From: Candidatus Woesearchaeota archaeon
GTDB taxonomy: Archaea > Nanobdellota > Nanobdellia > Woesearchaeales > ARS49
Length of the DNA stretch: 24,000 nt
Reading direction: 5' to 3'
Assembly (NCBI GenBank): GCA_019322895.1
Contig: JAHWHZ010000001.1
Coordinates: 246,845-270,844, forward strand
Shown here: positions 1 to 24,000 of the stretch, one piece after another
Layout of the letters: every line of letters begins with the position of its first letter
Position numbering within the stretch: the stretch's first letter is position 1
The notes under the pieces: generated by a model
Seen by the model: the letters and a program-made list of their open reading frames with translations, nothing else
Told to the model about the DNA's origin: nothing
Databases searched by the model: none
Translations under genes and position numbers: made by a program

Positions 1-1
1 T

Positions 2-889
2 AATCTGCCTCTGCCACAGATTGAAGAAGTGACTCGCGCCAATAGAAAGATAGGAATAGGTGTCATGGGCTGGGCAGACATGCTTTACCAGTTAAGAATC
101 CCTTATAATTCTGATGAAGCAGTGCAGCTGGCAGAAAAAGTGATGAAGTTTGTAGATGAAGAGATAAAGATAGCATCAGAAGAGCTTGCAGCAAAGAGAG
201 GGCCTTTTCCAAATATTCGCAAGAGCATCTACAAGAATTCAACTCCAATCAGGAATGCTGCAAGGACAACTATTGCTCCTACCGGCACAATCAGCATGAT
301 TGCAGACTGCTCATCTGGCATTGAGCCTATGTTCTCAATAGCATATGTCAAGAAAGTGATGGAAGGCAAAGAACTGGTTTACATCAATCAGCATTTCAAG
401 GATGCAGTGAGAGACGCTGGAATCTTTTCTGAAGAGCTGATACAGAAAGTCACCAATAAAGCATCTATACAAGATGTTGAAGAGATTCCTGAGGATTTGA
501 GAAAAGTGTTTGTTACTGCATTTGACATAACACCTGAATGGCATGTCAAGATGCAGGCTGCTTTCCAGAAATACACGAATAATGCAGTCAGCAAGACAGT
601 CAATTTCCCAAATAAAGCAACAACAGCAGAAGTTGAACAAGTATACATGCTTGCTTATGATACTGGCTGCAAAGGCGTTACTGTCTACAGAGATGGCAGC
701 AGGGAAGGACAGATTCTTAATGTCAATACAGAAAAGAAAGGCGACGAAGAAGAAGAGGAAAAAGAAGAAGCAAAAGGAAGCAAGGGCAAGTTTGATGAAA
801 AGAATTGTCCTGAATGCAAGAGTGCAATGGTTTTCAGCGAGGGCTGCTCAACCTGCCCTTCTTGCGGATATTCAAAATGTAGCTTATAA
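2..889 (+). CDS. nrdJ: Class II (adenosylcobalamin-dependent) ribonucleotide reductase, C-terminal part; 5' end lies outside the window
   Basis: The frame is open from nt 2 (NLPLPQIEEV precedes the first listed Met). The translation has class II RNR C-terminal hallmarks: TTIAPTGTISMIADCSSGIEP, AVSKTVNFP and GCKGVTVYRDGSR. These are followed by an acidic linker and a CPEC...CPSC zinc-ribbon tail. Confidence 0.85.
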   Translation, partial: NLPLPQIEEVTRANRKIGIGVMGWADMLYQLRIPYNSDEAVQLAEKVMKFVDEEIKIASEELAAKRGPFPNIRKSIYKNSTPIRNAARTTIAPTGTISMIADCSSGIEPMFSIAYVKKVMEGKELVYINQHFKDAVRDAGIFSEELIQKVTNKASIQDVEEIPEDLRKVFVTAFDITPEWHVKMQAAFQKYTNNAVSKTVNFPNKATTAEVEQVYMLAYDTGCKGVTVYRDGSREGQILNVNTEKKGDEEEEEKEEAKGSKGKFDEKNCPECKSAMVFSEGCSTCPSCGYSKCSL

Positions 890-892
890 AAG

Positions 893-1486
893 ATGGCTCC
901 AAACAGGTTAGGCCTGGTGCAGGTTTACACAGGCAATGGAAAAGGAAAAACATCTGCTTCATTAGGTCTTAGCCTCCGGGCTATTGGCCAAGGTTTTTCC
1001 ACATATGTAATTCAGTTCATGAAATCAGGGGATTCTGGAGAATTATTCAGTGTCAAAAAATACATCCCTAATTTCAAGATTGCTCAGTTTGGCAAGGATG
1101 CCTTACTAGACAAGCAGATGAAGATGTTTGAGTTTGACGGCAAAGGCAAACTGGAAGGAACTGATGGCAGATTCCTTTTTCTGCCAGACACTGCTGAAAA
1201 AGAGCCTGCAAGAAGAGCTTTAGAGCATGCATCTAATGTAATAAATTCAGGCAAGTATGACTTGATTGTGCTTGATGAAATAAACTGCGCACTTGATAAA
1301 GGCCTTATTGAAGTTGATGCAGTGCTTAAGCTGCTCAATGAAAAGCCAGAGAATGTTGAGATAATACTCACTGGCAGGAATGCTCCTGCAGAGATAGTTG
1401 AAAAAGCAGATTACGTAAGCGAGATAAAAGAGATAAAGCATCCCTGGAGCCAGGGCATTGGCGCCAGAAGAGGCATTGAATACTAA
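893..1486 (+). CDS. cobO: ATP:cob(I)alamin (corrinoid) adenosyltransferase, CobO/BtuR family
   Basis: The P-loop YTGNGKGKTSASLG, the LIVLDE Walker-B-like segment and the C-terminal KHPWSQGIGARRGIEY are collinear with the BtuR/CobA family as I remember it. The gene starts 3 nt after the nrdJ stop. Confidence 0.85.
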   Translation: MAPNRLGLVQVYTGNGKGKTSASLGLSLRAIGQGFSTYVIQFMKSGDSGELFSVKKYIPNFKIAQFGKDALLDKQMKMFEFDGKGKLEGTDGRFLFLPDTAEKEPARRALEHASNVINSGKYDLIVLDEINCALDKGLIEVDAVLKLLNEKPENVEIILTGRNAPAEIVEKADYVSEIKEIKHPWSQGIGARRGIEY

Positions 1487-1529
1487 AAATATAAATATCA
1501 CCTATACTTTTCTTTATTTGGGGGTTAGA

Positions 1530-2195
1530 ATGTCAGAAGATTCTAAAGAAGTGAAAATAACTTATGAGACCTTGTACGAGATACTTCGCAGGGAAAAAAG
1601 CAAGGATGAACTGCAGAAGCTGGATGAATCTTTTTTTCGCGATGTTCTTGAATATCTTAAAGAAAAGGCGAATATGATAAAAGATGCTGCTGGCAAGCTT
1701 GACATGTTTTCTGTTGAAGAGCAGGAAAGTACGCAGAAACAGCTGAACAATGTCCGGAGAATCCTTAAGGAATTGTATGAAAGAAGGGAAAAAAAGATCA
1801 TGGAGATGGCATTGAACAAATCAAAGACAAATTCTAATATTATTGATACAACAAATCTGCTTGCAAAAGAGCATGAGCTATATAATCGTATTGTACAGCA
1901 GTTAGATATGTTCAGGAAAGAGATTTTATTCTCATTGCTTGAGATGAAGACCCCTGTAATTTCAGAGTTCAAGGAGCCAGAGCCTCCTGCTCCTGAACCA
2001 GAACCAACGCCTCCTGAGCCTGCACCAGAGCCAGGACCTTCTAAAGTCAAAGTCAAATTCTTGCAAAAAGTTGAGCAGTTTGTGGGCAAAGAACTGGAGC
2101 TTTACGGCCCTTTTGAGCCAGAAACAACTGCAGAAATTCCTGTGGAGATTGCAGCTATTTTGGTGAATAAAGGCAGTGCTGTGAATGCAGAATAA
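1530..2195 (+). CDS. GINS complex subunit (Gins51/Gins15-type) with a Pro/Glu-rich interdomain linker
   Basis: I chose ATG 1530, which is preceded by GGGGGT; the listed ORF start at 1458 overlaps cobO. The N-terminus ITYETLYEILRREKSKDELQKLDESFFRDVLEYL and the C-terminal VKVKFLQKVEQFVGKELELYGPFEPETTAEIPVEIAAILVNKGSA match the archaeal GINS A- and B-domain pattern. The linker EPEPPAPEPEPTPPEPAPEPGP is encoded at 1974-2039. Confidence 0.65.
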   Translation: MSEDSKEVKITYETLYEILRREKSKDELQKLDESFFRDVLEYLKEKANMIKDAAGKLDMFSVEEQESTQKQLNNVRRILKELYERREKKIMEMALNKSKTNSNIIDTTNLLAKEHELYNRIVQQLDMFRKEILFSLLEMKTPVISEFKEPEPPAPEPEPTPPEPAPEPGPSKVKVKFLQKVEQFVGKELELYGPFEPETTAEIPVEIAAILVNKGSAVNAE

Positions 2196-2361
2196 AAAGG
2201 GCACGTGCATAGCGCCTGCGAAGTTCTCTGGTATACTGCGGTTTAGCATAAATCTGGGTATAGTCAATAACAGAAGCCAAACGAAGCGTGCTATGCACAT
2301 ACTAAAAGGAAAAGCTTTTTAAAGAAATACCTGCTCTGCAGAATAATACGAGGATTATATC

Positions 2362-2676
2362 ATGAAACTACCTAAAACTAAAAGAATGCACTGTCCTAAA
2401 TGCAAGAAGCACACAGAGCACAAGGTCAGCGAAGCAAAGAAAAGAACTCCTAATGCAACGCACCCCCAGAGTTACGGAAGCAAGCTAAGAGCAAGGAAAA
2501 GGGGCGCCTTGGGGCAGGGTTCTAAAGGACGCTATTCTAAGCCAGCTTTGAGCAAATGGAAAATGACTGGAAAAAAGCAGTCTAAAAAGCTGGATTTACG
2601 ATATACTTGCAATGAATGCAAAAAAGCGCACACAGCAGGCAAGGCCTGGCGCGCAAAAAAGGTGGAGTTTAAATGA
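2362..2676 (+). CDS. rpl44e: 50S ribosomal protein L44e (eL42)
   Basis: CPKCKKHTEHKV...YTCNECKKAH zinc-ribbon and a highly basic sequence typical of L44e. GAGGAT lies 6 nt upstream of the ATG. Confidence 0.9.
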   Translation: MKLPKTKRMHCPKCKKHTEHKVSEAKKRTPNATHPQSYGSKLRARKRGALGQGSKGRYSKPALSKWKMTGKKQSKKLDLRYTCNECKKAHTAGKAWRAKKVEFK

Positions 2677-2858
2677 GCGAGATAAAAGAAACTGTTGCTA
2701 AATTCATAAAGATCAGATGTCCTAAATGTAAGAATGAACAGATTATTTTTGGCAAGGCTTCAACTACAATAAACTGCCTTGTGTGCAGCAAGCCATTGGC
2801 AGAGCCAACTGGCGGCAAAACAAGAGTCAAGGCAAGAGTGCTTGAAGTCCTAGAATAA
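2673..2858 (+). CDS. rps27e: 30S ribosomal protein S27e (eS27)
   Basis: FIKIRCPKCKNEQIIFGKASTTINCLVCSKPLAEPTGGK is the S27e zinc-ribbon. There is a 4-nt overlap with rpl44e and GGTGGAG upstream. Confidence 0.9.
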   Translation: MSEIKETVAKFIKIRCPKCKNEQIIFGKASTTINCLVCSKPLAEPTGGKTRVKARVLEVLE

Positions 2859-2889
2859 ATATTAACCAAGCTAGGGGGGATGTGGTAAG

Positions 2890-3663
2890 GTGCTTTTAAA
2901 GAAAGAGGGGTTTCCAGAAGAAGACGAGCTAGTTCTTTGCACTGTCACAGCTGTCCAGTTTCATTCTGTTTTTGCAACACTTGACGAGTACGGCAAAACA
3001 GGCCTGATTCACATTTCTGAGATTGCTCCAGGGCGAATAAGGAACATAAGGGATTATGTTGTTGAGGGCAAGAAGGTTGTCTGCAAGGTGCTGCGGATTG
3101 ACAAGCAGAAAGGCCACATTGATTTATCATTGAGAAGGGTCAATGAAGCGCAGAAAAGAAAAAAGCTTAATCAGATAAAGCAGGAACAGCTTTCTGAAAG
3201 GATTATTGAGTTTGTTGCAAAAGCAAACAAGCTTAAGTTTGAAGGCTTGTATGACCAGCTTGCTGAAAAAATATTGGATAAATATCCAAGCATGTTTGCT
3301 GCATTTGAGGAAGTTGTAAGCGGTAATCTGGACCTCTCAAAAATTATTGATGCAAAGCTTGCAAAACAGCTCACTGAGCAGATTACGCAAAGGATAAAGC
3401 CCCCTGAAGTTGAGGTAGGCGGAGAATTGACTTTGTCCTGCCGCGAGCCAAATGGCGTGGAGCTTATCAAGGAAGCCTTGAAAAAAGCAGAAGAGGCTGG
3501 ACCTGCAATAAAATACAAAGGAACCGGCACTTACAGTATCTGGGTCAAGGCAGAGGATTACAAGAGCGCAGAAAAAATATTGAAAAAAGCGCTTGATGCG
3601 ATTGAAAAATTTTCAAAAAAGAACAAGATACAACAGGAATTCAAGAGGATTGAGAAAGATTAA
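2890..3663 (+). CDS. eif2a: Translation initiation factor aIF2 alpha subunit
   Basis: GTG start downstream of a GGGGGGAT motif. It has an N-terminal S1 domain (FPEEDELVLCTVTAV...GLIHISEIAPGRIRNIRDYVVEGKKVVCKVLRIDKQKGHIDLSLRRV) followed by helical and alpha-beta domains of the expected length. Confidence 0.85.
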   Translation: MLLKKEGFPEEDELVLCTVTAVQFHSVFATLDEYGKTGLIHISEIAPGRIRNIRDYVVEGKKVVCKVLRIDKQKGHIDLSLRRVNEAQKRKKLNQIKQEQLSERIIEFVAKANKLKFEGLYDQLAEKILDKYPSMFAAFEEVVSGNLDLSKIIDAKLAKQLTEQITQRIKPPEVEVGGELTLSCREPNGVELIKEALKKAEEAGPAIKYKGTGTYSIWVKAEDYKSAEKILKKALDAIEKFSKKNKIQQEFKRIEKD

Positions 3664-3811
3664 ACATATACTTAAGTGCAATAAGTGCGAGGCGTATACA
3701 ATGAAAGAGTCCTGCAAGTGCGGGGGCAAGGCAACAACAATTGTTCCTGCAAAATACAGCCCGCAAGACAAGTATGCAGAATACCGCCGAAAGGCAAAAG
3801 GTCTGATATAA
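3650..3811 (+). CDS. nop10: H/ACA RNP protein Nop10 (start uncertain: TTG 3650 preferred, ATG 3593 is the longest ORF)
   Basis: The core KCNKCEAYTMKESCKCGGKATTIVPAKYSPQDKYAEYRRKAK is the Nop10 zinc ribbon plus the PxxFSPxDxYxxYR motif. There is no ATG or GTG between the eif2a stop and the first Cys. The in-frame TTG at 3650 directly follows GAGGA and gives a typical 53-aa product. Confidence 0.75.
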   Translation: MRKIKHILKCNKCEAYTMKESCKCGGKATTIVPAKYSPQDKYAEYRRKAKGLI

Positions 3812-4614
3812 TGGCTATATGGAATATTGAGTTCACTGGAAAAAAACCAAAGCTTACTAATCCTGTGTTTCTTGAGGGTCTGCCAGGCATAGGCAATGTC
3901 GGCAAGCTTGCTGTTGATTTCATAATAGAAGAAATAAAAGCAAAGAAGATTGCAGAATTCACTTCACACAGTTTTCCGCATTCTGTGTTCATCAATGAAG
4001 ATAATCTTGTTGAGCTTCCGACTATTGAAGTATATTACAAGAAGTTCAAGAACAAGAAAAAAGATTTGCTTTTATTGGCAGGGGATGTACAGCCGATTGA
4101 TGAGCAGTCTTGCTATGAGTTTTCCAGCAAGGTCCTGGACATTGCAAAAGATTTCAGCTGCAAGGAAATAGTCACTCTTGGCGGAATTGCAATGAAGACA
4201 GAGCCGAAAAAGCCTGTGGTCTTTTGCACAGGAAATGATAAGGACCTGATTAAGTCTTATAAGAGAAATATGAAGGACATCAATAATAATCTTTACGGCA
4301 CAATAGGCCCGATTATCGGAGTTTCTGGCGTCTTGCTTGGTCTTGCAGGCAGAAGAAATCTGAAAGCAGTATCTTTGCTTGCAGAAACATACGGCCATCC
4401 GATGTATCTTGGAATAAAAGGAACAAAAGAGATTTTGAAGATTCTTAACAAGAGATTCAGCTTAAAGCTTAACTTAAAGACAATTGACAAGGAGATTGCG
4501 GGCATGGACAGCGAGCTGGGCCAGAAAGCACTCACTGCAGCAGAAATTCAAAGAACAAAAGCTATTTCTAAACTAAAGAGCAAGCTTGGCAAGGACTGCA
4601 GGTATATTGGATAG
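3811..4614 (+). CDS. PAC2-family proteasome assembly chaperone-like protein (COG1938-type)
   Basis: ATG 3811 overlaps the nop10 TAA (TAATG). NPVFLEGLPGIGNVGKLAVDFI...LLLLAGDVQP...GGI matches the PAC2 family pattern. The position after nop10 matches the conserved archaeal gene order as I recall it. Confidence 0.6.
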   Translation: MAIWNIEFTGKKPKLTNPVFLEGLPGIGNVGKLAVDFIIEEIKAKKIAEFTSHSFPHSVFINEDNLVELPTIEVYYKKFKNKKKDLLLLAGDVQPIDEQSCYEFSSKVLDIAKDFSCKEIVTLGGIAMKTEPKKPVVFCTGNDKDLIKSYKRNMKDINNNLYGTIGPIIGVSGVLLGLAGRRNLKAVSLLAETYGHPMYLGIKGTKEILKILNKRFSLKLNLKTIDKEIAGMDSELGQKALTAAEIQRTKAISKLKSKLGKDCRYIG

Positions 4615-4671
4615 TTTTATTCACCACAACATTTAAAAACAACAATATCAACTTAATTCTAAAAAGGTGAT

Positions 4672-5943
4672 ATGTTGAAGATACTCAAGATTAAGTCTCG
4701 TGAGATACTTGATTCTAGGGGAAATCCTACTGTTGAGACAGAGATACACACAAAAAAAGGCATTTCTAAAGCAAGTGTTCCTTCTGGTGCTTCCACAGGT
4801 ATTCATGAGGCAGTAGAATTAAGGGATGGCGGCAAGAGATATCTTGGAATGGGTGTCTCAAAAGCAGTCAAGAATGTTAATACAACCATTGCAAAAAAAA
4901 TGGTTGGAAAAAGTTTCAATCAAGAATCTGCTGACAAGCTTATGATAAAGCTTGACGGAACTGCAAATAAATCAAAGCTCGGCGCAAATGCAATATTGTC
5001 AGTCAGCATGGCTTTGTGCAAGGCATCTGCTTTGGAAAAAAGAATTCCATTGTACAAGCACATTGCAGAGCTGTTCAACAACAAGAAATTGATTCTTCCA
5101 ATACCTGCATTTAACATAATAAATGGAGGCCAGCATGCTGGAAACCAACTGGAAATCCAGGAATACATGCTGCTGCCAACAAAGGCAAAGAGTTTCAAGG
5201 AAGCGATGCAAATTGGTTCTGAAGTCTATCATGAATTAAAGAAATTGCTTGCAAAAGAATACGGCAAGATTGCAACAAATGTAGGTGATGAAGGAGGCTT
5301 TGCGCCGCCAATGACCTGTTATGAAGAGCCTTTGGATTATATCATGGATGCTGTTGAAGAATTAGGATATTTCAAGAAAATAAAATTAGGCATTGATGCA
5401 GCTGCAACATCTTTCTACAGGAACGGCAAGTATTACCTGGAAGGAAGCGAACTGTCTTCAAATGAATTGATAGATGTTTACATCGAGATGGCAAATGCTT
5501 ACCCTATTGTATCAATAGAAGATCCTTTTGTTGAAGATGATTTTGAATATTTTGCAAAACTGAACAAGAAAATAAAAGGAGTGCAGGTTGTCGGCGATGA
5601 TTTATTGTGCACAAACCCGCAGAGGATACAGAAGGCGATAATAATGGACAGCTGCAATGCGTTATTATTGAAAATCAACCAGATCGGCACAATAACAGAA
5701 GCACTTGACGCAGCAGACATAGTGATGAAGCAGAAATGGAATGTGATGGTCTCTCACAGGAGCGGGGAGACTGATGACAGCTTTATTGCAGACCTTGCAG
5801 TCGGCCTGGGAAACGGGCAGATAAAATCAGGAGCTCCCTGCAGGGGAGAGAGGCTTGCAAAATACAATCAATTATTAAGAATAGAAGAAGAGCTTGGAAA
5901 GAAAGCAAAATATGGAGGCAGGATTACATGGCAAAGAAAATAG
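4672..5943 (+). CDS. eno: Enolase (phosphopyruvate hydratase)
   Basis: [29 protein letters not shown], the [13 protein letters not shown] segment, [10 protein letters not shown] and SHRSGETDD are all classic enolase blocks. GGTGAT lies immediately upstream. Confidence 0.95.
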
Positions 5944-6806
5944 TTTTTGGAGGCACTAATTCAAGGGACCTTGCTAAGAAAATAGCCAAGAAAATAAAAG
6001 CACCTTATGCAGCATTGATAGTTGATCATTTTCCAGACGGCGAGACTTACTTAAGGCTTCCGATAGACGTAAAAAACAAAGAAGTTGTTTTGGTTGAATC
6101 AATGCATCCAAATCCAGATTCTATCATGATTGAAACAATATTTGCAGCGAGGACTGCAAAAGAATTAGGTGCAAAAAAAGTCATAATAGTCGCTCCATAT
6201 CTAGCGTATCTAAGACAAGATAAAAGATTTTATCCAAGGGAGTGCAAGTCAAATACAATAATGTCTGCATTGATGACCTGCGGAGATGAGATAATTGCAG
6301 TTGACCCGCATATTCAAAGGATTAAAAGACTGCAGGATATTTTCAAGATTAAAGCAAAACAATTGACTTCTAACAAGGAAATCGCAAAATACATCAAGAA
6401 GAACATCAAGAATCCTATTATCTTAGGGCCGGATTGGGAAAGCTTCCAGTGGGCTGAAAAGATTGCTAAGATGATCAAGGTTGAAGTTACTGTTTTGAGA
6501 AAAAAAAGATACACTGCAAGGCACGTGAAAATTAAATTAAAGATTAAAAATGGCATAAAAGGCAGGAATGTAGTAATTATAGATGACATTATCAGTTCAG
6601 GGCATACAATGATTGAAGTGATTAAGCAGGCAAAGAAAATGAAGGCAAAATCAATCACTTGCATCGGCGTGCATGGAGTTTTTGCTGAAAACGCCTATAA
6701 AAAGATGAAAAAAGCAGGCGCGACAAAAATAATAACAACAAATACAATCCAGAGACCTACAAGCAAGATAGATATTTCTGGAATCATTGCAGAAGCCTTG
6801 AAATGA
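5928..6806 (+). CDS. prs: Ribose-phosphate pyrophosphokinase (PRPP synthetase)
   Basis: [27 protein letters not shown] and the PRPP-binding loop [14 protein letters not shown]. There is a 16-nt overlap with eno. Confidence 0.85.
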
Positions 6807-6871
6807 TGCTTTTTTTCGTATATATTAGATAATAGTTAAATATATAAAGCATCAGCGCTATTTCATGCAAT

Positions 6872-7366
6872 ATGTTAAAACAGACACGCAATATGCTGAA
6901 ATCAGCACCAACTCCAAATGATTTGGACATCGTGCTTCGGGTGGGAAAAAAATATGGCATAGATGAAGCTGTGTCAATATACACTTCAAAGATTTATGTG
7001 AATCACTGGGTTGGCTTGAAATATAAATATGCTAATAATGATGCCTGCAGCCATGTTCTTGGTCCTGACCAGACATACAAGCTTCTGAAAGAATACCGCC
7101 GGGCTGTCTTGATAATCGGCAGCAAGAAAGAGGATTTCAACAAGGCAATCATTGAGATGGAGACGCAGTTAATCAAAGAGGGGCTCTATAAGGCACTGGC
7201 TCTTATCAACAGTCCTTGTGCTTTGTGTAATAAAGAAAAGATTGCAAGGCCTTCTCTTGAATCAGTAGGTATTGACATTCTTGCAACTGTGCGCAAGTTC
7301 AAGAAAAACGTGAAACAACCTGCAATTGGAGAATATCCTCCTTATGCTATAATTCTTACAAGTTAA
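6872..7366 (+). CDS. Hypothetical protein, possibly DUF2284-like predicted metal-binding protein (cysteine-poor variant)
   Basis: The C-terminal block SPCALCNKEKIARPSLESVGIDILATVRK resembles the C..C....RPSmEa.GIDV signature I associate with DUF2284. The N-terminal Cys motif of that family is not evident. A TATA-like AAATATATAAA lies about 23 nt upstream, so the transcript is probably leaderless. Confidence 0.4.
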   Translation: MLKQTRNMLKSAPTPNDLDIVLRVGKKYGIDEAVSIYTSKIYVNHWVGLKYKYANNDACSHVLGPDQTYKLLKEYRRAVLIIGSKKEDFNKAIIEMETQLIKEGLYKALALINSPCALCNKEKIARPSLESVGIDILATVRKFKKNVKQPAIGEYPPYAIILTS

Positions 7367-7710
7367 TATGCATCTGCAGGGCAGCAGATCCAGTCAGGAT
7401 ATCTTTCAGGATAATTTGTTGGCGTGCATTTCTCTTGCCTTCTAATTTTCTTTGTTTGTATTCTATATCCATCTGGGCAAGGCTCTTTTCCTGCCCAATC
7501 CCGGTATCCTTTTCTTTCAAATGTTCCTACAATGACTCCTTCAGGATTCCCGCCGACATATGGCCTTTTTTCGCTTATCATCTTCACTGCTCTTCCTGGT
7601 TTGATATTAAATGTTCCAAGGCCTGTTGTGGTGGTATTGAACATAAGAATAAGACTTACTATTGAAATAACAGAAATAACACCTAATACAACTAATGAAA
7701 AAGACTTCAT
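7363..7710 (-). CDS. Small N-terminally membrane-anchored protein, C-x16-C-x13-CC ectodomain (tandem family member 1)
   Basis: N-terminal hydrophobic helix SLVVLGVISVISIVSLILMF followed by NTTTTG. Cysteines at residues 78, 95, 109 and 110, with C-terminal ...WICCPADAY. GGTGAAGTGA lies upstream of the ATG. Confidence 0.6.
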   Translation of the reverse strand: MKSFSLVVLGVISVISIVSLILMFNTTTTGLGTFNIKPGRAVKMISEKRPYVGGNPEGVIVGTFERKGYRDWAGKEPCPDGYRIQTKKIRRQEKCTPTNYPERYPDWICCPADAY

Positions 7711-7745
7711 TCACTTCACCGGGTTAATAAAAAAGTTAAAAAAAA

Positions 7746-8153
7746 TTAATATTCGCCTTGTGCGCCAATTAATTGGCATGCGGTGTCTCCAACCCAGTAG
7801 TCTATCTGTTCAGGTTTTGATGCTTCCCTGTTCGGATAGCAAGGTGAAGTGAACGGACTTGTTGATCTTGTTACTGTTGGCTTTACTTGCATTATAGCAG
7901 AACCTGTGTCCCAGTAGCCTGCATAGTAAACCGGCTGTTCATATGTTTCTGGAACGCCTGTTACCCAGCCACCGTAAAGTTCCTGGAACCTATCGGTCTT
8001 TCCGCCTTGGTATAGCTTTGGCTGGCCATACAAGCTGGAAGTGATAGAATACGCTCCGCTCATTGCTCCTTTAAACAGCATCACTAAAGCCACTACTGCA
8101 ATAACTGCAACAATACCCAGTATAACCAATGAAAGGTTTCGCTTTTCATCCAT
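7746..8153 (-). CDS. Small N-terminally membrane-anchored protein (tandem family member 2, 2-Cys variant)
   Basis: The listed GTG start (8165) lies inside the GAGGTGA ribosome-binding site, so I use ATG 8153 (MDEKRNLS...). The helix LSLVILGIVAVIAVVALVMLF is followed by KGAMSG, and the protein ends ...QGEY. Confidence 0.55.
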   Translation of the reverse strand: MDEKRNLSLVILGIVAVIAVVALVMLFKGAMSGAYSITSSLYGQPKLYQGGKTDRFQELYGGWVTGVPETYEQPVYYAGYWDTGSAIMQVKPTVTRSTSPFTSPCYPNREASKPEQIDYWVGDTACQLIGAQGEY

Positions 8154-8221
8154 TTTTTTATTCACCTCAAATTTTTTAATTTGATTTTCTTTTTAAACTA
8201 TATTAAGTATTTAAATCTTTC

Positions 8222-8749
8222 TTAATACGTTGACGTTTGCCTGTCAAAGCAGCACATGCCGCCTTCCCAGCTTGGAGTGCCTTCTGGAAGCAGGTCTAAT
8301 GGTATATATATTGTTGACCTTCCTGCTGCATTTCGATAGTTTCCATAGCATTCTTTTATTGTTCCTTTTAATCTGTCTGCTTCAATCTTTGGATATTCAA
8401 GGCCAAGATCTCCTCTTCCTGATACAAGGCATGACAAGTGAGTTACATACTGGCTTTCTCTTCCTTTCTTGTTGTCCCACACATTTGTGCCTGTCTGTCC
8501 AAGATTTCCTGGCACTTTTCCGTCTACCAAGTATTCGCCGCCTTCTGGTTTAAGCACTCCCAGTGCTTCGCCGTATGGCTTTTGCGCGCCCCACAATGCC
8601 CTTCCTGCATTTGAAACTCTCCAATTCTCCATTTGTGTTGGAGTATTTTCAATGTATACCATTCCTGTGTTTACATTTGAAAGCATCAATACAAAGCTCA
8701 CAAGCGCTACTGCCAATACCACGCTTAAAATGATTGTTTTTTCTTCCAT
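8222..8749 (-). CDS. Small N-terminally membrane-anchored protein, C-x25-C-x32-CC ectodomain (tandem family member 3)
   Basis: GAGGTGA lies 4 nt upstream of the ATG. The helix IILSVVLAVALVSFVLML is followed by SNVNTG. Cysteines at residues 107, 133, 166 and 167, and the protein ends ...MCCFDRQTSTY. Confidence 0.6.
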   Translation of the reverse strand: MEEKTIILSVVLAVALVSFVLMLSNVNTGMVYIENTPTQMENWRVSNAGRALWGAQKPYGEALGVLKPEGGEYLVDGKVPGNLGQTGTNVWDNKKGRESQYVTHLSCLVSGRGDLGLEYPKIEADRLKGTIKECYGNYRNAAGRSTIYIPLDLLPEGTPSWEGGMCCFDRQTSTY

Positions 8750-8763
8750 GATTTCACCTCAGC

Positions 8764-9135
8764 TTAAATAACACAGCACACTTGGTCTGTGTTTGTTGCA
8801 TATATGTCAAAATAAGGATAACATTTGTTAAGGTCATTGAACTCTTCTGCACTAAGATATGCTGGGACATCTTTTGCGGAATATTGTTCTCCTGTTACTG
8901 TCAAGATATGGCATGGCTTGCTTGGCCTGACTGCCTTTATTGCATGTCCCCATGCAGGTATCTGATATGCTTTTTCCTGCCCTGGCTCAATAACTGTTCT
9001 AGTATATGCATGTATCATAGACGGCTTGACTGCAAGTCCTGTTGTTCCAGAATTATACATCATAACCAATCCAACAACAGATAACACAGCTACAACTGCC
9101 AGAATTGTTAAAGGTAATCCTTTTTGTAAGTCCAT
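8764..9135 (-). CDS. Small N-terminally membrane-anchored protein, C-x29-C-x14-CC ectodomain (tandem family member 4)
   Basis: The listed GTG start (9144) is part of GAGGTGA; ATG 9135 lies 5 nt after that motif (MDLQKGLPLT...). The helix LTILAVVAVLSVVGLVMMY is followed by NSGTTG. Cysteines at residues 75, 105, 120 and 121, and the protein ends ...QVCCVI. Confidence 0.55.
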   Translation of the reverse strand: MDLQKGLPLTILAVVAVLSVVGLVMMYNSGTTGLAVKPSMIHAYTRTVIEPGQEKAYQIPAWGHAIKAVRPSKPCHILTVTGEQYSAKDVPAYLSAEEFNDLNKCYPYFDIYATNTDQVCCVI

Positions 9136-9205
9136 AAATTTCACCTCAGTTTTTTATCTATATGAGAGGATTATAACAGTTTCTGTATATAAATCTTTTG
9201 TTATT

Positions 9206-9640
9206 TTATACTAGAAACATGATTGTTGCTACTGCAAGGAAAACAAGCAGGTTTGCTGCAACATCTTTCTTGTTTTTTAGCAAAGAGCCTGCTGGAAAGT
9301 TATATAAGAAAGTGAAAGCGCTTATTATCAAAAAATAATCTGTTTTTGATGCTAAGAAGAAAGCAACTGCAAGTATTGTAGACATAAGCAGATGATTTAT
9401 TTTCTTGAAAAAGCTAAGGTATGCAAATATTATTACCGCTCCTGCCCAGATATAATGAACATTTGTTCTGTTAATATACATTAGCAATAATATAACAGCG
9501 CAGAACAATGCCTTTTGCATGATTAAAAGATATTTTTTCCCTGGCTTTATTTCTTCTTTTGCAATCCTTGCTAAGATTCTTCCTAGAATTAATCCAGTTG
9601 ATGCTATTACTGCTATTATTATATAGTTCAGGACTTCCAT
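9206..9640 (-). CDS. Polytopic membrane protein, unknown function (about 4-5 predicted helices)
   Basis: Alternating hydrophobic stretches (IIIAVIASTGLILGRIL, ALFCAVILLLMYI, IWAGAVIIFAYLSFF, LMSTILAVAFFLA, LIISAFTFLYNF, LLVFLAVATIMFLV). The ATG overlaps the stop of the upstream Dph2 fragment by 13 nt. Confidence 0.5.
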   Translation of the reverse strand: MEVLNYIIIAVIASTGLILGRILARIAKEEIKPGKKYLLIMQKALFCAVILLLMYINRTNVHYIWAGAVIIFAYLSFFKKINHLLMSTILAVAFFLASKTDYFLIISAFTFLYNFPAGSLLKNKKDVAANLLVFLAVATIMFLV

Positions 9641-9882
9641 TCAGAATGACCCCATTGAATCAATAAATCAACTTTCAAGTCTTCAACTTGTTTTGGAATA
9701 TCACATGCACCAAAGCACGAGCCAAGCCATATTATTATTTCTGCTCCTGTCTTTTCTTTAAGTTCATTGTGAATCTTTTCAGCCTGCGGCTTAAGGCCGT
9801 CTGGTAATTGGATGCATACTCTCTTTGCTTTTGTTTTCTTTATTTCTTCTGTTGCCTTATCAAGCTCTAGTTCGTATTCCAT
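9628..9882 (-). CDS. dph2: Dph2 (2-(3-amino-3-carboxypropyl)histidine synthase) N-terminal fragment, 84 aa only
   Basis: YELELDKATEEIKKTKAKRVCIQLPDGLKPQAEKIHNELKEKTGAEIIIWLGSCFGACDIPKQVEDLKVDLLIQWGHS matches the first ~85 residues of archaeal Dph2, which is about 340 aa. Similarity stops at GHS and the ORF ends 4 codons later. Confidence 0.65.
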   Translation of the reverse strand: MEYELELDKATEEIKKTKAKRVCIQLPDGLKPQAEKIHNELKEKTGAEIIIWLGSCFGACDIPKQVEDLKVDLLIQWGHSEWKS

Positions 9883-9966
9883 AATAAAAGCGATATTTAA
9901 TACCTTTAAAAAACTATTGATAGTATTAGAAAACTATTTAAAGCCACTAAAATCCCTACCTCTCAA

Positions 9967-10056
9967 GCCCCTGTAGCTTAGTCTGGTAGAGCGCGTGGCT
10001 GTTATAGCCTTACTACAGAGACCACGAAGTCGCAGGTTCAAATCCTGCCGGGGGCG
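9967..10056 (+). tRNA. tRNA-Asn (anticodon GTT) with a 16-nt canonical-position intron (10005-10020)
   Basis: Hand-folded. Acceptor GCCCCTG/CGGGGGC, D-arm GCTT-AGTCTGGTA-GAGC, anticodon stem CGTGG/CCACG, loop CT-GTT-A, and T-arm GCAGG-TTCAAAT-CCTGC. The intron junctions fit a BHB with central helix CTGT/ACAG and 3-nt bulges TAT and AGA. No CCA is encoded. Confidence 0.85.
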
Positions 10057-10076
10057 TTTATTTTATTTTTAGAATT

Positions 10077-11087
10077 TTATTCTTCTAGAAGCTTGCCAAT
10101 TTCTTCAGAAGCTCCTGCTTCCAAGAGTTTATATACATTCAATGCTCCATTCGCATACTTAAGTATGCTGGATTCTCCGTGCCCTTTGCCAATCATGTGC
10201 TTGAATCCGCCAAAGAATGCAACTCCCTGCTCGTCAGGATCATACCATTTTTTTAGTTCTTTTAATGTCTGCATGAATTTTGCTTTTTCTTCATCACTGC
10301 ATTTTGGAAGATATAATGCGCAAAGGTCTGTTAAAACATTATTGCAGGTCTCTTCTGCAACTTTTAATATGATATTGCCCATCACTCCTGAAACAGCTGC
10401 ACCGCTAACTTCGCCAGCGTATAGGTGCTCTGGCTCGACAAACTCTATGCCTAATGCTTCTCGCGCAACGCGCATAACACTATCGCCTTTTGTTGGCTCA
10501 ACTCCATTGGATAATATTCCTATTCTTGGATTGTCTTCATTGAACAATACTTTTGCATAGACTTTTGTAATGCTTACTATTTGTTTATATGTCCTTAAAT
10601 CATGTGTCCGCGTTGCTCCAACATCGCAAAGAAAATACTTTTTCTTTGTTACCATGCTTGCAGGCATCTGCGCAATCAAATATGGTTTCCTTATGCCTGG
10701 AAATTTTTCAACCTTGTTACTTACAAGTGCCGGCCTTACAAGTGTCGGAAGCACATGTTGCGTGTTGCCGCAAGTGTAGAATCCTTCTGCAATCCCATCT
10801 TTTAAGTGTGCGCACGCATGTTCCACGATTGCTTCTGTTAATCTTTTGGAATGAGTTTCTGCAGGTTCTGAATCAACTGTAACATCAACAAGCTTTAATC
10901 TGTCGCGGTCAAAATCCTCTGTTACTTTTTCTTCAAGAACTCTTTGTGCTTTTTCCTCATTTCCAATGCCTATGAAGACTCCGTCTGTGCTTTGGACTGC
11001 TTTTACAGCGCCAAGTACTGCTCTTTCAAGCATTGGCACTCCGCCAACTTTGTCTCCACCTTCTAAATCAAGCAATAATTTATGCAT
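10077..11087 (-). CDS. plsX: PlsX-like phosphate acyltransferase family protein (bacterial fatty-acid/phospholipid synthesis type)
   Basis: I moved the start to ATG 11087, which has GGAGAT upstream, because the longer ORF runs through the tRNA-Ile gene. Blocks collinear with PlsX are LDLEGGDKVGG (cf. DAMGGDxAP), CGNT, GIRKP, CDVGAT (cf. DxGAN), NPRIGILSNGVEPTKGD (cf. PRVGLLNIGEExxKG), SGVMGNIILKVAEE (cf. GFxGNxxLK) and FFGGFKHMIGKGHGES. Confidence 0.6.
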   Translation of the reverse strand: MHKLLLDLEGGDKVGGVPMLERAVLGAVKAVQSTDGVFIGIGNEEKAQRVLEEKVTEDFDRDRLKLVDVTVDSEPAETHSKRLTEAIVEHACAHLKDGIAEGFYTCGNTQHVLPTLVRPALVSNKVEKFPGIRKPYLIAQMPASMVTKKKYFLCDVGATRTHDLRTYKQIVSITKVYAKVLFNEDNPRIGILSNGVEPTKGDSVMRVAREALGIEFVEPEHLYAGEVSGAAVSGVMGNIILKVAEETCNNVLTDLCALYLPKCSDEEKAKFMQTLKELKKWYDPDEQGVAFFGGFKHMIGKGHGESSILKYANGALNVYKLLEAGASEEIGKLLEE

Positions 11088-11137
11088 GTTATATCTCCAA
11101 GGTTTTTCTCGGTTTTTAAAGCTTATGAATAAAATGA

Positions 11138-11288
11138 TGGGCCTGCCGTGATTTGAACACGGGACCGCTCGATCTATGAACTCTTGTTCAGTCACTGGAG
11201 ACAAGGTCTTCAATGATGAGCCCTCCGAAGAAAGCTCGCGAACTCGAATTTATCAGTCGAGTGCTCCACCAGGCTAAGCTACAGGCCC
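11138..11288 (-). tRNA. tRNA-Ile (anticodon GAT) with a ~77-nt intron (about 11174-11250)
   Basis: Hand-folded on the minus strand. Acceptor GGGCCTG/CAGGCCC, D-arm GCTT-AGCCTGGTG-GAGC, anticodon stem CTCGA...TCGAG, loop CT-GAT-A, variable CGGTC, and T-arm CCGTG-TTCAAAT-CACGG. The exact intron boundaries are ambiguous because only 3 of 4 central BHB pairs form in the canonical register. Confidence 0.8.
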
Positions 11289-11377
11289 ATAATTTAATGC
11301 CTGATGTTACTCTCTGAAAACCACGTTTGTTTTATAAAACTTACGCTATCTCTTCACTGGCCAAACACCCACAACCT

Positions 11378-11385
11378 ATTTAAAG
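11378..11385 (+). promoter_or_regulatory. TATA-like box (ATTTAAAG) positioned for a leaderless transcript starting at the helicase-fragment ATG
   Basis: ATTTAAAG is centred about 24 nt upstream of ATG 11405. No Shine-Dalgarno motif lies in between. Confidence 0.35.
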
Positions 11386-11404
11386 GCTTTTAAGCTTATT
11401 CTCG

Positions 11405-12907
11405 ATGATGAACTTAAAAGTAGAAGAAAAATCAGGGGCTCCTGTAATAGATTTAGCTCTAGACACTATTAATAAGAAAAAGCAAGCCTTGGTCTTTGTC
11501 AATACAAAGCGTTCTGCAGAGAAATGCGCAGAGGAGATAAGCAAGAAAATAAAAAATGTTGATCTTGCAGATATTTCTGAAAAAGCGCGCAAGGCATTGA
11601 GCAGGCCGACAAAGCAGTGCGAAAGACTGGCAAGATGCATCAAGGCAGGGATTGCTTTTCATCACGCAGGCCTGCACTCAAAACAAAGGGAATTGATTGA
11701 ATCAAATTTCAGAAAAGGAAAAATAAAAATCATCTGCTGCACTCCTACACTTGCTGCTGGTGTTGACCTTCCTGCATTCCGCTCTATTATAAGGGATGTC
11801 ACAAGATTTACAAGCAGAGGCATGCAGCATATTCCTGTATTGGAATATTTGCAGATGGCTGGCAGGGCAGGAAGGCCTTCTTTTGATGCTCATGGAGAGG
11901 CAATTGTTCTTACAAAAACAGATTCTGAAAAAAATTTAGTCTATGAGAAATTTGTCCTTGGAGAACCAGAGGATATTTTTTCCAAGCTTGCTGTCGAGCC
12001 TGTTTTAAGAACTTATCTGCTGTCCTTGATTTCCACAAAAGTCATCCAGTCAAGAGAAGAGATTTATGATTTTTTTGGAAAGACTTTCTGGGCTTTTCAG
12101 TTCAAGGACATGCCTAAGCTGAAAAAGAATATTGACAAGATGCTGAAGCTTTTAGAAAAATGGAAGTTCATACAATTGCTTGACAAAAAATACCGCGCAA
12201 CAATATTAGGAAGAAGGATTGCAGAGCTCTACATTGATCCCTTGACAGCGCATCATTTCATGCACTGCCTGCAGAGGGCAAAGGATATCACGCTGAAGCC
12301 CATCTCTTTGCTTGTTCTTATCTGCAATACTTTAGAGATGCTTCCTTTATTGAGAGTTAAAACAAAAGAGTATGACTTGATTCAGGAAGAGCTTGCAAAA
12401 CATGAAGCACACATGCTTGACAAGGAGCCGAGCATGTTTGAACCAGAATATGACATGTACATCAATGCTTTTAAGACTGCCTTGATGTTTTCTGACTGGA
12501 TTGAGGAAAAAGATGATATTCATCTTCTTGAACAGTATGATATCCGGCCGGGAGAAACGCGCGCAAAACTAGAGAGAGCAAACTGGCTGCTGTATGCCTT
12601 GTCAGAGATTGCAAGAATAAATCAGCAGCAGTTCTTGTTAAAAGACATTTCAAGATTAAGATTCAGGCTAAGGCACGGCGCTAAAGAAGAACTGCTTCCA
12701 TTGCTGCGGCTGAAGAATGTCGGCAGAGTTAGAGCAAGAAAATTATTCAGGAATGGAATCAAGGATCTTGGTGCAGTCAGAAAATCAAAGCTTGAATTGT
12801 TAGAGAGTCTGCTTGGCAAGAAAACAGCCCATGATATTAAGGAGCAGGTTGGTGAAAAGATTGAAGCAAAGAAAGACAAAAGACAGCTCAATAACTTTAT
12901 TCAATGA
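11405..12907 (+). CDS. Ski2/Hel308-type helicase, C-terminal 500 aa only (RecA2, winged-helix, ratchet and HhH domains); the RecA1 DEAD/DExH domain is absent
   Basis: The ORF starts just before helicase motif IV (QALVFVNTKRSAEKCA) and continues through AFHHAGL, CCTPTLAAGVDLPA (motif V) and QMAGRAGRP (motif VI). A long helical region and a C-terminal LKNVGRVRARKLFRNGI helix-hairpin-helix follow. The frame is closed by TAA 7 codons upstream of the ATG, so no Walker A or DExH block can be read here. Confidence 0.75.
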   Translation: MMNLKVEEKSGAPVIDLALDTINKKKQALVFVNTKRSAEKCAEEISKKIKNVDLADISEKARKALSRPTKQCERLARCIKAGIAFHHAGLHSKQRELIESNFRKGKIKIICCTPTLAAGVDLPAFRSIIRDVTRFTSRGMQHIPVLEYLQMAGRAGRPSFDAHGEAIVLTKTDSEKNLVYEKFVLGEPEDIFSKLAVEPVLRTYLLSLISTKVIQSREEIYDFFGKTFWAFQFKDMPKLKKNIDKMLKLLEKWKFIQLLDKKYRATILGRRIAELYIDPLTAHHFMHCLQRAKDITLKPISLLVLICNTLEMLPLLRVKTKEYDLIQEELAKHEAHMLDKEPSMFEPEYDMYINAFKTALMFSDWIEEKDDIHLLEQYDIRPGETRAKLERANWLLYALSEIARINQQQFLLKDISRLRFRLRHGAKEELLPLLRLKNVGRVRARKLFRNGIKDLGAVRKSKLELLESLLGKKTAHDIKEQVGEKIEAKKDKRQLNNFIQ

Positions 12908-13493
12908 AAAGTATCAAGAGCATTATCATTCCACAAAAGGCGCTGTTGAAGAAAGTTTTGAGAAGTTTGTAAAGCCCTGCCGGATTGCAGAACTGGCAAA
13001 GACAGGAAAGATTTGTATTCTTGATGTTTGTTTTGGTGTCGGCTATAATTCTGCAGCTGCTGTTGAAGTTGCTCTTGAATCTAACCCTGACTGCGAGATT
13101 GAAATAGTTGGCCTTGAGAATGACCCGAAAATATTAGATGAAATGAAAAACCTTGATCCTATTTTTAAATATTATGGCATAATAAAGGGAAACAAAAGCG
13201 ATAAAAGAATTAAAATCAAGATTCTATTAGGCGATGCAAGAGAGACAATAAAACAAGTAACTGAAAAAGTTGATGCAGTGTTCTTTGATCCTTTCTCTCC
13301 AAAAGTCTGTCCTGAATTCTGGACAAAAGAATTCTTTTCAGACATAAAGAAAGTCATGAAAGATTCTGCAATCTTAACAACATATTCCTGCGCCAGAATC
13401 GTCAGAGACAATATGAAAGCAGTTGGCTTTAAAGTTGAAGACGGCCCTATACTTGGCAGGAGAGGACCTGCTACGATAGCAAAACTTAAATAA
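12852..13493 (+). CDS. SAM-dependent methyltransferase, MnmC-methyltransferase-like (DUF752-type); start uncertain (12813 TTG to 12852 GTG)
   Basis: YQEHYHSTKGAVEESFEKF, ICILDVCFGVGYN, VDAVFFDPFSPKVCPEFWTKEFF and LTTYSCARIVRDNMKAVGF match the MnmC N-methyltransferase-domain pattern. AGGAG at 12840-12844 favours TTG 12849 or GTG 12852. Confidence 0.6.
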   Translation: MKRLKQRKTKDSSITLFNEKYQEHYHSTKGAVEESFEKFVKPCRIAELAKTGKICILDVCFGVGYNSAAAVEVALESNPDCEIEIVGLENDPKILDEMKNLDPIFKYYGIIKGNKSDKRIKIKILLGDARETIKQVTEKVDAVFFDPFSPKVCPEFWTKEFFSDIKKVMKDSAILTTYSCARIVRDNMKAVGFKVEDGPILGRRGPATIAKLK

Positions 13494-13514
13494 GTACATC
13501 TTTTTAAGAATACC

Positions 13515-14165
13515 ATGAACAAATACGACCTTCACATCCACACTCATCATTCTGCCTGCTCTAGGATCAGGCCTAAGAAATTATTGCGAATCGCCAAAAA
13601 AAGAGGTTTGAATGGCATTGCTATAACCAATCACAATACAATCAAGGGCGGAGCAGAGGTCAAGAGATTAAACAAAGACAAAAATTTTGAAGTAATCATT
13701 GGCGCTGAAATCAAGACAGACAAAGGAGAAATATTGGGCCTTTACCTAAAAAAAGAAATCAAGTCAAGAAAAGCAGAAGAAGTAATTGATGAGATCCACA
13801 AGCAGGGCGGTATTGCAATTGCAGCGCACCCGTTTACATGGGGTTTATTAAGGACTGCTGCGAAGTTTGATAAAAAAGAATTAAAGAAACTTGATGGTTT
13901 TGAAACATTTAATGCAAGGAATACTTTCAGGTGGGAAAATGAACTTGCTGTCCAGTTTGCTCAAAAGCACAAATTAGCACAGACAGCAGGTTCTGATGCG
14001 CATTTCTATTATGAAATTGGAAGGGCATTCACAGTATTCAAGGGAAGCCTAAGAAATGCAATAAAGAAAAGGAAAACAGTCATCATGGGCAGGATTGCAC
14101 CTCTGCCTTTTGGAAGAACATTCAGTATGTTCCGAAGATTTGCAGTAAAATTTATAAAGAAGTAA
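13515..14165 (+). CDS. PHP-domain metal-dependent phosphoesterase
   Basis: YDLHIHTHHS, GIAITNHNT, AAHPF and GSDAHF are the four His/Asp motifs of the PHP fold. Confidence 0.75.
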   Translation: MNKYDLHIHTHHSACSRIRPKKLLRIAKKRGLNGIAITNHNTIKGGAEVKRLNKDKNFEVIIGAEIKTDKGEILGLYLKKEIKSRKAEEVIDEIHKQGGIAIAAHPFTWGLLRTAAKFDKKELKKLDGFETFNARNTFRWENELAVQFAQKHKLAQTAGSDAHFYYEIGRAFTVFKGSLRNAIKKRKTVIMGRIAPLPFGRTFSMFRRFAVKFIKK

Positions 14166-14195
14166 TTCTTTTGATGCTATATCAAATGAGGTGAT

Positions 14196-14672
14196 ATGAT
14201 GGAAAAGCTTGAAGCTTTCATACTTATTGTTGTACTTCTCGTAGCATTTGGAGGAATATATTATTTCTTCACAGCAGGAGCTGGAGAAGCTACACGGATG
14301 CTGGTCGGCTGTACAGGAGATTTCACTCTTCAATTAAGACTTGGCGGTGCAAGGGAATCTGCAGACTACCGCTTCAAAGGCATACATGGAACTGTCAGGA
14401 TACTTGATATAGAAGAAGACAAGGCAAAATTCATGCTTGACGGTCAGGAAACTCCATACCTAGGATTTGGAGAAGTCTTCCTTGGAACTCAGGCAGGCAT
14501 CAAGATGAGCAAGGTTGGAAGGACTACTGCTTCTTTCTGCATGGCATCAACTGTGCCTGAATGCGTTGCATACACATGGGATGAAGAAGCAGGAACAAGG
14601 ATATGCCGCGAAATAAGAAGCTCTGCTGATGAGAAGTTCCAGAGAGGCGGAAGATCAAGTATTTTTGAATAA
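14196..14672 (+). CDS. Hypothetical single-pass membrane-anchored protein with a 4-Cys ectodomain
   Basis: GAGGTGAT lies directly upstream of ATGATG. The N-terminal helix is AFILIVVLLVAFGGIYYFF. No recognisable family. Confidence 0.5.
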   Translation: MMEKLEAFILIVVLLVAFGGIYYFFTAGAGEATRMLVGCTGDFTLQLRLGGARESADYRFKGIHGTVRILDIEEDKAKFMLDGQETPYLGFGEVFLGTQAGIKMSKVGRTTASFCMASTVPECVAYTWDEEAGTRICREIRSSADEKFQRGGRSSIFE

Positions 14673-14737
14673 TTTTTTTTCTTTTTAATTCAACTTCTCG
14701 ATAGTTTTTTAAACCCAGAATAAGTTATTTCTCTTAT

Positions 14738-14809
14738 GCCCCTGTAGTATAGTGGATAGTACGTGCGGTTGCGGTCCGTAAAACCGGAGTTCGATTCTCC
14801 GCAGGGGCA
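14738..14809 (+). tRNA. tRNA-Arg (anticodon GCG), intron-less
   Basis: Hand-folded. Acceptor GCCCCTG/CAGGGGC, D-arm GTAT-AGTGGATA-GTAC, anticodon arm TGCGG-TT-GCG-GT-CCGTA, and T-arm CGGAG-TTCGATT-CTCCG with discriminator A. Confidence 0.85.
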
Positions 14810-14908
14810 TATATTCTACTTACACGAAATTGGCTTGAAATTCAAATTCGTGCGCGCAATCTTGTATTGCGCAGTTTTGATCAAATTTTTTTTAAAAATT
14901 TGGTTTGC

Positions 14909-14925
14909 TTCTCCGCAGGGGCATA
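14909..14925 (+). repeat. Exact 17-nt copy (TTCTCCGCAGGGGCATA) of the tRNA-Arg 3' end (14795-14811)
   Basis: Direct repeat read in the sequence; the two copies are separated by 97 nt. The spacer contains the hairpin GCGCAAT-CTTGT-ATTGCGC and an imperfect CACGAAATT...AAATTCGTG pair. Confidence 0.8.
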
Positions 14926-14962
14926 CAAAGTTTTTTATTCTAATCAATATTCTGTCTCATTA

Positions 14963-16495
14963 ATGGTGGAGGCAAAGCAGGAACTCAAGGACCTATATTC
15001 TAAAATGGTTAAAAGCGGTTTTATAGAGCCTTCTGTGCTTGAACATTTGATAGACACTGGAAAAACAAAAGGATATTTGACCGGGGATCAGTGCGTAGAT
15101 GCATTGAACTATGAAAAAGGAGATCCTTCTGAATGCCTGAGTCACCTGATTGAATATACTTCAATTGCAGGAATTGAAATTGTTGATGCGGCGCCAAAAA
15201 CAAGAGCGCCTAAAACTGCTTCCAAAGCAGCAAAGCATCCGCCTAGGAAAAAACAATCAGCAGATTTTATTCTGCAGATATATTTGCGTGAAGTGGGAAG
15301 TTATCCGCTTCTCAAAAAGGAAGATGAAATGCGGCTTGCAAAAGACTTTCGCAAATATAAAAAAGTATTATTGGCCAGATTCTGCAGGGTGCCTTGGTAT
15401 GTTGAAAAGATTGGGGAGCGATTTAAAGAGATTGCAGAGAAAAGAATCTCACCGGTCTACACACTGATTTATCCAAAGAAAGACGAGGAAAACGTCAAAG
15501 AAAGGATAAAGACGTATTCAAAGACGTATGAAAAGATCGATGAAACAGTAAAAACATTGCGCAGAAAATTGAAAAGAACGCAGAATAAAAAGAAAAAAGA
15601 AGAAATATTCTGCGCAATCCAAAGGAAAAAAAGAAATTTGCTGCACCTGATTAATGAGTTTAATTTCCAGTCAGAATTTATGGCCGAAATATTCAAACAA
15701 CTGCCGATTATTTCTGGAAAACAGGCTAAAGATGCAAGGATTCTCCAGAAAGCCTGGCAAAAATACAAAAGCATAGTGTCTGAAGTTTGCGAAGGAAATC
15801 TTCGGCTTTCTGTGAAGATTGCAAGAAAACATCGAAATAAAGGTGTTTCTTTTTTTGACTTGATTCAAGCAGGCAATATCGGGATAATCGCTGCTTTGGA
15901 AAGATATGATCCTGCCAGGGGTGTCAGGTTTGGAACATTTGCGTACTGGTGGATTGAGCAAAAAATCAAGAGAGAGATTCAAGAGCATTCCAGTACAGTA
16001 AGGGTTCCTGCACATGCACGAGACTTTTTGCGCAAATACCGGCATACAGCAAAGCAGCTTTACAGCAGGCTAAGCAGGACGCCGAGCATAGATGAAATCA
16101 TGAAAGAAGCAGGGATGTCTAAAAACGATCTTAAAACAATAAGATTGGCAGCCAGGCAGGCCATATCAATTGATGTGCCTGTTTCAATAGCAGAAGACAG
16201 CACAACCAGGGGAGCGATGATTGAAGCTCCTGAGAAAGACAGCCCTGATAAATACACAAACATTTTAGACGCAAGGAAAAAGATAATGCAAGTATTGGTT
16301 AAACATCTCAGTGAGCGGGAAAGAACCATAATCATACAAAGGTATGGCTTGAATGGCAGGCCAGCAAAGACATTGGATGCAATCGCTGATTTTTATGAGG
16401 TTAGCAGAGAACGAATTCGGCAGCTTGAAAAAAGAGCCATAAAAAAGCTGAAAGTTCCTATAGTACAAAAAAAACTTGAAGACTTGCTTGATTAA
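14963..16495 (+). CDS. rpoD: Bacterial-type primary RNA polymerase sigma-70 factor (RpoD-like, regions 1.1, 1.2, 2, 3 and 4)
   Basis: I chose ATG 14963; the longer ORF from 14867 reads through the tRNA-derived repeat. Region 1.2 is QIYLREVGSYPLLKKEDEMRLAK. Region 2 is GNLRLSVKIARKHRNKGVSFFDLIQAGNIGIIAALERYDPARGVRFGTFAYWWIEQKIKREI. Region 3 is STVRVPAHARDF, and region 4 is LSERERTIIIQRYGL...TLDAIADFYEVSRERIRQLEKRAIKKLK. Confidence 0.85.
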   Translation: MVEAKQELKDLYSKMVKSGFIEPSVLEHLIDTGKTKGYLTGDQCVDALNYEKGDPSECLSHLIEYTSIAGIEIVDAAPKTRAPKTASKAAKHPPRKKQSADFILQIYLREVGSYPLLKKEDEMRLAKDFRKYKKVLLARFCRVPWYVEKIGERFKEIAEKRISPVYTLIYPKKDEENVKERIKTYSKTYEKIDETVKTLRRKLKRTQNKKKKEEIFCAIQRKKRNLLHLINEFNFQSEFMAEIFKQLPIISGKQAKDARILQKAWQKYKSIVSEVCEGNLRLSVKIARKHRNKGVSFFDLIQAGNIGIIAALERYDPARGVRFGTFAYWWIEQKIKREIQEHSSTVRVPAHARDFLRKYRHTAKQLYSRLSRTPSIDEIMKEAGMSKNDLKTIRLAARQAISIDVPVSIAEDSTTRGAMIEAPEKDSPDKYTNILDARKKIMQVLVKHLSERERTIIIQRYGLNGRPAKTLDAIADFYEVSRERIRQLEKRAIKKLKVPIVQKKLEDLLD

Positions 16496-16496
16496 C

Positions 16497-16790
16497 TTAT
16501 TTTTTCTTAAAATCAAACTTCTTCCGTATCGTTAATATGACTAATCCGTGCTTTTCTATGTCTTCTTTGCTGTAGAATTTCTCAACATCTTTAGTGTTGA
16601 ATTTATACAATACTTCGCACTCTATCTCTCTGCCAGTAAGATCGTCACTTCCTTGTTTTTGCTCCTTTAAAACCAAAATATCTCCGTGTTCGCAATCAAA
16701 ATCAGCTAACCTGACCTCAAATCTTTTTCTGCCTTCTACTATTGCATCAAAATACTCTTTTTGTACTTTTTTCTCAACTTTTTTTGTCAT
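16497..16790 (-). CDS. ASCH/PUA-like small protein (DUF3850-like)
   Basis: KEYFDAIVEGRKRFEVRLADFDCEHGDILVLKE...LTGREIECEVLY follows the DUF3850/ASCH pattern (YFxAxxxGxKxFExRxxD...GDxLxLxE...TGR). Its ATG overlaps the ligase stop (TAATG). Confidence 0.55.
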   Translation of the reverse strand: MTKKVEKKVQKEYFDAIVEGRKRFEVRLADFDCEHGDILVLKEQKQGSDDLTGREIECEVLYKFNTKDVEKFYSKEDIEKHGLVILTIRKKFDFKKK

Positions 16791-18550
16791 TATCCTCTAC
16801 CTCTCTGCATATCATAAAGCATCTCAACTTCTTCTAATGTATTGATGTCACCCACTCCTCTATCTTCTCTTAATTTGACAAACCTTGGAAACCGCAGTGC
16901 AAATCCTGATTTATAAGTTGGGCTTGCTTGTATCTCTTCATAATCAACTTCAATGACTATCTCTGGTTTTACATGAACTATCTTTCCTTCTTCTTTTATG
17001 ATCAACGGTTTTAGCATCTCTGTCAATTGCCCGAAGCTCACTCCTTCTTCTGCTTTTTCTTTTATTCCTGTCCCCACTCTTCCAATCTCTAGTAATTCAT
17101 CTGTATCAGGATCTCGTATAGCAACAATAAAGCTGGCCAGCCATTCTGATCTCTTGCCTTCCCCATACTCCGCTCCAACAATGACTACTTCTAAAGTATC
17201 CATTGTCGGCTTTAATTTAACGCCGTAACCCACGCGAGACCCTGGCTTGTAAATTCCAGAAAGATTCTTTATCATGACTCCTTCATTTCCTGCGTCAAGT
17301 GATTTTTGATAGAATTCTTCTGCTTCTTTTTCATCTGAAGTGATGAGCTGCACAGCTGGTTTTATGCTCATTTCAACAGGCGTTACAATCTCTTCAACAA
17401 TCTTGCGCCTTTCAGAAAAAGGTGCCTTTATCATGTTTTCTCCATTAAAGTAAATCACATCAAAGACATCAAGCTCTACTGGAAATTTTTCAGCCATGGA
17501 GGCAATGTCATATTTTCTTTTGATTCTCTGCGAAATGTTCTGGAAGGCAGTGTATTTCTTTGACTTAACATCATAGCCAACTGCTTCTGAATCAATGATA
17601 AAAGAGTCTCCAGAAACATTCTCCTGAACAAATTTAACTACATCAGGAAATTGTTTTGTCACTTCATCCAGTCTGCGCGTAAATAACCAAATCTTCTCTT
17701 TGTGTTTATGTATCTGTAATCTAAATCCATCATACTTGTATTCAAATGCAGCGGGCTTACCGACTGTCTCAAAGGCTTCCGGCAAATTTTTGACTTTTTG
17801 ATAGAGCATCACTTTCACCGGCTTCCCTGGCTCCAGGTTTATTTCTTTCAGTCCAGACAGGCCTTTTTTTGCTTTCTTGACAACAAGTGCAAAATCATTT
17901 GCAATGTCGCAGGCTTCTTGCACTGCATCAGCATATGAATTATACTTTTCTCTGTCTTCCAGGACCAGCTTGTTGTTCTCTTGGTCATAAGTAAAATCTA
18001 TCTCTTTGCCGAAGAAAGCCCACACAATCGCATCTCTTATAGTTCCTGCTCCCAGTCCAACTCTCAAATCCTCAAGAACTGTTCTAATTATATACTTGGC
18101 CTCTTTTGGCTTTGCGCTTGTCAATAATTCAGCGATTAGTTTTACTTTCTTGTCAACTGTCCCTGCTCCTTCTATTGTTGCCTGTTTCTGCAGGTTTTCA
18201 AAGACCTTATCAGTTGTCAGCTCTTTAGCAAATAGTGTTGCTTGTTTTTTTCTTGAAATAAGATTTTCTGCTGTCTGTCCAAGATCTCCTGTTTTTTTCC
18301 AGTCTTTTTCTATCTCTGCAATATCAATCCCTGATGCAATGTTGATTGCTTTCAATAAAAGCCGTGCTGCCATGCCTATCTTTCTTTCATCCCATGCAGG
18401 AAACACTTTTCCCTGAACCAGCAGCATTACTGTATCAGTATCTTTATCTGAGACTATTTTCAGGAACTCTGAAAGATAGAAAGTCTTTTCCAGCCGTTTG
18501 GATGTCTGCTCTAGCTGCTCATACACCCCCACTAAATCCCAGTATTTCAT
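16790..18550 (-). CDS. lig: ATP-dependent DNA ligase
   Basis: Adenylation motif I FEYKYDGFRLQIH, then FIIDSEAVG, EGVMIK, YKPGSRVGYGVKLK and an OB-fold C-terminus ending FALRFPRFVKLREDR. At 586 aa it is typical of archaeal LigA-type (Lig1-like) enzymes. Confidence 0.9.
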   Translation of the reverse strand: MKYWDLVGVYEQLEQTSKRLEKTFYLSEFLKIVSDKDTDTVMLLVQGKVFPAWDERKIGMAARLLLKAINIASGIDIAEIEKDWKKTGDLGQTAENLISRKKQATLFAKELTTDKVFENLQKQATIEGAGTVDKKVKLIAELLTSAKPKEAKYIIRTVLEDLRVGLGAGTIRDAIVWAFFGKEIDFTYDQENNKLVLEDREKYNSYADAVQEACDIANDFALVVKKAKKGLSGLKEINLEPGKPVKVMLYQKVKNLPEAFETVGKPAAFEYKYDGFRLQIHKHKEKIWLFTRRLDEVTKQFPDVVKFVQENVSGDSFIIDSEAVGYDVKSKKYTAFQNISQRIKRKYDIASMAEKFPVELDVFDVIYFNGENMIKAPFSERRKIVEEIVTPVEMSIKPAVQLITSDEKEAEEFYQKSLDAGNEGVMIKNLSGIYKPGSRVGYGVKLKPTMDTLEVVIVGAEYGEGKRSEWLASFIVAIRDPDTDELLEIGRVGTGIKEKAEEGVSFGQLTEMLKPLIIKEEGKIVHVKPEIVIEVDYEEIQASPTYKSGFALRFPRFVKLREDRGVGDINTLEEVEMLYDMQRGRG

Positions 18551-18592
18551 CGAAAAGAATATATATCAGGTCTGTTTAAAAAAGTTTCGAGG

Positions 18593-19225
18593 ATGGAAAC
18601 ATTAGATTGTATCACTTTAAGAAGAAGCGTCAGGAAATACAAGGATGTTCCTGTTGAGTTTGAAAAAATAGGCAATATTCTAAATGCTGCAAGACTGGCG
18701 CCAAGCGCAGGCAATGTGCAGGACTGGAGATTCATTCTTGTCACAAAAGAAGATGCAAGAAAAAAGATTGCAGAAGCCTGCCTTCACCAGCTCTGGATGC
18801 AGGATGCTCCAGTGCATATCGTAGCTGTTGGGCACCCAAAAAAAGTAGGAACTTTTTATGGTGAAAGAGGAGAGAAAGTTTATTGCAAGCATAATTGCGG
18901 CGCTGCAGTAGAGAATATTCTTTTGGCAGCAACTGCGCAGGGTCTTGGCTCTTGCTGGGTTGGTGCTTTTGAAGAAGCCATGCTCAGGAAAGCGCTGAAC
19001 ATCCCTGCAGATGCTGCTCCGCAGGCAGTTATCACAATCGGTTATGCTAAAGAAAAACCAAGGATGCCAAGAAAGTTCAAGCTTGAAAACATCACTTTTA
19101 TCGAGCAATATGGCAACAGGATCAAGGATATCTCAGCTTATTTTGGTTATTATTCAGAGCATGTTCAGAGGGCATTAAAGAAAGGCAAAGAGATGTTCAA
19201 GAAAGTTTTAGAGAAGAAAAAATAG
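18593..19225 (+). CDS. Nitroreductase-family oxidoreductase
   Basis: RRSVRKYKDVPVE...ILNAARLAPSAGNVQDWRFILV and GLGSCWVGAF are nitroreductase-fold signatures. Confidence 0.75.
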   Translation: METLDCITLRRSVRKYKDVPVEFEKIGNILNAARLAPSAGNVQDWRFILVTKEDARKKIAEACLHQLWMQDAPVHIVAVGHPKKVGTFYGERGEKVYCKHNCGAAVENILLAATAQGLGSCWVGAFEEAMLRKALNIPADAAPQAVITIGYAKEKPRMPRKFKLENITFIEQYGNRIKDISAYFGYYSEHVQRALKKGKEMFKKVLEKKK

Positions 19226-19313
19226 CAGTATAGTTTTTAAAATATATGTTGGACTATAAAAATATTTATATACTTCATTAATAAACAAAAGAAATATTAA
19301 TTTTAAACATGAG

Positions 19314-19425
19314 TTTTGGCGAACCCAGTTTAAAGTTAGCGTAAATATTTTGGCGAAATACTAATTTGGCGTTTAGTATTAGTTGAACGAATATGATTTC
19401 TCACAGATAAATTTGTTGGCGCAAA
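19314..19425 (+). promoter_or_regulatory. Array of four same-strand TTGGCG boxes (TTTTGGCGAA x2, TTTGGCGTT, TTGGCGCAAA) upstream of ftsZ
   Basis: The TTGGCG cores start at 19316, 19350, 19366 and 19416. A degenerate fifth box, TGTGGCAAAA, lies at 19499-19508. The boxes are G/C-rich islands in a very A/T-rich 322-nt intergenic region. Confidence 0.5.
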
Positions 19426-19470
19426 CTTATCAAAACCCCTCGTTCTGGAGAAAATTAAACTCAACCCACA

Positions 19471-19478
19471 TATAAATA
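19471..19478 (+). promoter_or_regulatory. TATA-like box (TATAAATA) about 70 nt upstream of ftsZ, followed by a G-rich SD (AAAAGGGGGGAT)
   Basis: Read directly in the sequence. The spacing implies a leadered mRNA that uses the GGGGGGAT motif 6 nt before ATG 19548. Confidence 0.35.
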
Positions 19479-19547
19479 TTTCGCAAGTCGAATGGATATG
19501 TGGCAAAATATAGATTAAAAAACACAAAACCAAAAGGGGGGATATAA

Positions 19548-20615
19548 ATGGACGTAATATTAGAAAAAGCAAAACAAGCAGACATGAACCTAGACGGCCT
19601 GAAAGTAGGGCAGGCAAACATAAAAGTGATTGGTGCCGGGGGCGGCGGTAATAATATGGTTACCTGGCTCTATAAGAGAGGCATCAAAGGCGCAGAAATA
19701 ATTGCTTGCAACACAGACAAGCAGCATTTGAATGTTTCTGAAGCAGATAAAAAATTCATAATCGGCAAAGAATGCACCCGCGGACTGGGCTGCGGTGGCT
19801 TTCCTCAAAAAGGAGCAGAAGCTGCCCAAGAGAGCATTGCTGAACTAAAGACAGTGCTTAAGGGTGCAGATATGACTTTTGTTTGCGCGGGATTAGGAGG
19901 TGGAACTGGCACTGGTGCTGCACCAGTAATTGCCCAGCTTGCAAAAGACATGGGCTCTATTGTAATAGGTACAGTCACCATGCCGTTCAACATAGAACGC
20001 GCAAGGATTGAAAAAGCAGAATTCGGTCTTGAGCAATTAAGAAAATATTCTGACACTGTTATTGTTATTGACAATAACAGGCTGGTCACTATCGCAGGCA
20101 ACCTGCCGATACAGCAGGCATTTGCAGTAGCAAATGAATTGATTGCAACGATGATCAAGGGAATTGTCGAGACAATCGCAATGCCAAGCTTGGTAAATCT
20201 GGATTATGCAGACGTCAAGACAATAATGACAAATGGCGGCGTTGCTGCCATAGGTGTAGGAAGCTCTGACACAAACAACAGAGTAGAAGAAGCAGTCAAG
20301 GGCGCTTTGGAAAACCCTCTGCTTGATATAGAGTATGCTGGCGCAACAGGCGCATTGATACATATCAGCGGCGGACCTGACATGACTCTCGAGGAAATCA
20401 ATAAAGTAGGAGAGCTTGTCACAGAAAGCCTTGACGATGATGCCAATGTAATCTGGGGAGCAAGAGTAGGCGAAGAGATGAAAGGAAAGCTGATGGTGAT
20501 GACAATAATCACAGGCGTAAATTCACCTTGGATTATTGGAAAAGCCACTGAAACCAGCAAGGCTGCTGCAAAAGCAGAGCTTGAAGACGCATTAGGCATT
20601 GAAATCATAAACTGA
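19548..20615 (+). CDS. ftsZ: Cell division GTPase FtsZ
   Basis: IKVIGAGGGGNNMV, NTDKQHL and the tubulin signature GLGGGTGTGAAPVIA, followed by the IGTVTMPF segment. Confidence 0.92.
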   Translation: MDVILEKAKQADMNLDGLKVGQANIKVIGAGGGGNNMVTWLYKRGIKGAEIIACNTDKQHLNVSEADKKFIIGKECTRGLGCGGFPQKGAEAAQESIAELKTVLKGADMTFVCAGLGGGTGTGAAPVIAQLAKDMGSIVIGTVTMPFNIERARIEKAEFGLEQLRKYSDTVIVIDNNRLVTIAGNLPIQQAFAVANELIATMIKGIVETIAMPSLVNLDYADVKTIMTNGGVAAIGVGSSDTNNRVEEAVKGALENPLLDIEYAGATGALIHISGGPDMTLEEINKVGELVTESLDDDANVIWGARVGEEMKGKLMVMTIITGVNSPWIIGKATETSKAAAKAELEDALGIEIIN

Positions 20616-20727
20616 TGTTCACCCCCTTTGGTCTTTGGTGAACAGGTCGCTTGACCTGAGTGTGTTTTTCTTTGCCTTCATTATACCACCCCCAATCAAG
20701 TTTAGTGAAGGCAAAAAACGCAATTTG

Positions 20728-20762
20728 CCCCCGCGAGCCACACGCGCGGGGGACATTTTTTT
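20728..20762. terminator. All-G/C 8-bp hairpin (CCCCCGCG-agccacacg-CGCGGGGG) flanked by T-runs on both strands, between convergent genes
   Basis: On the plus strand the hairpin is followed by ACATTTTTTT (T7, 20756-20762). On the minus strand it is followed 9 nt later by TTTTTT (20713-20718). It lies between ftsZ (+) and the PDZ-protein gene (-). Confidence 0.45.
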
Positions 20763-20843
20763 ACAATTTATTCAATTATTCAGATTAACAATTAAAAGAA
20801 TACTTCTTAAAGGGTTTTAAAAGGAGGGGGTTTTTATAGAAAG

Positions 20844-21707
20844 TTATTTTATTTTTTTTATTCCTGATTCAATTAGTATTGGTTTTCCTTCTGGTGTGTA
20901 AACTATTTGTTCAAATGTAAAGAAACATTTTGTTTTTGGGCACATTTTCTGCATGGTAGCTATGCCAAGCCACGCCTTTCCAGTTTGTTCACCTAATGTG
21001 AGGTCATATGTTCTTTTATCAGTATGGATTATGAAACTTTGGTTAGGTTTTTTGTTTGCTAAAATTGTTGTTAATTCTTGTGAAGATGTTATGGTTTCTC
21101 CATAATCTACTTTAATAATTACTTCCCCAGGAGTTATCCCTGCCATTTCTGCCGGCGAGTTTGGCTGAACTTGTATTATTTGAACTCCACACGGCTCTTG
21201 CGGGCAGGATTGCACAAATAAAGCGCTTAATAATGCAACAAAAAGAACAAAGTATATCATTCGGGCTATTCCATTAAGAAATATTAGATAAAGTATTGCA
21301 ATTAATACATCTCTTTTGTTTCTTTTAAAGCGTTTTTGGAATAAGTGTTTATAGATATTAACAGTTGAACATACAAGCAAATGTGTTGAATAAAAAGCAA
21401 CAAATACTCCTATTAGTGCAGTTACTATATAAAACAGACCATACAAGAAATTAATATTTAATATGCTTAATATATCTGAAAAATCTGTTTTTAGCTTAAA
21501 AACAGCCCACCATACAGTAGATATAGCAAACAAAATAAGGACTGCTATTAATCTATTTTTAGTAAATTTATGAAATTCTTTAGAGGTATATCTATAAATC
21601 AAATAATAGATAAAAATAAGTAATATGTAGAATACAAATGCGCCGATATGCCACATATTAGGGATTACTGCTGTTTTTATCGGAAGTAATGATCCTGCGA
21701 TATCCAT
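20844..21707 (-). CDS. Polytopic membrane protein with C-terminal PDZ domain (start uncertain: ATG 21707 preferred, TTG 21797 is the longest ORF)
   Basis: The PDZ block is GVQIIQVQPNSPAEMAGITPGEVIIKVDYGETITSSQELTTIL, and several N-terminal hydrophobic helices precede it. No HExxH motif is present, so I do not call it a site-2 protease. TTTAAATA lies 22 nt upstream of ATG 21707. The gene is visibly more A/T-rich than its neighbours. Confidence 0.55.
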   Translation of the reverse strand: MDIAGSLLPIKTAVIPNMWHIGAFVFYILLIFIYYLIYRYTSKEFHKFTKNRLIAVLILFAISTVWWAVFKLKTDFSDILSILNINFLYGLFYIVTALIGVFVAFYSTHLLVCSTVNIYKHLFQKRFKRNKRDVLIAILYLIFLNGIARMIYFVLFVALLSALFVQSCPQEPCGVQIIQVQPNSPAEMAGITPGEVIIKVDYGETITSSQELTTILANKKPNQSFIIHTDKRTYDLTLGEQTGKAWLGIATMQKMCPKTKCFFTFEQIVYTPEGKPILIESGIKKIK

Positions 21708-21829
21708 GAAGCTAATTTTATGTTTAAGATATTTAAAGCTTTGGAAATTTAAAATATTCCCAATTCCTAAGAGAGATAAAACTATCTCAGAACCCAACCT
21801 TTTTAAACCCGGATTCTATTTAACATAAT

Positions 21830-22591
21830 ATGACACTATACTTCATAGGACTTGGATTAAATGACGAGAAAGACATCACAGTAAAAGGTCTTAATCTTGT
21901 CAAGAAAGCAGATGTTGTCTATCTAGATAACTACACTGCTGTCCTTAACTGTCCTGTCAGCTATCTTGAGAAGCAATATGAAAAGAAAATCATTCTTGCA
22001 GACAGGGATATGGTTGAGAAGAATCCTGAGAAAACAATATTAAAAGATGCAAAAGACAAGAATGTTGCTTTTCTTGTTGTCGGCGATCCTTTTGGAGCAA
22101 CAACACATATGGATTTGTTGATGCGTGCAAAAAAAGCAGGAATCAAGACTCAGATTGTCCATAATGCCTCAATAATCTCTGCTGTCGGAGTCACAGGATT
22201 GCAGGTTTACAAGTTTGGCAAGACAACAAGCATCCCGTTTCCTGAAAAAGGCTTTGAGCCAGAAACTCCTTATGATGCAATTAAAGAGAATCAAAAGATC
22301 TGCCTGCATACATTATTGCTTCTGGACTTAAGGCCTAAAGAAAACAAGTTCATGACAATCAATGATGCAATAAACACTCTCTTGAAGATTGAGCTCAAAA
22401 GAAACGAGAAAGTCTTTACAAGAGACACTTTCTGCATCGGTTGTGCAAAGATTGGCTCTCTTGACCAAAAAATTAAAGCAGGAAAAGCTTCTGAGTTAAT
22501 GAAAGCTGATTTTGGCCCTGGCCTGCACTGCCTGATTGTTCCAGGAAAGCTGCATTTTGCTGAGGAAGACGTTGTTAATCGGTTCTATTAA
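21830..22591 (+). CDS. dph5: Diphthine synthase (Dph5)
   Basis: LYFIGLGL...DITVKGL, VVYLDNYT, VAFLVVGDPFGATTH and SAVGVTGLQVYKFG form the tetrapyrrole-methylase fold typical of Dph5. Confidence 0.85.
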   Translation: MTLYFIGLGLNDEKDITVKGLNLVKKADVVYLDNYTAVLNCPVSYLEKQYEKKIILADRDMVEKNPEKTILKDAKDKNVAFLVVGDPFGATTHMDLLMRAKKAGIKTQIVHNASIISAVGVTGLQVYKFGKTTSIPFPEKGFEPETPYDAIKENQKICLHTLLLLDLRPKENKFMTINDAINTLLKIELKRNEKVFTRDTFCIGCAKIGSLDQKIKAGKASELMKADFGPGLHCLIVPGKLHFAEEDVVNRFY

Positions 22592-23447
22592 ACTTTAAGC
22601 GATATAATCTTTTTCGAAAAAGCATCGCCTCTTTCTTATCTTTAAACGAATAGGATAATTTATTATTTTTTAAAAATCGCAGGAGTTTATTGCAAAGAAA
22701 TTTTTTAGTAAAACCTTTATTTACCGCGCCTTTATCTGAAATTTTAACGTTGGTAATGGGGCCCATAGCAGCAATTTTTTGAACATCTTTAATTTTAGAA
22801 ATTTCAATGCCTTGAAATATGCTCCAATTACGTTTATCCTGTTTTATTCTTGCGGATAAACCTAAGGATAAACATAATCTTCTCATATCTGAAACTACAG
22901 ACGGGTTTGTTTCAGCAATGCGAAATTCTGCTTCAAATTGTACTTGGTAGTATTGATACGTTTTATTTTTCTTTTTGTCTTTTTTTGACTTTAACTTAAA
23001 TGTATAACAAAGACTGCCGCCAAAATCAAATAAAATCCTTAAAGCAAGTTGTTTTATAATAACTGATTCATCTAATAAAAAAGACAAGGTAGGTTGCGGA
23101 TTCTTGAGGTATTCGGATTTAGTCTGCAGTCCGGGGGTGGTTTTATAAGTGGGAGATAATGTCAATAACTCTTCTAGAGCATTTGCTGAATGCAATGTAG
23201 AAACAATAATTTTTTTATTGTCGCGCAAATAAACATAAAGCTTAGGTGTTTTATTAAATAAAGCCACACACAAATATTTAAACAGTAAATGCTGTTGTTT
23301 ATTTCCAACTGTTAACAAGCGGATATATCTCTTTTTTGTATCCATGTATCCTTCAGCCAGAACAATAACTGCAAGTAATTTTAATTTCTGTACACGGCTC
23401 AACTTACTAAACTGTTTTAACATCATATTAAACAGCATACTGCTCAC
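22575..23447 (-). CDS. Hypothetical protein with two degenerate LAGLIDADG-like motifs (free-standing homing-endonuclease-like); start uncertain
   Basis: LKLLAVIVLAEGYMD and LALRILFDFGGSL are spaced about 110 residues apart, as in double-motif LAGLIDADG proteins. The second motif lacks the acidic residue. The listed start is GTG; ATGs follow at 23438 and 23426. The gene is very A/T-rich and overlaps the dph5 3' end by 17 nt. Confidence 0.35.
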   Translation of the reverse strand: MSSMLFNMMLKQFSKLSRVQKLKLLAVIVLAEGYMDTKKRYIRLLTVGNKQQHLLFKYLCVALFNKTPKLYVYLRDNKKIIVSTLHSANALEELLTLSPTYKTTPGLQTKSEYLKNPQPTLSFLLDESVIIKQLALRILFDFGGSLCYTFKLKSKKDKKKNKTYQYYQVQFEAEFRIAETNPSVVSDMRRLCLSLGLSARIKQDKRNWSIFQGIEISKIKDVQKIAAMGPITNVKISDKGAVNKGFTKKFLCNKLLRFLKNNKLSYSFKDKKEAMLFRKRLYRLKFNRTD

Positions 23448-23536
23448 ACATATTTAAATTTTACGGCGGTTCGAAAATTTTCCGAAAAGCTTAAAAGATA
23501 CGGCCAGATTAGCCAATATTACGAGAATCAAGCAAC

Positions 23537-23642
23537 AGCCCTGTAGTGTAGTGGCCAATCATCGCGCACTTTGGATGCGTGGACGGCGGAAAAGACACAG
23601 ATTTGCTCTGTTCTTTGCCGATTTCGAATCCGCCCAGGGCTA
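23537..23642 (+). tRNA. tRNA-Gln (anticodon TTG) with a 33-nt non-canonical intron in the T-arm (23590-23622)
   Basis: Hand-folded. Acceptor AGCCCTG/CAGGGCT, anticodon arm GCGCA-CT-TTG-GA-TGCGT. The T-stem GGCGG (23585-23589) is separated from TTCGAAT-CCGCC (23623-23634) by the intron. A BHB can be drawn with central helix CGGC/GCCG flanked by 3-nt bulges GGA and ATT, then AAAG/CTTT. Confidence 0.75.
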
Positions 23643-23674
23643 TTGATTCTCTAATATAAAACTGATTAATAGTC

Positions 23675-23692
23675 TGAATCCGCCCGGGCTAT
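23675..23692 (+). repeat. Degenerate copy of the tRNA-Gln 3' end (GAATCCGCCCGGGCTA versus GAATCCGCCCAGGGCTA)
   Basis: The copy starts 34 nt downstream of the tRNA and differs from it by a single 1-nt deletion. It abuts the stop codon of the minus-strand partial ORF. Confidence 0.7.
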
Positions 23693-24000
23693 TTATTTTT
23701 CCAATTGACCGGTTATTCTTTTCAATTCTTTAATGCACTCAATCATATCATCATTGCAGACAGTGTATGAACACTCTGCCTGTTTTATCTGGTGTTCATA
23801 TTTAGAATCATAATAATCCTGCAGTAAAATCTTAGAGACTTCTTCATAATTTTTTTCATCCATTAATTTAAGCAGATCTTCAACAACTTTCTTGGTGAGG
23901 TACTGTTTTAGATAGACTATTATCTCTCTTATCTTGTCTTCTTCTCCATGTGTAAAATAATCTTTGACAATCTGTTTTGCTCTGTTTTCAATTGAACAAT
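23693..24000 (-). CDS. Partial CDS (C-terminal ~100 aa; 5' end outside the window), unknown function; weak resemblance to the C-terminal tail of tRNA 2-selenouridine synthase (SelU/MnmH)-like proteins
   Basis: This ORF is not in the supplied track because it has no start in the window. My own translation of the minus strand is open from 23998 to TAA at 23693-23695: ...IENRAKQIVKDYFTHGEEDKIREIIVYLKQYL...SKILLQDYYDSKYEHQIKQ...KRITGQLEK. The LLxxYYDxxY segment is the only basis for the family guess. Confidence 0.4.
   Translation of the reverse strand, partial: CSIENRAKQIVKDYFTHGEEDKIREIIVYLKQYLTKKVVEDLLKLMDEKNYEEVSKILLQDYYDSKYEHQIKQAECSYTVCNDDMIECIKELKRITGQLEK

What the first reader, a model, noticed from the sequence alone, without database searches (positions are those of the whole stretch)
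7363..9640. Tandem array of four small membrane-anchored proteins with a shared anchor motif and a C...C...CC pattern, plus a polytopic membrane protein
Five consecutive minus-strand genes have no recognisable family. Four of them (115, 135, 175 and 123 aa after start correction) share one architecture:
- a short polar N-terminus;
- one hydrophobic helix of near-identical style (LVILGIVAVIAVVALVMLF, LTILAVVAVLSVVGLVMMY, LVVLGVISVISIVSLILMF, IILSVVLAVALVSFVLML);
- a small N/S/T/G patch ending in G (NTTTTG, NSGTTG, SNVNTG, KGAMSG);
- a divergent ectodomain.

Three of the four carry exactly four cysteines in the order C, C, then a vicinal CC a few residues from the C-terminus (WICCPADAY, MCCFDRQTSTY, QVCCVI). 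The middle Cys sits in a K/E-C-Y/T context. Three of the four end in Tyr. Each gene has its own GAGGTGA-type ribosome-binding site, and A/T-rich promoter-like spacers separate them.

This looks like a locally expanded, fast-diverging family of surface-exposed, probably disulfide-bonded mini-proteins. For a reduced, likely host-dependent archaeon, the obvious speculation is a role in cell-surface or host-contact variation. The array begins exactly at the point where dph2 homology breaks off, which suggests it is inserted accessory DNA.
Basis: partly seen in the sequence, partly recalled or inferred. Interest (0 to 1): 0.7.

Follow-up and report, generated by a model that had tools for sequence, protein, structure and literature searches.

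The report
Conserved cassette of anchored mini-proteins
Four neighbouring genes of a Woesearchaeota archaeon encode small cysteine-stapled proteins with a shared, pilin-like N-terminal membrane helix; they belong to a large, undescribed, lineage-specific family that always sits in tandem arrays, and they form a conserved cassette rather than a recent hypervariable insertion.

Summary
Four minus-strand genes (A 7363-7710, B 7746-8153, C 8222-8749, D 8764-9135) encode 115-175 aa proteins. Each has a short leader, a roughly 20-residue hydrophobic helix, an [ST]G break and a divergent domain. A, C and D carry C, C and a C-terminal vicinal CC.

The interpretation needs correction. The same cassette (D-C-B-(X)-A), preceded by the 84-aa Dph2 fragment and the membrane protein, occurs in at least six other Woesearchaeota species with 1:1 orthologues and every cysteine conserved. 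B is about 80% identical between species. This is neither a recent insertion nor a local expansion.

The four belong to an undescribed superfamily of at least 525 clusters (50% identity). Its consensus N-terminus is MAEEGKG-VALAILGIVAVIAVVGLVLLF-xGAxTG. Members usually have exactly four Cys with CC about 8 residues from the end, and they lie in same-strand arrays of 2-12 genes. No Pfam, NCBIfam or PDB match exists.

The N-terminal module resembles an archaeal class III (prepilin) signal plus a conserved pilin H-domain. Membership in the pilins is not shown, and topology is inferred rather than proven. The polytopic protein E pairs with the Dph2 fragment, not with the array. C fits the shared N-terminal profile only weakly.

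The parts
7363..7710 (-). Gene A, 115 aa. Leader MKS, helix FSLVVLGVISVISIVSLILMF, NTTTTG break, then an ectodomain with C78, C95 and C109-C110 (WICCPADAY).
   Evidence: Fourteen orthologue clusters with all four Cys invariant. Leave-out N-terminal profile 29.6 bits. AF2 pLDDT 67, with the Cys module (residues 76-112) at about 80.
7746..8153 (-). Gene B, 135 aa from ATG 8153. Leader MDEKRN, helix LSLVILGIVAVIAVVALVMLF, KGAMSG break. It has only two Cys (PCYPN and TAC). It is the most conserved member.
   Evidence: orthologues P0003-P0014, about 80% identity within the clade. Leave-out profile 59.7 bits. AF2 is confident only for helix 3-31.
8222..8749 (-). Gene C, 175 aa. Leader MEEKT, helix IILSVVLAVALVSFVLML, SNVNTG break, C107, C134, C166-C167 (MCCFDRQTSTY). 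It is the most divergent N-terminus.
   Evidence: Only one other cluster was found by word search. Orthologues are 30-61% identical. Leave-out profile only 6.8 bits.
8764..9135 (-). Gene D, 123 aa from ATG 9135. Leader MDLQKG (a class-III-like KG), helix LPLTILAVVAVLSVVGLVMMY, NSGTTG break, C75, C105, C120-C121 (QVCCVI).
   Evidence: 51-65% identity, all Cys invariant. Leave-out profile 32.5 bits. The ectodomain profile hits P0218 and P0122 (1.6e-5 and 7.4e-5).
9186..9193 (-). TATA-like box TTTATATA, about 51 nt upstream of the D start. Probable promoter of a D-C unit.
   Evidence: 12 matches in the window against 4.5 expected; same spacing as at F and B.
8208..8215 (-). TATA-like box TTTAAATA, about 55 nt upstream of the B start. 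Probable promoter of B (and possibly A).
7729..7745 (-). Two oligo-T runs (T8 and T6) directly after the B stop codon. Possible archaeal terminator or attenuator between B and A.
   Evidence: Read directly. Function is inferred.
9206..9640 (-). Gene E, 144-aa polytopic membrane protein. It is adjacent to the array but belongs to a separate F-E module. Its start overlaps the F stop (ATGGAAGTCCTGA).
   Evidence: no family. Orthologues are 57-63% identical. A 146-aa relative is again paired with a Dph2 fragment, away from the array, in L020. The Cys and His conserved in close relatives are not conserved in that relative.
9628..9882 (-). Gene F, 84 aa. It corresponds to the first quarter of Dph2 (residues 7-84 of the 327-337 aa enzymes) and is conserved as a stand-alone ORF.
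   Evidence: PF01866 positions 1-56; PDB 6q2d, 6bxm; 82-88% identity in six genomes. TATA-like box at 9935-9942.

Best explanation
D, C, B and A are four distinct, anciently diverged members of a large Woesearchaeota-specific superfamily of mini-proteins, kept together as a conserved cassette.

Each protein has two parts. The first is a dedicated N-terminal module: a 4-9 residue leader that usually ends in K/R plus a small residue, then a 20-24 residue, unusually sequence-conserved hydrophobic helix with small residues every third position, then a G-x-x-[ST]-G helix break. The second is a rapidly evolving 60-150 aa domain, poor in Lys and rich in Gly, Pro, Tyr and Thr. It is held by two disulfides formed between two upstream Cys and a vicinal CC about 8 residues from the C-terminus. 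B has kept only one such pair.

The most likely mechanism is as follows. The module inserts N-in/C-out and keeps the domain at the outer face of the membrane. Like the conserved H-domain of archaeal type IV pilins or the N-helices of bacterial minor-pilin and pseudopilin sets, the helix is the part through which the different subunits of one cassette pack together into a surface structure. That structure could be a short fibre or a membrane-anchored hetero-oligomer. The variable disulfide-stapled heads are the exposed, interacting surface.

Shown: the architecture, the existence of the family, the conservation of the cassette, the Cys statistics and the array organisation. Inferred: topology, disulfides, any processing and co-assembly.
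For: - Cassette conservation. The order F-E-D-C-B-(X)-A is the same in L009, L013, L015, L016, L024 and L026, and in the truncated L008 and L014. Orthologues are 1:1 and every Cys is invariant.
- Superfamily. The B-profile search recovered about 100 non-orthologous small Woesearchaeota proteins with a near-identical N-terminus. The 60-sequence family profile finds 525 clusters at E<=1e-3 and 189 at E<=1e-10 among 1.84 billion representatives. All are 50-350 aa and match from residue 1.
- Cys signature, which was not part of the B search profile. Of 242 members of at least 95 aa, 184 have exactly 4 Cys, 236 have an even number, 158 have CC, and 143 have CC in the last 20 residues. Median spacings are 23 and 14, with a tail of 8. 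The even-number bias fits disulfides.
- Specificity of the module. The leave-out profile scores B, D and A at 30-60 bits. Large secreted proteins of the same genomes use ordinary Sec signal peptides and are not hit by the family profile that did include the four.
- Leader. [KR][G/A/S] directly precedes the helix in 194 of 234 members, which fits the archaeal class III pattern. H. volcanii PilA1-6 likewise share a completely conserved H-domain and are encoded away from pilB/pilC (PMC6491452).
- Arrays. There are 2-12 same-strand members in almost every locus.
- Composition. Ectodomains contain 3.6% Lys, against 11.6% in cytoplasmic and 3.3% in secreted proteins.
- AF2 model of A. Helix 2-29, a flexible linker, and a beta module with moderate confidence in which the CC strand (107-111) follows the strand after C78 (82-86).
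Against: - No sequence model of archaeal pilins or class III signals matches any of 60 members, even at E<=10. No PDB pilin or archaellin is hit.
- No TFF ATPase, platform protein or prepilin peptidase lies within 10 kb in the window or the 8 other neighbourhoods inspected (window).
- In the window, only D has a canonical KG before the helix. A has KS. B has RN (N, H or G among its orthologues). C has KT or RK. About 17% of family members have E, N, H, Q, D or K at -1, which a prepilin peptidase is not known to accept.
- The leader is net acidic, and the 15 residues after the helix carry more K/R than the leader (1.84 against 1.25). The positive-inside rule therefore does not clearly favour C-out.
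- Overall composition is intermediate between the cytoplasmic and secreted reference sets.
- The structure models are weak (B pLDDT 47, A pLDDT 67) and have no fold match.
- Ectodomain homology among the four is not demonstrable.
- C barely fits the N-terminal profile.
Confidence: 0.5

Rival explanations
1. They are true archaeal type IV pilin-like proteins. The leader is removed by a PibD/FlaK-type prepilin peptidase after K/R-G. The four or five subunits are built by an unlinked PilB/PilC machine into a pilus, with B as the conserved core subunit and A, C, D and X as minor or tip subunits.
For: The family consensus GKG|VALAILGIVAVIAVVGLVLLF fits the [KR][GA][hydrophobic] class III pattern in most members. 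The helix is extremely conserved across otherwise unrelated heads, as in H. volcanii PilA1-6, whose genes are also unlinked to pilB/C. Cassettes hold 4-5 different subunits, as in minor-pilin operons. DPANN archaea do encode TFF systems (preprint 10.64898/2026.04.22.720090).
Against: There is no hit to pilin N-terminal models or to solved pilins. Three of the four window proteins lack G/A at -1, and within the tightly conserved B orthologues that position drifts between N, H and G. No TFF gene lies near any array. The helix ends after about 25 residues at a Gly-rich break, and the model of A shows no head packed on the helix.
Confidence: 0.3
2. They are ordinary Sec substrates with a lineage-specific signal. 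One version is an uncleaved type II signal-anchor that holds independent monomeric surface proteins. The other is a long signal peptide cut by signal peptidase I after the conserved [ST]G, which releases small disulfide-rich secreted proteins. Neither version involves helix-mediated co-assembly.
For: The invariant small residues at the end of the helix (xGAxTG, NTTTTG, NSGTTG) satisfy a -3/-1 type rule. An S8 peptidase in L020 also carries ...FFFKGDITG after its signal helix. Dedicated, conserved signal peptides exist in other lineages (own knowledge: YSIRK-type signals).
Against: The hydrophobic run averages 23.7 residues, which is long for a cleaved Sec signal. The leader is net acidic. Other secreted proteins of the same genomes use short, classical AxA signals. 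It is hard to explain near-identity of a helix that would simply be discarded, or the strict co-conservation of four different members as a block.
Confidence: 0.25
3. The topology is inverted: N-terminus out, C-terminal domain in the cytoplasm. The four cysteines form a metal (Zn or Fe-S) site in a small membrane-tethered cytoplasmic domain.
For: The C-terminal flank carries more K/R than the leader (1.84 against 1.25) and the leader is acidic. An even, mostly four-Cys count also fits a Cys4 metal site. The composition score of A (-0.18) falls within the cytoplasmic range.
Against: The C-x~23-C-x~14-CC spacing, with no CxxC knuckles, is unlike known Cys4 Zn sites (own knowledge). Members with 0 or 2 Cys are common. 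Ectodomains are strongly Lys-depleted and rich in Gly, Pro, Tyr and Thr, unlike this organism's cytoplasmic proteins. Head sequences are hypervariable while the helix is conserved.
Confidence: 0.12
4. This is a recently inserted, hypervariable accessory island that split dph2, or the similarity is generic hydrophobicity.
For: Dph2 homology does stop at residue 84 of F. A, C and D evolve faster than neighbouring housekeeping genes. An extra paralogue X is present in some species only.
Against: The arrangement is identical in at least six other species. F is a conserved ORF that keeps its E partner even where it is separated from the array. Arrays sit at the same syntenic position in distant genomes. 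Strain contigs are 99.7-100% identical. GC content is normal. The leave-out profile gives E-values of 1e-9 to 1e-18 for A, B and D.
Confidence: 0.03

Closest known systems
Archaeal type IV pilins with a conserved H-domain (Haloferax volcanii PilA1-6; class III signal peptide proteins, Pfam Pilin_N/Class_IIIsignal)
   Same: Both have a short leader ending in K/R-G directly before a hydrophobic helix of about 20 residues. The helix is nearly identical among paralogues whose C-terminal domains differ. There are several paralogues per genome, and the genes are not linked to the assembly ATPase or platform genes.
   Different: There is no detectable sequence match to the pilin N-terminal models. 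The leader is acidic. The -1 residue is not G/A/S in about 17% of members, nor in B and C of this window. The heads are tiny and carry a C...C...CC scaffold not described for archaeal pilins. Processing and filament formation are untested.
Bacterial minor-pilin / pseudopilin operons (GspG-H-I-J-K, FimU-PilVWXE)
   Same: Both are cassettes of 4-5 consecutive genes encoding different small proteins. The proteins share only the N-terminal hydrophobic helix, each has its own orthologue across species, and the order is conserved. Bacterial pilins also have a C-terminal disulfide loop (own knowledge).
   Different: This is an analogy only. The organisms are archaeal, there is no Gly(-1)/Glu(+5) signature, no secretion or pilus machinery lies nearby, and there is no sequence or fold similarity.
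Dedicated N-terminal sorting signals attached to diverse small secreted proteins (for example YSIRK-type signal peptides), and small Cys-rich secreted effector families
   Same: A lineage-restricted, highly conserved N-terminal targeting segment is attached to many unrelated, fast-evolving, even-Cys small domains that sit in tandem arrays.
   Different: The hydrophobic segment is transmembrane-length (about 24 residues). No cleavage has been shown, and the organism is a DPANN archaeon. The comparison rests on my own knowledge and was not tested.
DPANN/Woesearchaeota lineage-specific hypothetical protein families (Castelle et al. 2021, PMC8204110)
   Same: That study reports that most lineage-specific DPANN families lack any function prediction and that some may relate to symbiosis. 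This family is of that kind.
   Different: I found no description of this particular family, its N-terminal consensus or its CC signature in the searched literature.

Membership tests
Archaeal type IV pilin-like proteins (class III signal peptide) | A short leader ending [K/R][G/A/S] immediately before a stretch of at least 20 uncharged hydrophobic residues | tested here: inconclusive
   Met by 194 of 234 family members and by D (KG). A (KS) is borderline. B (RN) and C (KT, or RK in orthologues) do not meet it.
Archaeal type IV pilin-like proteins (class III signal peptide) | Match to curated N-terminal pilin, archaellin or class III signal models, or to solved pilins | tested here: not met
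   No such Pfam or NCBIfam hit for the four proteins or for 60 family members at E<=10. The family profile against PDB gives only spurious PsbJ hits.
Archaeal type IV pilin-like proteins (class III signal peptide) | Cleavage by a prepilin peptidase (PibD/FlaK/EppA) and assembly by a PilB/PilC-type machine | not testable with these tools
   No such genes lie within 10 kb in the window or the 8 other neighbourhoods inspected. Pilin genes are often unlinked, and whole genomes could not be scanned.
Archaeal type IV pilin-like proteins (class III signal peptide) | Pilin fold: a long N-terminal helix with a beta-rich head packed on its C-terminal half | tested here: inconclusive
Classical Sec signal-peptide proteins | A positively charged n-region, a 7-15 residue h-region and an AxA-type c-region | tested here: not met
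   The leader is net acidic (K/R 1.25, D/E 1.7) and the hydrophobic run averages 23.7 residues. Other secreted proteins in the same genomes do show the classical form. A small -3/-1 site at [ST]G exists, so cleavage cannot be excluded.
Lipoproteins (lipobox, signal peptidase II) | A Cys at +1 of a [LVI][ASTVI][GAS]C lipobox at the end of the signal helix | tested here: not met
   No Cys occurs near the helix end in A-D or in the family consensus. This holds even though a Peptidase_A8 gene neighbours arrays in L020 and L021.
Woesearchaeota 'KG-helix-TG / C..C..CC' mini-protein superfamily (defined here) | A significant match to the N-terminal module profile built without the query | tested here: met
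   B scores 59.7 bits, D 32.5 and A 29.6. C scores only 6.8 bits, so the feature is met for three of the four.
Woesearchaeota 'KG-helix-TG / C..C..CC' mini-protein superfamily (defined here) | Four Cys arranged C, C, then a vicinal CC near the C-terminus | tested here: met
   A, C and D meet it, as do 150 of 242 family members. B keeps two Cys (CYP...AC) that align with C2 and one Cys of the CC pair.
Dph2 (2-(3-amino-3-carboxypropyl)histidine synthase), for gene F | A full three-domain enzyme of about 330 aa with three cluster-binding Cys | tested here: not met
   F covers only residues 7-84 of the PDB Dph2 structures and Pfam positions 1-56 of 302. No C-terminal part is present in the window.

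The most novel reading that the evidence does not exclude
Woesearchaeota have their own surface-display or assembly system. A conserved leader-helix module (MAEEGKG-VALAILGIVAVIAVVGLVLLF-GAxTG) acts as a dedicated sorting and polymerisation signal for hundreds of tiny, hypervariable heads, each stapled by two disulfides. The genes sit in arrays, and fixed cassettes such as D-C-B-A form heteromeric pilus-like fibres or a surface coat that mediates contact with hosts. This would be a new branch, or an independent analogue, of the type IV filament pilins, with a novel C..C..CC head scaffold.
Probability: 0.3. Interest if true: 0.75.

Novelty: new variant of a known kind. Interest (0 to 1): 0.55.

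Why it matters
DPANN archaea such as the Woesearchaeota have tiny genomes and are thought to live attached to other cells, yet the molecules on their surface are almost entirely unknown. This window shows one conserved cassette of a family that is large (at least 525 clusters at 50% identity), lineage-restricted, array-encoded and absent from the curated protein family libraries searched.

The family has a sequence signature that makes it easy to recognise: a conserved leader and helix plus a terminal CC. If the N-terminal module is a pilin-type assembly signal, these genes would be the structural subunits of Woesearchaeota surface filaments and prime candidates for host recognition. If it is not, they still define a dedicated anchoring signal for a diversifying set of disulfide-stapled surface mini-proteins.

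Both readings can be tested directly by N-terminal and disulfide proteomics and by heterologous expression.

Tried and rejected
- Ectodomain homology among A-D. Pairwise BLAST and hhalign of orthologue profiles were not significant. The claim of 'one family' therefore rests on the N-terminal module, the Cys scaffold and a web of weak links to other members.
- Known families. Pfam, NCBIfam, and PDB by sequence and by fold gave nothing.
- E as a processing enzyme (prepilin peptidase, LspA, rhomboid, archaeosortase or VKOR-like). Rejected because E has no conserved Asp. The Cys47 and His62 conserved in close relatives are lost in the L020 relative. A real LspA-like gene exists separately. E co-varies with F, not with the arrays.
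- Lipoprotein hypothesis. Rejected because there is no lipobox Cys.
- Recent insertion or hypervariable island. Rejected on synteny, strain identity and GC content.
- Bacterial sigma-70-type promoters and intrinsic terminators in the spacers occur at chance level. Archaeal TATA-like boxes fit better.
- Positive-inside and amino-acid composition tests of topology were ambiguous.
- Looked for the missing Dph2 C-terminal part in the window and did not find it.
- Literature searches for a prior description of the family found none.

Full report
**What is there**

Between a convergent DUF2284 gene (6872-7366, +) and an intron-containing tRNA (9967-10056, +), the minus strand carries six genes:
- F: 9628-9882, 84 aa.
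- E: 9206-9640, 144 aa.
- D: 8764-9135, 123 aa.
- C: 8222-8749, 175 aa.
- B: 7746-8153, 135 aa.
- A: 7363-7710, 115 aa.

Independent gene calls on public contigs that carry the identical DNA give the same products. One record names the organism 'Candidatus Woesearchaeota archaeon' (locus tags KY346_01555 and KY346_01565, 705-kb contig).

Pfam and NCBIfam have nothing for A-E.

**Is it more than chance?**

Yes, for the N-terminal module and for the cysteines.
- Given each protein's own composition, a CC in the last ten residues has a probability of 0.5-1.4% per protein. The joint probability for A, C and D is about 1e-6.
- A profile of the first ~36 residues, built from 52 other family members and excluding the four proteins and their orthologues, scores B at 59.7 bits, D at 32.5 and A at 29.6.
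- With that profile no other ORF of the window exceeds 7 bits, and that includes the transmembrane segments of E.
- C reaches only 6.8 bits. Its place in the family therefore rests on weak pairwise matches, on the same architecture and on the Cys pattern.
- The domains after the helix show no significant similarity to one another, either pairwise or profile to profile.

**It is a conserved cassette, not a local expansion or an insertion**

The only non-self hit of C (P0002, 58% identity) lies in a sister species. There the order is PlsX-like, F, E, D, C, B, an extra paralogue X, then A. A profile of E found four more Woesearchaeota MAGs, and the metagenome scan added more. All show F-E-D-C-B-(X)-A.

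Orthologue identities to the window are:

| Gene | Identity to window |
|---|---|
| F | 82-88% |
| B | about 80% |
| E | 57-63% |
| D | 51-65% |
| A | 36-55% |
| C | 30-61% |

Every cysteine is conserved. For scale, the neighbouring helicase is 85% identical between the window and the sister species.

Contigs of the same species from seven samples are 99.7-100% identical in DNA, and GC content is unremarkable. X also has the C, C, CC pattern. It is present in three genomes and absent in the window and three others, so copy number varies only between four and five.

**The four are the visible tip of a large undescribed family**

The B-profile search returned 12 B orthologue clusters. It also returned about 100 other small 'hypothetical proteins', nearly all labelled Woesearchaeota where any name exists. 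Their first ~35 residues are almost identical (MAEEGKG-VALAILGIVAVIAVVGLVLLF-xGAxTG), while the rest is unrelated.

A 60-sequence family profile was searched against 1.84 billion representative proteins. It found 525 clusters at E<=1e-3 and 189 at E<=1e-10. All are 50-350 aa and match from residue 1.

Statistics for the 242 retrieved members of at least 95 aa:
- 184 have exactly four Cys.
- 236 have an even number of Cys.
- 158 contain CC, and 143 have it within the last 20 residues.
- Typical spacing is C-x23-C-x14-CC-x8.

The B profile contains no CC, so this association is independent of how the sequences were found.

Members lie in same-strand tandem arrays of 2-12 genes in almost every locus examined. 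Arrays occupy the same position next to PRPP synthase, enolase, eIF2-alpha, S27e and L44e in two deeply diverged genomes. Ectodomain-only profiles link A, B, D and X weakly to other subfamilies, as expected for a rapidly diversifying superfamily.

**What the N-terminal module resembles**

Large secreted proteins in the same genomes carry ordinary short Sec signal peptides with AxA-type ends. They do not match the family profile, so the module is not the lineage's generic export signal.

In 194 of 234 members the helix is directly preceded by [K/R][G/A/S]. This is the pattern of archaeal class III (prepilin) signals. A hydrophobic domain that stays nearly identical across paralogues with different heads is known from Haloferax volcanii PilA1-6, whose genes are also unlinked to pilB/pilC (PMC6491452). 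A fixed cassette of four or five different subunits sharing only the N-helix also recalls bacterial minor-pilin and pseudopilin operons (my own knowledge).

Several results count against membership in the pilins:
- No pilin or class III model matches any of 60 members, even at E<=10, and no solved pilin matches.
- No TFF gene lies within 10 kb in the window or the eight other neighbourhoods inspected.
- Of the window's proteins only D has KG. A has KS. In the otherwise ~80%-conserved B orthologues the -1 residue drifts between N, H and G.
- The helix ends at a Gly-rich break after about 25 residues.

I therefore treat 'works like a pilin H-domain' as the leading model and 'is a type IV pilin' as unproven.

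**Topology and disulfides are inferred**

The leader is net acidic, and the flank after the helix has slightly more K/R, so the positive-inside rule is ambiguous. Overall composition is intermediate between the cytoplasmic and secreted reference sets. The domains are strongly Lys-depleted, however (3.6% against 11.6% cytoplasmic and 3.3% secreted), and rich in Gly, Pro, Tyr and Thr.

The near-universal even Cys count, together with a spacing unlike CxxC metal sites, favours two disulfides that staple the C-terminus.

- AF2 on B failed (pLDDT 47).
- On A it gave helix 2-29, a low-confidence linker, and a beta module at pLDDT of about 80 that contains all four Cys.
- Foldseek against PDB found nothing, and the other fold libraries were unavailable.

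**E and F**

- F is the first quarter of Dph2: residues 7-84 of the PDB enzymes 6q2d and 6bxm, and Pfam positions 1-56 of 302.
- It is a strongly conserved stand-alone ORF, and its stop overlaps the start of E.
- In the distant genome GCA_017609645.1, a Dph2 fragment and a 146-aa E relative again form a pair. That pair lies about 6 kb from the local array and in the other orientation.
- Other arrays have no E.
- TATA-like boxes sit 51-55 nt upstream of the ATGs of F, D and B. This suggests three transcription units: F-E, D-C and B(-A).
- E has no conserved catalytic-type residues once the distant relative is included.

E is therefore a neighbour of the array rather than a component of it. The break in Dph2 homology is an old, conserved feature, not the scar of a recent insertion.

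**Verdict**

It is wrong on local expansion, on insertion and on including E.

The most likely mechanism is a dedicated, pilin-H-domain-like N-terminal anchor and assembly helix that carries small disulfide-stapled variable heads. D-C-B-A would then be a fixed heteromeric set. I give this whole model a confidence of about 0.5, and about 0.3 that the proteins are bona fide class III-processed pilins.

I found no prior description of the family.

Noticed in passing
window 14867-16495 (+): A complete bacterial-type sigma-70 factor (regions 1.1, 1.2, 2, 3 and 4) is encoded in this archaeal genome, with an orthologue in L008. This is already reported for Woesearchaeota by Castelle et al. 2021 (PMC8204110), who note that no anti-sigma factors were found.
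   Followed up: partly
window 9628-9882 (-) with 9206-9640 (-); also L020 3231-3994: An 84-aa fragment equal to the first quarter of Dph2 is conserved (82-88%) as a stand-alone ORF. It is translationally coupled to a 144-aa polytopic membrane protein in at least 7 genomes. A Dph5-like TP_methylase gene lies at 21830-22591, but no Dph2 C-terminal part is in the window. This could be a split Dph2 gene or a neofunctionalised fragment.
   Followed up: partly
window 9967-10056 (+): ARAGORN calls a 90-nt 'tRNA-Stop (tta)'. By eye the sequence looks like an intron-containing archaeal tRNA (possibly Asn, GTT) misread by the bacterial-mode tool.
   Followed up: no
window 10077-11213 (-): A PlsX-like (FA_synthesis) gene sits in an archaeon. 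The gene at the same position is 66% identical in L014 but only 23-30% in L008, L009 and L016, although the flanking genes are well conserved. This suggests paralogue replacement at that position.
   Followed up: no
L020 8916-9386 and L021 7169-7630: A Peptidase_A8 (LspA-like signal peptidase II, with GNLIDR and FNIAD motifs) lies just upstream of the mini-protein arrays in two distant Woesearchaeota genomes. The array proteins nevertheless have no lipobox Cys.
   Followed up: partly
L009 3769-4089, L013 5269-5589, L024 2086-2403: An extra 106-aa paralogue X (C, C, CC; ...YCCPIGRT) sits between B and A in three genomes. It is absent in the window, L015, L016 and L026. Its head is related to a widespread subfamily (P0250 at 1e-17; also P0047, P0083 and P0090).
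   Followed up: partly
L017 10001-14676 (same array in L031): A twelve-gene same-strand array of the family lies in the genome that also holds a B orthologue (KY338). Several members lack the Cys pair pattern entirely (91, 94, 111 and 66 aa), so the Cys scaffold is optional.
   Followed up: partly
L019 4037-7002 and L022 4655-7387: Two or three family members, some with 5-8 Cys and a CCC motif, follow a conserved GTPase-OapB-OapC gene trio in two genomes.
   Followed up: no
window 29-889 (+) and 22575-23447 (-): The window starts inside a ribonucleotide reductase gene; only the C-terminal barrel part matches. A 290-aa ORF has only a weak LAGLIDADG-like hit (E 0.005).
   Followed up: no
P0258 (348 aa, family member): A long member carries, after the standard N-terminal module, three repeats of a Cys-flanked motif (…RC..GG…LG[FY]I…). 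By memory these resemble extracellular repeat domains. No Pfam hit was found at E<=0.1.
   Followed up: partly

What the first reader, a model, noticed from the sequence alone, without database searches (positions are those of the whole stretch)
14963..16495. Full-length bacterial-type primary sigma-70 (RpoD-like) encoded inside an otherwise archaeal locus
The 510-aa product is collinear with bacterial RpoD over every conserved region. These are a region 1.1-like N-terminus (GKTKGYLTGDQCVDAL...IAGIEIVD), region 1.2 (QIYLREVGSYPLLKKEDEMRLAK) and a Lys-rich non-conserved spacer. Regions 2.1-2.4 follow (GNLRLSVKIARKHRNKGVSFFDLIQAGNIGIIAALERYDPARGVRFGTFAYWWIEQKIKREI), then 3.0 (STVRVPAHARDF) and 4.2 (TLDAIADFYEVSRERIRQLEKRAIKKLK). 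The residues that contact the -10 and -35 elements in bacterial sigma look retained (Y-WW, RERIRQ), so it does not look like a decayed relic.

Everything around it is archaeal information-processing machinery: L44e, S27e, aIF2alpha, Nop10, GINS, ATP-dependent ligase, Dph5 and BHB-intron tRNAs. Archaea initiate transcription with TBP/TFB, and no bacterial core RNAP subunit is in the window. The gene sits right after a tRNA-Arg with a duplicated 3' end, which is a plausible acquisition scar.

Possible roles are all speculative. It could dock on the archaeal RNAP clamp, act on a bacterial partner's polymerase, or be a repurposed DNA-binding protein. I cannot exclude that sigma-like genes have already been noted in surveys of DPANN genomes.
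Basis: partly seen in the sequence, partly recalled or inferred. Interest (0 to 1): 0.85.

Follow-up and report, generated by a model that had tools for sequence, protein, structure and literature searches.

The report
Fast-evolving bacterial-type sigma factor in Woesearchaeota
A DPANN archaeon really does carry an intact, complete bacterial-type sigma-70 gene that has been kept and inherited, but this kind of gene was already reported in these archaea and what it does without a bacterial RNA polymerase is still unknown.

Summary
ORF 14963-16495 (+) encodes a 510-aa protein that hits all five Pfam sigma-70 regions above threshold and folds like E. coli sigma-70. Its neighbours are archaeal (L44e, S27e, aIF2-alpha, Nop10, GINS, Hel308-type helicase, ATP-dependent ligase).

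It is not an assembly artefact. At least four samples assembled the same join, and NCBI lists the protein under Candidatus Woesearchaeota.

It is also not a lone, recent insertion. Three other related contigs carry a sigma gene in the same slot, tRNA-Arg(GCG) > sigma > ligase. The host phylogeny and a weakly supported sigma tree agree on one old acquisition, with loss or replacement in two sister lineages.

The gene evolves very fast: sigma is 26-30% identical where the ligase is 70-84%. It is still under purifying selection (dN/dS about 0.3 against 0.03-0.17 for neighbours).

The residues kept in all four lineages are the classical -35, -10 and RNAP clamp-binding residues. It fails the RpoD equivalog cut-offs, so it is not a "primary" sigma. 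The duplicated tRNA 3' end is a separate scar, not the acquisition scar.

Sigma-70 genes in Woesearchaeota were already reported by Castelle et al. 2021. Their function remains unknown.

The parts
14963..16495 (+). Sigma-70 family CDS, 510 aa (NCBI MBW2973071.1, Candidatus Woesearchaeota archaeon)
   Evidence: ORF. Pfam r1_1, r1_2, r2, r3 and r4 all above cut-off. Identical protein found in the public collection.
14963..15037 (+). N-terminal extension (res 1-25) holding the SG[FHY][IV] motif shared with the three positional orthologues and not seen in the bacterial sigmas aligned here
   Evidence: Alignments. S18 and G19 are among 9 shared rare residues. Predicted helix 2-17 has pLDDT 90-95.
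15038..15211 (+). Region 1.1 (res 26-83)
   Evidence: PF03979, 30.1 bits against a cut-off of 22.5. By my own count from the sequence, residues 1-85 have a net charge of about -7.
15272..15358 (+). Region 1.2 (res 104-132)
   Evidence: PF00140, 34.3 bits. Y101 and L111 (E. coli numbering) are kept in all four lineages.
15359..15796 (+). Short helical non-conserved spacer between regions 1.2 and 2
   Evidence: Much shorter than the E. coli spacer in the alignments. Helices 119-278 in the AF2 model.
15797..15991 (+). Region 2 (res 279-343): clamp-helix binding motif and -10 recognition/melting residues
   Evidence: PF04542, 57.6 bits. N383, L384, R385, L386, Q406, G408, N409, G411, F427, T429, W434 and Q437 are kept in all four lineages.
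16028..16249 (+). Region 3 (res 356-429), including a diverged 3.2 finger
   Evidence: PF04539, 40.5 bits. Finger changes D513I, D514A, H518T, D521A and F522M. pLDDT below 50 at residues 401-422.
16301..16453 (+). Region 4 (res 447-497) with an intact -35 recognition helix, SRERIRQLE
   Evidence: PF04545, 51.6 bits. R554, R562, L573, R584, E585, R586, R588 and Q589 are kept in all four lineages.
14931..14939 (+). TTTTTTATT, a TATA-box-like element 24-32 nt upstream of the ATG (inferred archaeal promoter)
   Evidence: many genes in the window carry TTTAAA-type elements about 25-35 nt upstream of the start codon. The orthologues have TATA-like elements plus GGTGA/GGGGG Shine-Dalgarno motifs.
14737..14810 (+). 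tRNA-Arg(GCG), the conserved left neighbour of the sigma slot
   Evidence: ARAGORN and Rfam, 60.9 bits. The same tRNA precedes sigma in L018 and L019. It precedes a different gene in L005 and L006.
14795..14811 (+). 17-bp repeat, copy 1 (the 3' end of the tRNA)
14812..14908 (+). 97-bp spacer between the two repeat copies, probably the remnant of a later integration or duplication at the tRNA 3' end
   Evidence: The segment has no counterpart in L018 or L019, where sigma starts 51-56 nt after the tRNA.
14909..14925 (+). 17-bp repeat, copy 2, 37 nt upstream of the sigma ATG; likely the displaced original tRNA 3' end

Best explanation
This is a sigma-70 family gene with group-1 domain layout. It was acquired once from a bacterium by the ancestor of a small Woesearchaeota subclade and landed in the variable slot between tRNA-Arg(GCG) and the DNA ligase gene. 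It has since been inherited vertically, read from archaeal-type expression signals, and lost or replaced in some descendants. It is an accessory gene, not a housekeeping factor.

Sequence constraints are much looser than on a bacterial RpoD, but selection still preserves all the domains. It preserves in particular the residues that in bacterial sigma-70 read the -35 and -10 elements and bind the RNA polymerase clamp helices.

The most likely mechanism is inferred, not shown. The protein still works as a sigma-like adaptor that recognises -35/-10-like DNA while docked on a multisubunit RNA polymerase. The only polymerase expected in the cell is the archaeal one, whose clamp coiled-coil is homologous to the bacterial beta-prime clamp helices. 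On this view it acts as a non-essential modulator or alternative initiation factor alongside TBP/TFB.
For: Shown:
- All five sigma regions are present and the protein folds like sigma-70.
- Independent assemblies agree on the join.
- Positional orthologues sit in the same slot in L018, L019 and L023.
- In the ligase tree the sigma-bearing contigs fall in one clade, made of two sister groups.
- The four sigmas group together in an NJ tree, bootstrap 123/200, with a topology that matches the hosts.
- They share 9 rare residues, against 0-4 in low-identity control triplets.
- GC content and codon usage match the neighbours.
- For L018 against L019, dN/dS is 0.27-0.30 for sigma and 0.03-0.17 for five neighbours. 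Every sigma domain is below 1, at 0.13-0.53.
- Of 106 positions at least 90% conserved in 150 bacterial sigmas, 37 are kept in all four archaeal lineages. They include R554, R562, L573, R584, E585, R586, R588, Q589, T429, W434, Q437, N383-L386, H455, R451, Q406, G408 and N409.
- TATA-like and Shine-Dalgarno-like signals lie upstream.

From the literature: sigma-70 genes are widespread in Woesearchaeota, and TBP, TFB and TFE are also present there (PMC8204110).

Inferred: keeping regions 1.1, 2, 3.2 and 4 together makes sense only for a protein that spans a polymerase surface. The functional roles of the named residues come from established E. coli and Thermus sigma-70 structural and genetic work, which I recalled and did not test.
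Against: - No archaeal RNAP subunit of this organism was available, so docking is untested.
- E407 and M413 in the clamp-binding helix and most of the 3.2 finger are changed in the window protein. Region 4, which in bacteria binds the beta flap, shows the highest dN/dS, 0.53.
- No convincing sigma-70-type promoters were found in the window. There are 66 candidates against 44.8 +/- 7.1 in shuffles, but they are mostly inside genes. TTGACA occurs 27 times against 18.6 +/- 4.6.
- The gene is dispensable in sister genomes.
- Monophyly support is moderate, and long-branch attraction cannot be excluded.
Confidence: 0.4

Rival explanations
1. It is a stand-alone DNA-binding regulator. The protein no longer touches any polymerase and uses its region 4 and region 2/3 helix-turn-helix surfaces as an ordinary repressor or activator of archaeal promoters, as most bacterial-type regulators in archaea do.
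For: The most strictly conserved stretch is the region 4.2 recognition helix, SRERxRQ, in all four lineages. Several clamp-contact and finger residues have changed. No bacterial core polymerase is expected in the cell (PMC8204110).
Against: Region 1.1, which blocks DNA binding by free sigma-70 (established knowledge), the spacer and region 3.2 are all retained with dN/dS of 0.26-0.30. The clamp-binding motif Q406-x-G408-N409-x-G411 is invariant in all four lineages. A simple regulator would be expected to shed these parts.
Confidence: 0.2
2. It is a functionless passenger, a horizontally acquired gene drifting towards loss.
For: Divergence is extreme, with 58 of 126 near-invariant positions changed. 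It is at most 41% identical to any of 1.84 billion cluster representatives. The closest sister genomes lack it.
Against: The reading frames are intact at 510-543 aa in four lineages that have diverged to 70% ligase identity. dN/dS is about 0.3, not about 1, in every domain. The residues that are conserved are the functionally critical ones. The genome is small and streamlined.
Confidence: 0.1
3. It is an effector acting on a bacterial polymerase. The archaeon, presumably a symbiont, delivers the sigma to a bacterial partner and redirects its RNAP, as phage-encoded sigma factors do.
For: Promoter-recognition and clamp-binding residues suited to a bacterial core enzyme are retained. Fast evolution would fit a host-symbiont conflict. 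[quoted passage not shown]
Against: No export signal or secretion genes were noticed next to the gene, though this was not formally tested. Known DPANN hosts are archaea (PMC8204110 abstract). No related sigma was found in viral collections.
Confidence: 0.08
4. It is recent cargo of an integrated mobile element or provirus that targeted tRNA-Arg, with the duplicated tRNA 3' end as the scar.
For: The 17-bp duplicate of the tRNA 3' end is unlikely by chance. The slot after tRNA-Arg differs between relatives: a 187-aa ORF in L005 and L006, and other small genes in L024.
Against: The repeats bracket 97 bp and not sigma. No integrase gene was detected in the window. Sigma occupies the same slot without any duplication in L018 and L019. 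Its composition equals that of the host. No viral relatives were found.
Confidence: 0.05
5. It is an assembly or binning chimera that joins bacterial and archaeal DNA.
For: None found.
Against: The identical junctions were assembled independently in ENA ERZ27256796 and ERZ27256776 and in JGI 3300018080 and 3300017990, and the gene also lies on contigs of 0.2-1 Mb. Orthologues occupy the same position in three other species.
Confidence: 0.01

Closest known systems
Bacterial group 1 (primary) sigma factors, RpoD/SigA
   Same: It has the same domain order (1.1, 1.2, spacer, 2, 3, 4) and the same fold. The key -35 residues (R584, E585, R586, R588, Q589), -10 residues (T429, W433, W434, Q437) and clamp-binding residues (Q406, N409) are kept.
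   Different: It is encoded in an archaeon and is not in a dnaG-rpoD operon. It scores far below the RpoD equivalog cut-offs. It is at most 44% identical in regions 2-4, where the bacterial hits are about 58% identical to each other. It evolves fast, is dispensable in sister genomes, and carries an extra N-terminal helix.
Sigma-70 genes of DPANN archaea (protein family fam00359 of Castelle et al. 2021, Front Microbiol, PMC8204110)
   Same: It is a sigma-70 family gene on a contig whose other genes are archaeal, in Woesearchaeota, with no anti-sigma factor next to it. That is exactly the phenomenon reported there.
   Different: The paper gives no sequences, architecture, synteny or evolutionary rates, so membership in fam00359 could not be checked. 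The positional orthology, the evolutionary rate, the pattern of retained residues and the losses are described here.
Short group-3-like sigma in another DPANN contig (L062, 275 aa)
   Same: It is also a sigma-70 family protein on a contig that carries the archaeal ligase.
   Different: It has no region 1.1 and no spacer, sits at a different locus, and has a degenerate region 4.2.
Sigma factors encoded outside the genome of their polymerase (phage sigma factors; plant nuclear SIG genes for the plastid polymerase)
   Same: They set a precedent for a sigma encoded by one genetic system acting on a bacterial-type RNAP that belongs to another. This comparison comes from my own knowledge, not from a tool result.
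   Different: In those cases a bacterial-type core polymerase is known to be present. Here none is known.
MzaA, the sigma-70-like protein of the MZA anti-phage system
   Same: The NCBIfam MzaA model aligns across residues 25-510 (219 bits), and there is a PADLOC hit of 132.6 bits.
   Different: The score is far below the cut-off of 800, and no MZA partner genes are nearby. The resemblance reflects general RpoD-likeness.

Membership tests
Sigma-70 family (Pfam clan of regions 1.1-4) | Region 2 (PF04542) and region 4 (PF04545) present above the gathering score | tested here: met
   57.6 bits against a cut-off of 24, and 51.6 against 24.1
Sigma-70 family, group 1 architecture | Regions 1.1 and 1.2, a spacer and region 3 also present, in the canonical order | tested here: met
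   r1_1 30.1 bits against 22.5, r1_2 34.3 against 22, r3 40.5 against 25.3. Collinear alignment to E. coli RpoD. Fold match to full-length sigma-70.
RpoD / primary housekeeping sigma (NCBIfam equivalogs) | Score at or above the curated equivalog cut-off | tested here: not met
   PRK05658 235 bits against 555. RpoD_Cterm TIGR02393 206 against 354. All other RpoD, RpoS and SigA models are also below their cut-offs.
RpoD / primary housekeeping sigma | Near-invariant region 2-4 sequence under strong purifying selection | tested here: not met
   58 of 126 conserved positions are changed. dN/dS of region 2 is 0.32 in the orthologue pair.
RpoD / primary housekeeping sigma | Indispensable, so present in all close relatives | tested here: not met
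   Absent from the syntenic slot in L005, L021, L006 and L022, where the ligase is 84-87% identical to the window's. Only the slot and its flanks were examined, not whole genomes.
RpoD / primary housekeeping sigma | A cognate bacterial core RNAP (rpoA, rpoB, rpoC) in the same genome | not testable with these tools
   Only the window and its 10-kb flanks can be read. No such gene lies in the 24 kb.
DPANN sigma-70 genes (Castelle et al. 2021) | A sigma-70 family gene physically linked to taxonomically informative archaeal genes in a DPANN genome | tested here: met
   Relatives are named Woesearchaeota, Pacearchaeota or Nanoarchaeota. NCBI also names the organism Woesearchaeota.
DPANN sigma-70 genes (Castelle et al. 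2021) | Membership in their protein cluster fam00359 | not testable with these tools
   The cluster's sequences are not in the supplementary files that are held.
MzaA (MZA defence system) | Score above the cut-off, and MzaB-E genes adjacent | tested here: not met
   219 bits against 800. The neighbours are a membrane protein, an ASCH protein and the ligase, with no PADLOC MZA hits.

The most novel reading that the evidence does not exclude
A lineage of archaea has kept a bacterial sigma factor for a long evolutionary time because it works with the archaeal RNA polymerase. It would dock on the Rpo1N clamp coiled-coil and direct or modulate initiation at -35/-10-like sites. That would be a natural hybrid of the bacterial and the archaeal/eukaryotic initiation systems. 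The fast evolution and the added N-terminal helix would then reflect re-fitting to a foreign polymerase.
Probability: 0.15. Interest if true: 0.9.

Novelty: new member of a known kind. Interest (0 to 1): 0.5.

Why it matters
Sigma factors and TBP/TFB are treated as mutually exclusive solutions to promoter recognition in Bacteria and in Archaea/Eukarya. A sigma gene that selection maintains in an archaeon, with its promoter-reading and clamp-binding residues intact, raises a direct question: can a sigma engage an archaeal polymerase?

This locus makes that question testable. It supplies four diverged natural variants, sister genomes that have lost the gene, and a defined set of retained residues to mutate.

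If the protein turns out to be only a DNA-binding regulator or a passenger, it is one more example of the known bacterial gene influx into DPANN.

Tried and rejected
- **Chimera.** Rejected by the independent assemblies.
- **Close homologues or a donor.** A word-indexed search and an exhaustive phmmer search found nothing above 41% identity. The named full-length hits are Planctomycetota and Omnitrophota at 28-30% identity, which is too distant to name a donor.
- **Profile search with the three archaeal sigmas.** It returned only ordinary bacterial RpoDs.
- **Misleading top hits.** P0293 looked like a bridge sequence but is a bacterial SigA with a duplicated region 2. P0140 and P0327 lie in bacterial dnaG-rpoD operons.
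- **Viral or phage origin.** No relative in IMG/VR, and phage hits are at most 37% identical over regions 2-4.
- **Defence system (MzaA).** Rejected.
- **The tRNA repeat as att sites flanking sigma.** There are only two copies, and both lie upstream of sigma.
- **Target promoters.** Consensus scans and TTGACA counts gave a weak, mostly intragenic excess, which is not usable.
- **Population dN/dS within the window species.** There are no SNPs in sigma among the four contigs.
- **Rfam.** Nothing in the sigma region apart from the tRNA.
- **Literature.** Apart from Castelle et al. 2021 I found no paper on the function of archaeal sigma genes.
- **Technical failure.** A first bootstrap run with Biopython timed out. 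I redid it with a numpy neighbour-joining routine.
Full report
**1. The observation**

The window holds an ORF at 14963-16495 (+) that encodes 510 aa. Pfam places all five sigma-70 regions on it in canonical order, each above its gathering score:
- region 1.1: residues 26-83
- region 1.2: residues 104-132
- region 2: residues 279-343
- region 3: residues 356-429
- region 4: residues 447-497

An AlphaFold2 model built on 66 sequences has mean pLDDT 84.9. Only the 1.1-1.2 linker and the 3.2 finger have low confidence. Its best PDB matches are full-length E. coli sigma-70 chains from holoenzyme structures, E = 3.5e-17.

The neighbours are archaeal. They include GINS51, L44e, S27e, aIF2-alpha, Nop10, PAC2, a Hel308-type helicase with the archaeal domain 4, an ATP-dependent DNA ligase, a diphthamide-synthesis fragment and a Dph5-like methylase.

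**2. Not an artefact**

The identical protein is in NCBI as MBW2973071.1, 'sigma-70 family RNA polymerase sigma factor [Candidatus Woesearchaeota archaeon]'. It is on record for contigs up to 705 kb. Contigs from four separate samples carry the same gene order across both junctions and are 99.96-100% identical to the window. The GC content, GC3 and synonymous-codon likelihood of the sigma gene fall within the range of the other 27 ORFs in the window.

**3. Already reported as a phenomenon**

Castelle et al. 2021 (PMC8204110) state that sigma-70 genes (their family fam00359) occur in DPANN genomes and are 'particularly prevalent in Woesearchaeota'. They ruled out mis-binning and found no anti-sigma factors. 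They also note that the control mechanism is unclear, because TBP, TFB and TFE are present as well. I found no later work on function.

**4. A sequence orphan at first sight**

An exhaustive phmmer search of 1.84 billion cluster representatives gives 1117 bits for the protein against itself and 215 bits for the next hit. No hit exceeds 41% identity. In regions 2-4 the protein is at most 44% identical to any hit, while the hits are about 58% identical to each other. Of 126 positions that are at least 90% conserved in 65 bacterial relatives, 58 are changed. The median bacterial relative changes none of them.

NCBIfam's RpoD, RpoS and SigA equivalogs all score far below their cut-offs; the best is 235 bits against 555. 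It is therefore not a bona fide RpoD.

**5. It has positional orthologues**

One distant hit, P0239, shared an odd N-terminal extension with the window protein. P0239 and its 63%-identical relative P0292 lie on contigs L018 and L019. Both contigs have the window's gene order: helicase, methyltransferase, PHP protein, 150-aa protein, tRNA-Arg(GCG), sigma, then the ligase on the opposite strand, then a nitroreductase.

A metagenome scan anchored on the ligase found a fourth case. L023 carries a 541-aa sigma directly downstream of its ligase. All of these have the same Pfam architecture.

In a neighbour-joining tree of 94 ligases, the sigma-bearing contigs fall in one clade made of two sister groups:
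- {L018, L019, L023}, all with sigma.
- {window, L020, L005/L021, L006/L022}, in which only the window has sigma.

L005 and L006 carry an unrelated 187-aa ORF after the same tRNA-Arg. About 50 more distant relatives with enough flanking sequence have no sigma next to the ligase.

Three lines of evidence point to common descent of the four sigmas:
- They group together in an NJ tree with 90 bacterial sigmas (bootstrap 123/200), and the internal topology matches the host tree.
- They share 9 residues that are rare in bacteria, against 0-4 for control triplets of similarly low identity.
- They share the N-terminal SG[FHY][IV] extension.

The simplest history is one acquisition in the clade's ancestor, followed by two losses or replacements. 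Long-branch attraction remains a caveat.

**6. Evolutionary rate and selection**

| Pair | Ligase identity | Sigma identity |
|---|---|---|
| Window vs L018 | 70% | 27% |
| L018 vs L023 | 84% | 28% |
| L018 vs L019 | 95.6% | 63% |

For L018 against L019, sigma has dN = 0.22, dS = 0.72-0.80 and dN/dS = 0.27-0.30. The five neighbouring genes have dN/dS of 0.03-0.17. Every sigma domain is below 1, ranging from 0.13 to 0.53, and that includes region 1.1 and the spacer. The gene is therefore functional, but under constraints far looser than (or different from) those on a bacterial housekeeping sigma.

**7. What is conserved**

I aligned the four archaeal sigmas to E. coli RpoD (rpoD taken from NC_000913.3). 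Among 106 positions at least 90% conserved in 150 bacterial sigmas, 37 survive in all four archaeal lineages. They include:
- Region 4: R554, R562, L573, R584, E585, R586, R588, Q589
- Regions 2.3-3.0: F427, T429, W434, Q437, R451, H455
- Regions 1.2 and 2.1: N383, L384, R385, L386, Y101
- Region 2.2: Q406, G408, N409, G411

From established work on E. coli and Thermus sigma-70 (my own knowledge, not tested here), these are the residues that read the -35 element, read and melt the -10 element, and bind the beta-prime clamp helices.

The window protein also carries changes at other classical positions: E407A, M413I, Y425V, Y430F, R436E, T440K and E458D, plus a remodelled 3.2 finger.

**8. The tRNA repeat**

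The 17-bp sequence TTCTCCGCAGGGGCATA, the 3' end of the tRNA, occurs twice, at 14795 and 14909. Chance predicts 0.03 copies. Both copies lie upstream of sigma and bracket only 97 bp.

In L018 and L019, sigma starts 51-56 nt after an unduplicated tRNA-Arg. In the window, sigma starts 37 nt after the second copy. The second copy therefore looks like the displaced original tRNA end, and the 97 bp look like the remnant of a later integration or duplication between the tRNA and a sigma that was already resident. It is not the scar of sigma's arrival.

The slot is nevertheless variable among relatives.

**9. Expression signals**

Many genes in the window have a TTTAAA-type element about 25-35 nt upstream of the start codon, and some have GGTGA ribosome-binding sites. 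Sigma has TTTTTTATT at -32 to -24. Its orthologues have ATTATAAAAAA or CTTTTTAAC together with GGGGG or AGGTGAG. This fits archaeal-type expression but remains an inference.

No sigma-70-type promoter precedes sigma. Scans for such promoters or for TTGACA in the window give only a weak, mostly intragenic excess.

**10. Mechanism**

Shown:
- A complete sigma fold.
- Long-term retention under purifying selection in every domain.
- Selective retention of the DNA-reading and clamp-binding residues.
- Dispensability in sister genomes.

Inferred: a protein that keeps regions 1.1, 2, 3.2 and 4 together is most easily explained as one that still spans a multisubunit RNA polymerase while reading -35/-10-like DNA. 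The only polymerase expected in the cell is the archaeal one, so I favour an accessory role on archaeal RNAP (confidence 0.4).

The rivals, with my confidence in each, are:
- a stand-alone DNA-binding regulator (0.2)
- a drifting passenger (0.1)
- an effector for a bacterial partner's RNAP (0.08)
- recent mobile-element cargo (0.05)
- an assembly chimera (0.01)

No viral relatives and no defence-system context were found.

**11. Verdict**

This is a real and intriguing feature, but the phenomenon is published. It is a new member of a known kind. This analysis adds several things:
- the positional orthologues
- the probable single origin, with later losses
- the roughly three- to ten-fold elevated dN/dS
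- the N-terminal extension
- the list of retained functional residues
- the reinterpretation of the tRNA repeat

Noticed in passing
window 9967-10056 (+) and 11138-11288 (-): Rfam finds two more tRNA genes, of 90 and 151 nt, presumably with introns. ARAGORN calls the first 'tRNA-Stop (tta)' and misses the second. The second overlaps the TTG-start version of the PlsX-like ORF, whose true start is probably near 11087, as in the public gene call.
   Followed up: partly
window 9206-9882 (-): The diphthamide-synthesis (Dph2-like) gene looks split. An 84-aa ORF matches only profile positions 1-56 of 302, and the next ORF (144 aa) has no Pfam hit.
   Followed up: no
window 10077-11213 (-): A PlsX-type fatty acid/phospholipid synthesis protein (PF02504) is a second bacterial-type gene in this archaeal window.
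   Followed up: no
L062 8865-9692 (+) (JGI Ga0114931_10010429): A more distant DPANN contig (ligase 54% identical to the window's) encodes a 275-aa group-3-like sigma with regions 1.2, 2, 3 and 4 and no region 1.1. It lies about 5 kb from the ligase. Sigma-like genes therefore sit at other loci in other DPANN.
   Followed up: partly
L005 12407-12970 (-) and L006 about 5420-5960: In the sigma-less sister genomes, the slot after tRNA-Arg holds a conserved ORF of about 187 aa with no Pfam hit. L005 has an additional 124-aa ORF there.
   Followed up: partly
window 7363-9144 (-): Four consecutive small ORFs (115-175 aa) have no Pfam hit.
   Followed up: no
window 20500-24000: GC content drops to 0.31-0.35, against about 0.40 elsewhere. 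The stretch contains a PDZ-domain protein and a 290-aa ORF with no Pfam hit, and may be a foreign segment.
   Followed up: no
L103 (ENA ERZ27316157 k141_1158481), protein P0293: This bacterial SigA-like ORF has an exact internal duplication of regions 2 to 3.0. It is probably an assembly artefact, and it inflates the protein's similarity scores to every sigma.
   Followed up: yes
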